Shown: piece by piece, positions 1-46,078 of the stretch
Numbering within the stretch: position 1 is the first letter of the stretch
Layout of the letters: every line of letters begins with the position of its first letter
Virus record (IMG/VR): IMGVR_UViG_2675903417_000003
Length of the DNA stretch: 46,078 nt
Source of the DNA: a virus
Taxonomy: Duplodnaviria; Heunggongvirae; Uroviricota; Caudoviricetes
Reading direction: 5' to 3' (one strand)
Position numbers and translations under genes: made by a program
The notes under the pieces: model-generated
Told to the model about the DNA's origin: nothing
The model's input: only the letters and a program-made list of their open reading frames with translations
The model's database searches: none

Positions 1-1605
<1,605 letters not shown>

Positions 1606-1697
1606 TTGTTTTAACCTCATGACAGATTTAAGGATGAACAAATCCCTGCCATTGCTGGCATATAAGAATGAAACCGGATATTTATTACGGAACTGTT

Positions 1698-1889
1698 TTA
1701 AAGACCTGCCGGGATTTCGATATTATCCTGGTGAATAACTTTATCGACCGGGTAACAGTTACCGGGAATTTTCTGTTCGGTTGCTGCAGTCATACACTCC
1801 TGCATTGTCCTGTGAACACTGACTGCAATATCAACTGGCTCTCCGGAAACAAGAAAAACTGTCAGAACAAGCACAAATGCTGAATTCAT
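1698..1889 (-). CDS. ydfD: YdfD-like small lysis protein
   Basis: 63-aa product MNSAFVLVLTVFLVSGEPVD... with hydrophobic N-terminus; ATGA overlap with the dicB stop. Confidence 0.7.
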   Translation of the reverse strand: MNSAFVLVLTVFLVSGEPVDIAVSVHRTMQECMTAATEQKIPGNCYPVDKVIHQDNIEIPAGL

Positions 1890-2074
1890 TGTGCACATCC
1901 TTTTGGCATCAGACGTAAACGAGCCAGCATTGAAACAATGCATATTTTATTTAATAGCTCCCGTTCTTGTTTTCTCTTGTTAATGGCATCTTCAGTAAAT
2001 ACTGGGTTACTGATAGTGACACCAATTTCAAAACAACCTTCAGACGTATTAACGTTTGGTAATAACGTTTTCAT
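1886..2074 (-). CDS. dicB: Cell division inhibitor DicB
   Basis: 62-aa product MKTLLPNVNTSEGCFEIGVTISNPVFTEDAINKRKQERELLNKICIVSMLARLRLMPKGCAQ recognised as DicB; internal start within ORF 1886..2179. Confidence 0.85.
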   Translation of the reverse strand: MKTLLPNVNTSEGCFEIGVTISNPVFTEDAINKRKQERELLNKICIVSMLARLRLMPKGCAQ

Positions 2075-2248
2075 TATCGCGTCCTCAACAATGAATTTTG
2101 TGATGCAGTGCCTGGTGCCTCCAGGTGACGTTAACCAGTTAACAATTAACGCCGGATACAGAGAATCCACCCATAACACTGTTTTTGGTTTTAACTGTTC
2201 CGCGTGCGCTCAGCCGCATTCACCACATCACAAAATTCACTTTAAAAA

Positions 2249-2301
2249 GGGCGGCAGAGCAGTCACGGAGTAAAACTGATACCGCCAAACGTCACCAGAA
2301 A
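2249..2301 (-). ncRNA. dicF: DicF small regulatory RNA (ftsZ-targeting)
   Basis: Reverse complement of 2249-2301 reads TTTCTGGTGACGTTTGGCGGTATCAGTTTTACTCCGTGACTGCTCUGCCGCCC, matching the recalled 53-nt DicF including its 3' terminator hairpin, followed by a T-run (2244-2248 on the plus strand). Confidence 0.85.
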
Positions 2302-2641
2302 ATTGATAACAGAGGGCGTTGCAGCGGGGTTGTCACTTAAGCGTATGGTCAACCTGACAACCCGGTGTCCTCAACGGGGAAGGAATAACCCCGCCATACT
2401 TACCGCCGCGCCATTTCGCGGGTTGCCACAACCGGAAGCGCACGGTCGACGAAAATTTAACGACAGGCTATCTATGAACCAGCTACCTCGCCGTGCGCTT
2501 TCGCGTTATGGTCTGACTTTTCAGGGAAATATCCTTTCAGTAAACTGTCAGTTCCGGATGCGCACCCGTGTCCGGCGCACGCACTCCACCTCACCCGTGG
2601 AGAACTCCTTAATTACTAACCTTAGCTTTGTTGATTAGCTA

Positions 2642-2860
2642 CTAACGCGGGTATGTAATCATTCTGGCAATGCTTAATGCCGCTGCTTTTTCCAGATTGG
2701 TGATATCCTGCTCCAGAGCGGACAGATTTTCAGCCTGCTTAGCCCTGGCTTCATTAGCCCATTTCAGATCCTGCGCTGCATTAATTTTCTGGCGCATCCA
2801 CTCATAAAGTTCATCATCGGTATAGTCTGGCGCGATGATGACGGGTTCTCGTTTCTGCAT
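2642..2860 (-). CDS. ydfC: YdfC-like protein
   Basis: 72-aa ORF MQKREPVIIAPDYTDDELYEWMRQ...; in the operon position between ydfB and dicF. Confidence 0.7.
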   Translation of the reverse strand: MQKREPVIIAPDYTDDELYEWMRQKINAAQDLKWANEARAKQAENLSALEQDITNLEKAAALSIARMITYPR

Positions 2861-2888
2861 ACTGATTCCTCGCGGTGCTGTTTCGCTT

Positions 2889-3060
2889 ATCAGCCGTTAG
2901 ATTTTGCCGAACTGGAAAGCGCGTGTTTAAACTCACTGAAGCTGAGAGCTTCTTCGCCTTCGGCAAGGCCTTCGAAGTATTCTTCGTAAGCCTTTTCCAT
3001 GATTGTGTCGAAATCCGTATCACTCACCTGAGTTTCTTTCCAGCCAGCGACGGGCACCAT
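2889..3060 (-). CDS. ydfB: Small ORF, YdfB-like (start uncertain)
   Basis: Below the ORF-track threshold; translation MVPVAGWKETQVSDTDFDTIMEKAYEEYFEGLAEGEEALSFSEFKHALSSSAKSNG; overlaps the ydfA 3' end in another frame; an internal MEKA start at 2996 is also possible. Confidence 0.4.
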
Positions 3061-3175
3061 TTTCGGTTTTAAACGTTTTGCTTTTGGTATACGTCATTGC
3101 GGTGAACGTGCCGTCCTGGTTTGGAAACACGCCGTACACCAGAGATTCGTTGTTGCCAAGATCGATAGTATCCAT
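3020..3175 (-). CDS. ydfA: YdfA-like protein
   Basis: 51-aa product MDTIDLGNNESLVYGVFPNQDGTFTAMTYTKSKTFKTENGARRWLERNSGE; GAGG Shine-Dalgarno about 7 nt upstream. Confidence 0.7.
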   Translation of the reverse strand: MDTIDLGNNESLVYGVFPNQDGTFTAMTYTKSKTFKTENGARRWLERNSGE

Positions 3176-3289
3176 GCTGACCTCATTTCCCCTTAACGCC
3201 GGGGTAGCGGAACTGTTTGCTGAGAACACCGTGCGGTGTCTTGATGGAAAGTAATTTAGAATAACCTAACATGATAGGCAAGTGTTTTT

Positions 3290-3307
3290 TGTTAGATTGG
3301 TCTAACA
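3290..3307. promoter_or_regulatory. Perfect 18-bp palindrome TGTTAGA-TTGG-TCTAACA, putative DicA operator downstream of dicA
   Basis: Exact inverted repeat; same half-sites as the palindrome at 3801-3818. Confidence 0.5.
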
Positions 3308-3343
3308 AAAAGAGTGGGCGCAACTAATCACTTGAAAAGAATG

Positions 3344-3751
3344 TTATTTTATTGATTTATTTTTACGCGCTTTAAGCATTTCTTCGAAGAGTTTGTTGAA
3401 GTTTTCTACTCTTGCGCGCATTTCAGACAGCAAGGCTTCCTGCTCGGAAGATGGAAGAGCATCGAATAATTCGATCAATTCTTTGTGGTTGGGAGTTAGC
3501 TCTGTTTCCACATGAAGTTCTTGTGCAGGCACTGGTGCCTTGTCTTCGTCACCAAACATTAGCCATGTAGGTGAGCACTTCAGAGCATCCGCTAAAGCAA
3601 ACAATCGTTTTCCGACTGGCTGGGTTTCGTCTCTTTCCCATTGTGAAATTGTGACGTGAGCAACTCCAGCGAGGCGCGCAGCTTCTCGTTGTGTTAAGCG
3701 TAATTCTTTTCGTCGCGCCAGAACTCGCTGGCCTAGGGTTCTTGTATCCAT
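3344..3751 (-). CDS. dicA: DicA-like HTH (XRE/cI-type) repressor
   Basis: 135 aa; HTH LRLTQREAARLAGVAHVTISQWERDE and C-terminus close to recalled DicA; divergent from dicC. Confidence 0.9.
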   Translation of the reverse strand: MDTRTLGQRVLARRKELRLTQREAARLAGVAHVTISQWERDETQPVGKRLFALADALKCSPTWLMFGDEDKAPVPAQELHVETELTPNHKELIELFDALPSSEQEALLSEMRARVENFNKLFEEMLKARKNKSIK

Positions 3752-3774
3752 AGTTAGGTAATTCTAATTTTTCT

Positions 3775-3818
3775 TGACTTAGGTATCCCGCGCACAATAA
3801 TGTTAGAAAAGTCTAACA
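3775..3818 (+). promoter_or_regulatory. dicC promoter (-35 TTGACT 3775-3780, -10 ATAATG 3797-3802) overlapping the operator palindrome TGTTAGA-AAAG-TCTAACA (3801-3818)
   Basis: Sigma-70-like hexamers with 16-bp spacer; perfect 18-bp palindrome across the -10/+1 region in the dicA-dicC intergenic space. Confidence 0.5.
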
Positions 3819-3831
3819 AGAGGGGGCTTTG

Positions 3832-4059
3832 ATGCTTAAAGTTGACGCAATTACTTTTTTTGGCAGCAAAACAAAGCTTGCCAATGCCGCAGGGGTGAGA
3901 CTGGCAAGTGTTGCTGCTTGGGGGATACTGGTTCCTGAAGGTCGCGCGATGCGTCTACAGGAGGCATCTGGCGGGGAGCTTCAGTATGATCCCAAAGTTT
4001 ATGATGAATATCGTAAGACGAAGCGGGCGGGGCGGTTGAACAATGAAAATCACTCCTGA
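3832..4059 (+). CDS. dicC: DicC (Cro-like) regulator
   Basis: 75 aa MLKVDAITFFGSKTKLANAAGVRLASVAAWG...; AGGGGG Shine-Dalgarno at 3821-3826. Confidence 0.85.
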   Translation: MLKVDAITFFGSKTKLANAAGVRLASVAAWGILVPEGRAMRLQEASGGELQYDPKVYDEYRKTKRAGRLNNENHS

Positions 4060-4564
4060 ACAGGCTCGTGAGGCTCTGGATGCCTGGATATGTCGACCAG
4101 GAATGACACAGGAGCAGGCGACGATATTAATCACTGAAGCATTCTGGGCTTTGAAAGAGCGCCCGAACATCGATGTTCAGCGTGTCACATATGAAGGTGG
4201 CGCGATTGATCAGCGAGCGCTTGGCGTTAATCGAGTGAAGATATTTGAACGCTGGAAGGCTATCGACACCAGGGATAAGCGTGAAAAGTTCACGGCGCTA
4301 GTGCCTGCAATTATGGAGGCTATCCGGATTAATGATTTCAGGTTGTATCGTGAAATTACTGACGGAAAAAGCATCACGTGCATGATCGCCGGGTTAAACA
4401 AAGAATATGGCGATGTGGTGGAGTCCGGACTGCTTTTTGCTGATCCTGCCGTAGTGGATCGTGAAACTGACGAACTTATAGAAAAAGCAATTGCTTTCAA
4501 ACTTGCGTATCGACAGCAATACCAACAAAAAGCTGGATGGAATTATGAGCCTTCTTTTTGCTGA
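4043..4564 (+). CDS. Phage early regulatory protein (CII-like/YdfX-like)
   Basis: 173-aa ORF directly after the cro-like gene and overlapping both neighbours; family assignment is positional. Confidence 0.5.
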   Translation: MKITPEQAREALDAWICRPGMTQEQATILITEAFWALKERPNIDVQRVTYEGGAIDQRALGVNRVKIFERWKAIDTRDKREKFTALVPAIMEAIRINDFRLYREITDGKSITCMIAGLNKEYGDVVESGLLFADPAVVDRETDELIEKAIAFKLAYRQQYQQKAGWNYEPSFC

Positions 4565-5510
4565 ACGCCCACTGGTTATAAACACGCAGCTGGCAATGAA
4601 AATTGGCTTAAACGAAGCCATTGTTTTGCAACAACTGCACTACTGGTTGAGAGATACCAACTCCGGCATGGAATGTGATGGTGTTCGCTGGATTTATAAC
4701 ACAACGGAACAATGGCTGGAACAGTTCCCATTCTGGTCAGAGTCAACGTTAAAGCGCGCGTTTGCAAGTCTGAAAACGCTGGGGCTTTTGCGTTGTGAAA
4801 AGCTCAATAAATCAAAGCGCGATATGACCAATTTCTACACGATCAACTATGGGAGCGAGCTTTTAGATGGTGGCAAATTGAGCGAATCCATCGGTTCAAA
4901 ATGCGCCGCTCCATCAGGTCAAAATGACACGATGGAAGAGGTCAAAATGAAACGCTCCATTGGTTCAAAACGACCCAATGTCATCGGGTCAAAATGGCCT
5001 GATGATCTTACAGAGAATACAACAGAGATTACTACAGAGAATAAAAACACTTTTCGTCCGGAAGCTTCGCAACCGGACCCGCAGACGACTGAACAGGATT
5101 TTTTAACCCGGAACTCCGACGCGGTTGTGTTTAGTGCGAAAAAACGCCAGTGGGGTAGCAGGGAGGATTTGGCGTGTGCGCAGTGGATCTGGGGGCGGAT
5201 CGTGGGTCTCTACGAACAGGCAGCCAGTGATGATGGCGAGATCATGCGACCAAAAGAGCCTAACTGGACTGCCTGGGCCAATGACGTGCGCACAATGCGG
5301 ATGCTGGATGGCAGAAGCCACAGACAAATTTGCGAAATGTTTGGTCGGGTTCAGCGAGATCCATTCTGGGTAAAAAACATCATGAGCCCGTCAAAGCTCC
5401 GCGAAAAATGGGACGAACTGGTCATCCGCCTGGGACGTTCACCTGTACAGCGTTGTGTTAATCATATTTCTGAACCGGATACAGAAATTCCGCCTGGTTT
5501 CAGAGGATAA
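4545..5510 (+). CDS. Putative replication initiation protein (lambda O-like role), with iterons inside the gene
   Basis: 322 aa from ATG 4545 (GGATGG upstream); N-terminal winged-helix-like region; repeated SIGSK peptide motif encoded by the iterons at 4887-4997. Confidence 0.65.
   Translation: MSLLFAERPLVINTQLAMKIGLNEAIVLQQLHYWLRDTNSGMECDGVRWIYNTTEQWLEQFPFWSESTLKRAFASLKTLGLLRCEKLNKSKRDMTNFYTINYGSELLDGGKLSESIGSKCAAPSGQNDTMEEVKMKRSIGSKRPNVIGSKWPDDLTENTTEITTENKNTFRPEASQPDPQTTEQDFLTRNSDAVVFSAKKRQWGSREDLACAQWIWGRIVGLYEQAASDDGEIMRPKEPNWTAWANDVRTMRMLDGRSHRQICEMFGRVQRDPFWVKNIMSPSKLREKWDELVIRLGRSPVQRCVNHISEPDTEIPPGFRG
4887..4997. repeat. Five iterons (GGT(T)CAAAATG core, 22-25 bp spacing) followed by an AT-rich stretch: candidate prophage replication origin
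   Basis: Cores at 4893, 4917, 4940, 4962 and 4987; AT-rich region 5000-5050. Confidence 0.6.
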
Positions 5511-5550
5511 GTGTTGATTTCAGGTCATGAGGTAATTTTAAGGGGGACTT

Positions 5551-5973
5551 GTGGCAAAAGTTTTTACACAAGAAGAGCGGGAAAAAATTAAATGGCAGGT
5601 GGTGGAACTCGTGCGCCAGAGCGGCCGTGAGACGTTACGGCAACTGGAAGCTAAAACAGGTGCGACTAGATATCTGATGAGCGTTCTTGCCAGAGAGCTG
5701 GTAGCCAGTGGCGATGTATACAACTCCGGCTACGGGTTATTCCCCTCTGAACAGGCGCGTAAGGACTGGCAAAACGCCCGCAAAAAACTCTCGAGGGCAA
5801 AGGTGAAGAAACCTGCTGTGGTTGATCCGGACCTTATCTGGTCATCACCTGACGGAGAAATACGTCGCTACGACAGTCGCCTAAACATAATCTGTCGCGA
5901 GTGCCGGAAGAGCGAAGTTATGCAGCGCATACTGGCTTTCTATCAGGGTAATTTTCAGGACGTGGCGCAGTGA
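5551..5973 (+). CDS. Hypothetical protein (possible winged-helix), translationally coupled to the downstream methyltransferase
   Basis: 140-aa ORF with GTG start and AAGGGGGA Shine-Dalgarno; GTGA overlap with the next gene. Confidence 0.55.
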   Translation: MAKVFTQEEREKIKWQVVELVRQSGRETLRQLEAKTGATRYLMSVLARELVASGDVYNSGYGLFPSEQARKDWQNARKKLSRAKVKKPAVVDPDLIWSSPDGEIRRYDSRLNIICRECRKSEVMQRILAFYQGNFQDVAQ

Positions 5974-6326
5974 GTGCACCGGCAACCATTCTTGATATGT
6001 GCTGTGGCAGCCGCATGTTCTGGTTCGATAAGTCTGACGAACGGGCGATATTCAGCGATATCAGAAAAGAAGGATACACATTACGCAATGGGAGACGCTT
6101 GATTATCAGCCCTGACATTATCGCAGATTTTCGTGCATTATCATTTGCAGACGCATCTTTTTCGATGGTTGTATTAGACCCTCCGCATCTTGAGAGTGTT
6201 GGTGATAACGCCTGGATGGGAAAGAAATATGGACGGCTGAATAAAGATGCCTGGCGTGATGATTCGCGACAGAGATTTAAAGAAGCCTTTCGGGTGTTGA
6301 GGCCGCACGGCGTTCTGATTTTTTAA
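5970..6326 (+). CDS. SAM-dependent methyltransferase (N6-adenine/N4-cytosine type), probably truncated by a premature TAA
   Basis: Motif I-like DMCCGSRMF and motif IV VVLDPPHL; only 118 aa; the frame stays open for 29 more codons after the TAA at 6324-6326. Confidence 0.55.
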   Translation: MSAPATILDMCCGSRMFWFDKSDERAIFSDIRKEGYTLRNGRRLIISPDIIADFRALSFADASFSMVVLDPPHLESVGDNAWMGKKYGRLNKDAWRDDSRQRFKEAFRVLRPHGVLIF

Positions 6327-6588
6327 TGGAATGAAACGCAAATACCGGTAAGCCAGATTCTGGCACTGACAGACAGAAAACCTGTTATCTGTCAACGAAC
6401 AGGGAAAAAACGATAAAACCCACTGGATTATTTTTATGAAAGAGGCATCCAGTGAGTAGATTCGTAAGGCTACAGATACGTATATCTGAATAATTAAATT
6501 CAGTTCTGTAAATAAAATTTAATCCTTAACCGGATGGATTTCTGCACCCTCAGAACATCAGGAGGCCGCCCGAAAGGGCGGTAGTGAA

Positions 6589-6699
6589 ATGCGAAAGTTC
6601 AAAATTATTATTGAAACGGGAATAGCTGGTGGAGATTTTGAGGATGTATTCGAAGTGGACGATGACGCAACACCTGAGGAAATTCATGACGGAGCATAA
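6589..6699 (+). CDS. Small ORF (36 aa), first of three tandem small ORFs
   Basis: MRKFKIIIETGIAGGDFEDVFEVDDDATPEEIHDGA; preceded by GGAGG and a GCCGCCC-GAAA-GGGCGG hairpin; frame continues 23 codons beyond the TAA. Confidence 0.3.
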   Translation: MRKFKIIIETGIAGGDFEDVFEVDDDATPEEIHDGA

Positions 6700-6748
6700 G
6701 AAATTTTCTTTAACTACTGCAATTACTCATACCACGAAATAAAAGACG

Positions 6749-6940
6749 ATGAGGAAGAACAAGGTGGCTGATTTTTGTTCAGCTAAATATAACATCAGTT
6801 TTGAAGAGCGGGATGAACTATTAATGGACTATGGTGAGTTACGCGGTGGAAGTGCTGCTGATGTCGAATCCTAGCGTGATGACTATGAAGCGGGAAAAAC
6901 TCCGGTCGAAGCATATTGTGATGAGTGGGGCGATGAATGA
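6749..6940 (+). pseudogene. Small acidic ORF interrupted by an in-frame TAG (6872-6874)
   Basis: MRKNKVADFCSAKYNISFEERDELLMDYGELRGGSAADVES-TAG-RDDYEAGKTPVEAYCDEWGDE; ATGA overlap with the next ORF. Confidence 0.35.
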
Positions 6941-7224
6941 GCGAGATTAATTATCAGGAAGGGCATGAAACGGCGGGGCAAGCAAAACCAGTGGCATGGC
7001 GATATCGCTACGTGAAAAAAGGCGTTACGGACTTTCAGGGGAAGTAGTGGTCTGGTGACTGGAAATATGTACCGAAAAAAGAGGATTGTAACGACAGGCC
7101 GAACTATCAAATTCAGGCCTTATTCACTGCCTCACCAGTCCCAGTTACATCAGAAGAACTGGTTAAAGCTGTGCACTTTTATGAACAACTAAAACGCGAA
7201 AATCCACCAACATCCGGCAACTAG
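6937..7224 (+). pseudogene. Small ORF interrupted by an in-frame TAG (7045-7047)
   Basis: MSEINYQEGHETAGQAKPVAWRYRYVKKGVTDFQGK-TAG-WSGDWKYVPKKEDCNDRPNYQIQALFTASPVPVTSEELVKAVHFYEQLKRENPPTSGN; 95 codons in one frame. Confidence 0.35.
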
Positions 7225-7478
7225 ATTAATGGATTAACTATGTCGGTTAAACGACCAGCCAACTGAAAAAGCGGAAACCTGATTACAGGTTGCCAGATAA
7301 GGCAATGAGCTACCTGGCGCGGAACGGACTGATAAGTATGGGGAATGTTTTACGATGAACCTTTAGACTAAAGAGTTTGTAACGCTATGTAAGTGATTTT
7401 TTCTGGTTTAGATATTTATATGTCCGGCCAAATTGAGGTGTGTTTAAATGTAATTGCACATTGATTGTAGGAGGAATA

Positions 7479-7658
7479 ATGAAAAACGCATTGCAGTTTT
7501 TGTTTGTTGCGTTCTGGTTGTTCGCATCATGTATGCCCATCATCTTCACAGCAAGGTATATGGAAAAAGTTGATGTTTTGATATTAATATTTGGATATAT
7601 AAATGCCCTTTTTTTAGGGGTGTTCATGGCGGTCATGTGCATTGAATACTGGCGGTAA
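7479..7658 (+). CDS. Small membrane protein (59 aa, two predicted TM segments)
   Basis: MKNALQFLFVAFWLFASCMPIIFTARYMEKVDVLILIFGYINALFLGVFMAVMCIEYWR; strong GGAGG Shine-Dalgarno 5 nt upstream. Confidence 0.5.
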   Translation: MKNALQFLFVAFWLFASCMPIIFTARYMEKVDVLILIFGYINALFLGVFMAVMCIEYWR

Positions 7659-7929
7659 ATACAGCGAACTCCATTGGTTTAGTTGGATATTTACTGTGCT
7701 GGACAAAAACGGTTTGCGGGGAAATCTTAGTTAAGTAGAATGACTGCGGGTGCTTGAGGCTATCTGCCTCGGGCATGGACACCAACGGCAGATAGAGAAA
7801 AGCCCCAGTTAACATTACGCGTCCTGCAAGACGCTTAACATTAATCTGAGGCCAATTTCATGCTAGACACATGTAGGTTAGCCTCTTACGTGCCGAAAGG
7901 CACGGAGAAGCAGGCTATTGTTAACACCA

Positions 7930-9560
7930 AGCTGTAATGTCCCCTTTGAACCATTCTAAAATGTCCCCAGACAATTCTCTGGGGGATTTTTCATGATCAA
8001 AGAGACTGTTACGATGAGTCATAAGGAACTCCACCGACTTCAGATTATTCAGGAACAAGCTGCGGCACGCATTGGCATTTCTATTCGGCAGGTTAAACGT
8101 CTGGTGCAACGGTATAGAAATGAAGGGCCTTCTGGTCTGGTTTCCCACCGACGTGGAAAGCGTCCTAATAGTTCCTTTTCTACTGAATTCAGAGCAACAG
8201 TAATTTCACTCCTCAAAGGCCGTTACGCTGATTTTGGACCTACGTTTGCGTGCGAAAAATTGCGCGAGATACACGGTTTATCTTTATCCGTTGAAACTCT
8301 CAGAAAGTGGATGATAGAAGAGGGGTTATGGCGTGAACGCCGTCGTAAAATTGCCCGTATATATCAACGCCGCATGCGACGACCATCTTACGGTGAACTG
8401 ATCCAGATTGATGGCTCACCTCATGACTGGTTTGAAAATCGAGGCCCCAGATGTACACTGATCGTTTTCATTGATGATGCCACCAGTGCGTTGATGGCGT
8501 TGCGTTTTGTGCCTGCTGAAACAACCCGGGCTTACATGGAAACCCTCCGGGGTTACCTTAATGATCATGGCGTACCGCTCGCTCTCTACTCTGATAGACA
8601 CAGTATATTCAGGGTAAATAACCCAGAGCGGGAAGGTGAGCTGACCCAGTTCACTCGTGCGATAAAGACACTGGGCATCGAGCCAATCCATGCCAACAGC
8701 CCGCAGGCAAAAGGGCGGGTAGAGCGCGCCAATCAGACACTACAGGACAGGCTGGTCAAAGAAATGCGGCTTCAGAATATCAGTGATATTGAAACAGCAA
8801 ATGCATGGTTGCCGACCTTTATTGAAGCCTATAACAACCGGTTCGCTACGTCGCCTCGTACTACTGATAATGCTCATCTTGATGTGCACCATTCTGAAGA
8901 GGAACTGGGTTATATCTTCAGCCTACAGGCGAAGCGCGTTCTGTCTAAAAATCTCACTTTCCAGTACAAAAGCAGTGCGTTTCAGGTACGCAGTGAGGGC
9001 CGGGGATATCGACTTAGGCATTCGGTTGTTACTGTATGCGAGAACTTTGACGGTGAAATTAACGTTCTGTATGACGGGAAAGCGCTGGGCTGGGAAAAGT
9101 ATGTTGATGGCCCGGAGCCTATACCACTGGATGATGAAAAGAGTGTCCATGAACGAGTGGATAATGCCCGTATTGATTTACGCTCAAAATACTATGTTAA
9201 ACCTAAAGCTGACCATCCCTGGCTTACGCGCCGAACGCAAAGTCATCAGCAAGTTAAGCCCCCGAAGTTACCTAAAAAGAAGCCTGATCCCGATAAAAAA
9301 GATTGAAACCAAGATCGATTCGGTTGAGTGCATATCCATTCATAGGGTAGATTCTTAAGTCGCGTTTCTGGTGTTCATTTTCGGGTGGTTTGTTACTTGT
9401 TTTACCGGGGATATGCCAGAAACGCGCTGAGTCAGTCTGGGCGGTGCGCGTAATGAGGCGTTATGGTAAATAGCCTATGCTAATGTCCGCTAAGAGCAAG
9501 AAGCGGAAGTTGGCAGTTTTGTGGACTGTCCCCACAAAAGTGACTACAGAAATAGTTGCA
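7930..9560 (+). mobile_element. Insertion element carrying a DDE transposase (boundaries approximate, terminal repeats not resolved)
   Basis: Single 437-aa rve-type transposase inserted between the replication region and flxA. Confidence 0.4.
7993..9306 (+). CDS. DDE transposase with N-terminal HTH and rve integrase catalytic core
   Basis: 437 aa; HTH ISIRQVKRLVQRYRNEG; catalytic motifs IQIDGSPHDW, LYSDRHSIF and GRVERANQTLQDRL. Confidence 0.8.
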   Translation: MIKETVTMSHKELHRLQIIQEQAAARIGISIRQVKRLVQRYRNEGPSGLVSHRRGKRPNSSFSTEFRATVISLLKGRYADFGPTFACEKLREIHGLSLSVETLRKWMIEEGLWRERRRKIARIYQRRMRRPSYGELIQIDGSPHDWFENRGPRCTLIVFIDDATSALMALRFVPAETTRAYMETLRGYLNDHGVPLALYSDRHSIFRVNNPEREGELTQFTRAIKTLGIEPIHANSPQAKGRVERANQTLQDRLVKEMRLQNISDIETANAWLPTFIEAYNNRFATSPRTTDNAHLDVHHSEEELGYIFSLQAKRVLSKNLTFQYKSSAFQVRSEGRGYRLRHSVVTVCENFDGEINVLYDGKALGWEKYVDGPEPIPLDDEKSVHERVDNARIDLRSKYYVKPKADHPWLTRRTQSHQQVKPPKLPKKKPDPDKKD

Positions 9561-9705
9561 ATTCATAATTGATCATGGGTTGTCAGTTAAACTCGTGGCG
9601 ATTTAAATAGACTAATTGGGAGTGCGTCCATTACTTATATCTTGTAATGTTAACTATCAGAAATGATACAAAGATAATATGTCTTTAAAGAAAAGGCTGA
9701 TGGCG

Positions 9706-9728
9706 AAAAGTGGCCCGATGAGGGCCAC
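9706..9728 (-). terminator. Putative intrinsic terminator of flxA
   Basis: GTGGCCC-GATGA-GGGCCAC hairpin followed on the minus strand by TTTTCGCC. Confidence 0.45.
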
Positions 9729-9742
9729 AATACGGCTGTCAC

Positions 9743-10075
9743 TTAGACGTAAATATCAATGGTGCCAGCGGTATTTGTATCGTCTTTTTTCTCTTCTTTT
9801 TTATCAGGCTGAACTGTCGCGTCTTCATTCTTTTTCTCTGCCTGCTGCCTTAACAACTGCTCCAGTTGAGCCCAGAGGCTTTCAATTTGCTTCTGTACCA
9901 ATGCAGCCATTTCTTTTTTCTGCTGTGTCGTCATCCCCTCTTCCGATGAGATTTTCCCAAGCTTTTCAGTCAGCACCTGAATTTGTCTTGTGATTTTGGC
10001 TATTTCTGATGTTCCTTCCGGGGCGGAGTTGTTTGAAATAACGGTTGAGGTATTTCCCTGAATTGTGACAGACAT
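9743..10075 (-). CDS. flxA: FlxA-like protein (FliA-regulated)
   Basis: 110 aa MSVTIQGNTSTVISNNSAPEGTSEIAKITRQIQVLTEKL...; sigma-28 promoter upstream. Confidence 0.8.
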   Translation of the reverse strand: MSVTIQGNTSTVISNNSAPEGTSEIAKITRQIQVLTEKLGKISSEEGMTTQQKKEMAALVQKQIESLWAQLEQLLRQQAEKKNEDATVQPDKKEEKKDDTNTAGTIDIYV

Positions 10076-10097
10076 AGATTTCTCCTTTTAAAAAAGC

Positions 10098-10124
10098 ACT
10101 ATCGGCATGCACAAAAAAATCTTT
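10098..10124 (-). promoter_or_regulatory. Sigma-28 (FliA) promoter of flxA: TAAAGATT-N11-GCCGATAG
   Basis: Minus-strand read TTAAAGATTTTTTTGTGCATGCCGATAGTG, 7/8 and 7/8 matches to the TAAAGTTT-N11-GCCGATAA consensus. Confidence 0.65.
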
Positions 10125-10277
10125 AATCGTATTTCTTGTGTCATTAATTGTTTGATGTTCAGATTGTTTTCCTCGCGGGCTGGCGCGCCTCAGAAAGTAA
10201 AGCTTGTTGACAGGGGTAAACGTTCGGCAATAATTTTCTGCCGCATGCGGGTGTTGCATAAAACGTGTTACGTTCCT

Positions 10278-10583
10278 TTATCGACAGGTCAGGTCACCGC
10301 TCACCCGCCGACGAGAAAGCAACACTGACATGCTAAAGCAAAAAATAGATGAATAAGTTGAGTTGTGCATATGTAGCCTGACCGTCACAAAGTATATGGT
10401 GTCTGTACCAGTAAGATGATGGCCGGACTCTTTAAAAACGAGCTGACCTGCACAATACAGGATGGACTTAGCAATGGCTGCTCCTGGCACAAAGCGGACA
10501 GTGATCACCGTTCTTACGACTACTTTCTGACTTCCTTCGTGACTTGCCCTAAGCATGTTGTAGTGCGATACTTGTAATGACAT
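10278..10583 (-). CDS. Hypothetical protein (YdfV-like position)
   Basis: 101-aa ORF between flxA and relB; composition only moderately protein-like. Confidence 0.35.
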   Translation of the reverse strand: MSLQVSHYNMLRASHEGSQKVVVRTVITVRFVPGAAIAKSILYCAGQLVFKESGHHLTGTDTIYFVTVRLHMHNSTYSSIFCFSMSVLLSRRRVSGDLTCR

Positions 10584-10596
10584 TTGTAATTACAAG
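10571..10596 (+). promoter_or_regulatory. relBE operator (relO-like inverted repeat CTTGTAAT-N-ATTACAAG)
   Basis: cttgtaatgacatttgtaattacaag lies immediately upstream of the relB start. Confidence 0.6.
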
Positions 10597-10607
10597 AGGT
10601 GTAAGAC

Positions 10608-10847
10608 ATGGGTAGCATTAACCTGCGTATTGACGATGAACTTAAAGCGCGTTCTTACGCCGCGCTTGAAAAAATGGGTGTAACTCCTTCTGAAGCGCTT
10701 CGTCTCATGCTCGAGTATATCGCTGACAATGAACGCTTGCCGTTCAAACAGACACTCCTGAGTGATGAAGATGCTGAACTTGTGGAGATAGTGAAAGAAC
10801 GGCTTCGTAATCCTAAGCCAGTACGTGTGACGCTGGATGAACTCTGA
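10608..10847 (+). CDS. relB: RelB antitoxin
   Basis: 79 aa MGSINLRIDDELKARSYAALEKMGVTPSEALRLMLEYIADNERLPFKQTLLSDEDAELVEIVKERLRNPKPVRVTLDEL. Confidence 0.9.
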   Translation: MGSINLRIDDELKARSYAALEKMGVTPSEALRLMLEYIADNERLPFKQTLLSDEDAELVEIVKERLRNPKPVRVTLDEL

Positions 10848-11134
10848 TGGCGTATTTTCTGGATTTTGACGAGCGGGCACTAAAGGAATGGCGAAAGCTG
10901 GGCTCGACGGTACGTGAACAGTTGAAAAAGAAGCTGGTTGAAGTACTTGAGTCACCCCGGATTGAAGCAAACAAGCTCCGTGGTATGCCTGATTGTTACA
11001 AGATTAAGCTCCGGTCTTCAGGCTATCGCCTTGTATACCAGGTTATAGACGAGAAAGTTGTCGTTTTCGTGATTTCTGTTGGGAAAAGAGAACGCTCGGA
11101 AGTATATAGCGAGGCGGTCAAACGCATTCTCTGA
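10847..11134 (+). CDS. relE: RelE mRNA interferase toxin
   Basis: 95 aa MAYFLDFDERALKEWRKLGSTVREQLKKKLVEVLESPRIEANKLRG...; start overlaps the relB stop. Confidence 0.9.
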   Translation: MAYFLDFDERALKEWRKLGSTVREQLKKKLVEVLESPRIEANKLRGMPDCYKIKLRSSGYRLVYQVIDEKVVVFVISVGKRERSEVYSEAVKRIL

Positions 11135-11205
11135 ACCAAAGCATGACATCTCTGTTTCGCACCGAAGGTGACACTTCTGCTTTGCGTTGACAGGAGAAGC
11201 AGGCT

Positions 11206-11361
11206 ATGAAGCAGCAAAAGGCGATGTTAATCGCCCTGATCGTCATCTGTTTAACCGTCATAGTGACGGCACTGGTAACGAGGAAAGACCTCTGCGAGGT
11301 ACGAATCCGAACCGGCCAGACGGAGGTCGCTGTCTTCACAGCTTACGAACCTGAGGAGTAA
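11206..11361 (+). CDS. hokD: Hok-family type I toxin (HokD/RelF-like)
   Basis: 51 aa MKQQKAMLIALIVICLTVIVTALVTRKDLCEVRIRTGQTEVAVFTAYEPEE; below the ORF-track size cutoff. Confidence 0.85.
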   Translation: MKQQKAMLIALIVICLTVIVTALVTRKDLCEVRIRTGQTEVAVFTAYEPEE

Positions 11362-11429
11362 GAGACCCGGCGGGGGAGAAATCCCTCGCCACCTCTGATG
11401 TGGCAGGCATCCTCAACGCACCCGCACTT

Positions 11430-11456
11430 AACCCGCTTCGGCGGGTTTTTGTTTTT
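11430..11456 (+). terminator. Intrinsic terminator after hokD
   Basis: AACCCGC-TTCG-GCGGGTT stem-loop followed by a T-run. Confidence 0.6.
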
Positions 11457-11577
11457 ATTTTCAACGCGTTTGAAGTTCTGGACGGTGCCGGAATAGAATC
11501 AAAAATACTTAAGTAGCGCGCAGGGATAAGAGGGATGGTCCCTTAAAGGGGAGAGCTAATTATCCGGAAGGATTCTG

Positions 11578-11829
11578 ATGATGAACATCGAAGAACTGCG
11601 TAAAATTTTTTGTGAAGATGGCCTCTATGCTGTGTGCGTTGAAAATGGAAATCTTGTTAGTCATTACCGCATTATGTGTTTGCGAAAGAATGGGGCTGCG
11701 TTAATTAATTTTGTGGATGCTCGGGTCACGGACGGATTTATCTTGCGCGAAGGTGAGTTTGTCACTTCATTACAGGCATTGAAAGAGATCGGAATAAAAG
11801 CTGGCTTTTCTGCTTTTTCAGGAGAATAA
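11578..11829 (+). CDS. rem: Rem-like prophage protein
   Basis: 83 aa MMNIEELRKIFCEDGLYAVCVENGNLVSHYRIMCLRKNGAALINFVDARVTDGFILREGEFVTSLQALKEIGIKAGFSAFSGE. Confidence 0.75.
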   Translation: MMNIEELRKIFCEDGLYAVCVENGNLVSHYRIMCLRKNGAALINFVDARVTDGFILREGEFVTSLQALKEIGIKAGFSAFSGE

Positions 11830-11895
11830 ACTCATCTACAATCTTGCGCGGGGCTGAACTCCCGCTGAGTAACACCGTGCCACCGGAGAAAACCG

Positions 11896-12174
11896 ATGGC
11901 ACGCAACGCAAAATATTACAATTCTGATAATTCGCCCGTTCTTGCCTGCACGCACGGGCGGTATTCTCACGCATTCAAGTCTGAATGGTTCCAGCACCCT
12001 CCATGCACTGCAGAACAGGCCGAATGGCTGATTCATTCTTACCGCAGGCGCGGGTTCGAGGTTAAGAAAGCTCTCAGTCTCGACTATCGGCACTGGATAA
12101 TCTCTGTCAGGCTGCCTTATTCCGAACGCCCACCACGTGCGTCCCGCACTTTCCAGCAACGGATCTGGAGGTAA
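11896..12174 (+). CDS. Hypothetical protein
   Basis: 92-aa ORF with GGAG about 9 nt upstream; ends 2 nt before the proposed ydfU start. Confidence 0.35.
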   Translation: MARNAKYYNSDNSPVLACTHGRYSHAFKSEWFQHPPCTAEQAEWLIHSYRRRGFEVKKALSLDYRHWIISVRLPYSERPPRASRTFQQRIWR

Positions 12175-12175
12175 C

Positions 12176-13225
12176 GTGCGGGTATTACTTAGACCTGTTC
12201 TGGTGCCTGAGCTTGGGCTGGTGGTCCTTAAGCCGGGCCGTGAATCCATACAGATATTTCATAATCCTCGAGTGCTGGTGGAACCGGAACCAAAAAGCAT
12301 GCGTAATCTGCCATCCGGAGTCGTTCCTGCCGTTCGCCAGCCGCTGGCGGAAGACAAAACATTGCTGCCGTTTTTTAGTAACGAACGGGTGATTCGTGCT
12401 GCTGGCGGCGTTGGCGCATTGTCCGACTGGCTATTACGTCATGTTACATCCTGCCAGTGGCCTAATGGCGATTACCATCACACTGAAACAGTCATTCACC
12501 GTTATGGTACCGGCGCAATGGTGTTGTGCTGGCACTGCGACAACCAACTGCGTGACCAGACATCGGAATCACTGGAGCTGCTTGCTCAACAAAATCTGAC
12601 AGCATGGGTGATTGACGTCATCCGTCACGCAATAAGCGGTACGCAGGAGCGGGAATTATCTTTGGCTGAATTATCCTGGTGGGCGGTCTGCAATCAGGTG
12701 GTGGATGCACTACCTGAGGCTGTATCGCGTCGTTCGCTGGGATTACCAGCGGAAAAAATCTGCTCGGTGTACCGCGAAAGCGACATCGTACCGGGAGAGC
12801 AGACCGCCACCAGCATATTGAAACAACGCACAAAAAATCTTGCACCGTTGCCTTACGCCCACCAGCAACAAAAATCACCACAGGAAAAGACGGTGGTAAG
12901 CATCACCGTTGATCCAGAGTCTCCGGAATCTTTCATGAAGCTGCCTAAACGTCGCCGCTGGGTTAAGGAGAAATACACACGTTGGGTTAAGACACAGCCG
13001 TGTGCTTGCTGCGGTATGCCAGCCGACGATCCGCATCATCTGATTGGTCACGGGCAGGGCGGAATGGGAACAAAAGCACATGATCTCTTTGTGTTGCCTT
13101 TGTGCAGAAAGCATCACAACGAGCTGCATACGGATACAGTGGCATTTGAAGATAAGTATGGCTCCCAACTGGAGCTGATATTTCGTTTTATCGATCGCGC
13201 GCTGGCAATTGGCGTACTGGTGTAA
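12176..13225 (+). CDS. ydfU: YdfU-like DUF968 protein with C-terminal HNH-type nuclease motif
   Basis: GTG start at 12176 preceded by GGAGG gives 349 aa; CACCGMPADDPHHLIGHGQGG...CRKHHNELH motif; nin-region position upstream of Q. Confidence 0.7.
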   Translation: MRVLLRPVLVPELGLVVLKPGRESIQIFHNPRVLVEPEPKSMRNLPSGVVPAVRQPLAEDKTLLPFFSNERVIRAAGGVGALSDWLLRHVTSCQWPNGDYHHTETVIHRYGTGAMVLCWHCDNQLRDQTSESLELLAQQNLTAWVIDVIRHAISGTQERELSLAELSWWAVCNQVVDALPEAVSRRSLGLPAEKICSVYRESDIVPGEQTATSILKQRTKNLAPLPYAHQQQKSPQEKTVVSITVDPESPESFMKLPKRRRWVKEKYTRWVKTQPCACCGMPADDPHHLIGHGQGGMGTKAHDLFVLPLCRKHHNELHTDTVAFEDKYGSQLELIFRFIDRALAIGVLV

Positions 13226-13238
13226 GTGGAGAGCGAGC

Positions 13239-13991
13239 ATGAACCTTGAAGCCTTACCAAAATATTACTCCCCAAAATCTCCAAAATTGAGCGATGACGC
13301 TCCAGCGACAGGCACCGGTTGTTTAACAATTACGGATGTAATGGCAGCGCAGGGGATGGTGCAGTCGAAAGCACCACTTGGGTTGGCCTTATTTCTGGCA
13401 AAAGTTGGTGTTCAGGACCCTCAGTTTGCGATTGAAGGCCTGCTAAATTACGCGATGGCACTGGATAACCCGACATTGAACAAATTGAGTGAAGAAATCC
13501 GGTTACAGATTATTCCTTACCTCGTGAGTTTTGCCTTTGCTGATTACTCCAGGTCTGCGGCAAGTAAGGCTCGCTGTGAGCATTGTTCAGGTACGGGATT
13601 TTATAATGTATTGCGCGAAGTGGTGAAACACTACAGACGCGGGGAATCTGTAATCAAGGAAGAATGGGTGAAGGAACTATGTCAGCATTGCCATGGTAAG
13701 GGCGAAGCCAGCACAGCGTGCAGAGGGTGTAAGGGTAAAGGGATTGTTCTGGATGAAAAAAGAACCCGGTTTCATGGCGTACCGGTATATAAGATTTGTG
13801 GGCGTTGTAATGGAAACCGGTTTAGTCGTTTACCGACCACGCTGGCACGACGTCATGTCCAGAAGCTGGTACCAGACCTGACCGATTATCAGTGGTATAA
13901 GGGGTATGCGGACGTCATTGGTAAACTGGTAACAAAGTGCTGGCAGGAAGAAGCATACGCGGAAGCGCAATTGAGGAAGGTGACGAGATAA
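13239..13991 (+). CDS. quuQ: Late-gene antiterminator Q
   Basis: 250 aa; zinc-binding cysteines CEHCSGTG, CQHCHGKG, CRGCKGKG; GGAGAG Shine-Dalgarno. Confidence 0.85.
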   Translation: MNLEALPKYYSPKSPKLSDDAPATGTGCLTITDVMAAQGMVQSKAPLGLALFLAKVGVQDPQFAIEGLLNYAMALDNPTLNKLSEEIRLQIIPYLVSFAFADYSRSAASKARCEHCSGTGFYNVLREVVKHYRRGESVIKEEWVKELCQHCHGKGEASTACRGCKGKGIVLDEKRTRFHGVPVYKICGRCNGNRFSRLPTTLARRHVQKLVPDLTDYQWYKGYADVIGKLVTKCWQEEAYAEAQLRKVTR

Positions 13992-14023
13992 ATGATTTTT
14001 GCTGAAGATGGCGACATGATGTT

Positions 14024-14051
14024 TGCATTTTTCAAAAAATATGGATAAAAT
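14024..14051 (+). promoter_or_regulatory. Candidate late promoter (PR'-like): TTGCAT-N16-TAAAAT
   Basis: Sigma-70-like hexamers starting 33 bp after the Q stop. Confidence 0.35.
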
Positions 14052-14412
14052 TTTTTCAACGATGGGCTTTGTATACCCGACGTTAAGAAAAAGTAGAAAA
14101 CCTGCTGATGAGCGGGTTTTGTGCTTTAAATGGGGCAATGGTAATGTTGAATCTCATCCCGGGACTCATGTCTGTTAACTTATTATTTAGCTGGTGACTT
14201 GGTTATTTGCCTGATGTTTAAAATGTTTTCTTCCAGTACAATGTCCCTAAACACAATGAGTCTGCTTATTATATTATTAGCAGAGCTATTACGGCCAAAG
14301 TACAGCATAAGCTTTTAAAGCCAATCAACCAGTCATCAAGACAGACGGGGTTATTCATAAAAACTCTCCATGTGTGATCCGATGGGGCCTGAAATTAAAG
14401 CTTTAATATAGC

Positions 14413-14625
14413 TCATGAAAGGTAAACATTGGCAGCTGAAGGGCCACGCAGACCATTTATCCGGCAAAATTCCACGCGTAATCCGGTGGTAATTTCTTCT
14501 GCATCGCGGAGATTGAGCGCTGAAACATGAAGCTGGACATCGATACGACCATCGGATGGGGTGATAAGACCCTTGCCGCTTTTGCCGTCAAAGGTTTTGA
14601 CAATTCCTGTCATTTTACGGGACAA
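14413..14625 (-). CDS. cspF: Cold-shock protein paralog (CspF/CspH-like), probable TTG start
   Basis: 70 aa [31 protein letters not shown]...; AAGGA sits 6 nt upstream of the TTG at 14625; the first ATG is codon 5. Confidence 0.8.
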
Positions 14626-14925
14626 AAAAATTCCTTAATACTGATAACTTGGCGCACTATACACACGTTCCTGAAGAAAGCTATAGTTTTTTGATGGGGT
14701 TGAAGATGGCTGGATGTCTAAAATAAACATTGCTTCATATGTTCAACTATGCGTTAATGATTGCGTCGGTTTGAAGAACAGACGATATACGAAGTAGTTT
14801 ACTAAAGCAGTTCTCATTTCAGGTGTTATTCACTTATTCCTTCTTTGAGTCTCTCCAATTAAGTACGAAGTCGTTTCTGTTATGCAAACCATTTATGCCG
14901 AAAGGCTCAAGTTAAGGAATGTAGA

Positions 14926-15141
14926 ATGTCAAATAAAATGACTGGTTTAGTAAAATGGTTTAACGCTGATAAAGGTTTCGGCTTTATTTCTCCTGTTGAT
15001 GGTAGTAAAGATGTGTTTGTGCATTTTTCTGCGATTCAGAATGATAATTATCGAACCTTATTTGAAGGTCAAAAGGTTACCTTCTCTATAGAGAGTGGTG
15101 CTAAAGGTCCTGCAGCAGCAAATGTCATCATTACTGATTAA
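14926..15141 (+). CDS. cspB: Cold-shock protein CspB-like
   Basis: 71 aa [71 protein letters not shown]; long 5' UTR and AAGGAA Shine-Dalgarno. Confidence 0.9.
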
Positions 15142-15423
15142 AATTCATCGCTCGTCTGTATACGATAACGAAGAAGGCTGATGCCTGAGTAGAGATACGG
15201 ACAGAGTAGTGAATATTGGATCTCTTTAATAAAAAGTAAGGAGGTCCAATACATGAAACAATGGCTAGCATATTTGGCAAAATCTTAATCAGGAAAAGTA
15301 TGCTAACCATTGTGGTGAAGTGCAGGTTTGCTGCATGAATAGTTTTACAGCAGAAGCTAACTGCTGGCATGGCAAAACAAAGTGCGTAAGTGGATGACTC
15401 CCACAAAAAGCACCACAATCTCA

Positions 15424-15446
15424 AACCCGCTCAGGCGGGTTTTTTA
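15424..15446. terminator. Intrinsic terminator between cspB and the convergent zinc-ribbon gene
   Basis: AACCCGC-TCAG-GCGGGTT hairpin plus T-run. Confidence 0.6.
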
Positions 15447-15504
15447 TTATCTGCTTTAAATATATTATTAAAATATAAAAAATACTTGTTACTAATAAAA
15501 TCAA

Positions 15505-15675
15505 TCAGGCTACAGCTTTAAGATTTGTCTGGAATACTTTGTTGCAATGAGGGCAGATCAAAAGGGCACCTTTTTGTACTCTTGAAAAACTGTGTTCTGA
15601 CTCTTGGGTGCAGTTTGGGCAGGAACATTTAACGAGATAATTACGGCGTGATTTTGAGTTTTTACGTTCTGACAT
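15505..15675 (-). CDS. Small zinc-ribbon protein (CxxC-x17-CxxC), YnfU-like
   Basis: 56 aa MSERKNSKSRRNYLVKCSCPNCTQESEHSFSRVQKGALLICPHCNKVFQTNLKAVA; AGGAAAAG Shine-Dalgarno. Confidence 0.55.
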   Translation of the reverse strand: MSERKNSKSRRNYLVKCSCPNCTQESEHSFSRVQKGALLICPHCNKVFQTNLKAVA

Positions 15676-15894
15676 AGGCTTTTCCTGTATAAATGGCCGT
15701 ATACAGTACACTAAATATGAAAACATTTCTCGTATTATTATTTTATATATGACTTTCTTTCAAAATAATTACCCACATTTTTAATGTGTATGTTTTTTTA
15801 GCGCCGTTGAGAACAACGTGTGCTGTCAAAACTACCCCGTAGACTCCGATCTTTTCAAACATATTGCACCATCCGTGTACATCGGGGTGAGGAT

Positions 15895-16110
15895 ATGAAA
15901 TCAATGGATAAGTTAACAACAGGTGTTGCCTATGGCACATCGGCGGGTAATGCTGGTTTCTGGGCATTGCAGTTACTCGATAAAGTAACTCCGTCACAGT
16001 GGGCTGCAATCGGTGTGCTGGGTAGCCTGGTTTTTGGCCTGCTGACGTATCTGACAAATCTTTATTTCAAGATTAAAGAAGACAGGCGTAAGGCTGCGAG
16101 AGGAGAGTAA
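15895..16110 (+). CDS. essQ: Class II pinholin (phage 21 S-like) with dual-start motif
   Basis: 71 aa [71 protein letters not shown]; Met1 and Met4 both present; GGGGTGAGG Shine-Dalgarno. Confidence 0.85.
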
Positions 16111-16114
16111 TCCA

Positions 16115-16422
16115 ATGACTCAAGACTATGAACTGGTTGTGAAAGGAGTCCGTAATTTTGAGAATAAAGTTACGGTAACTGTAGCCTTACAGGACAAAGA
16201 ACGCTTTGACGGTGAAATTTTTGACCTGGATGTCGCCATGGACCGTGTTGAAGGAGCTGCGCTGGAGTTTTATGAGGCAGCAGCCAGAAGGAGCGTCCGG
16301 CAAGTCTTCCTGGAAGTAGCAGAAAAATTGTCAGAAAAAGTTGAGTCTTATCTGCAGCATCAATACTCCTTTAAGATTGAAAATCCTGCCAATAAGCACG
16401 AGCGTCCTCATCATAAATATCT

Positions 16423-16426
<4 letters not shown>
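16115..16426 (+). CDS. ydfR: YdfR-like protein between holin and endolysin
   Basis: 103-aa ORF; stop overlaps the endolysin start (ATGA). Confidence 0.65.
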
Positions 16427-17459
<1,033 letters not shown>

Positions 17460-17821
17460 GGTAATATTAAATCGGAACATTTACATCGCGGAATGTAAAA
17501 TTTAAATAAAAAGGACTCTTCCATGAGCCAAAATTCCTGAAATCTTAAGGGTAAGATAAAAGGTCTTAATCAGAATGACACGTTTTATTAATAAATAAAG
17601 CTATTCTTTCATTGCTGTGTTTTTCTTTACAAAAGTAATCCTTGCTATGGGTGGTTAATCATGCGTTAATGGTGTTCTGGTTTGTTACAAATTTATCTGA
17701 AGCAGTCATTGTTATAATTTTATTATTTGTACCTCTTGAGATTTCCTTGTTGGTTTTTCTCTCTGATATTTTTTTTCGGACCATTCTGCCCAAGGGCTAA
17801 TTTCTTCAAAAGGTAATAATT

Positions 17822-18034
17822 ATGTCTAACAAAATGACTGGTTTAGTGAAATGGTTTAACCCTGAAAAAGGTTTTGGTTTCATCACGCCGAAAGATGGCA
17901 GCAAAGATGTGTTTGTCCATTTCTCAGCAATTCAGAGCAACGATTTCAAAACATTAACTGAGAATCAGGAAGTTGAATTTGGTATTGAGAACGGACCTAA
18001 AGGTCCTGCCGCTGTTCATGTAGTGGCGCTTTGA
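17822..18034 (+). CDS. cspI: Cold-shock protein CspI-like
   Basis: 70 aa [70 protein letters not shown]; long AT-rich 5' UTR. Confidence 0.9.
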
Positions 18035-18233
18035 GGTAGACAATATTACAAACCATATTCACTTTAGATGCCCGTGTTGTCATGGTTCCCAGTATAGAAC
18101 ATCATCTTTTGATGTTTCTGACATGAATCCTTTCGGGGCAAAATGTATCTTTTGTAAATCAATGATGATTACATTTGATAATATTTCACAATACTTAAAT
18201 GCCAGCCGTCTGTCGTTGGATTTAAAAAAGTGA
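18024..18233 (+). other. Open frame encoding a zinc-ribbon-like peptide with no canonical start codon
   Basis: Frame HFRCPCCHGSQYRTSSFDVSDMNPFGAKCIFCKSMMITFDNISQYLNASRLSLDLKK; ends just before the terminator at 18241. Confidence 0.3.
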
Positions 18234-18240
18234 AAATGAA

Positions 18241-18261
18241 GGCTCCTTCGGGAGCTTTTTT
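18241..18261 (+). terminator. Intrinsic terminator
   Basis: GGCTCC-TTCG-GGAGC hairpin followed by TTTTTT. Confidence 0.55.
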
Positions 18262-18305
18262 GCTTGGTGTCTATTCGATGGATACTCACATACTACGGTA
18301 ACATC

Positions 18306-18536
18306 ATGAAAAAAATCATAGTTTTTTTTAACTCTGAACCAGCAGTGGTAGTGCCAGCGATGACTGGAGTTAACACCATCATGCGTGAATATCCAAATGG
18401 CGAAAAAACACACCTTACTGTAATGGCCGCAGGGTTTCCATCTCTGACCGGAGATCATAAAGTCATTTATGTAGCCGCGGATCGACATGTTACTTCAGAA
18501 GAAATTCTGGAAGCAGCAATAAGGCTCTTGAGTTGA
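18306..18536 (+). CDS. Hypothetical protein (76 aa)
   Basis: ORF track 18264..18536; first ATG at 18306; weak Shine-Dalgarno. Confidence 0.4.
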   Translation: MKKIIVFFNSEPAVVVPAMTGVNTIMREYPNGEKTHLTVMAAGFPSLTGDHKVIYVAADRHVTSEEILEAAIRLLS

Positions 18537-18705
18537 TTTGATGCTATTGCATTGATAATTCAGGAAAATTCTCTTTGTCTGTTTGTGTAAAATTTAGACT
18601 ATCGTATGTTGATTATTGCGATGTTTCATCTTATCTTTTACACGTTTGCACCATATAATCGACTTACTGTGTAACTGGAAAGTCATAACAGACTAAAAGA
18701 GGAAA

Positions 18706-18881
18706 TGATGAATATTGAAAACTTAAAAACAAAAGCAGAAGCAGATATTTCTGAATATATAACAAAAAAAATTATTGAACTTAAGAAAAAGACCGGGAAA
18801 GAAGTTACCAGTATTCAGTTTACCGCACGGGAAAAAATGACGGGTCTTGAAAGCTATGATGTCAAGATTAATTTAATCTGA
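18706..18881 (+). pseudogene. gnsB: GnsB-like gene with an apparent 1-nt deletion
   Basis: ATG ATG AAT ATT GAA then a stop after 6 codons; shifting one base restores NLKTKAEADISEYITKKIIELKKKTGKEVTSIQFTAREKMTGLESYDVKINLI. Confidence 0.5.
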
Positions 18882-19032
18882 TGTATTCAATAATAAAATT
18901 TATCCATAAACCTCGTTTTTACGGGGTTTTGTTATATTTGAATGGTTCCGAATATCTAAATCACAATTGTTGATGGTTTTTATTAAACCAATGCAGTCCG
19001 GCTCAGGAGTGAGAGAAGCCGGACGTTATGGT

Positions 19033-19443
19033 TTAGCGTGGTAAGATCTGTGTAGTTTTCTGGATGCTTTCAGTAAATAGTAATGAATTATCAAAGGTAT
19101 AGTAATATCTTTTTTGTTCGTGGATATTTGTAACCCACCGAAAAACTCCTGCTTTAGCAAGGTTTCTTCTGTATTCCTGAAATGTGATCTCTCTGGATTT
19201 CAGCTTATTAGAGGTCGTTTCTATAAGATGCCTATCCTTTGAAAATTTGACAGACACAATGTTTTTTAGGCCCTTTAATAACACTGTATTATCATTTTTT
19301 AATACAATATGAACATTCTCTGTGGCTAAATAGTAAATGTAATGTGAGACATTGTGACGTTTTAGCTCAGAATAAAACCATTGATAGTTTAAATCGTTTC
19401 GAACTTTATCAAATATTTGTTTAAAAATGACTACCTGATCCAT
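19033..19443 (-). CDS. ydfO: YdfO-like protein
   Basis: 136 aa from [11 protein letters not shown]...; GGAAGG Shine-Dalgarno before the second Met of ORF 19033..19458. Confidence 0.75.
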
Positions 19444-19500
19444 AGATAAACCTTCCATGTGATATGAGGGGGCGTAGTCTGCACGATTATCTAAATTGCT

Positions 19501-19734
19501 TCAATCTGGTCTGACCTGTTTTCTGAGCAATTCAGTAATGTCACTCTTTTCTTTGTTTGCTTCAGAAGAAACTCTTTTTTCTGAGCACAGTCTCCGGCGG
19601 CAGGCTTCAATGACCCAGGCTGAGAAATTCCCGGACCCTTTTTGCTCAAGAGCGATGTTAATTTGTTCAATCATTTGGTTAGGAAAGCGGATGTTGCGGG
19701 TTGTTGTTCTGCGGGTTCTGTTCTTCGTTGACAT
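19501..19734 (-). CDS. ynfO: Small ribbon-helix-helix-like protein (YnfO-like)
   Basis: 77-aa ORF MSTKNRTRRTTTRNIRFPNQMIEQINIALEQKGSGNFSAWVIEACRRRL... Confidence 0.65.
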   Translation of the reverse strand: MSTKNRTRRTTTRNIRFPNQMIEQINIALEQKGSGNFSAWVIEACRRRLCSEKRVSSEANKEKSDITELLRKQVRPD

Positions 19735-19933
19735 GAGGTTGCCCCGTATTCAGTGTCGCTGATTTGTATTGTCTGAAGTTGTTTTTACGTTAAGTTGATG
19801 CAGATCAATTAATACGATACCTGCGTCATAATTGATTATTTGACGTGGTTTGATGGCCTCCACGCACGTTGTGATATGTAGATGATAATCATTATCACTT
19901 TACGGGTCCTTTCCGGTGATCCGACAGGTTACG

Positions 19934-19945
19934 GGGCGGCGACCT
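19934..19945 (+). other. Lambda-type cosN cohesive-end sequence GGGCGGCGACCT
   Basis: Exact 12-mer in the context ...CCGACAGGTTACG|GGGCGGCGACCT|CGCGGGTTTTCGCTATTTATGAAAATTTTCCGG, 177 bp upstream of Nu1. Confidence 0.85.
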
Positions 19946-20122
19946 CGCGGGTTTTCGCTATTTATGAAAATTTTCCGGTTTAAGGCATTTCCGTTCTTCT
20001 TCGTCGTAACTTAATGTTTTTATTTAAAATACCCCCTGAAAAGAAAGGAAACGACAGGTGCTGAAAACGAGCTTTTGGGCCTCTGTCGTTTCCTTTCTCT
20101 GTTTTTGGCCGTGGAATGAACA

Positions 20123-20642
20123 ATGGAAGTCAACAAAAAGCAGCTGGCTGACATTTTCGGTGCGAGTATCCGTACCATTCAGAACTGGCAGGAACAGGGA
20201 ATGCCCGTTCTGCGAGGCGGTGGCAAGGGTAATGAGGTGCTTTATGACTCTGCCGCCGTTATAAGATGGTATGCCGAAAGGGATGCTGAAATTGAGAACG
20301 AAAAGCTGCGCCGGGAAGTTGAAGAACTGCGGCAGGCCAGCGAGACAGATCTCCAGCCAGGGACTATTGAGTACGAACGCCATCGACTTACGCGTGCGCA
20401 GGCCGACGCACAGGAGCTGAAAAATGCCAGAGACTCCGCTGAAGTGGTGGAAACCGCATTCTGTACTTTCGTGCTGTCGCGGATCGCAGGTGAAATTGCC
20501 AGTATTCTCGACGGGATCCCCCTGTCGGTGCAGCGGCGTTTTCCGGAACTGGAAAACCGACATGTTGATTTCCTGAAACGGGATATCATCAAAGCCATGA
20601 ACAAAGCAGCCGCGCTGGATGAACTGATACCGGGGTTGCTGA

Positions 20643-20668
<26 letters not shown>
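20123..20668 (+). CDS. nu1: Terminase small subunit Nu1
   Basis: 181 aa MEVNKKQLADIFGASIRTIQNWQEQGMPVLRGGGKGNEVLYDSAAV..., lambda Nu1-like. Confidence 0.95.
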
Positions 20669-24349
<3,681 letters not shown>

Positions 24350-24369
<20 letters not shown>

Positions 24370-25669
24370 TCTCCCGCATATTGCCAGCATGGCTTTTAAT
24401 GAGCCGCTGATGCTTGAACCCGCCTATGCGCGGGTTTTCTTTTGTGCGCTTGCAGGCCAGCTTGGGATCAGCCGCCTGACGGATGCAGTATCCGGCGACA
24501 GCCTGACTGCCGGAGAGGCACCCGCGGCGCTGGCGTTATCCGGTGATGATGACGGACCACGACAGGCCCGCAGTTATCAGGTCATGAACGGCATCGCCGT
24601 GCTGCCGGTGTCCGGCACGCTGGTCAGCCGGACGCGGGCGCTGCAGCCGTACTCGGGGATGACCGGTTACAACGGCATTATCGCCCGTCTGCAACAGGCT
24701 GCCAGCGACCCGATGGTGGACGGCATTCTGCTCGATATGGACACACCGGGCGGAATGGTGGCGGGAGCATTTGACTGCGCTGACATCATCGCCCGTGTGC
24801 GTGACATAAAGCCGGTATGGGCGCTAGCCAATGACATGAACTGCAGCGCAGGTCAGCTGCTTGCCAGTGCCGCCTCCCGGCGTCTGGTCACGCAGACCGC
24901 CCGGACAGGCTCCATCGGCGTCATGATGGCTCACAGTAATTACGGCGCTGCACTGGAGAAACAGGGCGTGGAAATCACGCTGATTTACAGCGGCAGCCAT
25001 AAGGTGGATGGCAACCCCTACAGCCATCTTCCGGATGACGTCCGGGAGACACTGCAGTCCCGGATGGATGCAACCCGCCAGATGTTTGCGCAGAAGGTGT
25101 CGACATATACCGGCCTGTCCGTGCAGGCTGTGCTGGATACCGAGGCTGCAGTGTACAGCGGTCAGGAGGCCATTGATGCCGGACTGGCTGATGAACTTGT
25201 CAACAGCACCGATGCGATCACCGTTATGCGTGATGCACTGGATGCACGTAAATCCCGTCTCTCAGGAGGGCGAATGACCAAAGAGACTCAATCAACAACT
25301 GTTTCAGCCACTGCTTCGCAGGCTGACGTTACTGACGTGGTGCCAGCGACGGAGGGCGAAAACGCCAGCGCGGCGCAGCCGGACGTGAACGCGCAGATCA
25401 CCGCTGCGGTTGCGGCAGAAAACAGCCGCATTATGGGGATCCTCAACTGTGAGGAGGCTCACGGACGCGAAGAACAGGCCCGCGTGCTGGCAGAAACCCC
25501 CGGTATGACCGTGGAAACGGCCCGCCGCATTCTGGCAGCTGCACCACAGAGTGCACAGGCGCGCAGTGACACTGCGCTGGATCGTCTGATGCAGGGGGCA
25601 CCGGCACCGCTGGCTGCAGGTAACCCGGCATCTGATGCCGTTAACGATTTGCTGAACACACCAGTGTAA
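24350..25669 (+). CDS. C: Capsid assembly protease C
   Basis: GTG start at 24350 gives 439 aa VTAELRNLPHIASMAFNEPLMLEPAYARVFF...; overlaps the B 3' end. Confidence 0.9.
25064..25669 (+). CDS. nu3: Scaffold protein Nu3 (in-frame internal start within C)
   Basis: In-frame ATG at 25064, 714 nt into C; nested-gene arrangement known from lambda. Confidence 0.55.
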   Translation: MDATRQMFAQKVSTYTGLSVQAVLDTEAAVYSGQEAIDAGLADELVNSTDAITVMRDALDARKSRLSGGRMTKETQSTTVSATASQADVTDVVPATEGENASAAQPDVNAQITAAVAAENSRIMGILNCEEAHGREEQARVLAETPGMTVETARRILAAAPQSAQARSDTALDRLMQGAPAPLAAGNPASDAVNDLLNTPV

Positions 25670-25678
25670 GGGATGTTT

Positions 25679-26011
25679 ATGACGAGCAAAGAAACCTTTA
25701 CCCATTACCAGCCGCTGGGCAACAGTGACCCGGCACATACGGCAACCGCGCCCGGCGGATTGAGTGCGAAAGCGCCTGCAATGACCCCGCTGATGCTGGA
25801 TACCTCCACCCGTAAGCTGGTTGCGTGGGATGGCACCACCGACGGTGCTGCCGTTGGCATTCTGGCGGTTGATGCTGACCAGACCAGCACCACGCTGACG
25901 TTCTACAAGTCCGGCACGTTCCGTTATGAGGATGTGCTCTGGCCGGAGGCTGCCAGCGACGAGACGAAAAAACGGACCGCGTTTGCCGGAACGGCAATCA
26001 GCATCGTTTAA
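25679..26011 (+). CDS. D: Head decoration protein D
   Basis: 110 aa [27 protein letters not shown]... Confidence 0.9.
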
Positions 26012-26030
26012 CTTTACCCTTCATCACTAA

Positions 26031-26053
26031 AGGCCGCCTGTGCGGCTTTTTTT
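26031..26053 (+). terminator. Stem-loop plus T-run between D and E
   Basis: GCCGC-CTGT-GCGGC followed by TTTTTTT. Confidence 0.4.
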
Positions 26054-26066
26054 ACGGGATTTTTTT

Positions 26067-27092
26067 ATGTCGATGTACACAACCGCCCAGCTGCTGGCGG
26101 CAAATGAGCAGAAATTTAAGTTTGATCCGCTGTTTCTGCGTCTCTTTTTCCGTGAGAGCTATCCCTTCACCACGGAGAAAGTCTATCTCTCACAAATTCC
26201 GGGACTGGTAAACATGGCGCTGTACGTTTCGCCGATTGTTTCCGGTGAGGTTATCCGTTCCCGTGGCGGCTCCACCTCTGAATTTACGCCGGGATATGTC
26301 AAGCCGAAGCATGAAGTGAATCCGCAGATGACCCTGCGTCGCCTGCCGGATGAAGATCCGCAGAATCTGGCGGACCCGGCTTACCGCCGCCGTCGCATCA
26401 TCCTGCAGAACATGCGAGACGAAGAGCTGGCCATTGCTCAGGTCGAAGAGATGCAGGCCGTTTCTGCCGTGCTTAAGGGCAAATATACCATGACCGGTGA
26501 AGCCTTCGATCCGGTTGAAGTGGATATGGGCCGCAGTGTGGCGAACAACATCACGCAGTCCGGCGGTACGGAGTGGAGCAAGCGTGACAAGTCCACGTAT
26601 GACCCGACCGACGATATCGAAGCCTACGCGCTGAACGCCAGCGGTGTGGTGAATATCATCGTGTTTGATCCGAAAGGCTGGGCGCTGTTCCGTTCCTTCA
26701 AAGCCGTCAGGGAGAAGCTGGATACCCGTCGCGGCTCTAATTCCGAGCTGGAGACAGCGGTAAAAGACCTGGGCGAAGCGGTGTCCTATAAGGGGATGTA
26801 TGGCGATACGGCGATCGTCGTGTATTCCGGACAGTACGTGGAAAACGACGTCAAAAAGAACTTCCTGCCGGACAACACGATGGTGCTGGGGAACACTCAG
26901 GCACGCGGTCTGCGCACCTATGGCTGCATTCAGGATGCGGACGCACAGCGCGAAGGTATTAACGCCTCTGCCCGCTACCCGAAAAACTGGGTGACCACCG
27001 GCGATCCGGCGCGTGAGTTCACCATGATTCAGTCAGCACCGCTGATGCTGCTGGCTGACCCTGATGCGTTCGTGTCCGTACAACTGGCGTAA
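26067..27092 (+). CDS. E: Major capsid protein E
   Basis: 341 aa MSMYTTAQLLAANEQKFKFDPLFLRLFFRESYPFTTEKVY... Confidence 0.95.
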   Translation: MSMYTTAQLLAANEQKFKFDPLFLRLFFRESYPFTTEKVYLSQIPGLVNMALYVSPIVSGEVIRSRGGSTSEFTPGYVKPKHEVNPQMTLRRLPDEDPQNLADPAYRRRRIILQNMRDEELAIAQVEEMQAVSAVLKGKYTMTGEAFDPVEVDMGRSVANNITQSGGTEWSKRDKSTYDPTDDIEAYALNASGVVNIIVFDPKGWALFRSFKAVREKLDTRRGSNSELETAVKDLGEAVSYKGMYGDTAIVVYSGQYVENDVKKNFLPDNTMVLGNTQARGLRTYGCIQDADAQREGINASARYPKNWVTTGDPAREFTMIQSAPLMLLADPDAFVSVQLA

Positions 27093-27133
27093 TCATGGCC
27101 CTTCGGGGCCATTTTCTCTCTGTGGAGGAGTCC

Positions 27134-27529
27134 ATGACGAAAGATGAACTGATTGCCCGTCTTCAGGTGCTGGGTGAGCAACTGAACCGTGATGTCAGCC
27201 TGACGGGGACGAAAGAAGAACTGGCACTCCGTGTGGCAGAGCTGGAAGAGGAGCTTGATGACACGGATGACGCTGCTGGTCAGGACACATCTGTCAGCCC
27301 GGAAAATGCGCTGACCGGACATGAAAATGAGGTGGTATCAGCGCAGCCGGATACCGTGACTGATACGGCTGATCTGGTCACGGTTGTGGCACTGGTGACG
27401 CTGCATACTGATGCACTTCACGCCACGCGGGATGAGGCTGTGGCATTTGTGCTGCCGGGAACGGCGTTCCGTGTCTCTGCCGGTGTGGCAGCTGAAATGA
27501 CAGAGCGCGGCCTGGCCAGAATGCAATAA
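27134..27529 (+). CDS. FI: DNA packaging protein FI
   Basis: 131 aa MTKDELIARLQVLGEQLNRDVSLTGTKEELALRVAELEEELDD... Confidence 0.9.
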   Translation: MTKDELIARLQVLGEQLNRDVSLTGTKEELALRVAELEEELDDTDDAAGQDTSVSPENALTGHENEVVSAQPDTVTDTADLVTVVALVTLHTDALHATRDEAVAFVLPGTAFRVSAGVAAEMTERGLARMQ

Positions 27530-27540
27530 CGGGAGGCGCT

Positions 27541-27894
27541 GTGGCTGATTTCGATAACCTGTTCGATGCTGCCATTGCCCGCGCCGATGAAACGATACGC
27601 GGGTACATGGGAACGTCAGCCACCATGACATCCGGTGAGCAGTCCGGTGCTGTGATACGTGGTGTTTTTGATGATCCTGAAAATATCAGCTATGCCGGAC
27701 AGGGCGTGCGCGTTGAAGGCTCCAGCCCGTCCCTGTTTGTCCGGACTGATGAGGTGCGGCAGCTGCGGCGTGGAGACACGCTGACCATCGGTGAGGAAAA
27801 TTTCTGGGTAGATCGGGTTTCGCCGGATGATGGCGGAAGTTGTCATCTCTGGCTTGGACGGGGCGTACCGCCTGCCGTTAACCGTCGCCGCTGA
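27541..27894 (+). CDS. FII: Head completion protein FII
   Basis: 117 aa MADFDNLFDAAIARADETIRGYMGTSATMTSGEQSG... Confidence 0.9.
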   Translation: MADFDNLFDAAIARADETIRGYMGTSATMTSGEQSGAVIRGVFDDPENISYAGQGVRVEGSSPSLFVRTDEVRQLRRGDTLTIGEENFWVDRVSPDDGGSCHLWLGRGVPPAVNRRR

Positions 27895-27905
27895 AAGGGG
27901 GATGT

Positions 27906-28484
27906 ATGGCCATAAAAGGTCTTGAGCAGGCCGTTGAAAACCTCAGCCGTATCAGCAAAACGGCGGTGCCTGGTGCCGCCGCAATGGCCATTAACCGCGT
28001 TGCTTCATCCGCGATATCGCAGTCGGCGTCACAGGTTGCCCGTGAGACAAAGGTACGCCGGAAACTGGTAAAGGAAAGGGCCAGGCTGAAAAGGGCCACG
28101 GTCAAAAATCCGCAGGCCAGAATCAAAGTTAACCGGGGGGATTTGCCCGTAATCAAGCTGCGTAATGCGCGGGTTGTCCTTTCGCGCCGCAGGCGTCGTA
28201 AAAAGGGGCAGCGTTCATCCCTGAAAGGTGGCGGCAGCGTGCTTGTGGTGGGTAACCGTCGTATTCCCGGCGCGTTTATTCAGCAACTGAAAAATGGCCG
28301 GTGGCATGTCATGCAGCGTGTGGCCGGGAAAAACCGTTACCCCATTGATGTGGTGAAAATCCCGATGGCGGTGCCGCTGACCACGGCGTTTAAACAAAAT
28401 ATTGAGCGGATACGGCGTGAACGTCTTCCGAAAGAGCTGGGCTATGCGCTGCAGCATCAACTGAGGATGGTAATAAAGCGATGA
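27906..28484 (+). CDS. Z: Tail completion protein Z
   Basis: 192 aa MAIKGLEQAVENLSRISKTAVPGAAAMAINR... Confidence 0.9.
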   Translation: MAIKGLEQAVENLSRISKTAVPGAAAMAINRVASSAISQSASQVARETKVRRKLVKERARLKRATVKNPQARIKVNRGDLPVIKLRNARVVLSRRRRRKKGQRSSLKGGGSVLVVGNRRIPGAFIQQLKNGRWHVMQRVAGKNRYPIDVVKIPMAVPLTTAFKQNIERIRRERLPKELGYALQHQLRMVIKR

Positions 28485-28876
28485 AACATACTGAACTCCG
28501 TGCAGCCGTACTGGATGCACTGGAGAAGCATGACACCGGGGCGACGTTTTTTGATGGTCGCCCCGCTGTTTTTGATGAGGCGGATTTTCCGGCAGTTGCC
28601 GTTTATCTCACCGGCGCTGAATACACGGGCGAAGAGCTGGACAGCGATACCTGGCAGGCGGAGCTGCATATCGAAGTTTTCCTGCCTGCTCAGGTGCCGG
28701 ATTCAGAGCTGGATGCGTGGATGGAGTCCCGGATTTATCCGGTGATGAGCGATATCCCGGCACTGTCAGATTTGATCACCAGTATGGTGGCCAGCGGCTA
28801 TGACTACCGGCGCGACGATGATGCGGGCCTGTGGAGTTCAGCCGATCTGACTTATGTCATTACCTATGAAATGTGA
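28481..28876 (+). CDS. U: Tail terminator protein U
   Basis: 131 aa [43 protein letters not shown]... Confidence 0.9.
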
Positions 28877-28883
28877 GGACGCT

Positions 28884-29624
28884 ATGCCTGTACCAAATCC
28901 TACAATGCCGGTGAAAGGTGCCGGGACCACCCTGTGGGTTTATAAGGGGAGCGGTGACCCTTATGCGAATCCGCTTTCAGACGTTGACTGGTCGCGTCTG
29001 GCAAAAGTTAAAGACCTGACGCCCGGCGAACTGACCGCTGAGTCCTATGACGACAGCTATCTCGATGATGAAGATGCAGACTGGACTGCGACCGGGCAGG
29101 GGCAGAAATCTGCCGGAGATACCAGCTTCACGCTGGCGTGGATGCCCGGAGAGCAGGGGCAGCAGGCGCTGCTGGCGTGGTTTAATGAAGGCGATACCCG
29201 TGCCTATAAAATCCGCTTCCCGAACGGCACGGTCGATGTGTTCCGTGGCTGGGTCAGCAGTATCGGTAAGGCGGTGACGGCGAAGGAAGTGATCACCCGC
29301 ACGGTGAAAGTCACCAATGTGGGACGTCCGTCGATGGCAGAAGATCGCAGCACGGTAACAGCGGCAACCGGCATGACCGTGACGCCTGCCAGCACCTCGG
29401 TGGTGAAAGGGCAGAGCACCACGCTGACCGTGGCCTTCCAGCCGGAGGGCGTAACCGACAAGAGCTTTCGTGCGGTGTCTGCGGATAAAACAAAAGCCAC
29501 CGTGTCGGTCAGTGGTATGACCATCACCGTGAACGGCGTTGCTGCAGGCAAGGTCAACATTCCGGTTGTATCCGGTAATGGTGAGTTTGCTGCGGTTGCA
29601 GAAATTACCGTCACCGCCAGTTAA
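28884..29624 (+). CDS. V: Major tail protein V
   Basis: 246 aa [31 protein letters not shown]... with C-terminal Ig-like region. Confidence 0.9.
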
Positions 29625-29639
29625 TCCGGAGAGTCAGCG

Positions 29640-30062
29640 ATGTTCCTGAAAACCGAATCATTTGAACATAACGGTGTGACCGTCACGCTTTCTGAACTGT
29701 CAGCCCTGCAGCGCATTGAGCATCTCGCCCTGATGAAACGGCAGGCAGAACAGGCGGAGTCAGACAGCAACCGGAAGTTTACTGTGGAAGACGCCATCAG
29801 AACCGGCGCGTTTCTGGTGGCGATGTCCCTGTGGCATAACCATCCGCAGAAGACGCAGATGCCGTCCATGAATGAAGCCGTTAAACAGATTGAGCAGGAA
29901 GTGCTTACCACCTGGCCCACGGAGGCAATTTCTCATGCTGAAAACGTGGTGTACCGGCTGTCTGGTATGTATGAGTTTGTGGTGAATAATGCCCCTGAAC
30001 AGACAGAGGACGCCGGGCCCGCAGAGCCTGTTTCTGCGGGAAAGTGTTCGACGGTGAGCTGA
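29640..30062 (+). CDS. G: Tail assembly chaperone G
   Basis: 140 aa; slippery heptamer GGGAAAG at 30036-30042 near its 3' end. Confidence 0.9.
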   Translation: MFLKTESFEHNGVTVTLSELSALQRIEHLALMKRQAEQAESDSNRKFTVEDAIRTGAFLVAMSLWHNHPQKTQMPSMNEAVKQIEQEVLTTWPTEAISHAENVVYRLSGMYEFVVNNAPEQTEDAGPAEPVSAGKCSTVS

Positions 30063-30478
30063 GTTTTGCCCTGAAACTGGCGCGTGAGATGGGGCGACCC
30101 GACTGGCGTGCCATGCTTGCCGGGATGTCATCCACGGAGTATGCCGACTGGCACCGCTTTTACAGTACCCATTATTTTCATGATGTTCTGCTGGATATGC
30201 ACTTTTCCGGGCTGACGTACACCGTGCTCAGCCTGTTTTTCAGCGATCCGGATATGCATCCGCTGGATTTCAGTCTGCTGAACCGGCGCGAGGCTGACGA
30301 AGAGCCTGAAGATGATGTGCTGATGCAGAAAGCGGCAGGGCTTGCCGGAGGTGTCCGCTTTGGCCCGGACGGGAATGAAGTTATCCCCGCTTCCCCGGAT
30401 GTGGCGGACATGACGGAGGATGACGTAATGCTGATGACAGTATCAGAAGGGATCGCAGGAGGAGTCCGGTATGGCTGA
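30042..30478 (+). CDS. T: T portion of the G-T tail assembly chaperone, expressed as a G-T fusion by -1 programmed frameshift
   Basis: The -1 frame after GGGAAAG reads ...GKVFDGELSFALKLAREMGRPDWRAMLAGM... to a stop at 30478; no independent start. Confidence 0.75.
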
Positions 30479-33030
30479 ACCGGTAGGCGATCTGGTCGTT
30501 GATTTGAGTCTGGATGCGGCCAGATTTGACGAGCAGATGGCCAGAGTCAGGCGTCATTTTTCCGGTACGGAAAGTGATGCGAAAAAAACAGCGGCAGTCG
30601 TTGAACAGTCGCTGAGCCGACAGGCGCTGGCTGCACAGAAAGCGGGGATTTCCGTCGGGCAGTATAAAGCCGCCATGCGTATGCTGCCTGCACAGTTCAC
30701 CGACGTGGCCACGCAGCTTGCAGGCGGGCAAAGTCCGTGGCTGATCCTGCTGCAACAGGGGGGGCAGGTGAAGGACTCCTTCGGCGGGATGATCCCCATG
30801 TTCAGGGGGCTTGCCGGTGCGATCACCCTGCCGATGGTGGGGGCCACCTCGCTGGCGGTGGCGACCGGTGCGCTGGCGTATGCCTGGTATCAGGGCAACT
30901 CAACCCTGTCCGATTTCAACAAAACGCTGGTCCTTTCCGGCAATCAGGCGGGACTGACGGCAGATCGTATGCTGGTCCTGTCCAGAGCCGGGCAGGCGGC
31001 AGGGCTGACGTTTAACCAGACCAGCGAGTCACTCAGCGCACTGGTTAAGGCGGGGGTAAGCGGTGAGGCTCAGATTGCGTCCATCAGCCAGAGTGTGGCG
31101 CGTTTCTCCTCTGCATCCGGCGTGGAGGTGGACAAGGTCGCTGAAGCCTTCGGGAAGCTGACCACAGACCCGACGTCGGGGCTGACGGCGATGGCACGCC
31201 AGTTCCATAACGTGACGGCGGAGCAGATTGCGTATGTTGCTCAGTTGCAGCGTTCCGGCGATGAAGCCGGGGCATTGCAGGCGGCGAACGAGGCCGCAAC
31301 GAAAGGGTTTGATGACCAGACCCGCCGCCTGAAAGAGAACATGGGCACGCTGGAGACCTGGGCAGACAGGACTGCGCGGGCATTCAAATCCATGTGGTGC
31401 GGTGCTGGATATTGGTCGTCCTGATACCGCGCAGGAGATGCTGATTAAGGCAGAGGCTGCGTTTAAGAAAGCAGACGACATCTGGAATCTGCGCAAGGAT
31501 GATTATTTTGTTAACGATGAAGCGCGGGCGCGTTACTGGGATGATCGTGAAAAGGCCCGTCTTGCGCTTGAAGCCGCCCGAAAGAAGGCTGAGCAGCAGA
31601 CTCAACAGGACAAAAATGCGCAGCAGCAGAGCGATACCGAAGCGTCACGGCTGAAATATACCGAAGAGGCGCAGAAGGCTTACGAACGGCTGCAGACGCC
31701 GCTGGAGAAATATACCGCCCGTCAGGAAGAACTGAACAAGGCACTGAAAGACGGGAAAATCCTGCAGGCGGATTACAACACGCTGATGGCGGCGGCGAAA
31801 AAGGATTATGAAGCGACGCTGAAAAAGCCGAAACAGTCCGGCGTGAAGGTGTCTGCGGGCGATCGTCAGGAAGACAGTGCTCATGCTGCCCTGCTGACGC
31901 TTCAGGCAGAACTCCGGACGCTGGAGAAGCATGCCGGAGCAAATGAGAAAATCAGCCAGCAGCGCCGGGATTTGTGGAAGGCGGAGAGTCAGTTCGCGGT
32001 ACTGGAGGAGGCGGCGCAACGTCGCCAGCTGTCTGCACAGGAGAAATCCCTGCTGGCGCATAAAGATGAGACGCTGGAGTACAAACGCCAGCTGGCTGCA
32101 CTTGGCGACAAGGTTACGTATCAGGAGCGCCTGAACGCGCTGGCGCAGCAGGCGGATAAATTCGCACAGCAGCAACGGGCAAAACGGGCCGCCATTGATG
32201 CGAAAAGCCGGGGGCTGACTGACCGGCAGGCAGAACGGGAAGCCACGGAACAGCGCCTGAAGGAACAGTATGGCGATAATCCGCTGGCGCTGAATAACGT
32301 CATGTCAGAGCAGAAAAAGACCTGGGCGGCTGAAGACCAGCTTCGCGGGAACTGGATGGCAGGCCTGAAGTCCGGCTGGAGTGAGTGGGAAGAGAGCGCC
32401 ACGGACAGTATGTCGCAGGTAAAAAGTGCAGCCACGCAGACCTTTGATGGTATTGCACAGAATATGGCAGCTATGCTGACCGGCAGTGAGCAGAACTGGC
32501 GCAGCTTCACCCGTTCCGTGCTGTCCATGATGACAGAAATTCTGCTTAAGCAGGCAATGGTGGGGATTGTCGGGAGTATCGGCAGCGCCATTGGCGGGGG
32601 TGTTGGTGGCGGCGCATCCGCGTCAGGCGGTACAGCCATTCAGGCCGCTGCGGCGAAATTCCATTTTGCAACCGGAGGATTTACGGGAACCGGCGGCAAA
32701 TATGAGCCAGCGGGGATTGTTCACCGTGGTGAGTTTGTCTTCACGAAGGAGGCAACCAGCCGGATTGGCGTGGGGAATCTTTACCGGCTGATGCGCGGCT
32801 ATGCCACCGGCGGTTATGTCGGTACACCGGGCAGCATGGCAGACAGCCGGTCGCAGGCGTCCGGGACGTTTGAGCAGAATAACCATGTGGTGATTAACAA
32901 CGACGGCACGAACGGGCAGATAGGTCCGGCTGCTCTGAAGGCGGTGTATGACATGGCCCGCAAGGGTGCCCGTGATGAAATTCAGACACAGATGCGTGAT
33001 GGTGGCCTGTTCTCCGGAGGTGGACGATGA
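30471..33030 (+). pseudogene. H: Tail tape-measure protein H, split by a frameshift near 31397
   Basis: ORFs 30471..31424 (317 aa) and 31402..33030 (542 aa) together match an ~853-aa tape measure; the junction ...AFKSMW / LDIGRPDTAQEM is consistent with a 2-bp deletion. Confidence 0.8.
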
Positions 33031-33356
33031 AGACCTTCCGCTGGAAAGTGAAACCCGGTATGGATGTGGCTTCGGTCCCTTCTGTAAGAAAGGTGCGCTT
33101 TGGTGATGGCTATTCTCAGCGAGCGCCTGCCGGGCTGAATGCCAACCTGAAAACGTACAGCGTGACGCTTTCTGTCCCCCGTGAGGAGGCCACGGTACTG
33201 GAGTCGTTTCTGGAAGAGCACGGGGGCTGGAAATCCTTTCTGTGGACGCCGCCTTATGAGTGGCGGCAGATAAAGGTGACCTGCGCAAAATGGTCGTCGC
33301 GGGTCAGTATGCTGCGTGTTGAGTTCAGCGCAGAGTTTGAACAGGTGGTGAACTGA
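33027..33356 (+). CDS. M: Tail tip protein M
   Basis: 109 aa MKTFRWKVKPGMDVASVPSVRKVRFGDGYSQRAPAGLN... Confidence 0.9.
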   Translation: MKTFRWKVKPGMDVASVPSVRKVRFGDGYSQRAPAGLNANLKTYSVTLSVPREEATVLESFLEEHGGWKSFLWTPPYEWRQIKVTCAKWSSRVSMLRVEFSAEFEQVVN

Positions 33357-34054
33357 TGCAGGATATCCGGCAGGAAACACTGAATGAATGCACCCGTGCG
33401 GAGCAGTCGGCCAGCGTGGTGCTCTGGGAAATCGACCTGACAGAGGTCGGTGGAGAACGTTATTTTTTCTGTAATGAGCAGAACGAAAAAGGTGAGCCGG
33501 TCACCTGGCAGGGGCGACAGTATCAGCCGTATCCCATTCAGGGGAGCGGTTTTGAACTGAATGGCAAAGGCACCAGTACGCGCCCCACGCTGACGGTTTC
33601 TAACCTGTACGGTATGGTCACCGGGATGGCGGAAGATATGCAGAGTCTGGTCGGCGGAACGGTGGTCCGGCGTAAGGTTTACGCCCGTTTTCTGGATGCG
33701 GTGAACTTCGTCAACGGAAACAGTTACGCCGATCCGGAGCAGGAGGTGATCAGCCGCTGGCGCATTGAGCAGTGCAGCGAACTGAGCGCGGTGAGTGCCT
33801 CCTTTGTACTGTCCACGCCGACGGAAACGGATGGCGCTGTTTTTCCGGGACGTATCATGCTGGCCAACACCTGCACCTGGACCTATCGCGGTGACGAGTG
33901 CGGTTATAGCGGTCCGGCTGTCGCGGATGAATATGACCAGCCAACGTCCGATATCACGAAGGATAAATGCAGCAAATGCCTGAGCGGCTGTAAGTTTCGC
34001 AATAACGTCGGCAACTTTGGCGGCTTCCTTTCCATTAACAAACTTTCGCAGTAA
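33356..34054 (+). CDS. L: Tail tip protein L
   Basis: 232 aa MQDIRQETLNECTRAEQSASVVLWEIDLTEVGGERYFFCNE... Confidence 0.9.
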   Translation: MQDIRQETLNECTRAEQSASVVLWEIDLTEVGGERYFFCNEQNEKGEPVTWQGRQYQPYPIQGSGFELNGKGTSTRPTLTVSNLYGMVTGMAEDMQSLVGGTVVRRKVYARFLDAVNFVNGNSYADPEQEVISRWRIEQCSELSAVSASFVLSTPTETDGAVFPGRIMLANTCTWTYRGDECGYSGPAVADEYDQPTSDITKDKCSKCLSGCKFRNNVGNFGGFLSINKLSQ

Positions 34055-34058
34055 TCCC

Positions 34059-34802
34059 ATGACAGAGACAGAATCAGCGATTCTGGCGCACGCCCGGCGA
34101 TGTGCGCCAGCGGAGTCGTGCGGCTTCGTGGTAAGCACGCCGGAGGGGGAAAGATATTTTCCCTGCGTGAATATTTCCGGTGAGCCGGAGGATTATTTCC
34201 GGATGGCTCCGGAGGACTGGCTGCAGGCAGAAATGCAGGGTGAGATTGTGGCGCTGGTCCACAGCCACCCCGGTGGTCTGCCCTGGCTGAGTGAGGCTGA
34301 CCGGCGGCTGCAGGTGCAGAGTGATTTGCCGTGGTTGCTGGTCTGCCGGGGGGCGATTCATAAGTTCCGCTGTGTGCCGCATCTCACCGGGCGGCGCTTT
34401 GAGCACGGGGTGACGGACTGTTACACGCTGTTCCGGGATGCTTATCATCTGGCGGGGATTGAGATGCCGGATTTTCATCGCGGGGATGACTGGTGGCGTC
34501 ACGGCCAGAATCTCTATCTGGATAATCTGGAGGCCACAGGGCTGTATCAGGTGCCGTTGTCATCAGCACAACCGGGCGATGTGCTGCTGTGCTGTTTTGG
34601 TTCATCGGTGCCGAATCATGCCGCCATTTACTGTGGTGACGGCGAGCTGCTGCACCATATTCCTGAACAACTGAGCAAACGAGAGAGGTATACCGACAAA
34701 TGGCAGCGACGCACACACTCCCTCTGGCGTCACCGGGCATGGCGCGCATCTGCCTTTACGGGGATTTACAACGATTTGGCCGCCGCATCGACCTTCGTGT
34801 GA
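34059..34802 (+). CDS. K: Tail tip assembly protein K (JAB/MPN plus NlpC/P60-like)
   Basis: 247 aa from MTETESAIL...; HSHPGG metalloprotease-like motif and downstream Cys/His residues; an alternative internal start at 34203 would give 199 aa. Confidence 0.8.
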   Translation: MTETESAILAHARRCAPAESCGFVVSTPEGERYFPCVNISGEPEDYFRMAPEDWLQAEMQGEIVALVHSHPGGLPWLSEADRRLQVQSDLPWLLVCRGAIHKFRCVPHLTGRRFEHGVTDCYTLFRDAYHLAGIEMPDFHRGDDWWRHGQNLYLDNLEATGLYQVPLSSAQPGDVLLCCFGSSVPNHAAIYCGDGELLHHIPEQLSKRERYTDKWQRRTHSLWRHRAWRASAFTGIYNDLAAASTFV

Positions 34803-35371
34803 AAACGGGGGCTGAAGCCATCCGGGCGCTGGCCACACAGCTCCCGGCGTTTCGTCAGAAACTGAGCGACGGCTGGTATCAGGTACGGATTTCCGGGCGG
34901 GACGTCAGCACGTCCGGATTGACGGCGCAGTTACATGAGGTTCTGCCTGACGGCGCTGTGATTCATATTGTTCCCAGAGTCGCCGGGGCCAAGTCAGGGG
35001 GCGTATTCCAGATTGTTCTGGGGGCTGCCACCATTGCCGGATCATTCTTTACTGCCGGAGCCACCCTTGCAGCATGGGGGGCAGCCATTGGGGCCGGTGG
35101 TATGACCAGTATCCTGTTTTCTCTCGGTGCCAGTATGGTACTTGGTGGTGTGGCGCAGATGCTGGCACCGAAAGCCAGAACTCCCCGTACACAGACAACG
35201 GATAACGGTAAGCAGAACACCTATTTCTCCTCACTGGATAACATGGTTGCCCAGGGCAATGTTCTGCCTGTTCTGTACGGGGAAATGCGCGTGGGGTCAC
35301 GCGTGGTTTCTCAGGAGATCAGCACGGCAGACGAAGGGGACGGTGGTCAGGTTGTGGTGATTGGTCGCTGA
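34700..35371 (+). CDS. I: Tail tip assembly protein I
   Basis: 223 aa MAATHTLPLASPGMARICLYGDLQRFGRRIDLRVKTG...; overlaps the K 3' end by 103 nt. Confidence 0.9.
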   Translation: MAATHTLPLASPGMARICLYGDLQRFGRRIDLRVKTGAEAIRALATQLPAFRQKLSDGWYQVRISGRDVSTSGLTAQLHEVLPDGAVIHIVPRVAGAKSGGVFQIVLGAATIAGSFFTAGATLAAWGAAIGAGGMTSILFSLGASMVLGGVAQMLAPKARTPRTQTTDNGKQNTYFSSLDNMVAQGNVLPVLYGEMRVGSRVVSQEISTADEGDGGQVVVIGR

Positions 35372-35431
35372 TGCAAAATGTTTTATGTGAAACCGCCTGC
35401 GGGCGGTTTTGTCATTTATGGAGCATGAGGA

Positions 35432-38400
35432 ATGGGTAAAGGAAGCAGTAAGGGGCATACCCCGCGCGAAGCGAAGGACAACCTGAAGTCCACGCAGTTG
35501 CTGAGTGTGATCGATGCCATCAGCGAAGGGCCGGTTGAAGGTCCGGTGGATGGATTAAAAAGCGTGCTGCTGAACAGTACGCCGGTGCTGGACACTGAGG
35601 GGAATACCAACATCTCCGGTGTCACGGTGGTGTTCCGTGCCGGTGAGCAGGAGCAGACACCGCCGGAGGGGTTTGAATCCTCCGGCTCCGAGACGGTGCT
35701 GGGTACGGAAGTGAAATATGACACGCCGATCACCCGCACCATTACGTCTGCAAACATCGACCGTCTGCGCTTTACCTTCGGTGTACAGGCACTGGTGGAA
35801 ACCACCTCAAAGGGTGACAGGAATCCGTCGGAAGTCCGTCTGCTGGTTCAGATACAACGTAACGGTGGCTGGGTGACGGAAAAAGACATCACCATTAAGG
35901 GCAAAACCACCTCGCAGTATCTGGCCTCGGTGGTGGTGGGTAGCCTGCCGCCGCGCCCGTTTAATATCCGGATGCGCAGGATGACGCCGGACAGCACCAC
36001 AGACCAGCTGCAGAACAAAACGCTCTGGTCGTCATACACCGAAATCATCGATGTGAAACAGTGCTACCCGAACACGGCACTGGTCGGCGTGCAGGTGGAC
36101 TCGGAGCAGTTCGGCAGCCAGCAGGTGAGCCGTAATTATCATCTTCGCGGGCGCATTCTGCAGGTGCCGTCGAACTATAACCCGCAGACGCGGCAATACA
36201 GCGGTATCTGGGACGGAACGTTTAAGCCGGCATACAGCAACAACCCGGCCTGGTGTCTGTGGGATATGCTGACCCACCCGCGCTACGGCATGGGGAAACG
36301 TCTTGGTGCGGCGGATGTGGATAAATGGGCGCTGTATGTCATCGGCCAGTACTGCGACCAGTCAGTGCCGGACGGCTTTGGCGGCACGGAGCCGCGCATC
36401 ACCTGTAATGCCTGGCTGACCACGCAGCGTAAGGCGTGGGATGTGCTCAGTGATTTCTGCTCGGCGATGCGCTGTATGCCGGTATGGAACGGGCAGACGC
36501 TGACGTTCGTGCAGGACCGACCATCAGATAAGGTGTGGACCTATAACCGCAGTAATGTGGTGATGCCGGATGATGGCGCGCCGTTCCGCTACAGCTTCAG
36601 CGCCCTGAAGGACCGCCATAATGCCGTTGAGGTGAACTGGATTGACCCGAACAACGGCTGGGAGACGGCGACAGAGCTTGTTGAAGATACGCAGGCCATT
36701 GCCCGTTACGGTCGTAATGTCACGAAGATGGATGCCTTTGGCTGTACCAGCCGGGGGCAGGCACACCGCGCCGGGCTGTGGCTGATTAAAACGGAACTGC
36801 TGGAGACGCAGACCGTGGATTTCAGCGTGGGTGCTGAAGGGCTTCGCCATGTACCGGGCGATGTCATTGAAATCTGCGATGATGACTATGCCGGTATCAG
36901 CACCGGTGGTCGCGTGCTGGCGGTGAACAGCCAGACCCGGACGCTGACGCTCGACCGTGAAATCACGCTGCCATCCTCCGGTACCACGCTGATAAGCCTG
37001 GTTGACGGAAGAGGCAATCCGGTCAGCGTGGAGGTCCAGTCCGTCACCGACGGCGTGAAGGTAAAAGTGAGCCGTGTTCCTGACGGCGTTGCCGGATACA
37101 GCATATGGGGGCTGAAGCTGCCGACGTTGCGCCAGCGCCTGTTCCGCTGCGTGAGTATCCGTGAGAACGATGACGGCACGTATGCCATCACTGCCGTGCA
37201 GCATGTACCGGAGAAAGAGGCCATCGTGGATAACGGGGCGCACTTTGACGGCGACCAGAGCGGCACGGTGAATGGTGTCACGCCGCCAGCGGTGCAGCAC
37301 CTGACTGCCGAAGTCACCGCAGACAGTGGGGAATATCAGGTGCTGGCCCGCTGGGACACGCCGAAGGTGGTGAAGGGCGTGAGCTTCCTGCTTCGCCTGA
37401 CCGTGGCAGCGGATGACGGCAGTGAGCGGCTGGTCAGCACGGCCCGGACGACGGAAACCACATACCGCTTCACGCAACTGGCGCTGGGGCGTTACATGCT
37501 GACGGTCCGGGCGGTAAATGCCCGGGGACAGCAGGGCGATCCGGCGTCGGTATCGTTCCGGATTGCCGCCCCGGCAGCGCCGTCGCGGATTGAGCTGACG
37601 CCGGGCTATTTTCAGATAACTGCCACGCCGCATCTTGCGGTTTATGATCCGACGGTACAGTTTGAGTTCTGGTTCTCGGAAACGCGGATTACCGATATCA
37701 GGCAGGTTGAAACCACAGCCCGCTATCTTGGTACGGCGCTGTACTGGATAGCCGCCAGTATCAATATCAAACCGGGCCATGATTATTACTTTTATATCCG
37801 CAGTGTGAACACCGTTGGCAAATCGGCATTCGTGGAGGCTGTCGGTCAGGCGAGCGATGATGCGGAAGGTTACCTGGATTTTTTCAAAGGCCAGATAACC
37901 GAATCCCATCTCGGCAAGGAGCTGCTGGAAAAAGTCGAGCTGACGGAGGATAACGCCAGCAGACTGGAGGAGTTTTCGAAAGAGTGGCAGGACGCTAACG
38001 ATAAGTGGAATGCCATGTGGGGCGTCAAAATTGAGCAGACCAAAGACGGCAAACATTATGTCGCGGGTATTGGCCTCAGCATGGAGGACACGGAAGAAGG
38101 TAAGCTGAGCCAGTTTCTGGTTGCCGCTAACCGTATCGCGTTTATTGAACCGGCAAACGGGAATGAAACGCCGATGTTTGTGGCGCAGGGCAATCAGATA
38201 TTTATGAACGACGTGTTCCTGAAGCGCCTGACGGCCCCGACCATTACCAGCGGTGGAAATCCACCGGCATTTTCCCTGACATCAGACGGAAAGCTGACCG
38301 CTAAAAATGCGGATATCAGTGGCAGTGTGAATGCGAACGCCGGGACGCTCAACAATGTCACGGTAAATGAAAACTGTACGATTAAGGGCATGCTGGAGGC

Positions 38401-38845
38401 GACTCAGGTCAGAGGTGACTTCGTTAAAGCTGTATCCAAATCATTCCCGAAACAGGCTGGTACGTGGGGTAATACGGAAACACCAAACGGGACGGTTACA
38501 GTCACCATCAGCGATGATCATAACTTTGACCGTCAAATCATTATTCCGCCCATTATCTTTAACGGAATAGCGTATAGCGATCCGGGAAGTGGTAATAACC
38601 CGGGAGGTACAAGATACACGGGTTATGGTTTTGAAGTTCGCAAAAACGGTGTATTAATCGCATCCAGAGAAACTAAAGGGGCCATTCCCGGTAGCTACAG
38701 TGCGGTTATTGATATGCCGAGTGGCAGGGGAAGCGTCACTCTGGAGTTTAAGGTTTTCCATAAAGGCAATCAGCGGGCAGGTAATATCACCGACTGTACG
38801 GTGATTGTGACCAAAAAAGCGGCTTCAGGCATCAGTATTCGTTGA
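35432..38845 (+). CDS. J: Tail tip host-specificity protein J
   Basis: 1137 aa, lambda gpJ-like; GAGGA Shine-Dalgarno. Confidence 0.9.
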
Positions 38846-38867
38846 AATATTTATAACCCCAATAAAT

Positions 38868-38891
38868 GGCGTCAGGAATGACGCCTTTTTT
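38868..38891 (+). terminator. Intrinsic terminator after J
   Basis: GGCGTCA-GGAA-TGACGCC hairpin followed by TTTTTT. Confidence 0.6.
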
Positions 38892-38915
38892 ATTGCAGAA
38901 AAGCGAGAGGTAATT

Positions 38916-39515
38916 ATGCGTAAAGTTTGTGCAGCCATTTTGTCCGCAGCCATTTGTCTGGCCGTATCCGGTGCGCCTGCATGGGCGTCTGAACATCAGT
39001 CCACGCTGAGCGCGGGGTATCTTCATGCCCGGACCAACGTTCCCGGCAGTGATGATCTGAACGGGATTAACGTGAAATACCGTTATGAGTTTACGGATAC
39101 GCTGGGGCTGGTGACGTCATTCAGCTATGCAGGAGACAAGAATCGCCAGCTGACCCGTTACAGCGATACCCGCTGGCATGAAGATTCCGTTCGTAACCGC
39201 TGGTTCAGCGTAATGGCGGGGCCGTCTGTGCGCGTGAATGAATGGTTCAGCGCGTATGCGATGGCGGGTGTGGCTTACAGCCGTGTGTCGACTTTCTCCG
39301 GGGATTATCTCCGCGTAACTGACAACAAGGGGAAAACGCACGACGTGCTGACCGGAAGTGATGACGGTCGCCACAGCAACACGTCTCTGGCGTGGGGAGC
39401 TGGCGTGCAGTTTAACCCGACCGAATCCGTGGCCATTGATATTGCTTATGAAGGCTCCGGCAGTGGCGACTGGCGCACTGACGGTTTCATCGTGGGTGTC
39501 GGTTATAAGTTCTGA
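38916..39515 (+). CDS. lom: Outer membrane protein Lom (Ail/Lom family)
   Basis: 199 aa with signal peptide MRKVCAAILSAAICLAVSGAPAWA and C-terminal YKF. Confidence 0.9.
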   Translation: MRKVCAAILSAAICLAVSGAPAWASEHQSTLSAGYLHARTNVPGSDDLNGINVKYRYEFTDTLGLVTSFSYAGDKNRQLTRYSDTRWHEDSVRNRWFSVMAGPSVRVNEWFSAYAMAGVAYSRVSTFSGDYLRVTDNKGKTHDVLTGSDDGRHSNTSLAWGAGVQFNPTESVAIDIAYEGSGSGDWRTDGFIVGVGYKF

Positions 39516-39541
39516 TTAGCCAGGTAACACAGTGTTATGAC

Positions 39542-39568
39542 AGCCCGCCGGTTCAGGCGGGCTTTTTT
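39542..39568 (+). terminator. Intrinsic terminator after lom
   Basis: GCCCGCC-GGTTCA-GGCGGGC hairpin followed by TTTTTT. Confidence 0.65.
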
Positions 39569-39579
39569 GTGGGGTGAAT

Positions 39580-42500
39580 ATGGCAGTAAAGATTTCAGGT
39601 GTACTGAAAGACGGCACAGGAAAACCGGTACAGAACTGCACAATCCAGCTGAAAGCAAAACGTAACAGCACCACGGTGGTGGTGAACACGCTGGCCTCAG
39701 AAAATCCGGATGAAGCCGGGCGTTACAGCATGGACGTTGAGTACGGTCAGTACAGCGTTATTCTGTTGGTGGAAGGATTCCCGCCGTCACATGCCGGGAC
39801 CATCACCGTGTATGAAGATTCCCGACCCGGTACGCTGAATGATTTTCTCGGTGCCATGACGGAGGATGATGCCCGTCCGGAGGCTCTGCGCCGTTTTGAA
39901 CTGATGGTGGAAGAGGTGGCGCGTAACGCGTCCGCGGTGGCACAGAACACGGCAGCCGCGAAGAAGTCAGCCAGTGATGCCGGCACATCTGCCAGTGAGG
40001 CGGCAACCCATGCGACTGATGCTGCAGGCTCAGCGCGTGCAGCCAGCACGTCAGCCGGACAGGCCGCGACGTCGGCTCAGGAGGCGTCTTCCAGCGCAGG
40101 AACGGCATCAACAAAGGCCACTGAAGCATCAAAAAGTGCTGCCGCTGCAGAGTCCTCAAAAAGCGCGGCGGCCACCAGTGCCGGTGCCGCGAAAACGTCA
40201 GAAACGAATGCTGCAGCGTCACAAAAATCAGCAGCCACTTCTGCATCCACTGCGACGACGAAAGCGTCAGAAGCCGCCACTTCAGCCCGGGATGCGGCGG
40301 CCTCCAAAGAGGCGGCAAAATCATCAGAAACGAACGCCTCCACAAGCGCCAGCAGTGCAGCCTCCTCGGCAACGGCGGCAGGAAATTCCGTGAAGGCGGC
40401 AAAAACGTCCGAGACGAATGCTAAGTCTTCTGAAACGGCAGCGGAACAGAGCGCCTCAGCTGCGGCAGACTCTGAGACAACAGCTGCATCATCGGCCCGT
40501 GAGGCGTCCATTAAGGCAGAGGAGGCAGCAGTCAGTGCCACCGCCGCCGGAAAATCGGCAGAAAGCGCCGCATCATCCGCTTCAACAGCCACAACGAAGG
40601 CTGGCGAAGCCACTGAACAGGCCAGCGCAGCAGCGAGGTCTGCTTCCGCAGCGAAGACATCCGAAACGAACGCGAAAGCGTCGGAAACCAGCGCAGAATC
40701 CTCAAAAACGGCTGCCGCATCGTCCGCCAGTTCGGCGGCGTCATCGGCATCATCGGCGTCTGCTTCAAAAGATGAGGCGACCAGACAGGCGTCAGCAGCG
40801 AGGGGCAGCGCCACGACGGCATCCACGAAGGCGACAGAGGCTGCTGGCAGTGCGGCAGCGGCAGCACAGAGCAAAAGTACGGCAGAATCCGCAGCAACGC
40901 GCGCCGAGACAGCAGCAAAACGGGCAGAGGATATTGCATCCGCCGTGGCGCTTGAGGATGCGAGCACGACGAAAAAGGGGATAGTACAGCTCAGTAGTGC
41001 GACTAACAGCACTTCCGAGTCACTGGCGGCAACACCAAAAGCCGTTAAGGCCGCGTATGACCTGGCTAACGGGAAATACACCGCACAGGATGCAACGACA
41101 GCACAGAAAGGGATAATCCAGCTAAGCAGCGCGACCAACAGCACGTCTGAAACGCTTGCCGCGACACCAAAGGCAGTAAAAGCAGCCAATGACAATGCTG
41201 AGAAACGTCTGCAGAAAGATCAGAACGGTGCGGATATCCCTGGCAAAGATACCTTTACGAAAAATATTGGTGCCTGCCGTGCCTTCGGTGGGTCAGTAAG
41301 CACAACAACAGGAAACTGGACGACTGCACAGTTTATCGAGTGGCTGGATTCTCAGGGAGCATTTAACCATCCATACTGGATGTGCAAGGGTTCCTGGTCT
41401 TATGGCAATAATAAAATCATTACTGATACTGACTGCGGTAATATTCATCTCGCCGGAGCTGTCATTGAAGTAATGGGGATAAAGTCAGCGATGACGATCC
41501 GCATTACCACACCGACCACCTCCACTGGTGGTGGAACAACTAACGCCCAGTTTACCTATATTAATCACGGAACAGATTATTCACCTGGCTGGCGAAGGGA
41601 CTATAACTCCAGAAATAAGCCAACGGCATCAGAGATCGGGGCGTTACCGTCAGGTGGAACAGCAGTATCATCAGTTAATCTGGCTTCAAAAGGTCGGGTA
41701 ACCGCGCTGACAGACAATACGCAGGGGGCAGCAGGTCTTGAGTTATACGAGGTGTATAACAACGGATATCCAACAGCGTATGGAAATATCATTCACCTGA
41801 AAGGGATGACAGCCGTTGGCGAAGGTGAGTTACTCATCGGCTGGAGTGGTACAAGCGGTGCTCATGCTCCGGCATTTATTCGTTCACGACGGGATACGAC
41901 CGACGCAAACTGGTCGCCGTGGGCGCAGCTTTACACCTCGGCTCATCCTCCTGCAGAGTTTTATCCAGTCGGTGCACCAATCCCGTGGCCATCAGATACC
42001 GTTCCGTCTGGCTATGCCCTGATGCAGGGGCAGACTTTTGACAAATCTGCATACCCGAAACTTGCAGCGGCTTATCCGTCAGGCGTGATCCCTGATATGC
42101 GTGGCTGGACGATTAAGGGCAAACCTGCCAGTGGTCGGGCCGTATTGTCTCAGGAACAGGACGGCATTAAATCGCATACCCACAGCGCCAGCGCATCCAG
42201 TACGGATTTGGGGACGAAAACCACATCGTCGTTTGATTACGGCACTAAATCCACGAATAACACTGGTGCGCATACCCATAGTTTAAGTGGCAGCACGAAT
42301 GCAGCTGGTAATCACAGCCATAGAGATGGCCGTCGATTTAACCCCAGTGTTTTTAAAGATACTTATCAATATGGTTATACAAGCTCAGGTCAAAATACCT
42401 GGGGTGTACAAGGCTCAGTAGGTATGTCTACGGGGTGGTTAGCTAATACCAGTACAGATGGTAATCATAGCCACTCACTGTCCGGCACAGCAGCATCTGC

Positions 42501-42651
42501 AGGTGCACACGCGCATACTGTCGGTATTGGTGCTCATACGCACTCCGTTGCGATTGGTTCACATGGACACACCATCACCGTTAACGCTGCTGGTAACGCG
42601 GAAAACACCGTCAAAAACATCGCATTTAACTATATTGTGAGGCTTGCATAA
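39580..42651 (+). CDS. stf: Side tail fiber protein Stf
   Basis: 1023 aa from [27 protein letters not shown]...; long Ala/Ser/Thr-rich repeats; C-terminal HxH-repeat distal domain. Confidence 0.9.
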
Positions 42652-43226
42652 TGGCATTCAGAATGAGTGAACAACCACGGACCATAAAAATTTATAATCT
42701 GCTGGCCGGAACTAATGAATTTATTGGTGAAGGTGATGCATATATTCCGCCTCATACAGGTCTGCCAGCAAACAGTACCGATATTGCACCGCCAGATATT
42801 CCGGCTGGCTTCGTGGCTGTTTTCAACAGTGATGAGTCATCGTGGCATCTCGTTGAAGATCATCGGGGTAAAACGGTTTATGACGTGGCTTCCGGCGACG
42901 CGTTATTTATTTCTGAACTCGGTCCGTTACCGGAAAATGTTACCTGGTTATCGCCGGAAGGGGAGTTTCAGAAGTGGAACGGCACAGCCTGGGTGAAGGA
43001 TACGGAAGCAGAAAAACTGTTCCGGATCCGGGAGGCGGAAGAAACAAAAAACAACCTGATGCAGGTAGCCAGTGAGCATATTGCGCCGCTTCAGGATGCT
43101 GCAGATCTGGAAATTGCAACGGAGGAAGAAATCTCGTTGCTGGAAGCATGGAAAAAGTATCGGGTATTGCTGAACCGTGTTGATACGTCAACTGCACAGG
43201 ATATTGAATGGCCAGCACTGCCGTAG
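42651..43226 (+). CDS. tfa: Tail fiber assembly protein Tfa
   Basis: 191 aa [48 protein letters not shown]... Confidence 0.9.
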
Positions 43227-43324
43227 GGTAAAACATATAAATTCTATAATTAGATGTATCTTTCCATTTACGGCAAGGAAGGGGGGCTTGGAAGACGTAA
43301 AGCATCTCACACCGAGATTATTTT

Positions 43325-43915
43325 TTATATGTCAGGTGTCTGAAGTTTTGCTTTGGCTCTTAAAATGGTTTGCCGCGAGGTTTTGAATTCCCGGGCAATG
43401 GCACTTATACTTACACCTGACTTAATTCGTTCGAATACCACCTGTTTCTGTTCTTCATTTAACACAGGTGGTCGACCAAAACGTTTCCCTGCGCCGCGGG
43501 CTCTTACTATCCCGGAATGAGTGCGTTCAAGTAAAAGGTCTCGTTCAAATTCAGCGACTGCTGAAATTACGTGCATCATCATTTTTCCTGTTGGACTGGT
43601 CAGGTCAATGCCCCCCAATGCTAAGCAATGCACTCTGATACCTGTTTCGGTCAGTTGTTCCACTGTTTTCCTGATATCCATTGCATTACAACCAAGGCGA
43701 TCCAGTTTTGTCACAATCAATTGATCACCACATTTCAGGCGAGCAAGCAACCGGTTAAAACCAGGACGCTCACTGGTTGCTGCTGAGCCGCTAATGTGTT
43801 CTTCGATTATTTGCTGAGGTTTGATTTTAAAACCTGCACTTTCGATTTCCCGGCGTTGATTTTCGGTGGTCTGATCCAGCGTTGATATCCGACAGTAAGC
43901 AAAAATTCGAGACAT
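43325..43915 (-). CDS. pin: Serine DNA invertase (Pin/Gin/Hin family)
   Basis: 196 aa [29 protein letters not shown]... with catalytic Ser near the N-terminus and a C-terminal HTH. Confidence 0.9.
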
Positions 43916-44231
43916 AGTGAGACTCTATACGAAATTGGTGTTCATATCATAATGCATCTCAGAAAATAATTTTGATTATTTTTGTGCATATTTGTATGTA
44001 CACGTTCGAAAATAAACGAATGCGTATGCAACCCCGTAACTTTGGTGAGACCCAAAATCGATTTTGTGAAAAATGGCTTTAACTCGGTTTGTTTTTCGAG
44101 TTCCGGGCGGACTCAAGGAAGAAGAATAGTGTTGCGTGTTATTTTAACCAAATTTCAAGTTGTTTGGTCGTGGAAAAGTGGAGCAAAATGTTGTTAAAGT
44201 GGAAAAATGATAAAAAAGTAAGTTTATTATA

Positions 44232-44465
44232 TTACATTTTACCATTTAAATTTTGGTTGTCTTTAAGAACTGATATCGCTGTTTGTAATAATTCTTTGTT
44301 ATCCAGCCATGATTTTTTCTTTATGTTTCCTTCAATGTAATCAAGCAATGTTCTGGTATTGATAGGTCTTCCCTGTTTTGCTACTTCCACTACAGCATCC
44401 CCTAGGATAATTCTTACTTCAGGAAGCTGCGCAGGGAACCACTTTAGGGTGTCTTTTGATTTCAT
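44232..44465 (-). CDS. ydfK: YdfK-like protein
   Basis: 77 aa MKSKDTLKWFPAQLPEVRIILGDAVVEVAKQGRPINTRTLLDYIEGNIKKKSWLDNKELLQTAISVLKDNQNLNGKM; AAGGAA Shine-Dalgarno. Confidence 0.8.
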   Translation of the reverse strand: MKSKDTLKWFPAQLPEVRIILGDAVVEVAKQGRPINTRTLLDYIEGNIKKKSWLDNKELLQTAISVLKDNQNLNGKM

Positions 44466-44533
44466 GAAGATATTCCTTAAAATATTATTGATTTTCATTG
44501 CGATATTGTATGTCTGATTCAGGATATGTTGAC

Positions 44534-44647
44534 TTATACATCGGTTTTGTCTGGGTTATTGGATATGCCAATCCCTAATTTTATTAGGGCATGACTAAAA
44601 ATGCTGAATATGATAAGGAGAGAAGTGATTATCAGTATGCTGTTCAT
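44534..44647 (-). CDS. Candidate small hydrophobic protein (37 aa)
   Basis: [37 protein letters not shown] with GAGG 4 nt upstream; a perfect palindrome CCCTAAT-TTT-ATTAGGG lies at 44573-44589 inside it. Confidence 0.3.
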
Positions 44648-45225
44648 ATAGCCTCGAATTAGTAATGTGTTATATATGATATAGTTGACAATTTTATCTT
44701 GGGTGTTCTTAAAGTTCGTAGATAAACATTGTCGTTTCAGGTATACAGGAATGCTAACAGGTGGCGGCAAAAATCAGGCGGTTTATGGCGCAATCTGAAG
44801 TGGCAACTGCAAACTATCTTATGCAGAGACTCTACACGGATTGGGTTTAAAAGTATACATAGATAACAGTTTTTATCTGAAGAAGAAAAATATCAAGGTG
44901 ATATAGCCTATATGCCTTTGATGTGGAGGAATGAATGTGATGGGAGTGATGTATCTGAATAGTTGAAAAACCGCAGACACACCTTATGCAAGAACGTGCT
45001 GCGGTTGGCTGGTAAATTTTTCGATAGTGCGAGTATTGAATGATTTCCAGCCGTTATTGATTTTACGCGTAAATCCATGAAAAAACTACTTATCTGTTGG
45101 GGAGTTTTTTGGGGCATATATGGGACAGAAATAGGCCCCAGATAGACACTGAGATCGAACTTAGGATGCTTTTAAAAAAATGCAACTATCTGAAAAAACC
45201 TAGAAAACGCCAAGGAAACCACAGG

Positions 45226-45911
45226 ATGGGAAAAAACACCTGTGAATTATGGATTTCCAGTTATATTCGCTCGGCGCAGCGTTAGTGTTTCATGAAATAT
45301 TTTTTCCTGAATCATCAACGGCAATGGCGTTAATTCTGGCAATGGGAACCTACGGTGCAGGTTATGTGGCGCGTATTGTCGGAGCATTTATTTTCGGCAA
45401 AATGGGCGACAGAATAGGGCGTAAAAAAGTGCTCTTTATTACCATCACCATGATGGGGATCTGTACCACCTTAATTGGTGTGTTACCGACCTATGCACAG
45501 ATTGGTGTTTTTGCCCCCATCTTGCTGGTGACGCTGCGTATTATTCAGGGATTGGGTGCAGGTGCGGAAATTTCCGGTGCCGGTACGATGCTGGCGGAAT
45601 ATGCGCCAAAAGGTAAGCGCGGAATTATCTCCTCATTTGTGGCTATGGGAACTAACTGCGGAACCTTAAGCGCAACGGCAATCTGGGCCTTTATGTTCTT
45701 CATTCTCAGTAAAGAGGAACTGCTGGCGTGGGGATGGCGTATACCGTTCCTGGCGAGCGTTGTCGTGATGGTCTTTGCTATCTGGTTACGTATGAATCTG
45801 AAAGAAAGCCCGGTCTTTGAGAAGGTTAATGACAGCAACCAACCGACAGCAAAACCTGCACCTGCTGGTAGCATGTTCCAGAGCAAATCCTTCTGGCTGG
45901 GGCTTTGTTGA
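45226..45911 (+). pseudogene. ydfJ: MFS transporter gene (metabolite:H+ symporter type, YdfJ-like), frameshifted near codon 8 and 3'-truncated by an IS
   Basis: MGKNTCE.. in one frame, then DFQLYSLGAALVF...GDRIGRK... from 45249 in another; the reading frame ends a few codons into the IS903-like repeat. Confidence 0.6.
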
Positions 45912-46078
45912 ATAAATCGAACTTTTGCTGAGTTGAAGGATCAGATCACGTATCTTCCCGACAACGCAGACCGTTCCGTGGCAAAGCAAAAGTTCAAAAT
46001 CACCAACTGGCCCACCTACAATAAAGCCCTCATCAACCGTGGCTCCATAACTTTCTGGCTGGATGATGAAGCTATTCA
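45901..46078 (+). mobile_element. IS903-like (IS5-family) element, left end, continues past the window
   Basis: Starts with the terminal repeat GGCTTTGTTGAATAAATCGAACTTTTGCTGAGTTGAAGGATCAGATCAC... Confidence 0.8.
45978..46078 (+). CDS. IS903-like transposase, N-terminal fragment (partial at window end)
   Basis: Frame VAKQKFKITNWPTYNKALINRGSITFWLDDEAI from a GTG start. Confidence 0.7.
   Translation, partial: MAKQKFKITNWPTYNKALINRGSITFWLDDEAI

Follow-up and report, generated by a model that had tools for sequence, protein, structure and literature searches.

The stretch of DNA analysed here (the window, 46,078 bp) is a Qin-type lambdoid prophage with a variant immunity allele. It is a fuller form of Qin, since a genome 99.9% identical to it over positions 639-25000 has the genes beyond the immunity region annotated as relBE, hokD, rem, ydfU, the Q antiterminator, cspF/B/I, lysis genes, terminase and portal. 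At the immunity region are found a dicA-type repressor gene and a dicC-type Cro-like gene, the latter followed by a YdaT-family gene and then a replication gene, as well as a dicB-type operon located 3' of dicA (Table 1). The names dicA, dicC, ydfA and dicB operon, as given by an earlier reading made from the sequence only (the sequence-only reading), are borne out by matches to HTH_3, P22_Cro, DUF1391, DicF and DicB; regarding the controlled operon, its Pfam matches are DUF1391, DicB and DUF1482. The repressor shares 57% identity with DicA from K-12, and DicC shares 86% with its K-12 counterpart. The segment 2600-4100, which includes the immunity allele, is covered to at least 80% in 110 of the 5,426 complete Escherichia coli genomes, while parts of it (ydfABC) are present in 4,149 of them.

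Further from this region, rem is located at approximately 11577-11828 (+), as transferred from the 99.9% identical genome. Rem is an antirepressor reported to relieve DicA repression in K-12, and its presence in the prophage fits with a DicA that has no RecA-cleavage site (PMC10448788). Gathering-level Rfam matches occur at 7748-7919, 14765-15157, 17676-18061 and 42994-43192, corresponding to the sok antitoxin RNA, two cspA-type thermoregulator leaders and the IS009 RNA; the sok RNA adjoins hokD, and the two thermoregulator leaders are those of cspB and cspI of Qin. The left end of the window possesses a group II intron domain match at 37-123 (+, 64.9 bits), an IS3-type transposase open reading frame at 150-596 and a 387-aa reading frame at 478-1641 (-), the latter corresponding to part of a 3'-5' exonuclease gene of 2,472 bp in related genomes, which match the window from 639 onward only.

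Table 1. Features of the immunity region and of the controlled operon (positions in the window; strand left empty for operator sites)
Feature	Position	Strand	Description
Controlled operon ydfA-ydfB-ydfC-DicF-dicB-ydfD	1698-3175	-	
ydfD	1698-1889	-	dicB operon
dicB	1886-2074	-	DicB domain match
DicF RNA	2249-2300	-	76.7 bits
ydfC	2642-2860	-	dicB operon
ydfB	2890-3018	-	dicB operon
ydfA	3020-3175	-	DUF1391
dicBp (putative)	3253-3281	-	-35 TTGCCT 3281-3276, 17-nt spacer, -10 TAAATT 3258-3253; start near 3245-3246, predicted from homology
OB-proximal	3254-3271		imperfect operator ATTTAGAATAACCTAACA, minus strand TGTTAGGTTATTCTAAAT; P22 OL1 alignment
OB-distal	3290-3307		perfect operator TGTTAGATTGGTCTAACA; P22 OL2 alignment, cross-genus conservation
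dicA-type repressor	3344-3751	-	135 aa; HTH_3 Pfam match, E 1.5e-14
Oa	3752-3769		imperfect operator AGTTAGGTAATTCTAATT, minus strand AATTAGAATTACCTAACT; P22 OR3 alignment
dicC promoter	3774-3801	+	-35 TTGACT 3774-3779, 16-nt spacer, -10 AATAAT 3796-3801; 10/12 consensus matches in promoter scan
Oc	3801-3818		perfect operator TGTTAGAAAAGTCTAACA; exact match, K-12 Oc and P22 OR1 alignments
dicC-type Cro-like gene	3832-4059	+	75 aa; P22_Cro Pfam match, E 4.9e-12

Probable operator sites on the two sides of dicA

Two perfect 18-bp sites of the form 7+4+7, Oc and OB-distal, are present in the window, exactly as the sequence-only reading had stated. The pattern TGTTAGA-N4-TCTAACA, having 14 specified bases, is matched without mismatch at just these two places of the 46,078 bp and nowhere in any of 100 shuffles of the window that preserve dinucleotides, and the OB-distal site extends further to a perfect palindrome of 26 bp at 3286-3311 (11+4+11, with a stem of 11 pairs). 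When only the core TTAG-N6-CTAA is considered, four matches occur in the whole window (3256, 3292, 3754 and 3803) compared to 0.40 expected, a number seen in one of the 100 shuffles with no clustering required. All four are located within 3254-3818 (565 bp), in both intergenic regions flanking dicA, and this clustering is non-random; other spacer lengths of the TTAG/CTAA core gave no cluster across the window. As for further copies in the prophage, two imperfect ones are found, OB-proximal and Oa, both near dicA and both missed by that reading, and outside the immunity region nothing above chance-level matches with three mismatches was seen in the 46-kb scan.

On the dicC side, the promoter lies at the same position as the dicC promoter of K-12. 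The Oc site starts at the last base of its -10 and spans the start-site region, from approximately -7 to +11, so that its former description as a palindrome across the dicC -10 is roughly right. Meanwhile, Oa adjoins the dicA ATG, and its left half contains a -10-like TAGAAT located 9-14 nt before that ATG, which has no Shine-Dalgarno sequence (3749-3769, minus strand). At the aligned position in the P22 record, the PRM transcript has its 5' end 4 nt ahead of the c2 ATG; taken together with the TAGAAT and the missing Shine-Dalgarno sequence, this suggests that the dicA mRNA is probably nearly leaderless.

On the dicB side, the promoter was read by hand and is putative rather than shown, because its consensus score of 8/12 is below the threshold of the promoter scan and was not called. 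The OB-proximal site would span from approximately -25 to -8 of this dicBp, between the -35 and the -10 and sharing bases with the latter; its imperfection is explained by this overlap, as its right half CTAAAT doubles as the -10 TAAATT. The OB-distal site is located 37 nt past the dicA stop codon and 8 bp upstream of the putative -35, at approximately -61 to -44. The earlier assignment of this second palindrome to the dicB operon thus holds as regards an operator, but it is of the OL2 type and lies upstream of the -35, the site on the core promoter being OB-proximal. From centre to centre, the two sites are 36 bp apart here and 35-36 bp in relatives. Cooperativity between them is a guess, because this spacing is not an integral number of helical turns; OL1 and OL2 of P22 are spaced alike (35 bp).

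Between the dicA stop and dicBp (3308-3343), no intrinsic terminator was scan-positive in the window, nor in the K-12, Citrobacter, Buttiauxella and Enterobacter loci, while the Pantoea stewartii locus (L009, 1926-1942) has a clear one after dicA, GCCCGTTTTCTACGGGT followed by a T-run. Just after the putative dicBp start, a leader of approximately 70 nt (3180-3246, minus strand) reads CCATCAAG...CTCAG...GTTCCGC...CCCCGGCGTTAAGGGG and is kept from Escherichia to Pantoea and Erwinia regardless of the next gene. It folds into two small hairpins with modest covariation, has no Rfam match even at E <= 10 and shows no similarity to the put region of HK022, and no boxA was found in the early-left region of the window; this leader may be a processing, antitermination or translation-control element.

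Relation to the P22, lambda and K-12 switches

The P22 record, in which OR1-3, PR, PRM, OL1-3 and PL are annotated, was aligned directly to the window. On the right side, Oc aligns with OR1 and Oa with OR3, these last two being directly adjacent to the ATG of the repressor gene (...CCTAACTATG in the window, ...CTTAACTATG in P22), with a centre-to-centre distance of 49 bp between Oc and Oa and of 48 bp between OR1 and OR3. On the left side, OL2 is the aligned counterpart of OB-distal, the agreement extending through the A-run that follows, ACAC and the -35 TTGNCC, and OL1 is that of OB-proximal, the two sites being 36 bp apart compared to 35 bp in P22; the putative dicBp aligns with the annotated PL promoter and its +1, and CCATCA with the annotated PL start. 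In both systems, a C2/CI-type repressor gene is adjacent to and divergent from a Cro-type gene, and the sites form a cluster on either side of the former, where they overlap two early promoters (the left one putative here). Regarding the proteins, residues 1-71 of DicA match the N-terminal domain of P22 C2 (1adr, 2r1j; E ~1e-18), and DicC matches P22 Cro (1rzs, E 1.2e-6). The P22 repressor dimer binds 18-bp sites through positions 2-7 and 12-17, the central 4 bp being uncontacted (PMC4267663), a rule that fits the 7+4+7 form of the sites described here, as both are dyads with conserved outer half-sites and a variable centre.

Besides these similarities, there are differences. P22 has three operators on each side, whereas two full sites are found on each side here, the equivalents of OR2 (~3778-3795) and OL3 (3312-3329) retaining one half-site at most. 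The half-site is TGTTAG instead of ATTTAAG, and DicA, of 135 aa, carries a C-terminal domain that is short and unrelated. Of the left operators, the distal one matches best, in contrast to P22, where OL1 is the tightest (PMC4267663), induction would proceed via the antirepressor Rem and not via RecA, and neither an N-type gene nor a nut boxA follows the left promoter. The likeness to lambda is one of logic, as it is also a bistable switch: bound at sites to either side of its gene, the repressor shuts down a divergent pair of early promoters and activates its own, with Cro acting through the same sites. However, the lambda operators have no sequence homology to those described here, being 17 bp long, spaced by 23-24 bp and three per side, and the C-terminal domain of lambda CI mediates octamer looping.

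The prophage is of the same type as Qin of K-12, with the same order of genes (dicC divergent from dicA, then ydfABC-dicF-dicB-ydfD). Both have the half-sites TGTTAG/CTAACA at corresponding positions of the alignment, an Oc that overlaps the dicC -10 and a dicB-operon promoter just 3' of dicA. The site at 3801-3818 aligns base for base with TGTTAGTTATGACTAACA of K-12, which is its Oc (TTGTTAGTCATAACTAACAA on the other strand), and the K-12 counterparts of OB-distal and OB-proximal are TGTTAGCTATAGCATACA and TGTTAGTCATGGCTAATC, respectively. In K-12, the dicBp-distal site TGTTAGCTATAGCATACA bears two mismatches, while both strong sites are perfect here; moreover, positions 7/12 are T/A in the K-12 Oc and A/T in this one, replication, lysis and head genes are retained here, and DicA is a different allele.

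The operators of K-12 are named Oc, Om and Oa, in addition to those of dicBp (Yun et al. 2012; Ragunathan et al. 2023). As described by Yun et al. (2012, PMC3441716), Oc is bound by DicA in vivo and titrates it, has bases in common with the -10 of dicC (the dicC start was mapped by 5'RACE) and mediates both the repression of dicC and the activation of dicA, and a single A-to-C change in CTAACA abolishes the binding; the site at the Oc position in the window keeps this core, including that A. The interaction at Oc was also seen by EMSA with crude extracts, and dicC rises 700-fold when dicA falls (Yun et al. 2012), whereas isolated Om or Oa were not bound by DicA in vivo (data not shown, PMC3441716). 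In a dicA deletion strain, dicBp is de-repressed 22-fold, and the DicA/DicC pair switches in a bistable manner (PMC10448788). Regarding DicC, the strongest ChIP-seq signal is at the dic locus, with one site inferred on each side of dicA and a palindromic motif TT(A/C/T)G...C(G/A/T)AA (PMC11430063). The host factor YjdC (DicD), too, is found at the dic locus and is able to repress dic genes (PMC9283627). A paper from 2020 calls the location of DicA binding at dicB unknown or of low evidence (PMC7567609), and the main text of a ChIP-seq compendium in Nature Communications does not include DicA.

Conservation of the half-sites between genera and within the allele

When the DicA protein was scanned against one genome per species, loci were returned from E. 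ruysiae, E. albertii, two Citrobacter, Buttiauxella, Enterobacter hormaechei, Pantoea stewartii and an Erwinia, and the four-site layout is kept in all of them, across six genera and with variable spacers. The Escherichia, Citrobacter and Buttiauxella loci have TGTTAG-N6-CTAACA without mismatch at Oc and with no more than one mismatch at the distal site, and the spacer differs each time. Meanwhile, Enterobacter, Pantoea and Erwinia keep the TTAG...CTAA core with the flanks CCTTAG...CTAAGA, and the right half of the distal site decays. In the alignments of ten loci, the columns free of variation are those of the TTAG/CTAA cores, of the -35 TTG and of a block within the transcribed leader; at OB-proximal, TTAG and CTAA together with the TAA of the overlap between operator and -10 are invariant in the ten.

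The altered flanks of the Enterobacter, Pantoea and Erwinia loci (L008-L010) are seen at the operators ~67 bp before dicA and near 2046, and in the same three loci helix 2 of the repressor changes from TQREAARLAG to SQAALGKMVQ, helix 3 being identical. The joint change of flanks and helix 2 may be a specificity switch, in a single lineage. Three other loci, from E. coli ECMA0423 and two Shigella flexneri (L011-L013), were left out due to many small indels in the region; these indels, of 1-2 bp, run through dicA and the operators and reflect either decay of the switch or assembly errors. Matches from Campylobacter (L014-L025), which cover a stretch of 34 residues only, were ignored.

Within the allele, 80 IMG/VR loci with a DicA of 99-100% identity were compared together with E. 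ruysiae, E. albertii and the window, and collapsed to 20 upstream and 33 downstream haplotypes. Only 3 of the 48 core half-site columns are polymorphic, compared to 57 of 134 in the other intergenic columns, central spacers included (Fisher p = 1.6e-6), and to 10 of 24 in the central six-base columns of the operators (Fisher p = 5e-4). The half-sites of Oc vary only at the outermost position 18, and CTAAC is invariant across the 20 haplotypes. The half-sites therefore carry a footprint of purifying selection within the allele. Some haplotypes differ at positions 7 and 12, which reduces the functional core from the 7+7 of the perfect palindromes to 6+6.

Proposed switch and its alternatives

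Taken together, the two palindromes are very probably (about 90%) the two best-matching of four operators in a Qin-type immunity switch similar to immC of P22. We infer that they are bound by DicA of this allele, whose dimer would recognise the outer half-sites TGTTAG/CTAACA of the 18-bp site, the central 4-6 bp not being read directly. Since Oc spans the dicC start site together with the end of the -10, DicA bound to it would block rightward early transcription, that is, dicC, the ydaT-like gene and the replication genes, and would also stimulate dicA, as shown in K-12. On the other side, occupation of the OB-distal and OB-proximal pair would shut off ydfABC-dicF-dicB-ydfD, with OB-proximal directly occluding the core promoter of dicBp. 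The strong OB-distal site probably helps to load the weak OB-proximal one, if the two cooperate, and it may also block an A-rich upstream element by competing with the alpha subunit just upstream of the -35.

The proposal that one repressor gates both the Cro-like gene and the dicB operon, advanced by the sequence-only reading, is supported by the comparative evidence and by the work on K-12, but the picture needs the addition of DicC. The operators are probably common to the CI-like and the Cro-like proteins, as the ChIP-seq sites of K-12 DicC lie on both sides of dicA, and binding of DicC to the same sites would make the switch bistable. Oa, as the equivalent of OR3, would be a shut-off site for dicA, where DicC or an excess of DicA turns the gene off. 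Because DicA did not bind isolated Oa or Om in K-12, Oa may be mainly a DicC site, and its binding by DicA is doubtful.

The same ChIP-seq peaks flanking dicA, with their TTxG...CxAA motif, can also be read as a sign that the palindromes are bound mainly by DicC alone, or by the host YjdC in view of its occupation and repression of the dic locus, while DicA controls dicBp elsewhere or indirectly, a reading that finds some room in the description of the DicA site at dicB as unknown by one source (PMC7567609). This is improbable, since Oc of K-12, with the same half-sites, is DicA-dependent in vivo (PMC3441716) and the N-terminal domain of DicA is a close homologue of P22 C2, which binds 18-bp sites of this kind. 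Moreover, CI and Cro proteins share operators, therefore DicC binding does not exclude DicA, and the binding of DicC or YjdC is more a complement to DicA than a rival.

Regarding the left palindrome, its position past the dicA stop codon, its folding into the 11-bp stem (approximately -9.6 kcal/mol, z = -2.9 for the segment) and the fact that no other terminator was detected between dicA and dicBp would agree with the dicA transcript ending in an RNA hairpin that serves as a terminator or a 3' stabiliser. The stem is, however, AT-rich and on either strand is followed by an A-run and not by a U-run, the half-sites of this palindrome are found again at three further positions with no transcript end, and it aligns with P22 OL2; sequence variants fall in the centre equivalent to the loop and never take the form of compensatory changes in the stem, which leaves the hairpin reading very unlikely. 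As an intrinsic terminator in particular, the palindrome was rejected, having no U-tract, few G-C pairs and no call in the terminator scan. That the identical palindromes are a chance repeat or a functionless relic of duplication, for which only the AT-richness of intergenic DNA speaks, is effectively refuted by their absence from the 100 shuffles, by the conservation of the sites across six genera with variable spacers and by the footprint of purifying selection.

If the left palindrome is an operator, as preferred here, an additional role can be considered, although it is speculative and on the whole unlikely. OB-distal would be the left operator of highest affinity, where DicA acts as a roadblock to read-through from dicA and as the nucleation point for dicBp repression, or where DicC, at approximately -52, acts as a class-I-type activator. 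The site may insulate the dicB operon in this manner because no terminator is detectable between the dicA stop and dicBp, and, if the roadblock is true, the toxic dicBF operon would be shielded from the co-directional maintenance transcript of dicA. The loci were also compared to see if those with a degenerate distal operator tend to have a terminator after dicA; a scan-positive terminator was found in Pantoea only, so the correlation is too weak to back the roadblock idea.

The design of the Qin switch of K-12 was already described in 1986-88 (Bejar et al. 1986/1988, as related by later citing papers), so the general arrangement is known, and what is specific to this allele is that both strong sites are perfect. 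The sequence-only reading, unaided, recognised these operators of a prophage immunity switch from the raw sequence, a correct but ordinary finding that leaves the understanding of the system, whose design is partly tested in K-12, unchanged. The comparison gives a definition of the operator, TGTTAG-N6-CTAACA, present at four sites homologous to OR1, OR3, OL1 and OL2 of P22, and makes OB-distal, together with the OB-proximal site that overlaps the -10, concrete candidates for mutagenesis as the DicA site at dicBp.

What the first reader, a model, noticed from the sequence alone, without database searches (positions are those of the whole stretch)
4887..5050. Iteron array plus AT-rich region inside the replication initiator gene
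Five copies of a GGT(T)CAAAATG core sit at roughly two-helical-turn spacing inside the coding sequence of the O-like initiator, encoding a repeated SIGSK peptide, and are followed by an AT-rich stretch. This is the lambda ori-in-O architecture, yet no helicase-loader (P-like or DnaC-like) gene follows.
Basis: partly seen in the sequence, partly recalled or inferred. Interest (0 to 1): 0.5.

Follow-up and report, generated by a model that had tools for sequence, protein, structure and literature searches.

The report
Lambda-type replication origin inside initiator gene
The repeats are very probably the replication origin of a lambda-like E. coli phage, embedded in its own initiator gene as in phage lambda; the unusual part is that the phage has no helicase-loader gene and its initiator ends in the same short peptide as the host restart protein DnaT.

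Summary
Window 4889-5004 holds five abutting 23-bp units (centres 23, 23, 23, 24 bp apart). Their consensus is a 10-3-10 dyad, CATCGGGTCA-AAA-TGACCCGATG. An A-rich stretch follows (5005-5052, 29% GC), built from 12-nt ACAGAGAATACA repeats, then a weak palindrome.

All of this lies in the part of the initiator gene (4545-5510) that encodes a predicted disordered linker. The units are read in three reading frames, so the repeat is kept at the DNA level. Only 3 of the 5 copies encode xIGSK.

In 74 homologous genes, from Enterobacterales to Firmicutes, 58 show a 22-24 bp period at the same place. The iteron cores differ by clade, while the ACAGAGAnTAC repeats stay frozen at synonymous sites.

The N-terminal domain resembles the winged helix of RepA_N plasmid initiators. 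The C-terminal domain is homologous to that of lambda O.

The window (Escherichia phage PhiR42_1) has no P, DnaC or DnaB gene, and neither do mEp460 and HannyBb. The initiator ends in PDxxIPxGFRG, the conserved C-terminus of DnaT. Across relatives this tail goes with the absence of a loader; a W..W..L tail goes with lambda P.

Verdict: a lambda-type origin of known architecture, in a loader-less variant.

The parts
3774..3801 (+). pR-like promoter upstream of cro. Transcription from here would read through cro, the cII-like gene, the initiator gene and the origin.
   Evidence: Consensus scan: TTGACT-16-AATAAT, 10 of 12 matches. The position relative to cI (3344-3751, minus strand) and cro (3829-4059) comes. 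A role in activating the origin is inferred by analogy with lambda.
4545..5510 (+). Replication initiator gene, 321 aa. It encodes an N-terminal winged helix, a disordered linker, a lambda-O-like C-terminal domain and a DnaT-like tail.
   Evidence: phrog_391 'replication initiation O-like', E 1e-91. No Pfam hit. Annotated 'DNA replication protein O' in PV340562.1. AF2 domain layout.
4572..4865 (+). Region coding the N-terminal winged-helix DNA-binding domain (aa 10-107).
4889..4911 (.). Iteron 1, CATCGGTTCAAAATGCGCCGCTC
4912..4934 (.). Iteron 2, CATCAGGTCAAAATGACACGATG. It has the best internal dyad of the five.
   Evidence: (inverted repeat I1)
4935..4957 (.). Iteron 3, GAAGAGGTCAAAATGAAACGCTC
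4958..4980 (.). Iteron 4, CATTGGTTCAAAACGACCCAATG
4982..5004 (.). Iteron 5, CATCGGGTCAAAATGGCCTGATG
   Evidence: (inverted repeat I1)
5005..5052 (.). A-rich, low-stability element made of 12-nt repeats (ACAGAGAATACA x 2.8 at 5010-5043). It is the presumed unwinding and helicase-entry site.
   Evidence: TRF. 29% GC and stability in the lowest 2-3% of 40-mers. The motif is 12-periodic in 47 of 74 homologous genes. Synonymous sites are frozen: Glu 96 GAG / 0 GAA inside against 287/300 outside; Thr 195 ACA+ACT / 1 ACC+ACG inside against 214/317 outside.
5056..5078 (.). Short inverted repeat GTCCGG-11-CCGGAC. It sits where lambda and close relatives carry a longer palindrome.
   Evidence: Window arms are 6 nt. 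Relatives L010 and L013 have 11-nt arms. Lambda has 12-nt arms.
5085..5435 (+). Region coding the C-terminal helical domain (aa 181-297), homologous to the lambda O C-terminal domain.
   Evidence: BLASTP against lambda O: 34% identity over 148 aa, E 1e-26. AF2 predicts helices with pLDDT 60-75.
5436..5507 (+). Region coding the disordered C-terminal tail (aa 298-321), ending ISEPDTEIPPGFRG. This is the DnaT C-terminal motif.
   Evidence: 14 of 20 residues identical to E. coli K-12 DnaT 160-179. PDB DnaT chains 2ru8, 6aep and 9zbt_D match the tail only. IP-x-GFRG is invariant in 104 DnaT clusters. Nucleotide homology to the P-containing sister module L085 stops exactly at 5435.
5551..5973 (+). 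DUF977 / LygF ('Ren-like') gene immediately downstream. It is a neighbour, not a loader substitute.
   Evidence: PF06163, E 5e-29. In L085 it follows lambda P, so the two co-occur. It is absent from 19 of 24 tail-bearing loci.

Best explanation
Window 4889-5078 is the vegetative replication origin of this lambdoid phage (Escherichia phage PhiR42_1, mEp460 type). It is embedded in the linker-coding part of its own initiator gene.

Proposed mechanism:

1. Dimers of the initiator's N-terminal winged-helix domain bind the five abutting 23-bp dyad-symmetric iterons. The 23-bp spacing is about 2.2 helical turns, so successive dimers are rotated around the helix and the DNA is wrapped, as in the lambda O-some.
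2. The stress is relieved in the adjacent A-rich ACAGAGAnTAC 12-mer repeats, which open.
3. Host DnaB is put on the opened DNA without any phage-encoded P, DnaC or DnaB protein. The most likely means is the initiator's C-terminal tail (PDxxIPxGFRG). The tail copies the C-terminus of host DnaT and would dock onto whichever host primosome component DnaT's tail binds. DnaB-DnaC is favoured and PriA is the alternative.

What is shown and what is inferred:

- Shown here: the sequence anatomy; DNA-level conservation; family-wide conservation of geometry with clade-specific cores; domain homologies; absence of a loader; and the association between tail and loader.
- Inferred: protein binding to the iterons, unwinding at the A-rich repeats, and the tail's partner.

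My confidence is about 0.85 that this is the origin and that the iterons are the initiator's binding sites. It is about 0.45 that the DnaT-like tail is what replaces the loader.
For: (1) The repeat is real and far beyond chance.

(2) It is kept as DNA, not as peptide. The units fall in three codon phases, and they lie in a segment that AF2 predicts to be disordered, aa 109-177 with pLDDT below 50.

(3) It is conserved across the family.
- In 74 genes that share the N-terminal domain, the strongest period in nt 301-470 is 23 in 44 genes, 24 in 10 and 22 in 4.
- The cores differ by clade: GGTCAnnnTGACC, GGGCAnnnTGCCC, GGACAnnnTGTCC, and others in Pseudomonas, Photobacterium, Acinetobacter, Lactobacillus and Clostridia. 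The changes are mirrored in both half-sites.
- The only constant neighbour of the array is the N-terminal domain itself.

(4) The layout matches annotated lambda ori: iterons at 20, 24, 23 spacing, then an A-rich tract, then a palindrome, all inside O. The C-terminal domain is homologous to that of lambda O.

(6) The A-rich repeats have frozen synonymous sites, with p = 3.5e-27 and 3e-59.

(7) There is no loader in the window, in mEp460 or in HannyBb. PMC9836094 sequenced mEp460 and used it as a curated model among lambdoid phages for which lytic and lysogenic growth is stated to be confirmed.

(8) The tail tracks the loader.
- 0 of 24 tail-bearing loci have P, DnaC or DnaB within 1 kb downstream, against 28 of 51 loci without the tail (Fisher p = 1e-6).
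- The association holds on two unrelated C-terminal domains. With a lambda-O-type domain, the window has the tail and no P, while L085 has a W..W..L tail and P. With PF09524, L015 and L019 have the tail and no loader, while L013 has a W..W..L tail and P.
- IP-x-GFRG is invariant in DnaT.
Against: - No binding, unwinding or replication data exist for this phage.
- The loci are phylogenetically related, so the Fisher test overstates independence. I count about two clear independent tail swaps.
- The partner of DnaT's tail is not known. [quoted passage not shown]
- The window retains a lambda-O-like C-terminal domain, which binds P in lambda (from my own knowledge, not tested here). Its role without P is unexplained.
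- 16 of 74 homologous genes show no clear 22-24 bp period.
- The palindrome is weak in the window itself, with 6-nt arms.
Confidence: 0.75

Rival explanations
1. The initiator recruits PriA rather than DnaB-DnaC. The DnaT-like tail docks on PriA where DnaT docks, so the phage origin is handed to the host PriA/PriB/DnaT restart primosome, which then loads DnaB. This is a rival only for the last step of the mechanism.
For: In the preprimosome structures the DnaT C-terminal domain docks on PriA through a small, conserved, hydrophobic interface (PMC13377028, read). The tail is hydrophobic and conserved. From my own knowledge, other elements such as Mu, phiX174 and ColE1-type plasmids use the PriA primosome.
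Against: The text of that paper does not say that residues 160-179 form the PriA interface. The review PMC5778457 describes the last 20 residues of DnaT as a highly flexible tail. If PriA were recruited, DnaT would still be needed, and the initiator's tail would then compete with DnaT for the site.
Confidence: 0.2
2. The module is a degraded lambda-type O-P module that has lost P. It would replicate only passively as a prophage, or with P or DnaC-like proteins supplied by other resident prophages.
For: The window carries IS and transposase genes (7993-9306) and a truncated methyltransferase gene downstream of the replication genes. A sister module with P exists. The lambda-O-like C-terminal domain is retained.
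Against: - The same P-less module is found in three separately deposited phage genomes (PhiR42_1, HannyBb, mEp460). Two of them have no IS there.
- PMC9836094 sequenced mEp460 and used it as a model among phages with confirmed lytic and lysogenic growth.
- The difference from the P-containing module is a clean swap that begins at the tail (window 5435), not a deletion scar.
- 24 loci on two C-terminal domain backgrounds share the tail-without-loader state.
Confidence: 0.07
3. The repeats are binding sites for the initiator or another protein, but they serve regulation (autorepression, copy control, incompatibility) rather than initiation. The real origin would lie elsewhere.
For: In plasmids, iterons also act in copy control. 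The sequence alone cannot separate the two roles.
Against: - The array is always followed by the conserved low-stability A-rich repeats and usually by a palindrome, which is the full lambda ori layout.
- No other iteron copies exist in the window.
- There are no DnaA boxes or other candidate origin near the replication genes.
- In lambda and in pSK41 the homologous position is the mapped origin (PMC5703833).
Confidence: 0.07
4. The DUF977/LygF protein encoded just downstream is the missing loader or adaptor.
For: It follows the initiator directly (5551-5973). It has a winged-helix-like N-terminal part. Distantly related small proteins follow many tail-bearing initiators.
Against: In L085 DUF977 follows lambda P, so it co-occurs with a loader rather than replacing one. 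DUF977 is found in only 5 of 24 tail-bearing loci. Some tail-bearing loci have a methyltransferase or a queuine-transferase-like gene at that position instead.
Confidence: 0.05
5. The repeats are a coding-level peptide repeat or a neutral slippage product with no DNA-level function.
For: Three copies do encode xIGSK. Variants exist in which the array has collapsed to one copy, the 290-aa proteins.
Against: The units are read in three frames. The period of 23 is conserved across phyla while the peptide is not. The half-site changes are symmetric.
Confidence: 0.02

Closest known systems
Phage lambda ori within gene O (the O-some), with the O-P-DnaB loading pathway
   Same: - The origin lies inside the initiator gene, in the segment between the DNA-binding and C-terminal domains.
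- It has 4-5 dyad-symmetric iterons at about 23 bp spacing.
- An A-rich tract with strand asymmetry follows, and then a palindrome.
- The C-terminal domain is homologous, E 1e-26.
- The gene order is the same: cI, cro, cII-like, initiator.
   Different: - The N-terminal DNA-binding domain is a different family. PF04492 is not matched.
- The iteron sequence differs: CATCGGGTCAAAATGACCCGATG here, ATCCCTCAAAACGAGGGA in lambda.
- The units abut without spacers.
- There is no P gene.
- The C-terminal tail is DnaT-like rather than the W/Y-rich tail of P-associated relatives.
RepA_N plasmid initiators of Gram-positive bacteria (pSK41 Rep, pTZ2162 RepA)
   Same: - The three-part logic is the same as described in PMC5703833: a conserved N-terminal winged helix binds repeats placed centrally in its own gene, the ori-encoded central linker is dispensable as protein, and the C-terminal domain is variable and host-specific.
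   Different: - There is no sequence match to Pfam RepA_N.
- This is a phage, not a plasmid.
- The C-terminal domain is lambda-O-like.
- pSK41 Rep binds DnaG primase through its C-terminal domain, whereas here a DnaT-like tail is the candidate host contact.
E. coli DnaT (primosomal protein i)
   Same: The last 20 residues are 70% identical to the window tail. They share the motif PDxxIPxGFRG at the very C-terminus, with the same single variable position. RAST-type annotation of the mEp460 gene as 'Primosomal protein I' probably stems from this tail; that is my inference.
   Different: Nothing else is shared. There is no match to the DnaT DNA-binding domain: no Pfam hit at all, and profile searches of the C-terminal domains against the PDB find no DnaT. 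The window protein is an origin-binding initiator, not DnaT.
Iteron plasmid initiators that recruit host helicase themselves (R6K pi, pSC101 RepA, RK2 TrfA). This comparison rests on my own knowledge.
   Same: A single element-encoded initiator binds iterons next to an AT-rich unwinding element and relies on host DnaB (with or without DnaC), with no loader encoded by the element.
   Different: Those initiators belong to the Rep_3 family and usually also need DnaA boxes and host DnaA. No DnaA box lies near this origin.

Membership tests
Lambda-type phage origin (ori lambda architecture) | The origin lies inside the initiator gene, between the DNA-binding and C-terminal domain coding parts. | tested here: met
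   The array and A-rich tract occupy codons 115-170, inside the AF2-disordered linker aa 109-177. Lambda iterons occupy the same relative place in O.
Lambda-type phage origin (ori lambda architecture) | Four or more direct repeats with internal dyad symmetry, spaced about two helical turns apart. | tested here: met
   Five units with centres 23, 23, 23, 24 bp apart and a 10-3-10 dyad consensus. Lambda start spacing is 20, 24, 23.
Lambda-type phage origin (ori lambda architecture) | An adjacent AT-rich, strand-asymmetric, easily melted region. | tested here: met
   5005-5052 is 29% GC with 24 A against 10 T. Its stability is in the lowest 2-3% of 40-mers in the window.
Lambda-type phage origin (ori lambda architecture) | A palindrome to the right of the AT-rich region. 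| tested here: inconclusive
   The window has only 6-nt arms (5056-5061 and 5073-5078). Relatives have 10-11-nt arms and lambda has 12-nt arms.
Lambda-type phage origin (ori lambda architecture) | The initiator binds the iterons and initiation starts there. | not testable with these tools
   This needs EMSA or footprinting and origin mapping.
Lambda O protein family | N-terminal Phage_rep_O domain (PF04492). | tested here: not met
   Lambda O matches PF04492 at 5.7e-36. The window protein has no Pfam hit, and BLASTP aligns only the C-terminal halves.
Lambda O protein family | C-terminal domain homologous to that of lambda O. | tested here: met
   34% identity over 148 aa, E 1e-26.
Lambda O protein family | A cognate P (helicase loader) gene immediately downstream. 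| tested here: not met
   No P, DnaC or DnaB homologue anywhere in the window, in the record annotation, in mEp460 or in HannyBb.
RepA_N plasmid initiators | RepA_N-type winged-helix N-terminal fold. | tested here: met
   [not shown]
RepA_N plasmid initiators | Sequence membership in Pfam RepA_N (PF06970). | tested here: not met
   No Pfam hit at E below 0.01, and only spurious hits at E below 0.1.
RepA_N plasmid initiators | Origin repeats placed centrally within the rep gene, with a variable, host-specific C-terminal domain. | tested here: met
   Array at nt 345-460 of the gene. Related loci carry at least three unrelated C-terminal domains or tails.
DnaT (primosomal protein i) | DnaT DNA-binding domain (PF17948) and DnaT N-terminal oligomerisation domain. 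| tested here: not met
   PDB and NCBIfam matches cover only the last 20-21 residues. Profile searches with the C-terminal domains find no DnaT.
DnaT (primosomal protein i) | C-terminal motif PDxxIPxGFRG. | tested here: met
   14 of 20 residues identical to K-12 DnaT. The motif is invariant in 104 DnaT clusters.
DnaD-like helicase loader (PHROG label of weaker hits) | DnaD / DnaB_2 domain recognisable by sequence. | tested here: not met
   [not shown]

The most novel reading that the evidence does not exclude
The C-terminal peptide PDxxIPxGFRG is a portable docking peptide for the host helicase-loading machinery. Phage initiators that carry it need no P, DnaC or DnaB of their own. That would identify the flexible, so far function-less C-terminal tail of DnaT as the element that brings DnaB-DnaC (or PriA) to a loading site. 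It would also suggest that the dnaT-dnaC operon is related by descent to a phage initiator-loader pair.

A second, independent part: the ACAGAGAnTAC 12-mer repeats next to the iterons are a sequence-specific unwinding or loading element. They are conserved from Enterobacterales to Firmicutes while the iterons change.
Probability: 0.35. Interest if true: 0.75.

Novelty: new variant of a known kind. Interest (0 to 1): 0.55.

Why it matters
The origin itself is textbook architecture, so on its own it mainly improves the annotation of a common group of E. coli prophages. NCBI names most of these initiators 'hypothetical protein' and Pfam has no model for the N-terminal domain.

Two things go further.

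1. How DnaT and the restart primosome recruit DnaB-DnaC is stated to be unknown in a 2026 structural paper (PMC13377028). Nature seems to have run the swap experiment here. The same initiator body carries either a DnaT-like tail with no loader, or a W..W..L tail with lambda P. That gives a simple, testable handle on the function of the DnaT tail.

2. The family offers many natural pairs of initiator and iteron with symmetric half-site changes, next to an invariant 12-mer element. That is useful for studying origin specificity and melting, and for predicting phage origins from sequence.

Tried and rejected
- Peptide repeat: rejected, because the units are read in three frames.
- Lambda-O type or DnaD type N-terminal domain by sequence: no Pfam or NCBIfam hit. 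Only fold comparison was informative.
- DnaT homology beyond the tail: profile searches of both C-terminal domain types against the PDB gave only noise. The two C-terminal domain types are unrelated by hhalign, probability 0.2%.
- DnaA-dependent origin: no DnaA box within several kb of the array.
- DUF977 as the loader: rejected, because it co-occurs with lambda P in L085 and is absent from most tail-bearing loci.
- Recent capture of the tail from host dnaT: the DNA alignment is only moderately similar, so this is not supported.
- Literature. Searches found nothing relevant for the tail motif, for the ACAGAGA repeats or TENTTE peptide, or for 'initiator-solo', TIGR02220 or PF09524 in a replication context.
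- DnaT papers. Those I read do not assign a partner to residues 160-179.
- Unverified recollection. I recall that Weigel and Seitz (2006) classified lambdoid modules, including initiator-only ones. I could not retrieve that paper, so this is unverified.
- Protein-protein or protein-DNA complex prediction was not possible with the tools.
Full report
IDENTITY OF THE WINDOW

Window 4000-6400 is 100% identical to Escherichia phage PhiR42_1 (PV340562.1). It is 96-97% identical to phages HannyBb and mEp460_ev081.

The neighbourhood is a lambdoid immunity and replication region:
- cI-like repressor, 3344-3751, minus strand
- P22-Cro-like cro, 3829-4059
- YdaT/cII-like gene, 4043-4564
- the initiator, 4545-5510
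- a DUF977/LygF gene, 5551-5973
- a methyltransferase fragment, 5970-6326

A pR-like promoter lies at 3774-3801.

THE OBSERVATION

The repeats are there. The repeat finder reports five copies spaced 23, 23, 23, 24 bp. TRF reports a period-23 array at 4887-4960 and a separate period-12 array at 5010-5043. The core GGTCAAAATG with at most 1 mismatch occurs four times in 4894-4996, while the whole window is expected to hold about four by chance.

The best autocorrelation in any 170-nt stretch of the gene is 0.503, at period 23. In 300 codon shuffles the mean was 0.375, the sd 0.015 and the maximum 0.431, giving z = 8.3.

Put in register by their internal symmetry, the units are 4889-4911, 4912-4934, 4935-4957, 4958-4980 and 4982-5004. 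They abut, with one extra base before the last. The consensus is a 10-3-10 dyad, CATCGGGTCA-AAA-TGACCCGATG.

The following 48 bp (5005-5052) are 29% GC, with 24 A and 10 T on the top strand. They are among the 2-3% least stable 40-mers in the window.

One part of the finding needs correcting. Because 23 is not a multiple of 3, the units fall in codon phases 2, 1, 0, 2, 2. Only copies 1, 4 and 5 give (S/V)IGSK. Copy 2 reads PSGQN and copy 3 reads EVKMK. The repeat is therefore kept as DNA, and the peptide repeat is a side effect.

THE PROTEIN

PHROGs places it in phrog_391, 'replication initiation O-like', at 1e-91. Pfam and NCBIfam have no model for it.

AlphaFold2, run on a 26-sequence alignment, gives:
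- a confident N-terminal domain, aa 10-105, pLDDT 72-89, with the helix-strand order of a winged helix
- a disordered stretch, aa 109-177, pLDDT below 50
- a helical C-terminal domain, aa 183-295, pLDDT 60-75
- a disordered tail

The iterons and the A-rich repeats (codons about 115-170) lie entirely inside the disordered stretch.

The C-terminal domain is homologous to that of lambda O: 34% identity over 148 aa, E 1e-26. The N-terminal halves do not align, and lambda O's PF04492 domain is not matched. The protein is thus a mosaic of a non-lambda DNA-binding domain and a lambda-O-type C-terminal domain.

COMPARISON WITH LAMBDA

The lambda record annotates four iterons inside O with start spacing 20, 24, 23. 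They are followed by ACACAAAAGACACTATTACAAAAGAAAAAAGAAAAG and then by a palindrome with 12-nt arms.

The window has the same three elements in the same order at the same place in the gene. Its palindrome is weak (6-nt arms, 5056-5078), while close relatives have 10-11-nt arms.

COMPARATIVE TEST

I fetched 80 loci encoding relatives of the protein, one genome per species. They range from Escherichia to Pantoea, Pseudomonas, Acinetobacter, Photobacterium, Staphylococcus, Lactobacillaceae and Clostridia.

In 74 full-length genes, the strongest period in nt 301-470 is 23 in 44 genes, 24 in 10 and 22 in 4. The arrays have 3-6 copies and always start just after the N-terminal domain.

The cores differ by clade: GGTCAAAATGACC (Escherichia, Citrobacter, Edwardsiella, Xenorhabdus), GGGCAAnTTGCCC and GGACAAnTTGTCC (Pantoea, Comamonas, Pseudomonas), and others elsewhere. 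Differences between types are mirrored in the two half-sites, as expected for a site read by a dimer.

Neighbouring genes vary, and at least three unrelated C-terminal regions occur. The only constant partner of the array is the N-terminal domain. This is the strongest available evidence, short of biochemistry, that the repeats are its binding sites.

THE A-RICH ELEMENT

It is more than AT-rich. The motif (T/C)TACAGAGA(A/T/C)TAC(A/T)ACAGAGA recurs, 12-periodic, in 47 of 74 genes, including genes from Firmicutes. It always encodes T-E-x-T, so the reading frame cannot separate DNA-level from peptide-level constraint. Codon choice can.

Codon use in 32 non-identical genes:

| Residue | Inside the stretch | Elsewhere in the same genes | p |
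|---|---|---|---|
| Glu | 96 GAG, 0 GAA | 287 GAG, 300 GAA | 3.5e-27 |
| Thr | 195 ACA/ACT, 1 ACC/ACG | 214 ACA/ACT, 317 ACC/ACG | 3e-59 |

So the iterons change with the protein while this element is held constant at the nucleotide level. I infer that it is the unwinding and helicase-entry element. It is possibly read in single-stranded form by a conserved part of the initiator or by a conserved host factor. I could not test this, and I found no description of the motif.

THE MISSING LOADER

HMMs built from lambda P, DnaC/IstB-like and DnaB-like proteins in the related loci (identified by Pfam) find nothing in the window. The annotations of PhiR42_1, HannyBb and mEp460 list none. PMC9836094 sequenced mEp460 and used it as a curated model among lambdoid phages whose lytic and lysogenic growth is stated to be confirmed. 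The module therefore works without a phage-encoded loader.

THE TAIL

The only PDB and NCBIfam matches of the protein are to the last 20 residues of DnaT: query VNHISEPDTEIPPGFRG against DnaT VNTVSEPDSQIPPGFRG. That is 14 of 20 identical to K-12 DnaT 160-179. In 104 DnaT clusters at 71-99% identity, IP-x-GFRG and the preceding PD are invariant, with the same single variable position.

The same tail ends initiators with a quite different C-terminal domain, PF09524. The two domains are unrelated by profile comparison.

Tail against what follows the gene:

| Tail | P, DnaC or DnaB within 1 kb downstream | None |
|---|---|---|
| DnaT-like tail | 0 loci | 24 loci |
| No such tail | 28 loci | 23 loci |

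Fisher p = 1e-6. These loci are not phylogenetically independent. One tail-like locus, L029, has an IstB-like hit 1.9 kb away.

The clearest cases are near-isogenic.
- L085 is 80.6% identical in DNA to the window from cro up to window position 5435. There the homology ends. The protein finishes DWNSADGWEDVL, and lambda P and then DUF977 follow.
- On the PF09524 background, L013 has the tail HWNSPEAWENTL and lambda P, while L015 and L019 have the DnaT-like tail and no loader.
- Lambda O itself ends ...TDWIYGVDL and is followed by a 702-nt gene at the position of P (the deposited product labels in that record are garbled).

The tail, rather than the C-terminal domain, tracks the partner.

DUF977 co-occurs with P and is missing from most tail-bearing loci. 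It is therefore not the substitute.

All tail-bearing loci come from Enterobacterales, apart from two contigs binned into unrelated MAGs that look misassigned.

MECHANISM AND ITS LIMITS

I conclude with about 0.85 confidence that 4889-5078 is the phage origin and that it works like ori lambda. A dimeric winged-helix initiator sits on five iterons, the adjacent A-rich repeats open, and transcription from pR passes through the region.

I hold with about 0.45 confidence that the initiator's DnaT-like tail recruits the host loading machinery. DnaB-DnaC is the simplest partner and PriA is the main alternative.

The literature I could read does not say what the DnaT tail binds.
- The review PMC5778457 calls it a highly flexible 20-residue tail.
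- PMC13377028 says the recruitment of DnaB/DnaC is unknown and points to the DnaT N-terminal domain as a candidate.

The role of the retained lambda-O-like C-terminal domain in the absence of P is unexplained.

NOVELTY

An origin inside an O-like gene is a known kind of system, and the family logic equals that of RepA_N plasmids (PMC5703833). The elements that were new to me, and that I did not find in the searchable literature, are:
- the loader-less variant marked by a DnaT-like tail
- the invariant 12-mer element

Hence 'new variant of a known kind' and moderate interest.

Noticed in passing
window 5436-5507; L086:1479-2018 (K-12 dnaT): The last 20 residues of the initiator match the C-terminus of host DnaT, motif PDxxIPxGFRG. 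The motif is invariant in 104 DnaT clusters. It also ends initiators that have an unrelated PF09524 C-terminal domain. PHROG families 18526, 3729 and 1701 match the tail alone.
   Followed up: yes
window 5010-5043; same position in L002-L081: The 12-nt repeats ACAGAGA(A/T/C)TAC(A/T) are conserved from Enterobacterales to Firmicutes, with frozen synonymous sites, while the neighbouring iterons vary by clade. No description was found in the searchable literature.
   Followed up: partly
proteins P0016-P0021 (alignment A1, columns 116-146): These 290-aa variants of the initiator lack exactly 31 aa (93 bp). That equals a collapse of the five iterons to one by recombination between repeats. Whether such prophages can still replicate is unknown.
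   Followed up: no
proteins P0001, P0002, P0004: These 448-aa products fuse the YdaT/cII-like protein to the initiator, and one is seen on 56 contigs. In the window the two genes overlap by 20 nt in different frames, so these look like frameshift variants or gene-calling artefacts.
   Followed up: no
L085:3972-4697 and window 5435/5436: There is a sharp mosaic boundary. A sister module is 80.6% identical from cro to the codon before the tail, then carries a different tail together with lambda P. Tail and loader appear to move as one cassette.
   Followed up: yes
window 5970-6326: The methyltransferase ORF of 118 aa covers only positions 52-165 of a 229-position PHROG profile. It looks like a truncated gene.
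   Followed up: no
window 7993-9306 and 7748-7919: A 437-aa ORF here is annotated in the record as mobile element protein plus transposase, so an IS sits between the replication genes and Q. Just upstream is a sok antitoxin RNA match (Rfam RF01794, 104 bits).
   Followed up: no
window 2249-2300 (-), 14765-15157 (+), 17676-18061 (+), 42994-43192 (+), 37-123 (+): Rfam gathering-score matches: DicF sRNA, two cspA thermoregulator leaders, IS009, and a group II intron domain at the very start of the window.
   Followed up: no
L003, L005, L050, L051: Near-identical E. coli phage modules sit in contigs binned as Bacillota and Veillonella MAGs. An identical 41,200-bp Staphylococcus-like phage contig appears in both a Nocardioides and a Micromonospora assembly. 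These are probably binning errors or contamination.
   Followed up: no
whole family: The N-terminal domain occurs in more than 12,000 clusters at 50% identity but has no Pfam or NCBIfam model. NCBI names most E. coli members 'hypothetical protein', and RAST calls the mEp460 copy 'Primosomal protein I'.
   Followed up: partly

Follow-up and report, generated by a model that had tools for sequence, protein, structure and literature searches.

In phage lambda, the early rightward (pR) operon has the gene order O-P-ren, and the nin region lies in the interval from the replication genes to Q. The lambda ren gene is defined by the escape from Rex (RexAB) exclusion that it confers. Small DNA methyltransferases of the phrog_954 family (PDLC03288/PDLC03730; "class I SAM-dependent methyltransferase" in RefSeq, ~160 aa), characterized by the motifs LDMCCGS and DPPH, are found intact in the ead/Ea22 part of pL operons. 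The ead/Ea22 region of lambdoid and Stx phages also contains a run of three small genes with overlapping stop and start codons, a layout seen in vB_EcoS-640R1, vB_EcoM-606R7, and Rac-like prophages.

The window analyzed here (the whole 46,078-nucleotide stretch of viral DNA, IMGVR_UViG_2675903417_000003) is a Qin-type lambdoid prophage, which is common in Escherichia coli. Its 5551-7660 block recurs with 100% identity in numerous genomes, including those of E. coli W and ATCC 8739, and 473 complete E. coli records carry the block sequence at ≥99% identity. As annotated in ATCC 8739, where the locus is identical, the block lies between a replication gene and the Q antiterminator gene, which bears out the first-pass annotation, made from sequence alone, which had located it in the position of the lambda nin region. 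Despite this shared position, searches of the six ORFs against Pfam and PHROG identified no NinB, NinC, NinG/RusA, NinH, or other Nin family within 5551-7660. The ORFs, overlaps, in-frame stops, and ribosome-binding site described previously are all present. The accompanying statement that none of the ORFs could be assigned to a family was wrong, as five of the six match Pfam, PHROG, or PADLOC families (E-values 1e-13 to 1e-80).

These results very probably describe ordinary prophage decay, with one intact Ren-like gene followed by four broken accessory genes of known types and one doubtful tiny ORF (Table 1). The gene families are already catalogued in phages, the reading of the block as an undescribed or new module fails, and nothing in it acts as a coordinated system. 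The other suggestion made for the block, that it is a decaying module, is upheld by premature stops in four adjacent genes. It had also been anticipated that well-known nin genes, intact in relatives, would indicate ordinary decay; the genes are indeed known and intact in relatives, although their families are not those of the nin region. The block itself matters little; its seemingly unexplained raw sequence resolves into a Ren-like gene and pseudogenes of catalogued phage families. Further searches of the block added few features. NCBIfam profiles matched none of the six ORFs, PADLOC matched the methyltransferase and no defense system in the remaining ORFs, and Rfam contained no RNA family within 5551-7660. 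Promoter-like sites were not above chance (4 versus 4.7 expected from shuffled sequence), and the terminator scan yielded no convincing candidate.

Table 1. Predicted features of the 5551-7660 block and the adjoining region (window coordinates).
Feature	Coordinates	Strand	Basis
DUF977/LygF/Ren-like gene, intact, 140 aa, GTG start	5551..5973	+	Pfam, PHROG, hhalign, BLASTP
Small class I SAM-dependent (REBASE-type orphan/Type II) DNA methyltransferase pseudogene, 5' 118 codons, GTG start	5970..6326	+	Alignments, PHROG, PADLOC
Methyltransferase gene 3' remnant, 1-nt insertion in A-run 6402-6412	6327..6460	+	Frame translations; DNA alignment to intact L009 gene
Small ORF a: DUF7167/phrog_1997 pseudogene, 60 codons, AAA>TAA at 6697-6699	6589..6771	+	Pfam, PHROG, relatives
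Small ORF b: phrog_519-type gene, 58 codons, TGG>TAG at 6872-6874	6764..6940	+	PHROG, relatives
Small ORF c: phrog_660-type gene, TAG at 7045-7047, 3' end lost	6937..7224	+	PHROG, alignment
Orphan 59-aa ORF, coding status unproven	7480..7659	+	Strong SD, two hydrophobic segments
5' half of hok/sok locus (sok; mok start 7860), severed from hokD	7748..7919	+	Rfam sok, 104 bits
IS1202-family (ISEsa1-type) transposon, 3274 bp, with ydfW, flxA, ydfV, relBE	7919..11192	+	Ends, target duplication, empty sites

The first gene of the block, ORF1, matched Pfam DUF977 (PF06163) across residues 1-136 (E-value 5.1e-29; 101.5 bits against a cut-off of 22.1) and phrog_142, the "Ren-like exclusion protein" family that also contains lambda Ren (1.6e-47). 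An alignment of 18 DUF977 sequences compared with lambda Ren via hhalign gave a probability of 93.3% (E-value 2.8e-7, 73 columns), with homology at the profile level across the helix-turn-helix and the C-terminal ECRxSxxMxRVLAxY helix, and BLASTP of ORF1 against lambda Ren detected the C-terminal helix directly (E-value 2e-6). ORF1 has a winged helix in its N-terminal part and a conserved CxxCR...MQRVLAFY helix in its C-terminal part. Its AlphaFold2 model (mean pLDDT 76) is confident over residues 7-83, with values of ~88-94 across residues 11-80, and the Foldseek matches are MarR/ArsR/GntR winged helices, in agreement with the earlier description of the ORF as winged-helix-like. DUF977/LygF may be viewed as a longer homologue of Ren. 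Like lambda ren, the gene belongs to the rightward early operon and is located directly behind replication genes. It differs in length (140 versus 96 aa, with an extra helix and basic linker at residues ~67-110) and in its immediate neighbor, as it starts directly behind an O-like gene (4491-5510) with no P or DnaC-type loader in between. We considered whether DUF977 is itself a helicase loader replacing lambda P. This idea was rejected because Rac-like relatives have a DnaC-like loader in addition to DUF977, and it is also disfavored by the O-like protein itself having DnaD/DnaT-like matches (PHROG and NCBIfam profiles). The gene is under purifying selection (dN/dS of 0.12-0.31 versus four relatives). 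By analogy with lambda Ren, its product would most likely shield the growth of the phage itself against Rex-type exclusion. In the literature, LygF occurred as a mere gene label in Salmonella genome notes and DUF977 was mentioned in an unrelated context only, while nothing was found for PhiR42.

The GTG start of ORF2 overlaps the stop codon of ORF1 (GTGA, 5970-5973). The motifs attributed to it previously were confirmed, with motif I (LDMCCGS, residues 8-14) and motif IV (DPPH, residues 70-73) being invariant or nearly so in family alignments. The family comprises 6,739 homologues, mostly of 157-167 aa, and the premature TAA of ORF2 (6324-6326, AAA>TAA) stands where the alignment has an invariant lysine (Lys119). 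Approximately 20 invariant residues lie beyond position 118, and the C-terminal third conserved in the family (K119 W120 E122 T123 ... H151 W152 F155) is absent from ORF2. When the methyltransferase sequence was artificially repaired, and only then, it matched the family profiles from end to end (phrog_954, 6.7e-80; PADLOC MTase_II, PDLC03288, 1.8e-66), alongside a PADLOC oMTase match of 3.4e-45. The part that remains shares 83-87% identity with intact copies from E. coli. ORF2, as read from these alignments, is a predicted pseudogene that represents the first two-thirds of a ~160-aa methyltransferase. Compared with intact members of the phrog_954 family, the gene ends early at codon 119, has a frameshift, and lies behind ren, whereas the intact copies found adjoin Ead/Ea22 genes in pL operons. 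The reported absence of an obvious target-recognition domain stands, and has two causes: the family is small, and this copy lacks the last ~44 codons. Structural comparisons were less informative. The AlphaFold2 model of an intact relative (P0004) was poor (pLDDT 60.7), and its Foldseek matches to GNAT acetyltransferases were not significant (E-value >0.01). PDB sequence searches with the methyltransferase gave nothing significant, and the best hit of the family in a PDB profile search, the methyltransferase PH0226, reached an E-value of only 0.1. Methyltransf_11/25 was weakly matched by 37 of 38 family members. Contrary to the pseudogene call, RefSeq annotates the 118-aa fragment in ATCC 8739 as an intact protein (WP_001310834.1, "class I SAM-dependent methyltransferase"); we regard this entry as the product of a truncated pseudogene, which should not be counted as a methyltransferase.

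The first-pass annotation had limited the interruptions to three tandem small ORFs further downstream. These do each contain an in-frame stop, although the methyltransferase makes four adjacent broken genes, and small ORF c additionally lacks its 3' end. Once its stop was replaced by Lys, the read-through sequence of small ORF a matched DUF7167 (PF23768; 1e-13, 51.6 bits against a cut-off of 24.4) and phrog_1997 (1.6e-29). The ORF is intact in the relatives L003, L005, and L007, and relatives have AAA at the position of the stop. Small ORF b matched phrog_519 (5.3e-14) and is intact in L003 and L007; the ATG start of its relatives is a GTG here (6764), with an upstream ATG at 6749. It overlaps small ORF c in an ATGA. 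Small ORF c matched phrog_660 (8.8e-29), the intact form of which has 119 aa in L005, and its stop is common to L003, L007, and L008, with an A-run of variable length in the alignment. PGAP flagged two of the small ORFs as pseudogenes ("internal stop" for a and "frameshifted; internal stop" for c). The small ORFs are not nin genes; their families occur intact in related phages, in the ead/Ea22 (exo-xis) regions of Stx phages and behind DUF977 in related prophages. The genes and their order are the same as in the ead/Ea22 region, the difference being that all three are interrupted in the Qin-type block.

We propose that the block is a mosaic accessory region behind the replication gene of a Qin-type lambdoid prophage. 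Its mosaic joints lie at 5976/5977 and 6485/6486, and recombination would have put two accessory cassettes behind the ren-like gene, one encoding a small orphan DNA methyltransferase and the other three tiny acidic proteins, both of a kind located in the ead/Ea22 (exo-xis) region of other phages. All four cassette genes were presumably killed by point nonsense mutations and homopolymer frameshifts and kept as pseudogenes. The ren homologue, a small winged-helix protein from the early rightward operon, would then be the working gene of the block. Sequencing errors were rejected as a source of the stops, which are the same in hundreds of complete genomes. It is highly implausible that the interrupted genes are still expressed, via stop-codon read-through or as functional truncated products such as a 118-aa SAM-binding fragment. 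In favor of expression, hundreds of genomes share the allele with the stops under strict conservation, and RefSeq retains the 118-aa protein as an ordinary CDS; however, the conservation arises because the whole prophage is near-identical across strains. Read-through by a suppressor tRNA was rejected, as ARAGORN found no tRNA in the window and hence no suppressor there. Both TAA and TAG occur among the stops, frameshifts are present as well in the methyltransferase and phrog_660 genes, and the lost methyltransferase tail contains the ~20 invariant residues.

Four consecutive inactivated genes might point to selection for their loss. Approximately 5% of random single-base changes in the four broken genes create a stop, and there are ~110 differences between these genes and their nearest intact relatives, so that four nonsense changes fit neutral drift and are not above chance. 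Pairwise dN/dS values between the broken genes and intact relatives are still 0.12-0.43, which implies that the inactivations are fairly recent. Adaptive silencing would mean that the methyltransferase and small-protein cassettes were harmful in the pR operon of the resident prophage, and that each gene was knocked out by selection and not drift. Nonsense mutations in each of four adjacent genes in spite of the low pairwise dN/dS are consistent with this scenario, as are the intact flanking DUF977 and O genes and the finding that the same phrog_519 Trp codon is TAG in an independent lineage (L005). Nonetheless, we consider it improbable, given that the number of stops fits the neutral-drift prediction and that relatives have different subsets of broken genes, as expected if these are dispensable. 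It is also quite unlikely that the methyltransferase and its three companions moved from pL (ead/Ea22) to behind ren and were selectively silenced as harmful to the lysogen, with the 59-aa ORF as a newly born membrane protein.

The 59-aa ORF displays the features ascribed to it as a well-initiated two-transmembrane protein, with an AGGAGG ribosome-binding site 5 nt upstream and hydrophobic segments at residues ~5-24 and 33-55. It had no match in Pfam, PHROG, NCBIfam, or PADLOC, and probably arose by chance or very recently in the spacer that precedes the hok/sok locus. A real, lineage-restricted small membrane protein (toxin, holin-like, or exclusion factor), which would be the sole live accessory gene downstream of DUF977, is possible but doubtful. 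The near-perfect, optimally spaced Shine-Dalgarno sequence, the two clear hydrophobic segments, and the intact copies in the largest clusters argue for such a protein. However, only 35 clusters were found, all from E. coli/Shigella with no homologues outside, and the ORF was frameshifted, recombined, or replaced in its second half in several of the 17 cluster sequences inspected. Moreover, RefSeq leaves the ORF unannotated in ATCC 8739, phage records annotate the opposite strand instead, and the single substitution relative to L003/L007 is too few for a selection test.

The hok/sok locus that adjoins the block is split by the 3.27-kb IS1202-family (ISEsa1-type) transposon. Members of the IS1202 family have imperfect terminal inverted repeats of ~24-26 bp and generate a target-site duplication (PMC10132070). 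Homology to relatives ends at 7918 and restarts at 11192, and the element is flanked by a 15-bp duplication (GGAGAAGCAGGCTAT, 7904-7918 and 11193-11207), with 19 of 26 bases matching between its ends as imperfect terminal inverted repeats. This ISEsa1-type transposon apparently carries the classical E. coli relBE locus as cargo and seems to insert specifically at the starts of hok-family toxin genes. If true, this would account for how the relB-relE-hokD (relBEF) operon arose and for the earlier lack of a target duplication for ISEsa1, and this by-product of the analysis outweighs the block itself in importance. The right end at relBE was also sought at the ISEsa1 copy on a Klebsiella pneumoniae plasmid, where the region has been rearranged by Tn4401. 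Perfect 15-bp target duplications were present at three different sites, and empty sites were found in L008/L003 and in ColIb-P9. Insertions of the transposon recur at hok-family start codons.

The block at 5551-7660, which the first-pass annotation had put forward as an undescribed or decaying accessory module, comprises an intact Ren-like gene, four pseudogenes behind it, each from a catalogued family of phage accessory genes, and one doubtful ORF. Decay was borne out by the four pseudogenes; novelty was not, the families being catalogued and the content of the block already known. All of the ORF features read from the sequence were confirmed by an ORF listing and direct reading, and the stops are real, since the stop-bearing allele is found in 473 complete E. 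coli records at ≥99% identity. ORF1, ORF2 and the three small ORFs, none of which had been considered assignable to a family, all match known families; only the 59-aa ORF matches none. That these known genes are intact in relatives is a result the first-pass annotation itself had set against its reading.

The 2.4 kb around the block are 100% identical to chromosomes of E. coli ATCC 8739, W, IAI39, 042, CE10 and many others, and 99.9% identical to the deposited "Escherichia phage PhiR42_1". According to RefSeq, the identical ATCC 8739 locus is a Qin-type lambdoid prophage, with exonuclease, ydfD, dicB, ydfC, ydfB, ydfA, dicA, dicC, YdaT/CII-like and O-like replication genes before the block, and ISNCY transposase, ydfW, flxA, ydfV, relBE, hokD, rem, ydfU and Q-type antiterminator genes after it. 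Because of this annotation and the Rfam matches, the earlier placement of the block at the nin-gene position is correct.

Features of the block and its surroundings (window coordinates)
Feature	Position	Basis or content
Group II intron domain fragment, window left edge	37-123	Rfam
DicF	2249-2300	Rfam
O-like replication protein	4491-5510	
ORF1, 140 aa, GTG start	5551-5973	ORF listing, direct reading
ORF2, 118 aa	5970-6326	GTGA overlap with ORF1
First small ORF, in-frame TAA	6697-6699	
Second small ORF, in-frame TAG	6872-6874	
Third small ORF, in-frame TAG	7045-7047	
59-codon ORF	7480-7659	AGGAGG upstream; two hydrophobic segments
hok/sok locus	7748-11207	Split by transposon
sok	7748-7919	Rfam
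Transposon, 3274 bp	7919-11192	ISEsa1-type IS1202-family transposase, ydfW, flxA, ydfV, relBE
Transposase ORF	7993-9306	437 aa
cspA-type thermoregulator leader	14765-15157	Rfam
cspA-type thermoregulator leader	17676-18061	Rfam
IS009	42994-43192	Rfam

The Pfam family DUF977 covers ORF1 in full (5.1e-29), and the protein also falls in PHROG 142, "Ren-like exclusion protein" (1.6e-47). BLASTP aligned its C-terminal helix with that of lambda Ren (NIICRECRKSEVMQRILAFY versus NLVFKECRQSAAMKRVLAVY, E = 2e-6), and an 18-protein DUF977 profile aligned with lambda Ren over the helix-turn-helix and C-terminal helix (93% probability, E = 2.8e-7). The suspected winged helix was supported by an AF2 model, confident at residues 7-83 (three helices, a wing and a fourth helix), and by Foldseek matches to MarR, ArsR, GntR and Z-alpha winged helices. 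Judged from these similarities, ORF1 is a Ren homologue and, like lambda ren, it comes after replication genes. In lambda, Ren gives escape from Rex-type exclusion, and by analogy the same function would be expected here. The gene is evidently maintained, given dN/dS values of 0.12-0.31 against four relatives. DUF977 is a narrow family (at 50% identity it comprises 99 clusters, of which many are fragments), and its name LygF is, according to the literature, only an inherited label. The Ren-like gene directly follows that for the O-like protein, and no loader of the P, DnaC or DnaB type lies between them. The O-like protein matches DnaD-like helicase-loader PHROGs and shows, over its final 20 residues, a weak match to the C-terminus of DnaT; it may be sufficient on its own to recruit the host primosome.

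ORF2 belongs to phrog_954, "DNA methyltransferase" (6.7e-80). PADLOC assigned the family to MTase_II (1.8e-66) and orphan MTase (3.4e-45), while Pfam returned only weak matches to Methyltransf_11/25. Beyond its TAA, the frame reads on as WNETQIPVSQILALTDRKPVICQRTGKK and then, in the +1 frame, as NDKTHWIIFMKEASSE; in alignment, a stop replaces K119 and the A-run at 6402-6412 has one additional base. The repaired query retrieved 6739 proteins, mostly of 157-167 aa, including a 248-aa variant with a C-terminal extension. In an alignment of 38 family members, about 20 positions past residue 118 are invariant; a conserved third of the domain is therefore missing from the 118-aa product. ORF2 thus appears, from sequence, to be a broken small DNA methyltransferase. 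A target-recognition domain is indeed absent, as first noted, because the family is small and this copy is truncated. Intact copies (e.g., P0004) occur within the pL operons of P22-like and lambda-like prophages, where recombination genes lie on one side and Ead/Ea22-DUF551 genes on the other; each shows translational coupling with the gene before it, whatever that gene may be. PGAP labels ORF2 "frameshifted; internal stop" in one near-identical genome. In ATCC 8739, RefSeq annotates it as an intact 118-aa "class I SAM-dependent methyltransferase" (WP_001310834.1), which is nonetheless a fragment truncated by a nonsense change; 385 members belong to the cluster that contains this sequence. In phage HannyBb (3337-4023), the methyltransferase has decayed further, to a 68-aa ORF followed by a 228-aa protein, which we take to resemble QueH/DUF208 epoxyqueuosine reductase in sequence.

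With stops read through, the three small ORFs match DUF7167/phrog_1997, phrog_519 and phrog_660. Their order, with overlapping stop and start codons, is kept in vB_EcoS-640R1, vB_EcoM-606R7 and a Rac-like prophage, and the comparison with relatives that had been proposed earlier found intact copies in all three: the first and second genes in vB_EcoS-640R1 and the Rac-like prophage, and the first and third in vB_EcoM-606R7. Homology to these relatives runs from 6486 to near 7228, and homology spanning DUF977 ends at 5976; the methyltransferase and three-gene segments are therefore separate mosaic cassettes.

Pairwise dN/dS between the broken genes and intact relatives is 0.12-0.43, and most divergence therefore arose under constraint, with comparatively recent inactivations. 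In a multiple alignment, the AAA>TAA change in the first small ORF is specific to the window lineage and one further relative (L008), and the TAG in the third is common to the window, L008, vB_EcoS-640R1 and the Rac-like prophage, with an A-run of variable length. The second carries TGG>TAG, and the identical codon is TAG in vB_EcoM-606R7 (3771-3773) with different flanks; either the gene was inactivated in parallel in the two lineages or a small patch was exchanged by recombination. Such clustered stops could also be read as adaptive silencing, a minor alternative. About 5% of random substitutions in the broken genes would create stops, and the nearest intact relatives of these genes are about 110 differences away; neutral drift is enough to account for the four nonsense changes. 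As the stop count fits neutral drift, other sets of genes are broken in relatives, and a search across the window found no tRNA, we read the decay as ordinary loss of dispensable genes.

The 59-aa ORF had no match in Pfam, PHROG, NCBIfam or PADLOC. Among 5.8 billion proteins it fell into 35 clusters, exclusively from E. coli/Shigella, and several of the 17 cluster sequences inspected had a second half altered by frameshift or recombination. Available relatives show one base difference, too little for a selection test. The ORF is unannotated in ATCC 8739 (RefSeq), whose opposite strand is the one annotated in phage records, once as "hornerin"; it may, tentatively, encode a small membrane protein of recent origin.

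Outside the block, homology between the window and its relatives breaks at 7918, within mok and with the hok start codon one base incomplete, and resumes at 11192. The transposon between these points was inserted at the hokD start codon, and this insertion made a relB-relE-hokD operon. At its ends lie TGTTAACACCAAGCTGTAATGTCCCC and TGTCAACGCAAAGCAGAAGTGTCACC, imperfect inverted repeats that match at 19/26 positions. A perfect 15-bp duplication, GGAGAAGCAGGCTAT, flanks the unit on both sides, and L008 and vB_EcoS-640R1 hold a single copy of it at the empty site. The same unit lies at the pndA start of an IncI plasmid with a distinct 15-bp duplication, TGGAGGGGCTATGAT; once reconstructed, the empty site there is 100% matched, in one piece, by ColIb-P9 and hundreds of IncI plasmids. 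A 6093-bp version in IncHI2-type plasmids has identical ends, a third duplication, GGAGAAGAAGGCCAT, and extra cargo (an ISEsa2 insertion, a cytochrome b gene and a CDF transporter). relBE adjoins the right end in every version seen. The exact right end is present in 19 species-representative genomes, and a Hok-family frame begins 3-14 nt past it in 15 of the 22 loci examined; HokD, PndA and a HokE-like protein are among the six or more distinct Hok sequences represented.

We found no description of a relBE transposon inserted at hok in the searchable literature, which is not proof of novelty; such insertion at hok-family starts may be so far undescribed. ISfinder lists ISEsa1 as 1609 bp with "no TSD detected" (PMC10132070), which would be explained if the mobile unit were the larger IRL...relBE...IRR element. 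The chromosomal copy in the window may be immobile, because its transposase gene is shorter than plasmid copies (446 aa) by an in-frame deletion of 27 bp and is incomplete in ATCC 8739 according to RefSeq. K-12 keeps only the right part, from ydfW onward, which is probably why the origin of relB-relE-hokD is not evident there.

Follow-up and report, generated by a model that had tools for sequence, protein, structure and literature searches.

A probable unitary pseudogene of a class I SAM-dependent methyltransferase with two lesions in a Qin-type lambdoid prophage of Escherichia coli

The locus and its prophage surroundings

The stretch of viral DNA analysed here, called the window (46,078 nt), is colinear over positions 3921-26419 with the Qin-type lambdoid prophage of E. 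coli ATCC 8739, at 99.2% identity. In that strain the prophage is inserted beside rspB/ynfA and its order begins with integrase, exonuclease, ydfD, dicB, dicA/dicC, a YdaT-like gene, a replication gene, a DUF977 gene and a methyltransferase gene, followed later by relBE, hokD, ydfU, an antiterminator gene, cspB/F, the lysis genes and terminase. The sole break in colinearity with ATCC 8739 is a stretch of about 500 bp between BLAST segments (window 3424-3921 against locus L005), which by coordinate transfer lies around dicA/dicC and would suggest a different immunity allele.

The subject of this study is the methyltransferase gene (Table 1). Its open reading frame starts with GTG and encodes a 118-aa product, MSAPATILDMCCGSRMF...DPPH...GVLIF, or in a longer excerpt MSAPATILDMCCGSRMFWFDK...VVLDPPHLES...RPHGVLIF. 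The SAM-binding motif I is present as ILDMCCGS at residues 7-14 (the LDxCCGS loop after β1, with DMCCGS itself at residues 9-14), and D30, the acidic end of β2, is retained. Motif IV is kept as DPPH at residues 70-73, but the position before it has L in place of F69, a residue conserved to at least 90%. The GTG overlaps the stop codon (TGA) of the DUF977 gene upstream as GTGA (5970-5973), an arrangement that recurs as the same 4-nt start/stop overlap in the locus of the intact homologue P0001 (L007), and the DUF977 neighbour is common to the window, to L007 and L008 and to ATCC 8739. From this layout the DUF977 gene is predicted to be translationally coupled to the methyltransferase ORF. A promoter and terminator scan returned weak consensus matches only, one poor "terminator" being the T-run that precedes the TAA, and Rfam gave no match inside the methyltransferase gene.

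Downstream, the DUF7167 gene has an internal TAA of its own, and with the hypothetical gene that follows, three disabled genes in a row precede an insertion sequence (IS) in the prophage early region. The counterpart of the IS transposase gene in related genomes is assigned to the IS1202-like ISEsa1 / ISNCY family and annotated as partial. Just upstream of it lies a strong Rfam match to the sok antitoxin RNA, which suggests a hok/sok-type locus apart from the hokD annotated further downstream in the ATCC 8739 copy. In strain AH21 (locus L012, NZ_CP081711.1 2284365-2286962), an IS1B element additionally splits the same methyltransferase pseudogene, a third disabling event beyond the stop codon and the frameshift described below.

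Table 1. Coordinates of the features at the methyltransferase locus (window positions) and of the structural elements in the model of the intact homologue P0001 (residue numbers)
Feature	Position	Strand	Description
DUF977 (LygF-like) gene	5551-5973	+	upstream of the methyltransferase ORF; intact; Pfam PF06163, E = 5e-29
Whole methyltransferase pseudogene (probable)	5970-6459	+	490 nt = 163 codons plus 1 inserted base; ancestral 162 codons
Retained 5' ORF	5970-6326	+	118 codons plus TAA; = RefSeq WP_001310834.1
Lesion 1, premature TAA	6324-6326	+	replaces AAA (Lys119); DNA alignment column 365
Post-stop remnant, original frame	6327-6408	+	WNETQIPVSQILALTDRKPVICQRTGK = ancestral residues 120-146
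Lesion 2, +1 G insertion	6402-6404	+	GGG, against GG in intact alleles; single-column alignment gap
C-terminal remnant, +1 frame	6409-6456	+	NDKTHWIIFMKEASSE; original stop TAG 6457-6459
DUF7167 gene (PGAP family)	6589-6771	+	internal TAA 6697-6699: MRKFKIIIETGIAGGDFEDVFEVDDDATPEEIHDGA*EIFFNYCNYSYHEIKDDEEEQGG
Hypothetical gene	~6937-7358	+	PGAP "frameshifted; internal stop"; coordinate transfer from ATCC 8739
sok antitoxin RNA	7748-7919	+	Rfam RF01794, 104 bits, E = 7e-24, full model
Transposase ORF, 437 aa	7993-9306	+	HTH + rve_3 domains; IS in prophage early region
β1	residues 7-10		P0001 model
β2	residues 26-30		P0001 model
Hairpin	residues 34-46		P0001 model
β4, then DPPH	residues 64-69		P0001 model
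Helix	residues 82-87		P0001 model
Helix	residues 95-109		P0001 model
β5	residues 110-121		P0001 model
αE	residues 127-131		P0001 model
β6	residues 138-144		P0001 model
β7	residues 150-156		P0001 model

Two lesions in the reading frame

The lesions were read from a DNA alignment of the window with the intact allele of E. coli O111 and a second pseudogene allele. The original prediction, made from the window sequence, had described an ORF with SAM-binding and DPPH motifs that ends at the TAA and continues for 29 codons when read through, and its coordinates and translation are correct. It took this as suggestive of inactivation by a premature stop, and the comparison with intact homologues bears this out: at the site of the TAA they have AAA (Lys), a residue (K119) that hardly varies in the homologue alignments and is conserved to at least 90% over the diverse family, and the frame behind the stop corresponds to conserved C-terminal residues. 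The proposed alignment with intact homologues, now carried out, matched 24 of 27 post-stop residues to residues 120-146 of the 162-aa P0001 (BLASTP E = 1e-15), and a natural end at the position of the window's TAA occurs in none of the 119 homologues with 150 aa or more. The original prediction also gave an open run of 29 codons a one-in-four chance of arising by accident; the arithmetic is right ((61/64)^29 = 0.25), and the homology of the extension makes the estimate irrelevant.

Read through in the same frame, the sequence continues as WNETQIPVSQILALTDRKPVICQRTGKKR and then meets a TAA at 6414-6416. This second TAA is an artefact of the frame, because a +1 G insertion directly precedes the A6 run at 6405-6410, 26 codons 3' of the nonsense codon; the 29-codon extension is thus homologous over 27 codons and then runs out of frame. 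The C-terminus lies in the +1 frame, where the remnant NDKTHWIIFMKEASSE is identical to residues 147-162 of P0001 at 14 of 16 positions (E = 3e-9). With this second lesion, overlooked in the original prediction, the ancestral gene extends over 5970-6459 and encodes 162 aa, not the about 149 aa then proposed. In silico repair of both lesions (T6324A and deletion of one G from 6402-6404) restores an ORF of 162 aa with 88% identity to P0001. The conserved positions K119-W120, P138 and F155/K157 are therefore not in one reading frame in the window, owing to the TAA at codon 119 and the frameshift. Re-initiation after the stop was rejected as an explanation, since the ATG at 6326-6328, which overlaps the TAA, lies in another frame and opens only ATG GAA TGA.

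Intact homologues and the fold of the ancestral enzyme

The family to which the gene belongs is large: a search clustered at 90% gave 6694 hits, and clustering at 50% identity gave 1111 clusters with E <= 1e-10. Among the matches listed from the representative library, full-length homologues align over query residues ~5-158, and the best 120 homologues commonly have lengths of 156-167 aa, or of about 248 aa with a C-terminal extension. Lengths below 156 aa occur in only two of these 120, namely P0006 (133 aa) and P0020 (155 aa), each of which has a frameshift. The intact alleles P0001-P0004 have 161-162 aa. The 44 C-terminal residues, which follow the stop in the window, are among the best conserved of the family (KWNETQIP...QRTGK.DKTHW..F.K), its KTHW..F.K motif being nearly invariant; D9 and D30 are invariant in an alignment of 104 diverse sequences.

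Two intact alleles were most informative. P0001 (EPU1370308.1, 162 aa, E. coli) follows a DUF977 gene, as in the window, and WP_000145671.1 (157 aa) adjoins yfdR in a prophage of E. coli O111; the latter is the nearest full-length DNA match, with 89% identity over 89% of the query. Where the window has TAA and GGG, both have AAA (codon 119) and GG, and both keep the consensus residues H36, C39, D40, P58, F69, R76 and G102. Longer intact homologues without the lesions thus exist, and the window sequence past the lesions is still homologous to them.

Profile searches placed the family among phage methyltransferases. PHROG 954 ("DNA methyltransferase") matched the 118-aa product with E = 6.7e-58, the match being confined to profile positions 52-165 of 229, whereas an intact 157-aa homologue matched with 2e-86 over positions 50-201; the window ORF covers part of the core of about 155 residues, and the remaining core lies in the out-of-frame remnants. 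P0001 matched the PADLOC profiles MTase_II (PDLC03288, 2.4e-71) and oMTase (PDLC03730, 1.3e-47). In Pfam, both the gene and its intact homologue matched only Methyltransf_11 and Methyltransf_25, each weakly; Methyltransf_11 was matched in 87 of 104 diverse family members and PF01555, also weakly, in just 12 of these 104. The NCBIfam search gave no significant match. An assignment to the N6_N4_Mtase family (PF01555, the M.EcoGII type) was rejected on the Pfam matches of the gene itself. YfdM of the K-12 prophage CPS-53, representing the Dam-like phage N6-adenine methyltransferases, was likewise rejected as a relative; by eye it has NPPY near its C-terminus, without DxCCGS or the other family motifs. 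Searches of the literature on this gene, its family, the Qin methyltransferase and phage PhiR42_1 found nothing specific.

The structure of intact P0001 was predicted with AlphaFold2 from the 104-sequence alignment, built from 50%-cluster representatives and reaching down to 40% identity, and the model has a mean pLDDT of 95 and a pTM of 0.89. An earlier model (mean pLDDT 51), from an alignment of 23 sequences that were all at least 75% identical, was discarded. Measured on the accepted model, a protein that stops at residue 118 lacks αE, β6, β7 and the end of β5, so that the predicted fold could not form completely from the 118-residue fragment. Foldseek against the PDB matched the model to generic class I methyltransferases with probability 1.0 and query-normalised TM scores of 0.5-0.58, including Trm11 (tRNA m2G10), an m4(2)C synthase, M.TaqI (DNA N6-adenine) and HemK. 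M.TaqI, Trm11 and HemK share with the family the class I Rossmann fold, the placement of motif I before motif IV and the (D/N)PP(Y/H/F) signature; their identity to it is 15-19%, and the family differs in its length of about 155 aa without a separate target-recognition domain. Sequence searches of the PDB gave weak generic methyltransferase matches only (best PH0226, E = 9e-6) and no close solved structure.

The ancestral product would thus be a putative minimal Rossmann-fold class I SAM-dependent methyltransferase, catalogued as a Type II/orphan DNA methyltransferase. Because of the DPPH motif and the Foldseek matches to amino-methyltransferases, it most likely methylated the exocyclic amino group of a nucleic-acid base.

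Population distribution, decay and alternative explanations

The allele of the window is common in E. coli. A 61-mer spanning the TAA was found exactly in 473 of 5426 complete genomes (~9%), always on the chromosome, and a 63-mer spanning the GGG in 376 of the 5426, to which close variants starting at query position 3 add more. By megablast, the region is covered to at least 80% in 774 of the 5426 genomes. The repaired AAA version of the 61-mer had no full-length 100% match in this set, the best rows being TAA alleles at 98.4%. The exact 118-aa protein WP_001310834.1 occurs on at least 1000 contigs, and the phage record PV340562 (PhiR42_1, host ECOR13) matches the region with 100% identity. 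In a single metagenome contig, GAA stands in place of TAA as the sole difference in 900 bases, and the frameshift persists; this contig represents drift or error within a dead allele and not an intact relative. The annotation of the locus by PGAP is inconsistent, since some genomes are given a 118-aa CDS and others, e.g., CFSAN064036, a pseudogene labelled "frameshifted; internal stop". WP_001310834.1, annotated as "class I SAM-dependent methyltransferase" in ATCC 8739 and many other genomes, has the identical sequence and prophage context, hence the feature already exists in public annotation. In this sense the pseudogene is ordinary and already known.

The selective constraint on the gene was assessed on the repaired protein, which deviates at eight of the 98 columns with a conservation of 90% or more among 119 homologues (H36Y, C39R, D40N, P58S, F69L, R76S, T94A and G102R), compared with a family median of 2 and maximum of 8 such deviations. 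Of the residues affected, P58, F69 and G102 keep a conservation of 90% or more when the comparison is widened to the alignment of 104 sequences reaching down to 40% identity. The window lineage has accumulated 13 synonymous and 15 non-synonymous changes, against 9:7, 6:5 and 6:1 in intact comparators, a signal of relaxed constraint that is drawn from few sites and small counts. Pairwise dN/dS against intact alleles is 0.12-0.21, only modestly above the 0.11-0.13 among the intact alleles, which indicates that most of the divergence predates inactivation. Three common haplotypes exist in the TAA lineage, R76/L99, R76/S99 and S76/S99, the last being that of the window, and imply that the stop is older than L99S and R76S. 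Invariant residues are also changed in rare variants of this lineage (D30G, W18R and R108W).

Taken together, we consider it very probable that 5970-6459 is an old unitary pseudogene of a 162-aa prophage class I SAM-dependent methyltransferase, with two fixed lesions, in a decaying Qin-type prophage. The ancestral gene would have been carried in the early region of enterobacterial lambdoid prophages, after the replication genes and DUF977. In the Qin-type lineage, codon 119 would have changed from AAA to TAA and a G would have been inserted 26 codons downstream, and both lesions appear to have become fixed across this prophage lineage. The cell would then make at most a 118-residue fragment, presumably devoid of methyltransferase activity, and the sequence would have drifted after inactivation, probably neutrally, with substitutions at invariant sites.

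The main alternative is that the 118-residue N-terminal fragment is a maintained functional product, e.g., a SAM-binding or regulatory one, and that only the C-terminal part of the gene is dead. Its ORF is intact from the GTG, coupled upstream, keeps DMCCGS and DPPH, and is very widespread; RefSeq lists it as a protein. The wide spread nevertheless follows from a prophage that is fixed in the chromosome, at the same site beside rspB, and is inherited vertically, and the substitutions argue against maintenance, as the radical changes at invariant family positions all fall inside the retained 118 codons, R76S and L99S postdate the stop, and the rare variants destroy the invariant D30 and W18. 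Moreover, the Rossmann sheet of the fragment is predicted to be incomplete, with β6-β7 and part of β5 missing, and in AH21 the ORF is further split by IS1. We therefore regard a maintained fragment as very unlikely.

The probability is smaller still for a full-length enzyme made by recoding, i.e., by read-through of the TAA combined with a +1 shift or transcriptional slippage at GGGAAAAAAC. The second lesion does adjoin a homopolymeric A6 run, in which the P0020 allele seems to have a -1 change, yet efficient transcriptional slippage is known from runs of about nine or more, and the stop stands in the context TAA-T, in which termination in E. coli is most efficient. Recoding would require two independent low-efficiency events at sites that are not conserved, as intact homologues have AAA and GG, and the substitutions accumulated at invariant sites disfavour a functional product. 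The least credible explanation, with a next to negligible probability, is that the TAA arose through faulty sequencing or assembly, or as a mutation private to one strain. The stop does end a T5 run (TTTTT-AAA to TTTTTT-AA), an error-prone context, and the metagenome contig with GAA could be read in the same way. This explanation is however refuted by the identical 61-mer, shared by PV340562 and by 473 complete genomes that were assembled independently, while the GAA contig is a singleton that differs at one of 900 bases and keeps the frameshift. The pseudogene with two lesions thus remains the preferred explanation.

The biological weight of this pseudogene is slight, as it adds only another decayed accessory gene to a lambdoid prophage that is itself defective or decaying. 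The spread of the 118-aa fragment as a methyltransferase in RefSeq nevertheless means that inventories of E. coli methyltransferases, REBASE-style or counting defence systems, over-count it. The two shared lesions offer a handy lineage marker for the Qin-type prophage.

The same family has been disabled elsewhere in E. coli. In a CPS-53-like prophage adjoining yfdR in E. coli O157:H7 ECP17-46 (L011:603-1076), an independent nonsense mutation, W95* (TGG to TAG), is present; its exact 63-mer occurs in 202 of 5426 complete genomes and the non-stop version in 189. Together with the lesions of the window lineage, this means that most copies detectable by megablast in E. coli are dead, by different lesions. 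The separate knock-outs thus comprise K119* with the frameshift (473 genomes), W95* (202), the slip in the A6 run (P0020) and the IS1 insertion (AH21). That such recurrent, independent knock-outs reflect selection against methyltransferase activity in lysogens seems to us unlikely, and plain neutral prophage decay is an alternative. M.EcoGII of E. coli O104:H4, a prophage orphan non-specific adenine methyltransferase of 349 aa, is silent in the lysogen and deleterious under constitutive expression (PMC5778455). It resembles the ancestral gene as a prophage-borne orphan DNA methyltransferase, but it belongs to an unrelated family and is intact and unexpressed, while the gene in the window is genetically inactivated. 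If selection did act, a low-specificity methyltransferase without a separate domain could, by analogy, be toxic as M.EcoGII is.

The frameshifted homologue P0020 (82 member sequences) ends with ...GKTIKPTGLFL, as expected from a 1-base deletion in the A6 run. Judged from its protein sequence, it would be a -1 slip in this run, and if this is correct, the G2-3/A6 tract would be a recurrent indel hotspot in the methyltransferase gene.

Follow-up and report, generated by a model that had tools for sequence, protein, structure and literature searches.

The window, i.e., the whole stretch of 46,078 nucleotides of viral DNA analyzed here (IMG/VR record IMGVR_UViG_2675903417_000003), carries a row of adjacent genes that are each interrupted by stop codons. 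The explanation that we favor, with a probability of about 0.93, is that three consecutive accessory genes of the early operon of Qin, an old and largely inactive prophage of Escherichia coli, or four if the upstream methyltransferase gene is counted, were killed by ordinary point mutations and have been drifting neutrally. This reading is drawn from sequence comparison: relatives of the window encode the same genes without interruption, and the lesions can be separated from each other among prophages. The three small genes, referred to as ORF1, ORF2, and ORF3, overlap and are co-oriented, and are presumably neither expressed nor functional. In part, this was already known, as RefSeq (PGAP) marks two of the three on identical DNA as pseudogenes with an “internal stop.” The affected genes are:

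5970–6459, plus strand: class I SAM-dependent DNA methyltransferase, pseudogene; TAA at 6324–6326 (codon 119) and a frameshift near 6405–6415
6589–6771, plus strand: ORF1, DUF7167/phrog_1997 family, 60 codons; TAA at 6697–6699 (codon 37)
6764–6940, plus strand: ORF2, phrog_519-related, 58 codons; TAG at 6872–6874 (codon 37)
6937–7358, plus strand: ORF3, phrog_660 family, 171 aa when intact; two TAGs, deletions of 90 nt and 4 nt

Homology Across the Stop Codons

An earlier note on this DNA, made from the sequence alone, had described an in-frame TAA, TAG, and TAG in three tandem ORFs, and all three are indeed present (at 6697–6699, 6872–6874, and 7045–7047), as is the ATGA at 6937–6940 by which the second and third ORF overlap. 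ORF1 begins with ATG at 6589 and continues after its TAA with 23 in-frame sense codons to a TGA at 6769–6771. ORF2 continues for 21 in-frame codons to a TGA at 6938–6940, and ORF3, starting with ATG at 6937, for 58 codons from its first TAG to the TAG at 7222–7224. Such continuity of the reading frame is in itself weak evidence for a single gene: by (61/64)^n, stop-free stretches of these lengths arise in random sequence with probabilities of about 0.33, 0.36, and 0.06. Since chance continuity is not improbable, evidence from outside the window is needed, and homology settles the question in favor of single genes. The earlier note had considered that the two halves of each ORF might be unrelated and the shared frame coincidental; however, both halves align to one uninterrupted gene in relatives, with intact orthologues of 60, 58, and 171 aa.

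Intact relatives are readily found. When the 721-nt block 6540–7260 was searched against 5,426 complete E. coli genomes, matches were obtained in 2,523 of them, and 520 records matched at ≥99% identity. A prophage of an ST131 strain (L003), which is about 90% identical to the window, has three uninterrupted, overlapping genes for a DUF7167 protein of 60 aa and two hypothetical proteins of 58 and 171 aa, and the same intact arrangement is present in the phage records vB_EcoS-640R1 and vB_EcoS-689R5. Intact orthologues with sense codons at the stop sites are also listed for the phage loci L007–L009. The earlier note had suggested looking for exactly such sense codons in orthologous loci, and they are AAA, TGG, and CAG or CCG, respectively. 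In alignments and among 161 fetched loci, every intact copy of ORF1 has AAA (Lys) at the stop site, and relatives have TGG (Trp) at that of ORF2. The ORF3 site is variable (CCG, CAG, ATG, CTG, TGG, TCG, or GCG), with CAG, e.g., in L009, being one transition away from TAG. At the second TAG of ORF3, L003 has CAG. Each stop is therefore one substitution away from a sense codon of relatives (AAA to TAA, TGG to TAG, and CAG to TAG twice).

The triple-stop allele itself is present at ≥99% identity in about 500 complete E. coli genomes, which, going by strain names, we take to span several phylogroups. A sequencing or assembly artefact, according to which the stops would be errors of this one window, is ruled out by the recurrence of the identical sequence with all stops in hundreds of independent assemblies, both complete genomes and IMG/VR viral contigs.

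The intact ORF1 protein matches phrog_1997 over its entire length (positions 1–57 of 57), and an intact orthologue matches all 60 positions of the Pfam profile DUF7167 (PF23768) with 52.1 bits at a cut-off of 24.4. The window copy shares about 90% protein identity with the intact DUF7167 orthologue, but is interrupted at codon 37, and PGAP labels the identical DNA “DUF7167 family protein, internal stop.” ORF1 is the only one of the three intact proteins with a Pfam match, none of the three has a match in NCBIfam, and a full-text literature search returned nothing on DUF7167 or PhiR42. Upstream of ORF1 lies a putative RNA structure:

6565–6582, plus strand: hairpin of 7 bp (GGCCGCC-CGAA... pairing) with a GAAA tetraloop, from RNA folding

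The hairpin is situated between a Shine-Dalgarno-like AGGAGG motif (6559–6564) and the ATG of ORF1 at 6589, which is 25 nt downstream of that motif. Folding of 6550–6600 yields −16.9 kcal/mol (z = −3.4), and the hairpin sequence is kept in relatives. It might serve to bring the Shine-Dalgarno motif and the start codon together, or might be a candidate RNA stability element.

The boundaries of ORF2 and ORF3 differ from those that were first proposed. For the ORF placed at 6749–6940, the internal TAG and the end at 6940 stand, but the start does not: the orthologous start is at 6764 (ATG in intact relatives, GTG in the window), where it overlaps the stop of ORF1, while the ATG at 6749 is not present in relatives in nucleotide alignments. 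The intact ORF2 protein matches the C-terminal part of phrog_519, and ORF2 is without any RefSeq annotation in identical genomes. For the ORF placed at 6937–7224, start and internal TAG are correct, but its apparent terminator at 7222–7224 is the second nonsense codon mentioned above, and the pseudogene extends to 7358. Within this span, 90 nt are deleted in frame at 7200/7201, and the loss of 4 nt near 7255 moves the C-terminus (…SQLKKRKPDYRLPDKAMSYLARNGLISMGNVLR, followed by the stop) into another frame, with 7358 as its last position. PGAP annotates the same span, 6937–7358, as “hypothetical protein, frameshifted; internal stop” in a 100% identical genome. The intact protein matches positions 34–193 of 193 of phrog_660. 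In Rac-type prophages (L002 and L007), ORF3 contains, besides TAG, an AA insertion in its A6 run at the equivalent of ~7015; the resulting out-of-frame ORF of 85 aa was annotated as a gene by the depositors of the phage record.

A Methyltransferase Pseudogene Upstream

The earlier note had confined the decay to the three small ORFs. These are indeed affected, but the decay extends beyond them to the methyltransferase gene with its in-frame TAA at 6324–6326. This gene appears as an ORF of 118 aa (5970–6326); in the same frame, the sequence after the TAA reads WNETQIPVSQILALTDRKPVICQRTGKKR. According to frame analysis, the C-terminus (KTHWIIFMKEASSE, followed by the stop) has to be read in the +1 frame, up to 6459, and the last ~15 residues of the methyltransferase (KTHWIIF…) are found in this frame. 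In a tblastn search, residues 7–146 of the read-through product align to 244 phage methyltransferases, and alignment with the enzymes of phages ZF40, Acba_1, and A118 places the TAA at the invariant Lys of LIFKWNETQ. For strain PCP06173, PGAP describes the gene as “frameshifted; internal stop,” whereas elsewhere, including in identical genomes, the 118-aa stub is called an intact gene. Judged by these alignments, what is annotated as a “class I SAM-dependent methyltransferase” of 118 aa is not an intact gene, but a pseudogene that has been truncated. Together with ORF1–ORF3, this amounts to four consecutive dead genes between 5970 and 7358, with five nonsense codons, two frameshifts, and one deletion, followed by an IS element:

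7993–9306, plus strand: transposase ORF of 437 aa, ISNCY or IS1202-like (ISEsa1 family) by PGAP names

On the right, the IS insertion delimits the decayed block; it belongs to the context of the block rather than to the three ORFs. Between block and transposase, there is an ORF for a hydrophobic protein of 72 aa without a Pfam match (7440–7658) and, directly upstream of the transposase ORF, an Rfam element of the sok/hok type (7748–7919, plus strand, 104 bits). A second hok/sok locus of the prophage appears to abut the IS insertion, or to be cut by it. A scan of 5900–8000 for promoters and terminators returned counts at or near the expectation from shuffled sequence.

The Window as a Long Form of Prophage Qin

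By gene content and order, the window is Qin, a cryptic lambdoid prophage of E. coli, in a full-length form. Over its first 25 kb, the window shares 99.9% identity with E. coli UC4315, and 99.3% with a deposited prophage, PhiR42_1, of strain ECOR13. The annotation of the 99.9% identical genome and Rfam place dicB, DicF, dicA, dicC, relBE, hokD, flxA, and the csp genes (cspB, cspF, cspI) in Qin order, together with nohA and next to ydfJ. In full, PGAP lists for UC4315 ydfJ, ydfK, and pinQ, then tail, head, and terminase genes and nohA; cspI, cspB, cspF, and lysis genes; a Q-like antiterminator, ydfU, rem, hokD, relBE, ydfV, flxA, and ydfW; the ISNCY transposase, two pseudogenes, the methyltransferase, and a DUF977 gene; a replication gene, a ydaT-like gene, dicC, and a dicA-like repressor; and finally ydfA, ydfB, ydfC, dicB, ydfD, and an exonuclease. 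Rfam matches in the window comprise DicF, two cspA elements, and one sok element.

Other features were seen elsewhere in the window. The tail tape-measure gene (30471–33030) is split into two ORFs of 317 and 542 aa, and a 2-nt gap relative to the intact gene of 2,562 nt in the 99.9% identical UC4315 indicates that this structural gene is frameshifted in the window copy. At the start of the window (37–123, plus strand), inside or beside the exonuclease end of the prophage, Rfam reports the catalytic domain V–VI region of a group II intron (65 bits). Within the tail-fibre-assembly region, Rfam also reports an IS009 RNA (42994–43192, plus strand, 221 bits); in UC4315, the tail-fibre-assembly gene is instead interrupted by an IS3 element.

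Stepwise or Mosaic Decay

The distribution of the lesions was studied in 161 sampled loci, which were extracted by BLAST and grouped according to the codon found at each of the four stop sites of ORF1–ORF3. The combination TAA/TAG/TAG/TAG occurs in at least 30 of the 161 loci, AAA/TGG/TAG/CTG in 29, and AAA/TGG/TAG/TAG in 5. A dead ORF3 beside intact ORF1 and ORF2 is thus present in at least 34 sampled loci, which implies that the decay was stepwise or mosaic. On the Qin backbone, in contrast, the ORF1 TAA and the ORF2 TAG always co-occur among the sampled loci, and only together with the ORF3 lesions. In the loci with a dead ORF3 and intact ORF1 and ORF2, ORF3 is 96–99% identical to the window, and 96–100% if the DNA downstream is included, whereas ORF1–ORF2 are only 88–89% identical, pointing to a mosaic recombination junction near 6940. 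From this pattern, the dead ORF3 module would either predate the lesions of ORF1 and ORF2, or have arrived separately.

A query in which all three stops had been repaired still found the triple-stop allele as its best match among 5,426 complete E. coli genomes, at 99.4% identity, which equals the four repaired bases. In this search of complete E. coli genomes, no intermediate emerged on the Qin backbone in which one of ORF1 and ORF2 has its stop and the other does not, and this counts against the favored reading. The proposal of the earlier note, i.e., independent nonsense mutations and stepwise pseudogenisation, is nevertheless borne out by the sense codons in orthologues and by the separability of the lesions among the sampled prophages.

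Decay has continued within the stop-bearing clade of 32 members. At the ORF2 site, the TAG has become a TAA in one locus (L068), three independent additional indels have occurred in ORF3 (at 6975, 7014, and 7021), and ORF1–ORF3 show about 11 nonsynonymous versus 5 synonymous polymorphisms. Although the numbers are small, these secondary lesions and the near-neutral pattern of substitutions all point to relaxed constraint, and none suggests that the ambers or the downstream halves are being kept. A further observation counts against the pseudogene account: the triple-stop allele is very uniform, with less divergence than would naively be expected of ancient neutral DNA.

Amber Suppression and Read-Through as an Improbable Alternative

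An entirely different possibility is that the ambers of ORF2 and ORF3 are decoded by a suppressor tRNA of host or phage, or by programmed read-through, and that full-length proteins are produced conditionally. This idea, raised as an alternative by the earlier note, draws on the fact that two consecutive first stops are TAG and that the frames of ORF1 and ORF2 are kept without indels. Moreover, the first TAG of ORF3 derives from CAG, and a supE-type glutamine suppressor would restore the residue of relatives such as L009. However, a scan of all 46 kb of the window with ARAGORN detects no tRNA gene, and no Rfam element lies within 6300–7400. The stops of ORF1 and of the methyltransferase are ochre (TAA) and would need a different suppressor, and in ORF3 the first TAG is followed by another, by the loss of 90 nt, and by a frameshift of 4 nt, the frameshifts being beyond the reach of any suppressor. 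Stops that are used for conditional expression should be conserved, with purifying selection acting downstream, but relatives have sense codons at these positions, and members of the clade have exchanged TAG for TAA or gained further frameshifts. Finally, TAG serves as an ordinary terminator of other genes in the same prophage. Suppressor-dependent expression is thereby largely refuted, and we consider it highly improbable. Reassignment of TAG was also considered and rejected: read in the standard code, 76% of the window is accounted for by 42 ORFs that are at least 110 aa long and do not overlap, and 4 of the 42 end in TAG.

Regular Stop Positions and Possible Selected Inactivation

A peculiarity of the decayed block is that the first stop is codon 37 in each of ORF1, ORF2, and ORF3, and that the four stops (6697, 6872, 7045, and 7222) are spaced by 175, 173, and 177 nt. 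In a simple simulation, in which nonsense-mutable codons were drawn at random, identical codons had a probability of about 2e-4, a value that was calculated post hoc. A common sequence motif around the four stops was not seen when the bases were read by eye. The mutation types differ (A to T, G to A, and C to T), and the ORF3 lesion has a history separate from those of ORF1 and ORF2. The codon-37 pattern is treated here as a coincidence; we have no other explanation for it and count it against the favored reading.

Regularity of this kind, as well as the clustering of the lesions, could alternatively mean that the silencing was not neutral. It is very unlikely that the genes were silenced by selection against harm, that a non-random process produced the regular stops, or that the 36-aa stubs are functional microproteins. 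The first of these, domestication, would have favored the nonsense mutations in a situation where leaky expression of intact early genes harms the host. The lesions are clustered in four adjacent genes, while PGAP annotates most of the 46-kb prophage outside the block as intact in UC4315. Across about 500 genomes, the allele is fixed and hardly varies. Furthermore, phage vB_EcoM-606R7 (L008, 1725–1835) has TGG changed to TAG at codon 37 of ORF2, with ORF1 and ORF3 intact. This TAG sits on a different, partly mosaic backbone, and could be either a recurrent mutation, as selection might produce, or a short patch of recombination, which would explain it equally well. No function or evidence of toxicity is known for the genes, which are moreover uninterrupted in many other prophages that reside in E. 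coli, and the deletion of the whole segment in K-12 fits dispensability just as well. Selected inactivation is therefore given little credence, if slightly more than amber suppression.

A Scenario for the Decay of the Block

From what is generally known of lambdoid phages, the block would belong to the rightward early operon, which the DicA repressor would keep off in the lysogen. Under the neutral reading that we prefer, the affected genes would be accessory members of this operon, situated downstream of the replication genes. In intact relatives, they form a translationally coupled string: the stop of ORF1 overlaps the start of ORF2 (ATGGCTGA), and ORF2 and ORF3 are joined in the same manner by ATGA. 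In the Qin lineage, single-base substitutions changed AAA to TAA in both the methyltransferase and ORF1, TGG to TAG in ORF2, and, at two sites in ORF3, CAG to TAG. The predicted products would be cut to stubs of 36 aa, and the methyltransferase to 118 aa, and ORF3 would later have gained its 90-nt deletion and frameshift. From what is generally known of coupling and polarity, early termination should also lower the translation of coupled genes downstream. A plausible reason for the loss is that, in a repressed and non-propagating prophage, accessory genes would be under no selection.

The meaning of these observations hardly extends beyond annotation, and they have no bearing on alternative genetic decoding. 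They confirm the long-form Qin segment as a pseudogene cluster, and suggest corrections of the RefSeq type: ORF2 is an unannotated pseudogene, the methyltransferase stub is truncated, and the terminator of ORF3 is its second nonsense codon. In addition, the block neatly illustrates how a domesticated prophage can decay step by step and as a mosaic.

Comparison With Known Systems

Laboratory amber and ochre mutants, as well as TAG-recoded phages, likewise have in-frame TAG or TAA codons inside phage genes. The window differs from them by lacking a suppressor tRNA, by its mixed stops and frameshifts, by the use of TAG as a terminator, and by the restriction of the stops to one block. A close counterpart of the block is the intact trio of Rac-like and other lambdoid prophages (WP_029701087, the DUF7167 protein; WP_000753058; and WP_001289994), in which the same genes occur in the same order and with the same start/stop overlaps, at 88–92% nucleotide identity. 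The trio is uninterrupted, whereas the copies in the window have the TAA, TAG, and TAG and the further lesions of ORF3.

The prophage as a whole resembles Qin (Kim) of E. coli K-12 MG1655, annotated as “cryptic prophage Qin” in the RefSeq reference. Both have dicB, DicF, ydfC, ydfB, ydfA, dicA, and dicC in the same order on one side, and flxA, ydfV, relBE, hokD, rem, ydfU, the Q-like antiterminator, csp and lysis genes, and nohA on the other. In K-12, however, the decayed segment is absent and dicC, ydfX, and ydfW are adjacent, which implies that the segment holding the three ORFs was deleted there. The window, in contrast, represents a long form of Qin, which comprises the replication genes together with the decayed block and the IS element, and in which the structural module is almost complete.

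Follow-up and report, generated by a model that had tools for sequence, protein, structure and literature searches.

The window, a 46,078-nucleotide stretch of Caudoviricetes DNA (IMG/VR record IMGVR_UViG_2675903417_000003), carries the toxin–antitoxin (TA) genes relB and relE and, directly downstream, the Hok-family toxin gene hokD. Positions 10400–11560 (1161 nt) match E. coli K-12 MG1655 and many other strains at 100% identity; in the genomes of these strains, relB, relE, and hokD are annotated genes. The neighbours are those of the Qin prophage (dicA/dicC, flxA, ydfV, rem, ydfU, and ydfT; annotated as "cryptic prophage Qin"), and this K-12 form is present, at a coverage of at least 80%, in 1162 of 5426 complete E. 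coli genomes. The rest of the window matches MG1655 in blocks of 97.7–99.8% identity, with slight departures, and the source strain would thus appear to be K-12-like, not necessarily MG1655 itself. The locus is already known: it is relBEF (relB-relE-hokD), the operon carried by a Qin-type cryptic prophage of E. coli. In E. coli K-12 prophage Qin, the operon was reportedly described by Bech in 1985, Gerdes in 1986, Gotfredsen and Gerdes in 1998, and Kasari in 2013; compared with it, the locus studied here shows no differences, either in nucleotide sequence or in its neighbours flxA, ydfV, rem, ydfU, and ydfT. The operon comprises the following features:

10544–10572, forward strand: PrelBE promoter, read by eye (−35 TTGCCC at 10544–10549, 17-nt spacer, −10 GATACT at 10567–10572)
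10572–10595, forward strand: relO operator, found by inverted-repeat search (half-sites TTGTAATGACAT at 10572–10583 and TTGTAATTACAA at 10584–10595)
10608–10847, forward strand: relB, antitoxin and autorepressor of 79 aa (Pfam RelB, E=1e-32, 112 bits)
10847–11134, forward strand: relE, ribosome-dependent mRNA interferase toxin of 95 aa (Pfam ParE_toxin, E=2e-13, 51 bits; WP_000323025.1)
11206–11361, forward strand: hokD (relF), Hok/Gef membrane toxin of 51 aa (PF01848 HOK_GEF, 82.9 bits, E=1.2e-23; WP_000813254.1)
11430–11457, forward strand: intrinsic terminator of the relBEF transcript (7-bp stem with five GC pairs at 11430–11447, then a T-run)

RelB and RelE form a type II TA pair, in which an RHH antitoxin precedes a RelE-fold toxin in a bicistronic arrangement with a 1-nt overlap (TGATG). 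The relO operator consists of two 12-bp half-sites with four [A/T]TGT[A/C]A hexads and overlaps the promoter. Its half-sites, which the initial annotation had called relO-like, are identical to those that were mutagenised and footprinted and that are bound by RelB2 and RelB2-RelE (PMC2812701). The putative PrelBE hexamers have 8 of 12 matches, which places them under the threshold of the standard promoter scan, and their position fits the published span of relO, from −10 to +17/+20 of the start site (PMC2812701). In northern blots, a single full-length mRNA is revealed by probes against each of relB, relE, and relF; its induction is abolished by deletion of PrelBEF, and its relF part accumulates after toxin induction (PMC3598666). 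These published data, together with the parts visible in the sequence, bear out the proposal of the initial annotation that relB, an overlapping relE, and a 51-aa Hok-family toxin gene form a single transcription unit that ends in a terminator. Consistently, no internal promoter reaches the scan threshold, and the single terminator lies after hokD. RelE is produced at a level approximately 10-fold below that of RelB (PMC2812701), so that output falls along the operon.

The hokD gene retains several elements of a hok locus, listed here together with a relic of the mok reading frame:

11172–11354, forward strand: mok-frame relic, in frame −1 with respect to hokD, without a start or Shine–Dalgarno (SD) sequence of its own but open through that gene
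11192–11196, forward strand: hokD SD, AGGAG; position 11192 is the first hok-derived base, with the break point at 11191/11192
11344–11347, forward strand: TACG at hokD codon 47 (Tyr), a TadA A-to-I editing motif (Tyr to Cys), identified from sequence
11411–11423, forward strand: fbi, for fold-back inhibition, a 3′ UTR element of hok with complementarity to the 5′ tac in L003 and hokC; its own tac partner is missing

The SD is a good one, placed 9 nt from the ATG, and the HokD coding sequence is a literature-characterised toxic control in an overexpression toxicity assay (bioRxiv 2025.08.07.668861). At codon 47, 6% of the hokD mRNA is edited, and the cysteine at this position is coded by RNA editing in HokC, HokD, and HokE (PMC12214031). 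The fbi element accounts for the minus-strand matches of 11403–11426 to the 5′ tac of hokC and of L003, a hokD homologue on a phage-plasmid. No 5′ tac/ucb partner for fbi was found, and similarity to intact loci starts at 11192. When the 3′ fragment is folded in isolation, both the SD and the AUG are paired, and fbi pairs next to the SD with UGCGUUGA at 11183–11190 (z = −3.45). In a pairing-probability model of the complete relBEF mRNA, the hokD SD and initiation region are as accessible as those of relB (SD 0.26, region 0.42). We therefore rejected folding as proof of translational silence, as the full-mRNA ensemble leaves the hokD start no less accessible than the relB start.

The regulatory region upstream of the hokD SD is missing. 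The initial annotation had seen no sok-like promoter by eye, and the covariance model agrees: Rfam sok (RF01794) has no match in the window at E≤10, and as positive controls it scored 114.9 bits on L003, 116 on L014 (an intact chromosomal allele), 106 on L009, and 94.7 on L025. The place that Psok and sok occupy in such loci, 14–100 nt 5′ of the hok ATG, has been replaced. Similarity to L003, L014, hokC, hokB, L009, and L010 begins only at 11190–11192, and positions 11192–14260 of the window match L014 at 99.2% identity, starting exactly at 11192. In intact loci, the −35 of Psok (TTGACC, on the antisense strand) adjoins the SD box, so the break removes both this promoter and the sok gene. We could map the break to a single base, 11191/11192, within the Psok −35, which goes beyond the published accounts that we found. 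Lost with this region are the hok promoter, tac/ucb, the mok start, the Sok target, and the sok gene. A search for a hok-overlapping mok frame equipped with an SD and a start likewise found only the C-terminal relic, which has the same frame relation to hokD as mok has to hok in L003. It lacks an ATG, is closed on its 5′ side by a TGA at 11169–11171, and offers as its only start a TTG at 11187 without an SD.

The lack of canonical parts at hokD was put down to a "genetic rearrangement" as early as Pedersen & Gerdes 1999 (cited in PMC7232551, PMC12214031). An intact allele that encodes an identical HokD protein and adjoins rem is common in E. coli, occurring in approximately one quarter of complete genomes; this ancestral form and the K-12 allele are a natural matched pair for experiments. 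Canonical hok/sok/mok loci (R1 parB, chromosomal hokC/sokC and hokB/sokB, and the intact hokD of E. coli CFSAN061770, at 2513–2837 of L014) resemble the present locus in the Hok reading frame, the SD-ATG box, long-range pairing between the start region and the 3′ end of the coding sequence, the 3′ stem-loops, and fbi. In contrast to them, the locus has no hok promoter, tac, ucb, mok start, Sok target, sok, or Psok, and is transcribed from a type II TA promoter. Other chromosomal hok genes of K-12 have likewise been disturbed by mobile DNA near the regulatory region, namely hokA by IS150, and hokC and hokE by IS186. At hokD, however, the disturbing element is a transposase-free TA cassette that provides a new regulated promoter instead of merely breaking the locus. 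Its extent and ends are as follows:

10484–11192, forward strand: relBE cassette of 709 bp, 99–100% identical in unrelated plasmid and chromosome contexts
10477–10513, no strand: left imperfect terminal inverted repeat, with its partner at 11164–11200
11164–11200, no strand: right imperfect terminal inverted repeat, with its partner at 10477–10513
11135–11191, forward strand: relE–hokD spacer of 57 nt, the right end of the cassette, not derived from a hok leader

The cassette has sharp boundaries that are shared between a Klebsiella IncHI1B context, a Citrobacter IncFIB context, and many others; its ends are marked by ...CTGCTTTGCGTTGACA running up to the boundary and by CTGGCACAAAGCGGAC starting at the boundary. 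Local alignment of the two inverted repeats yields a score of 29, compared with 11.5 ± 2.1 for shuffled sequences, and none of 2000 shuffles reaches 29. The cassette encodes no transposase or recombinase, and no direct repeats indicative of target-site duplication lie beside it in any context examined. We also found no empty/filled site pair and no locus in which the cassette lies between the two halves of one hok locus; in L112 and L194, the sequence beyond tacAT likewise yielded no second inverted repeat. YdfV and the other open reading frames of the left flank were considered as a decayed inverted hok and rejected, with no Pfam match at E≤10.

In 24 of 41 distinct contexts, the right end of the cassette abuts a leaderless hok gene, and these genes are of many types. 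IncHI1B/IncHI2-type and other plasmids of Klebsiella, Enterobacter, Citrobacter, and Kluyvera carry the same 709-bp cassette (99–100% identity), the same spacer, and the same junction base before the hok SD as the present locus. They differ in the hok gene itself, which is R1-like or of another kind (e.g. MKLPPSNLLW..., MKMPNQP..., HokE-like, or MMPQRTF...). We found no published report of the inverted-repeat cassette and its linkage to these genes. The linkage of the cassette to many leaderless hok genes could be a sign of a type II/type I hybrid module under selection. We tentatively consider, as a plausible reading that falls short of being probable, that relB-relE-hok is a recurrent, selected three-gene module, in which a mobile cassette was repeatedly joined to varied hok starts and thereby stripped them of mok and sok. 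In such a module, a membrane-killing toxin may stand under RelB/RelE transcriptional control, with a type II antitoxin as the sole "antitoxin" of a type I toxin. The dN/dS values of cassette-linked hok genes (0.03–0.25) were set aside as functional evidence: divergence among the hok alleles far exceeds that among the cassettes, and the signal may predate the fusions.

The spacer is conserved 3′ of relE in diverged cassettes as well, with a sharp end at ...GCGTTGACA. We also examined it as a decayed hok leader with a remnant of the mok start. A MAFFT alignment was suggestive, but local alignment against six leaders performed no better than shuffled sequences (p 0.3–0.7), and this origin was rejected. 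One 8-mer, GCTTTGCG, is common to the spacer and the R1 leader at an equal distance from the SD, which is weakly notable (p ~0.016). The spacer also holds an upstream open reading frame (uORF) of 15 codons, from an ATG at 11143 to a TGA at 11188–11190.

Taken together, we judge it probable that hokD is a truncated hok gene on the relBEF mRNA, restrained by RelB–RelE repression and by the loss of mok coupling, with no dedicated antitoxin RNA. The initial annotation had left the restraint of hokD unclear; this was a fair question, which the literature answers only in part. On the proposed account, everything 5′ of the hok SD would have been exchanged at 11191/11192 for the right end of the 709-bp relBE cassette, with the hok SD, coding sequence, 3′ stem-loops, fbi, and terminator kept. 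The hokD gene would then have no antitoxin RNA of its own and would be expressed solely from the relBEF mRNA, as its 3′ cistron. Its restraint may have up to three layers. The first would be the repression of its only promoter by RelB2 and RelB2-RelE at relO, an activity demonstrated in the literature. As a second layer, the mok-coupled translational activation on which canonical hok genes depend appears to be lost, so that the bare hok SD probably supports only weak translation. The third layer, a speculative one, is that the encoded Tyr47 form possibly needs rare A-to-I editing to gain its C-terminal cysteine. Upon degradation of RelB or induction of other toxins, the operon would be derepressed and a hokD-containing 3′ fragment would accumulate. 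Points counted against this account are the usable-looking SD, the toxicity of the coding sequence on overexpression, the undecisive folding, and the recurrence of the architecture.

Another reading takes hokD for an inert relic: prophage mosaicism would have produced it recently and by accident, and it would never be translated and would be heading for decay. We regard this as possible, though we lean against it. It accords with the view that all K-12 hok loci but hokB are inactivated, hokD by rearrangement (PMC7232551, PMC12214031). Moreover, the flank and the intact allele share 99.2% identity; the event is thus a recent one, and that hokD still has an intact reading frame proves nothing. 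Decay variants also exist, with the SD changed from GGAG to GGGG (L281), the cassette end fused within hokD near codon 29 (L173/L253), or an IS inserted in the SD (L005, L095, and L213). However, the K-12 form is widespread among complete E. coli genomes (the 1162 of 5426 noted above), and intact leaderless hok frames of many types lie at the same cassette end in other genera. In addition, five cassette-linked hok genes have premature stops in the mok frame and an intact hok frame. The occurrence of relBE beside leaderless hok genes in many replicons fits a gene in use better than an inert relic.

The remaining alternatives supply hokD with a substitute regulator. The 15-codon uORF could couple hokD translation to that of relE and thus replace mok; it starts 8 nt past the relE stop, ends 1 nt ahead of the SD and 15 nt ahead of the hokD ATG, and crosses UGCGUUGA, the pairing partner of fbi in the 3′ fragment fold. 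Such coupling nevertheless appears highly improbable, as the uORF has no SD, also occurs in cassettes without hok, and has its ATG changed to AGG in the diverged cassettes L033, L038, L040, L044, and L047, though the surrounding nucleotides are conserved. With its ATG not conserved, the uORF was rejected as a conserved mok substitute. Equally, a cryptic antisense RNA from weak promoter-like sites inside hokD could act as Sok, which we consider highly improbable. A relaxed scan of the minus strand yields two sites with 8 of 12 matches, compared with 0.66 ± 0.9 expected in shuffles: one with −35 TAAACA at 11253–11248 and −10 TAACAT ending at 11224, the other with −35 TTAACA at 11230–11225 and −10 TAGCCT ending at 11201. 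In the same scan, the true Psok of L003 also reaches only 8 of 12. However, the relaxed scan does not discriminate, and neither site passes the standard promoter scan, which returned nothing relevant. Both sites lie in sequence common to the intact allele and so did not arise with the loss of sok; no terminator-like minus-strand hairpin was found, and no Rfam family matches in the window. Repression in trans by the Sok RNAs of other chromosomal hok loci is scarcely conceivable: E. coli has several sok genes, with nothing specific in favour of this idea, but the Sok target is the mok initiation region of the leader, which is wholly absent at hokD, and chromosomal Sok RNAs failed to protect even against R1 hok (PMC9841398).

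As the reference relBEF operon, the locus itself contributes nothing new, and that hokD lacks sok and mok has been on record since 1999. Beyond the published accounts that we found are the single-base definition of the break, the frequency of the intact ancestral allele, and the presence of the cassette directly ahead of varied leaderless hok genes on plasmids from several genera. If this linkage is selected, it would represent a naturally occurring instance in which a type II antitoxin controls a type I toxin, and would argue against hokD being merely dead.

The relB-relE-hokD locus is the relBEF operon, which is already known. Positions 10400-11560 of the window match E. coli K-12 MG1655, and many other strains as well, at 100% identity, and in these genomes the genes are annotated as relB, relE and hokD. 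The neighbours are dicA, dicC, flxA, ydfV, rem, ydfU and ydfT; a RefSeq feature at the locus carries the text "cryptic prophage Qin". This K-12 form is found at a coverage of at least 80% in 1162 of 5426 complete E. coli genomes. Compared with MG1655, the window aligns at 99.84% over 9122-20651 and at 97.7-99.1% in the remaining blocks, with gaps between them; it comes from a related strain whose Qin-like prophage is mosaic. The initial annotation had placed relB, relE and a Hok toxin gene in one transcriptional unit, and published northern data bear this out: relF (i.e., hokD) is transcribed together with relBE, a single full-length mRNA is seen with relB, relE and relF probes alike, deletion of the relBEF promoter abolishes induction, and the relF portion is the most abundant fragment once toxin is induced (PMC3598666). 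The individual parts were likewise recovered as first described, including the operator ahead of relB, the overlap of relE with relB, the 51-aa toxin downstream of relE and the terminator beyond it:

10572-10583 and 10584-10595, upstream of relB: relO half-sites TTGTAATGACAT and TTGTAATTACAA, inverted repeats in the sequence
10608-10847, plus strand: relB, ORF of 79 aa (Pfam RelB, E=1e-32)
10847-11134, plus strand: relE, ORF of 95 aa (Pfam ParE_toxin, RelE superfamily, E=2e-13)
11192-11196, plus strand: hokD SD, AGGAG, read from the sequence
11206-11361, plus strand: hokD, ORF of 51 aa (Pfam HOK_GEF, E=1e-23)
11430-11447, plus strand: GC-rich terminator hairpin followed by a T-run (terminator scan)

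The relE ATG and the relB TGA have one base in common, and the two operator repeats equal the relO half-sites that mutagenesis and footprinting had identified (PMC2812701). The putative PrelBE hexamers (-35 TTGCCC and -10 GATACT, 17-nt spacer, 10544-10572) agree with the published relO position of -10 to +17/+20 (PMC2812701).

The toxin gene is a hok gene, but the locus is not a hok/sok locus. No sok-like element had been recognized initially, and the Rfam model RF01794, which spans the entire hok leader as far as the hok AUG, gave no match on either strand of window 9500-12500 (E<=10), so that no clear sok homologue emerged. Positive controls scored 106-116 bits, namely the phage-plasmid hokD homologue L003 (114.9 bits; 91% identical to the window hokD), the chromosomal allele L014 (116 bits) and the IncF hok locus L009 (106 bits). 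Similarity between the window and every intact hok locus tested begins at 11190-11192, just 5' of the hok SD. In K-12, the annotated sokC and sokB have their starts about 49 nt 5' of the hok ATG, and the -35 of their promoters (TTGACC or TTGCCG, antisense strand) directly adjoins the complement of the hok SD; because the break falls exactly there, Psok, sok and the Sok target were lost together. At the Psok -35 position the antisense strand of the window instead reads GTCAAC, and no properly spaced -10 accompanies it. An overlapping mok frame, proposed as a further check, persists only in part: the frame (hok ATG at +1, as in L003) is still open over hokD, but it has neither an ATG nor an SD, being shut upstream by a TGA at 11169-11171 and left with a TTG at 11187 as its sole start. 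The fbi element (11411-11423) is kept and is still complementary to the tac elements of L003 and hokC, and the 3' side of hok is intact.

As cited in PMC7232551 and PMC12214031, Pedersen & Gerdes (1999) reported that hokD is without canonical components owing to a genomic rearrangement. When a chimeric query consisting of the L003 leader and the hokD-rem segment of the window was compared with complete E. coli genomes, chromosomal loci were covered in one piece at 96.4%. Intact and truncated hokD alleles thus coexist in E. coli, since the chimeric-query form reaches a coverage of at least 80% in 1311 of the 5426 genomes. One such allele, L014 from the chromosome of E. coli CFSAN061770, contains at 2513-2837 an intact hokD locus with a complete leader adjoining rem-ydfU-ydfT, and its HokD is identical to the window protein (WP_000813254.1). 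The match of L014 to window 11192-14260 (99.2%) begins exactly at 11192, and alignment revealed nothing in common upstream, so the "major rearrangement" is a clean replacement of all DNA 5' of the hok SD. Further downstream, the hokD 3' UTR and terminator (11370-11451, plus strand) match the Rfam model of isrK, an sRNA of the Salmonella Gifsy-1 prophage, at 25 bits (E=0.012), below the gathering score of 50. This match, which recurs at L014 2846-2927 and lies 5' of rem and of ydfT, an antiterminator gene, may be due to chance.

A discrete relBE unit took the place of the hok leader. Its 709 bp (window 10484-11192) are found again, at 98.8-99.6% identity and with the same boundaries and unrelated flanks, in the Klebsiella IncHI1B plasmids L002 and L005 and the Citrobacter IncFIB plasmid L013, and are also present in many species-representative genomes. 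Copies at 99-100% identity were seen in many unrelated plasmid and chromosome contexts of Enterobacterales (L002, L005, L013, L015-L049 and others). The ends of the cassette are imperfect inverted repeats of about 30-37 bp (10477-10513 and 11164-11200), whose alignment score of 29 was reached in 0 of 2000 shuffles (11.5 +/- 2.1). The 57-nt spacer 3' of relE belongs to the cassette: local alignment gave no significant similarity between it and hok leaders, and it is retained behind relE even in cassettes of only about 80% identity, always ending in ...GCGTTGACA. We saw no transposase in the cassette and no target-site duplications in the contexts compared, and found no pair of filled and empty sites. 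An annotated ydfV ORF (10278-10583, minus strand, 101 aa) runs antisense over the relB promoter, relO and the left inverted repeat into flanking DNA; its product has no Pfam match, and because the ORF crosses a recombination joint, it may not be a real gene. In two metagenomic loci, L112 (7860-8220) and L194 (180-520, minus strand), the same spacer of about 55 nt, GGAG and hok occur without relBE, adjoining a divergent DUF1778 antitoxin/GNAT acetyltransferase toxin pair. This means that relBE is not the sole partner of the spacer, and it complicates any simple cassette model.

Linkage of the cassette to leaderless hok genes is recurrent. From the pooled genome, plasmid, metagenome and viral-contig loci, only cassette ends preceded by 100 nt with a match of at least 80% to relE and the spacer were retained, which left 41 distinct right flanks, 24 of them hok-related:

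18 contexts: Hok ORF whose start lies 3-22 nt beyond ...GTTGACA, in the same orientation throughout
6 contexts: hok-derived, with an IS inserted in the GGAG box (L005, L095, L213), a broken hok (L026), a decayed SD (L129), or a complete hok leader, inverted and meeting the cassette at the ATG (L025; Rfam, 94.7 bits, minus strand)
17 contexts: unrelated

The usual junction is A/GGAGAAG (slash, joint), and others are A/GAGAAG, A/GGGAGCATGAAC, A/GATATG (HokE-like, SD lost), A/GATGTTAGCCATG and A/TGGAGGGGCTATG. Leaderless hok genes at the equivalent of window 11192 were noted in L002, L016, L018, L021, L024, L028, L039, L043, L096, L123, L127, L161, L203 and L274. Rfam scans of relBE loci gave no sok or leader match between relE and hok, and in five linked genes the mok frame has premature stops while the hok frame is intact. 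The linked Hok proteins are of several types, and six loci have more than 1.1 kb of left context in common yet have different sequences beyond the right end of the cassette. The linked hok genes show a synonymous divergence of up to 0.76, against an identity of 99-100% for the cassettes; the hok partner has therefore been swapped or captured repeatedly. The pattern could stem from homologous exchange via the SD-ATG box, which is conserved, from one-ended events at a cassette end that is active, or from selection for having hok under PrelBE. Between the relBE cassette and hok, an IS481-family (ISKpn28-like) element lies in or beside the hok SD box in L005 (1558-2660), L010 (about 560-617), L095 and L213, and the hok SD region looks like an insertion hot spot. 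In L173, L253 and two more loci, the right end is fused inside hokD at about codon 29 (...GTTGACA/CTGCGAGGTACGAATCC), a deletion that extends from the cassette end into the toxin gene.

As far as the sequence allows, the question of how hokD is restrained would be answered by relBE promoter control and lost translational activation, with no RNA antitoxin. The only documented hokD promoter is PrelBE; RelB2 and RelB2-RelE repress it at relO, and degradation of RelB or an excess of RelE relieves the repression (PMC2812701, PMC3598666). A canonical hok depends for its translation on that of mok, and mok translation in turn becomes possible through 3' processing and the tac/ucb switch (PMC9841398). 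Since all mok, tac and ucb control is lost in hokD, hok biology suggests that ribosomes would load straight on the hok SD. When the 3' fragment (11135-11452) is folded in silico (z = -3.45), its start region is predicted to pair with the 3' end of the CDS, an interaction shared with the intact L003 mRNA, and the orphan fbi pairs with UGCGUUGA (11183-11190) beside the hokD SD. This 8-mer, at the very end of the cassette, is a perfect complement of fbi positions 11413-11420; since the 8-mer comes from the cassette itself, the match is probably a coincidence. For the complete 873-nt mRNA, a partition-function model gives unpaired probabilities of 0.26 for the hokD SD and 0.42 for the initiation region, not below those of relB, so predicted folding would be no proof of translational silence. 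Codon 47 of hokD is TAC followed by G (11344-11347), a TadA A-to-I editing motif; about 6% of hokD mRNA is reportedly edited, changing Tyr to Cys, and in HokB a Cys at this site is important for toxicity (PMC12214031). Rare editing of this codon is a possible additional brake. Other forms of control are unlikely: two weak minus-strand promoter-like sites inside hokD (8/12) could yield an antisense RNA, but both are equally present in the intact allele; the ATG of a 15-codon uORF (11143-11190) that might govern hokD translation is not conserved; and a trans-acting Sok would be without a target in hokD.

The finding is real and was correctly interpreted, but the locus is already known, with HokD as a putative product of native relBEF. 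Within the accessible, incomplete literature we found no published report of relBE cassettes linked to leaderless hok genes, and this recurrent linkage may be new. The locus alone is of low interest; only the linkage might reward more study.

Follow-up and report, generated by a model that had tools for sequence, protein, structure and literature searches.

Tape-measure gene H is split by a two-base deletion in a Qin-type lambdoid prophage at ydfJ

Gene H, which encodes the tail length tape-measure protein, is broken in a Qin-type lambdoid prophage at ydfJ by the loss of two bases, GA of codon D310, and we consider it highly probable (roughly 90%) that this is a genuine, recent and clonally inherited 2-bp deletion. 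The DNA analysed here, referred to as the window, is the entire draft contig JXVP01000033.1 (46,078 bp) from the E. coli draft genome GCA_000948675.1. The coordinates of H, of the deletion junction and of the surrounding features are collected in Table 1.

Table 1 Coordinates of gene H, the deletion junction and neighbouring features in the window
Feature	Position	Strand	Details
IS3-family element end	1–638	.	End of the contig; 99–99.8% identity to many E. coli copies; rve-domain ORF
Truncated recE (exonuclease VIII)	639–1605	-	Residues 1–322 of 823; cut by the IS3-family element
Lambda-type structural module, nu1 to tfa	20123–43226	+	End-to-end tblastn to lambda and PhiR42_1 proteins
Tail assembly chaperone gene G	29640–30062	+	Intact; protein 100% identical to lambda G
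Tail assembly chaperone gene T	30044–30478	+	Intact; protein 100% identical to lambda T
H pseudogene (tail length tape-measure protein)	30471–33030	+	99.6% identity to lambda H
Upstream ORF, 317 aa	30471–31424	+	H residues 1–309 plus 8 out-of-frame residues (CGAGYWSS); TGA at 31422–31424
Deletion junction	31397–31398	+	GA absent (lambda nt 11469–11470, codon D310)
Downstream ORF, 542 aa	31402–33030	+, +1 frame	H residues 312–853
Gene M	33027–33356	+	After H
Gene L	33356–34054	+	After M
Right host flank	45249–46078	+	ydfJ' (Qin integration site) to ~45900, then IS903B fragment 45901–46078, which is the end of the contig

Sequence identifies the element as a lambdoid prophage of the Qin type that sits in ydfJ, since ydfJ' forms the right flank and dicB, relBE, hokD, csp genes, pinQ and ydfK are all present. 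Its gene content also includes ydfC/D, rem, ydfU, Q, cspB/F/I, essD, rrrQ, rzpQ and gnsB. The Qin (Kim) cryptic prophage of E. coli K-12 occupies the same ydfJ site and has the same early and accessory genes. Many Qin-type remnants at ydfJ, six loci among them, have lost most or all of their structural genes, whereas the window keeps the whole module. Phage PhiR42_1 (PV340562), a fuller relative of Qin, encodes early and accessory proteins that are mostly 100% identical to those of the window, and across the lysis and early or regulatory genes almost all proteins are 100% identical between the two. We take PhiR42_1 to be a viable phage because its record is that of a complete phage genome and names a host, ECOR13. 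The H frameshift and the IS in recE are found in the window and not in PhiR42_1, and the immunity regions of the two differ (cI 57%).

Compared with phage lambda (NC_001416; gpH, NP_040595, 853 aa), window positions 30471–33030 (2560 nt) correspond to the entire gene H (2562 nt) at 99.6% DNA identity, a level shared with H of many lambda relatives, and a chance pattern can be dismissed on the strength of this direct alignment. In a tblastn search with lambda H, residues 1–309 align to 30471–31397 and residues 303–853 to 31375–33030 in the +1 frame. The preliminary description of this DNA had proposed that two adjacent ORFs of 317 and 542 aa together correspond to an 853-aa lambda-type tape measure, with two bases missing where lambda encodes W-D-A-V-L-D, and both proposals are borne out by the alignments. 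The letters at window 31392–31410 are atgtggtgcggtgctggat, and the junction aligns with one two-column gap, lambda ATGTGGGATGCGGTG against window ATGTGG--TGCGGTG. Lambda reads ATG TGG GAT GCG GTG CTG GAT (M W D A V L D) at this site and the window lacks the GA of GAT, the codon of D310; TGGGATGCG is the undeleted, intact-H reading. The downstream ORF starts with a GTG, the codon of V312.

The two ORFs divide between them the domain pair of the lambda protein, with Pfam TMP_2 (PF06791) on the 317-aa ORF (E = 8e-71) and Tape_meas_lam_C (PF09718) on the 542-aa ORF (E = 1.1e-21). Lambda gene H has this same pair in a continuous frame, whereas the frame in the window is split. H also lies where it is expected for the lambda gpH-type family, between the G/T chaperones and M-L-K-I-J. 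Both domains and the gene position are therefore those of the family, and the single frame of ~853 codons is broken at 31397/31398; judged by its sequence, H here is a pseudogene of the lambda gpH-type family, a presumptive non-functional member.

The local sequence offers a possible origin for the lesion. Window 31396–31405 is a perfect tandem GGTGC GGTGC (GGTGCGGTGC), and the undeleted form is the imperfect GG(GA)TGC GGTGC. Because the deletion turns an imperfect repeat into a perfect tandem, this arrangement suggests that it may have arisen during replication by templated misalignment between the adjacent quasi-repeats GG(GA)TGC and GGTGC. Plain one-step slippage in the GGG run was rejected, as it would drop one base and not GA.

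Outside H, the structural module is complete. The 22 other head and tail genes (nu1, A, W, B, C/Nu3, D, E, FI, FII, Z, U, V, G, T, M, L, K, I, J, lom, stf and tfa) are full length with their stop codons, each aligning end to end by tblastn with its counterpart in lambda and/or PhiR42_1, as expected from the earlier impression that the genes neighbouring H are intact. Measured against lambda and PhiR42_1, no indel other than the H deletion breaks a reading frame of the module without compensation; the rest fall between genes, have lengths divisible by three, or occur as compensated pairs where the sequence has diverged. H had also been presented as a single lesion, and this description applies to the structural module only: elsewhere, recE is cut by an IS at 638/639, and the int and xis genes of a PhiR42_1-type left arm are not on this contig, whose left end is the IS inside recE. 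Short-read assemblies usually break in ISs and both ends of the window lie in an IS, so the prophage may reach further left than the contig, and int and xis may be located past the IS.

Two further features of the module concern its relationship to lambda. Across the U-V-G-T-(H)-M-L block (28481–34054), the U, V, G, T, M and L proteins are 100% identical to those of lambda, and the genes adjoining the block diverge from lambda (FI 88%, J 88%, lom 47%); by this pattern of identities, 28481–34054 reads as a mosaic segment. The side-fibre gene stf (39574–42651) is a single full-length ORF of 1025 aa, whereas stf of laboratory lambda is split by a frameshift into orf-401 and orf-314 (RefSeq annotation; the frameshift is also mentioned in PMC10721106).

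In lambda, the 853-aa gpH is the length ruler for the tail tube, which is filled by six copies of the protein; in the tip complex, gpI binds its C-terminal helix (residues 818–849), and gpH* subsequently serves as a periplasmic DNA conduit or ejection channel (PMC12617516, PMC10721106). The major tail protein gpV polymerizes on the J/H scaffold (PMC3224144). Since the requirement for gpH is established, we infer that this prophage has most likely lost autonomous tail assembly; established directly were the sequence itself, the deletion and the fact that it is reproducible and missing from relatives, and the lack of any recoding signal. Translation from the H start would stop after 317 residues, comprising H 1–309 and 8 missense residues, and the remaining 542 codons, which have no proper initiation signal, would at best yield a minor separate fragment. 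gpH has to act as a continuous ruler, with its C-terminus in the tail tip (gpI/gpJ/gpL/gpM) and its length setting the point at which gpV polymerization stops; the 317-residue N-terminal fragment is without the tip-anchoring end, and any C-terminal fragment would be without the N-terminal third, including the hydrophobic segment 116–140. With its head, lysis and remaining tail genes intact, the prophage would be expected to make heads and lyse the cell, yet to form no tails by itself.

Rescue by co-resident lambdoid prophages, through either trans-complementation or recombinational repair, is plausible, because 3,620 of 5,426 complete E. coli genomes contain the H segment, a single genome having as many as 5 copies, and because there is a precedent for the transfer of defective prophages: defective lambdoid prophages of O157 are packaged, transferred and repaired by recombination within the prophage pool (PMC2669165).

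A different route to tails would be open if the split gene still worked, either by +1 frameshifting within 31333–31424 or as a two-piece tape measure (fragments 1–317 and 312/324–853) made by re-initiation past the TGA; we regard this as very unlikely. The geometry is permissive: both frames are open over these 92 nt (+ strand), so that a +1 shift anywhere in the zone, for example at UCC-UGA (31419–31424), restores a near-full-length H, and the in-frame ATG 31438 comes 14 nt after the upstream stop, making coupled re-initiation possible. UCC-UGA is not known as a high-efficiency +1 site, and no lambda precedent is known for a ruler built from two unlinked pieces. The zone 31333–31424 contains no homopolymer of four or more bases, no CTTTGA, CCCTGA or A-rich heptamers, and no stimulator resembling a Shine–Dalgarno (SD) sequence. 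For the downstream half, no well-placed SD was found at GTG 31402 or ATG 31438, at which the anti-SD duplex energies are −2.1 and +0.6 kcal/mol, respectively, compared with −5.9 to −10.8 kcal/mol at the true starts of Z, U, V, G, H, M and L.

With no slippery motif and no usable downstream ribosome-binding site, programmed recoding is unlikely. Programmed frameshifting was rejected on the lack of a shift-prone motif and on the distribution of the frame break, which is confined to one clone, every examined relative keeping a single ORF, and so is not conserved among relatives as that of a recoding site would be. Independent translation of the C-terminal half is likewise unlikely, as it lacks an SD sequence. 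A functional frameshift product had been named at the outset as an observation that could overturn the reading of H as defective, and the sequence yielded no recoding signal for one.

In favour of a working split gene, few gpH copies suffice per tail (PMC12617516), low-level compensatory frameshifting at ‘savior’ indels is known elsewhere (PMC5009743), and PHROG families made from tape-measure (TMP) fragments indicate that phage records repeatedly contain split TMP genes of the lambda type. The PHROGs built from lambda-type TMP fragments that match window 30471–31421 and 31402–33027 are phrog_4498 (381 positions), phrog_3827 (393), phrog_6747 (390) and phrog_4346 (600). We nevertheless give very little credence to the idea that rare +1 frameshifting or termination–reinitiation supplies enough tape measure for occasional functional or shorter tails. 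If true, the clone would keep a ‘throttled’ yet transmissible prophage, with a ‘savior indel’ in a phage structural gene.

The case for a genuine deletion also has to be weighed against a sequencing or assembly artefact, in which the two bases are missing only from the record and the gene itself is whole. The contig comes from a draft assembly, and the allele is hard to find elsewhere: the deleted junction occurs in 0 of 5,426 complete E. coli genomes, in which the best matches align 303 nt to the window's 301, and the exact junction has no match in GTDB species representatives, IMG/VR or JGI metagenomes. The null scans of these last three collections say only that the allele is rare. Against an artefact, at least two SRA runs that Logan assembled independently carry the deletion in contigs that are 100% identical to the window over 14–21 kb, junction included (20,954 bp for SRR17721991 and 13,733 bp for SRR17721990). 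In a public protein collection, the exact 317-aa product, with its out-of-frame tail, occurs in 31 index blocks (~30 contigs), and the exact 542-aa product in 28 index blocks (~27 contigs). Reproducibility was judged throughout on assembled contigs, the two SRA runs having been assembled independently.

The context of the site argues in the same direction. There is no homopolymer at the junction, and GGGAT is the reading between these flanks in thousands of assemblies, which makes a systematic context error unlikely. At least 120 IMG/VR contigs contain the 37-mer that directly follows the deletion on its 3′ side, and each of the 120 reads ...ATGTGGGAT upstream, with the bases intact. The rest of the contig is almost without indels relative to its near-identical relative FAM21845, from which it differs in homopolymer length once in ~35 kb, so the assembly is not indel-prone. 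An artefact is accordingly extremely unlikely, and the assembly error for which the preliminary description had allowed is answered by the two SRA assemblies and the ~30 contigs that reproduce the deletion or the truncated product.

The same contigs indicate that the genuine deletion is inherited. The ydfJ::IS903B fusion ORF at the right end of the window is found on 2 contigs only, and the 375-aa recE::IS fusion ORF at the left end on 1 contig only, the present one. These IS fusion ORFs are far rarer than the split H, and the deletion is thus common to isolates with different IS content. The carriers are identical over the compared stretch and may represent repeated sequencing of very few isolates.

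Close relatives place the deletion in time. The complete genomes FAM21845, 873.10 and N12 match window 28800–34100 at 100.0% identity (5,303 nt against 5,301), and base by base the two H bases are the sole difference between FAM21845 and the window in this interval. E. coli FAM21845 (NZ_CP017220) and O18ac:H14 strain 873.10 (NZ_CP061754) carry sibling prophages at the same ydfJ site with H intact; their H is annotated as such (WP_063854689.1) and equals that of the window save for the 2-bp gap. The FAM21845 prophage (locus 12588), the only sibling aligned base by base, has 6 substitutions relative to the window in 32.8 kb; the other differences are the H deletion, a 9-bp repeat with an unequal number of copies (in frame), an intergenic G6/G5 run and a 1-bp deletion in the J of FAM21845. 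Given these relatives with an intact H, the deletion is very recent and restricted to one clone.

The siblings carry lesions of their own. FAM21845 has a 1-bp deletion in J, which is annotated as frameshifted, together with insertions of IS1B and ISSen4; its left arm is gone. In 873.10, an IS1B-associated loss has removed the early region, from part of int through the Q region, so that the first prophage gene past the IS is ynfU; its structural genes are intact. Members of one prophage lineage have in this way each been disabled independently: by a frameshift in H here, by a frameshift in J with ISs in FAM21845, and by an IS1-mediated deletion in 873.10.

A rival reading is that truncation of H was selected, with the host benefiting from a disarmed prophage or from the 317-aa fragment itself, which includes the hydrophobic segment 116–140. 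The persistence of the allele in an often-sampled clone, the intactness of the other genes and the disarming of the siblings by different lesions all fit such a scenario. However, 6 substitutions in 32.8 kb from a sibling with an intact H leave too little time for intactness elsewhere to indicate selection, other lineages showed neither this truncation nor a similar one (5,426 complete E. coli genomes, 120 IMG/VR contigs), and neutral decay accounts for all observations. Selection for the truncation is in our judgement exceedingly improbable. The event is ordinary prophage decay, of an already-known kind, with no departure from known biology, and the H split raises no new biological question.

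Comparable lesions have been described in other lambdoid genomes. Defective lambdoid prophages of O157 Sakai (PMC2669165), like laboratory lambda with its stf, have frameshifts or ISs in single morphogenetic genes of genomes that are otherwise complete. The gene hit in the window is the essential tape measure, whereas in laboratory lambda it is a dispensable side fibre. The Sakai prophages have been studied functionally (PMC2669165), the present prophage through its sequence.

For annotation, the consequence is that H becomes a pseudogene and the prophage moves to the tail-defective class despite a gene set that looks complete. Most prophage finders would probably call the element ‘intact’ from its gene content.

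The early and lysis regions contain three additional features. A 437-aa transposase-like ORF (7993–9306, + strand) in the early region matches HTH_32/HTH_29 and, weakly, rve_3; PhiR42_1 carries it at the corresponding position, so it is apparently tolerated by a viable phage. At 17363–17386, the Rz-like gene rzpQ contains a 9-bp tandem repeat, TGCTGAAAT, of which the window has one copy more than PhiR42_1 and FAM21845, in frame. Finally, the immunity region (3424–3921) is swapped relative to PhiR42_1, with a cI-like repressor at 57% and Cro/DicC at 86% between flanking genes at 100%; by these identities, the swap is a typical lambdoid mosaic joint.

Follow-up and report, generated by a model that had tools for sequence, protein, structure and literature searches.

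Several reports place prophages in the ydfJ gene of Escherichia coli. Integration of Qin at the 5' end of this gene leads to the loss of 28 N-terminal codons and of the promoter (PMC6379469). According to the same report, which refers to K-12, the prophage parts ydfJ-ydfI from the rspAB side as well as from the ydfJ promoter. For E. coli strains W, K-12, B, and Crooks, Qin is listed as inserted at ydfJ (PMC3032704), and a 46.8-kb lambda-like prophage is situated between ydfJ and rspB in strain SE11 (PMC2608844). The attP of a ydfJ prophage has been amplified by PCR, and the legend of S7 Fig in that study gives an "18- or 19-bp att sequence" (PMC8112680).

In K-12 MG1655, the "cryptic prophage Qin" is annotated at 1632277-1652745 and ydfJ (b1543) is annotated from the residues MDFQLY. 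The displaced 5' end of ydfJ is ynfP, which lies some 20 kb away at the opposite end of Qin, beside the intQ pseudogene and rspB. This short gene encodes MTIEKHERSTKDLVKAAVSGWLGTALEFMDF-KSHAC followed by a stop codon.

The window analysed here is a stretch of 46,078 nucleotides (IMG/VR record IMGVR_UViG_2675903417_000003), most of which is a largely complete lambdoid prophage. We are highly confident that the region at its right end, 45226-45911, is the right junction (attR) where a lambdoid prophage of the Qin type was integrated into ydfJ, and that an IS903B element was later inserted in the same gene. A sequence-only reading of the same region had proposed instead a transporter gene damaged by a 5' frameshift and truncated at its 3' side by an IS903-like element, with a prophage junction at about 45245 as the alternative. 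All the sequence features on which that reading was built are present where it placed them, and it is their meaning that changes.

Matches to PHROGs profiles comprise a terminase large subunit, a portal protein, the central tail fibre J, a tail fibre assembly protein, and a DNA invertase, and lambdoid genes are found right beside the junction. According to coordinates transferred from the RefSeq record of strain CFSAN051542, these are tfaQ (42651-43226, + strand), the DNA invertase gene pinQ (43325-43915, - strand), ydfK (44232-44465, - strand), and ynfT (44534-44647, - strand). In CFSAN051542 the gene order is tfaQ, pinQ, ydfK, ynfT, ydfJ, ydfI, ydfZ, rspR, and ydfG. The non-coding right arm of the prophage, between ynfT and the att core, occupies positions 44771-45242 and is contiguous with ydfK/ynfT and with the ydfJ remnant in matching genomes (the ydfK/ynfT annotation was checked in the loci opened). 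The empty site lacks this arm and has a spacer of 57 nt between rspB and ydfJ.

A consensus scan of positions 44500-45400 found no promoter on the + strand from which the ydfJ remnant might be transcribed, which is weak negative evidence. Structured RNAs were also sought in the prophage arm and the ydfJ region and discarded, since the single Rfam hit was below threshold: CssrB, a chromosome-encoded small RNA of Shigella, at 44866-45003 on the + strand (22.8 bits versus a gathering threshold of 76, E 0.066). This hit, located between ynfT and the att site, is most likely due to chance.

At the left end of the window, an exonuclease gene (478-1641, - strand) is interrupted by an IS3-family element; of an 823-position PHROG profile, the truncated product covers no more than positions 1-322. 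Positions 37-123 on the + strand correspond to the 3' end of a group II intron (Rfam RF00029, domains V/VI, 64.9 bits, E 2.7e-12), and directly downstream (124-596, + strand) follows the region for the C-terminal portion of the transposase orfB of an IS3-family element. This arrangement looks like an intron inside an IS that in turn lies inside the prophage exonuclease gene. No full match to this left end was found in the genome collections searched.

The gene adjoining the prophage arm is ydfJ. When positions 44900-46078 were compared by megablast with 5426 complete E. coli genomes, 44900-45900 matched several strains at 100% identity, and four of these genomes annotate the matching feature as "ydfJ: MHS family MFS transporter YdfJ". 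In the one of the four that was opened, CFSAN051542, the RefSeq/PGAP annotation describes ydfJ as "missing N-terminus" and starts it at the base that matches 45249. The remnant in the window extends from 45249 to 45900 on the + strand and corresponds to nt 85-736 of the 1368-nt gene, that is, to codons 29-245 plus one base. It is devoid of the promoter, the first 28 codons, and the last 210 codons; of the 455 codons of the gene, numbers 246-455 (46%) do not occur in the window. Compared with the intact ydfJ of strain M217 (WP_000151243.1, residues 29-245), all 217 of 217 amino acids are identical, and the eight nucleotide mismatches are all synonymous. This identity, together with the position of ydfI directly downstream of the gene in matching genomes (ydfI itself lies beyond the window), identifies the remnant as the ydfJ ortholog.

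With respect to protein family, the open reading frame matches the Pfam models MFS_1 and Sugar_tr (E about 1e-22) and the NCBIfam model TIGR00883 for metabolite/H+ symporters, the latter with 306.7 bits in an alignment to positions 7-227 of its 400-position profile. This score is below the curated cutoff of the 400-position profile (443.45 bits), and the match covers only part of it, so that the remnant does not qualify as a full-length member. The intact M217 YdfJ reaches 462.9 bits, above the cutoff, and spans profile positions 1-400 with its residues 23-418; after TIGR00883, it matches best the models of the shikimate transporter and of ProP. The window thus holds a fragment of a true MHS-family member and no functional member. 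A literature search gave nothing tying ydfJ to L-gulonate catabolism, and no such link is claimed here.

The prophage-free site of M217 shows what the beginning of the gene looks like. There, ydfJ (1368 nt, 455 aa) is located directly between rspB and ydfI, and its product begins with MTIEKHERSTKDLVKAAVSGWLGTALEF-MDFQLY. Since this complete protein exceeds the TIGR00883 cutoff, the natural start of YdfJ is neither at MDFQLY, from which K-12 ydfJ is annotated, nor at MGKNTCE, the peptide that the sequence-only reading had taken as the N-terminus.

Positions 45220-45270 of the window read ...CACAGGATGGGAAAAAACACCTGTGAATTATGGATTTCCAGTTATATTCGC... and contain two ATG codons in different frames. 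The ATG at 45226 opens a short frame that encodes MGKNTCELWISSYIRSAQR and ends at 45285 (+ strand). This frame begins in the prophage arm, crosses the att site, and does not belong to ydfJ. It is a chance ORF: neither K-12 nor the RefSeq records consulted annotate it as a gene, it has no homology to the 5' end of ydfJ, and only two or three of the approximately 3184 genomes that bear the junction have it in frame with ydfJ. The ATG at 45249 opens the 220-codon MFS frame, MDFQLYSLGAALVF..., which remains open to 45900 and then continues with the residues GLC up to a TGA at 45909-45911, its product ending in ...FQSKSFWLGLC. The stop falls inside the sequence GGCTTTGTTGAATAAATC, which begins at 45901. 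Where a conserved EW-x-DF region had been read, the native residues are E-F-M-D-F, and the "ELW" is encoded by the att arm on the prophage side.

The att sites were compared three ways, with attB taken from M217, attL from K-12, and attR from the window. The empty bacterial site reads CTTGAATTTATGGATTTCCAGTTA, attL reads CTTGAATTTATGGATTTCAAGAGT, and attR reads TGTGAATT-ATGGATTTCCAGTTA. The three have in common an exact 11-bp core, TTATGGATTTC, at 45247-45257 of the window, so that the att core, which was to be located by comparing the two prophage ends, could be defined with the K-12 attL. The attR itself occupies 45243-45260 and is 18 nt long (TGAATT-ATGGATTTCCAG), whereas the empty attB, TGAATTTATGGATTTCCAG, has 19 nt. 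If a difference of one T is allowed, the shared site can be written as TGAATT(T)ATGGATTTC[C/A]AG, the phage version being 18 nt long and the bacterial version 19 nt. It can be presumed that the att sequence described as "18- or 19-bp" in the published figure legend corresponds to these two strings (PMC8112680).

Local alignment of positions 45000-45960 with the intact ydfJ plus 200 nt upstream covers 45243-45900, equivalent to gene nt 78-736, with eight mismatches and a single 1-nt gap, which falls in the T-run. Similarity to ydfJ ends at 45243, with the six bases TGAATT upstream of the exact core. Beyond that point, the 84 nt upstream of 45249 share only 26 of 84 positions with the true ydfJ 5' end, or 27 of 82 after a one-base shift (31-33%), which is the level of background similarity. 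In K-12, the sequence just upstream of ydfJ is identical to that of the window, the phage arm is joined to ydfJ at the same TTATGGATTTC, and the annotated end of Qin is the base that matches 45257. As judged by its junction, the prophage is of the Qin type.

The empty site was also reconstructed. Joining the ynfP side and the ydfJ side of K-12 in silico at ATGGATTTC restores a 455-codon ORF, and a 700-nt version of this site was found uninterrupted and at 100% identity in many genomes. At least 80% of the 700-nt query was matched in one place in 2010 of the 5426 genomes (about 37%). The left half of attL and the right half of attR thus exist in one piece, and ydfJ is complete there in M217, the one such locus opened. 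Occupied sites are more frequent: a 162-nt query spanning the phage-ydfJ joint was covered to at least 80% in one place in about 3184 of the 5426 genomes (about 59%). The half of the gene with codons 1-28 (ynfP) was seen in K-12 only, and the integrase gene and attL of the window's own prophage lie off the window.

Based on these comparisons, a phage tyrosine integrase would have joined an 18-nt attP, TGAATTATGGATTTCAAG, with the 19-nt attB, TGAATTTATGGATTTCCAG, across ydfJ codons 27-32, the exchange occurring inside the shared TTATGGATTTC. Because attL keeps the bacterial TTT and attR has the phage TT, strand exchange inside TTATGGATTTC would have taken place to the right (3') of the T-run. 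The reaction would split ydfJ in such a way that the promoter and the first 28 codons move to the far, integrase-bearing end of the prophage, as ynfP does in K-12, and codons 29-455 remain beside ydfI. In the window's prophage, attL would be expected as ...GCGCTTGAATTTATGGATTTCAAGAGT..., after ydfJ codons 1-28 and rspB. In the window, the phage arm abuts Met29 and carries, by chance, the out-of-frame ATG of MGKNTCE, and the att arm, one T shorter than the gene, mimics a one-base frameshift.

This last feature is what the frameshift proposal rests on. It holds that ydfJ suffered a one-base deletion near 45247 that put its own MGKNTCE N-terminus out of frame, and the missing base is real: at 45247-45248 the window reads TGAATT-ATGG where the intact gene has TGAATTTATGG, one T fewer, and the TGAATT upstream of the exact core does match ydfJ. 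However, the shorter T-run belongs to the att arm of the phage and is not a mutation of ydfJ. The intact N-terminus is MTIEKHERSTKDLVKAAVSGWLGTALEF and not MGKNTCE, the upstream 84 nt have no more than 31-33% identity to the true 5' end in either register, that true 5' end is present as ynfP at the far prophage end in K-12, and the DNA upstream of the junction is contiguous with prophage genes. The intact homologue, the empty-site reconstruction, and the lack of upstream homology together refute the proposal, which has practically no chance of being correct. Aligning the window with an intact gene from a prophage-free site, as the sequence-only reading had suggested, shows a real N-terminus that precedes MDFQLY, and with this the frameshift call falls. 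By the same token, the junction of the prophage near 45245 that it offered as an alternative is borne out by the identical K-12 junction, by ynfP as the displaced 5' end, and by the RefSeq annotation, in which the gene lacks its N-terminus and starts at the base that matches 45249.

A different explanation of the two frames is that the phage, like some others with integration sites inside genes, once supplied a replacement start, so that MGKNTCEF-MDFQLY was in frame with an arm of three Ts, and the two-T arm arose by a later frameshift. Adding one T does produce an in-frame ORF, MGKNTCEFMDFQLY..., and when this three-T version was built and searched for, it was matched at 100% in two genomes, BS-04 and HS-01. 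As the general state of the locus it has nevertheless been rejected, given that these were the only such matches and that three Ts occur in only two or three of the approximately 3184 junction-bearing genomes. In BS-04 (L008:2501-2662), a frameshift is annotated in the adjacent ynfT as well, an indication of homopolymer sequencing errors, and PGAP calls its ydfJ N-terminally incomplete despite the three Ts. Moreover, a leader of seven amino acids would stand in place of 28 residues that include the first six TIGR00883 positions (the profile starts at residue 23), and a working transporter from such a fusion is therefore unlikely. The two-T form of attP, TGAATTATGG, is what would be expected if the shorter T-run came from the phage. 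A replacement start is thus very improbable, and the three-T attR is probably a homopolymer sequencing error or a rare mutation rather than an ancestral fusion. Integration of a phage whose att arm is one T shorter remains the preferred reading of the 5' side.

On the 3' side, ydfJ is interrupted at 45901, where an IS903B element of the IS5 family (+ strand) begins with its left end; 178 nt of it (45901-46078) are visible before the window ends inside it. The IS-type interruption had been recognized from the sequence alone, and both the start of the element and the end of the reading frame had been located correctly. The window from 45901 reads GGCTTTGTTGAATAAATCG..., and its first 18 bp (45901-45918) are the terminal inverted repeat GGCTTTGTTGAATAAATC of IS903B. 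All 178 nt are identical to three annotated copies of 1057 bp, and 177 of 178 to a fourth copy of 1056 bp; these references are annotated as "IS5-like element IS903B family transposase". The transposase gene starts with a GTG at 45978, and its first 33 codons, with the N-terminus VAKQKFKITNWPTYNKALINRGSITFWLDDEAI, are identical to those of the annotated transposase. Each of the four other IS903B copies is flanked by a 9-bp direct duplication. In the window, the predicted 9-bp target site is TCTGGCTGG at 45892-45900, and a second copy of it would follow the right end of the element if the insertion was simple.

The element would have been inserted, in the lineage of this strain, at gene nt 736/737 (45900/45901). 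It is oriented like ydfJ, and the remnant frame ends after three codons encoded by the IS. The far end of a simple insertion would read ...GATTTATTCAACAAAGCC-TCTGGCTGG-CAACCGGG..., corresponding to the right repeat, the duplication, and ydfJ from nt 737 onward. The loss of the C-terminal half of the protein had also been asserted; the last 46% of the gene is indeed absent from the window, but the window ends inside the IS, and a loss from the genome goes beyond what can be seen in it. A deletion or rearrangement mediated by the IS (recombination between IS903B copies, or the end of a composite transposon), with loss of the 3' 46% of ydfJ and perhaps of ydfI, would be compatible with a window that stops inside the element and with a junction that none of the reference genomes shares: the 5426 complete E. 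coli genomes gave no match to it in a single piece, and the GTDB species representatives gave none that was exact. Many IS903B copies per strain are also possible, as a query that was about 60% IS903B matched up to 47 places per genome. Against this, in the two other ydfJ::IS903B alleles examined, an element of 1056-1057 bp was simply inserted and is flanked by 9-bp duplications, and the same holds for two unrelated IS903B copies. Since the 3' part of ydfJ is intact beyond the element in the two other strains, a simple insertion at 45901 is the likelier event, and we consider it probable; a deletion or rearrangement is rather unlikely.

IS903B has entered the ydfJ remnant independently at three sites, one of them in strain 81, one in AF44, and one in the window. 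The two complete copies (L002:4781-5837 and L005:3247-4304) have the same orientation as that of the window and are flanked by the duplications GCGCAACGG and TCAGTTCGA. That the ydfJ remnant is a recurrent target of IS903B is a minor possibility. In other genomes, IS1 is present at or near the ydfJ site.

Could a truncated ydfJ still be of use to lysogens? Six ydfJ copies, five of them prophage-bearing and one intact (the window and loci L001, L003, L004, L008, and L009), were compared codon by codon. They differ at up to 30 synonymous and at most two non-synonymous positions, and the window differs from the intact allele at eight synonymous and no non-synonymous positions; the K-12 ydfJ' is identical to the intact M217 ydfJ at 1284 of 1284 nt. 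Judging from these codon patterns, a remnant initiated at Met29 and kept partly functional in lysogens by purifying selection would be quite improbable. It is more likely that the synonymous bias results from gain and loss of the prophage, the gene having been intact through most of its history. Under either reading the remnant in the window is a dead pseudogene, and with the IS in place, residual function as a transporter is no longer possible in this strain.

For annotation purposes, the region should be labeled as the attR of a ydfJ-integrating lambdoid prophage with an IS903B insertion, and not as a frameshifted gene. An imperfect att core, in which attP and attB differ in length by one base, can mimic a frameshift when the displaced end of the gene is out of view. 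The locus has no bearing on open questions; a prophage scar at ydfJ and an IS insertion are ordinary, and both have already been described for this locus.

The closest known relative is Qin of K-12, with ydfJ (b1543) and ynfP (b4534) as the two parts of the split gene; its right junction has the same sequence as that of the window, ...GGATGGGAAAAAACACCTGTGAATTATGGATTTCCAGTTATATTC.... Both share the order tfaQ-pinQ-ydfK-ynfT-ydfJ' and the same truncation of 28 N-terminal codons. However, the prophage of the window is much larger and more complete, filling all 45 kb upstream, whereas K-12 Qin is a 20.5-kb remnant; and while the K-12 ydfJ' reaches its natural stop (427 codons), the copy in the window is cut by IS903B at codon 245/246. 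The PPydfJ prophages of STEC and commensal E. coli (PMC8112680) and PP_SE11-3 (PMC2608844) resemble it in their locus and lambda-like genes and, going by the figure legend, in an att site of 18 or 19 bp. Regarding the interrupting element, IS903B (IS5 family, IS903 group) has the same 18-bp repeat and transposase N-terminus, although only 178 of its approximately 1057 bp are visible here. Finally, intact YdfJ belongs with ShiA, ProP, and KgtP in the MHS family and passes the TIGR00883 cutoff, whereas the copy in the window retains only profile positions 7-227.
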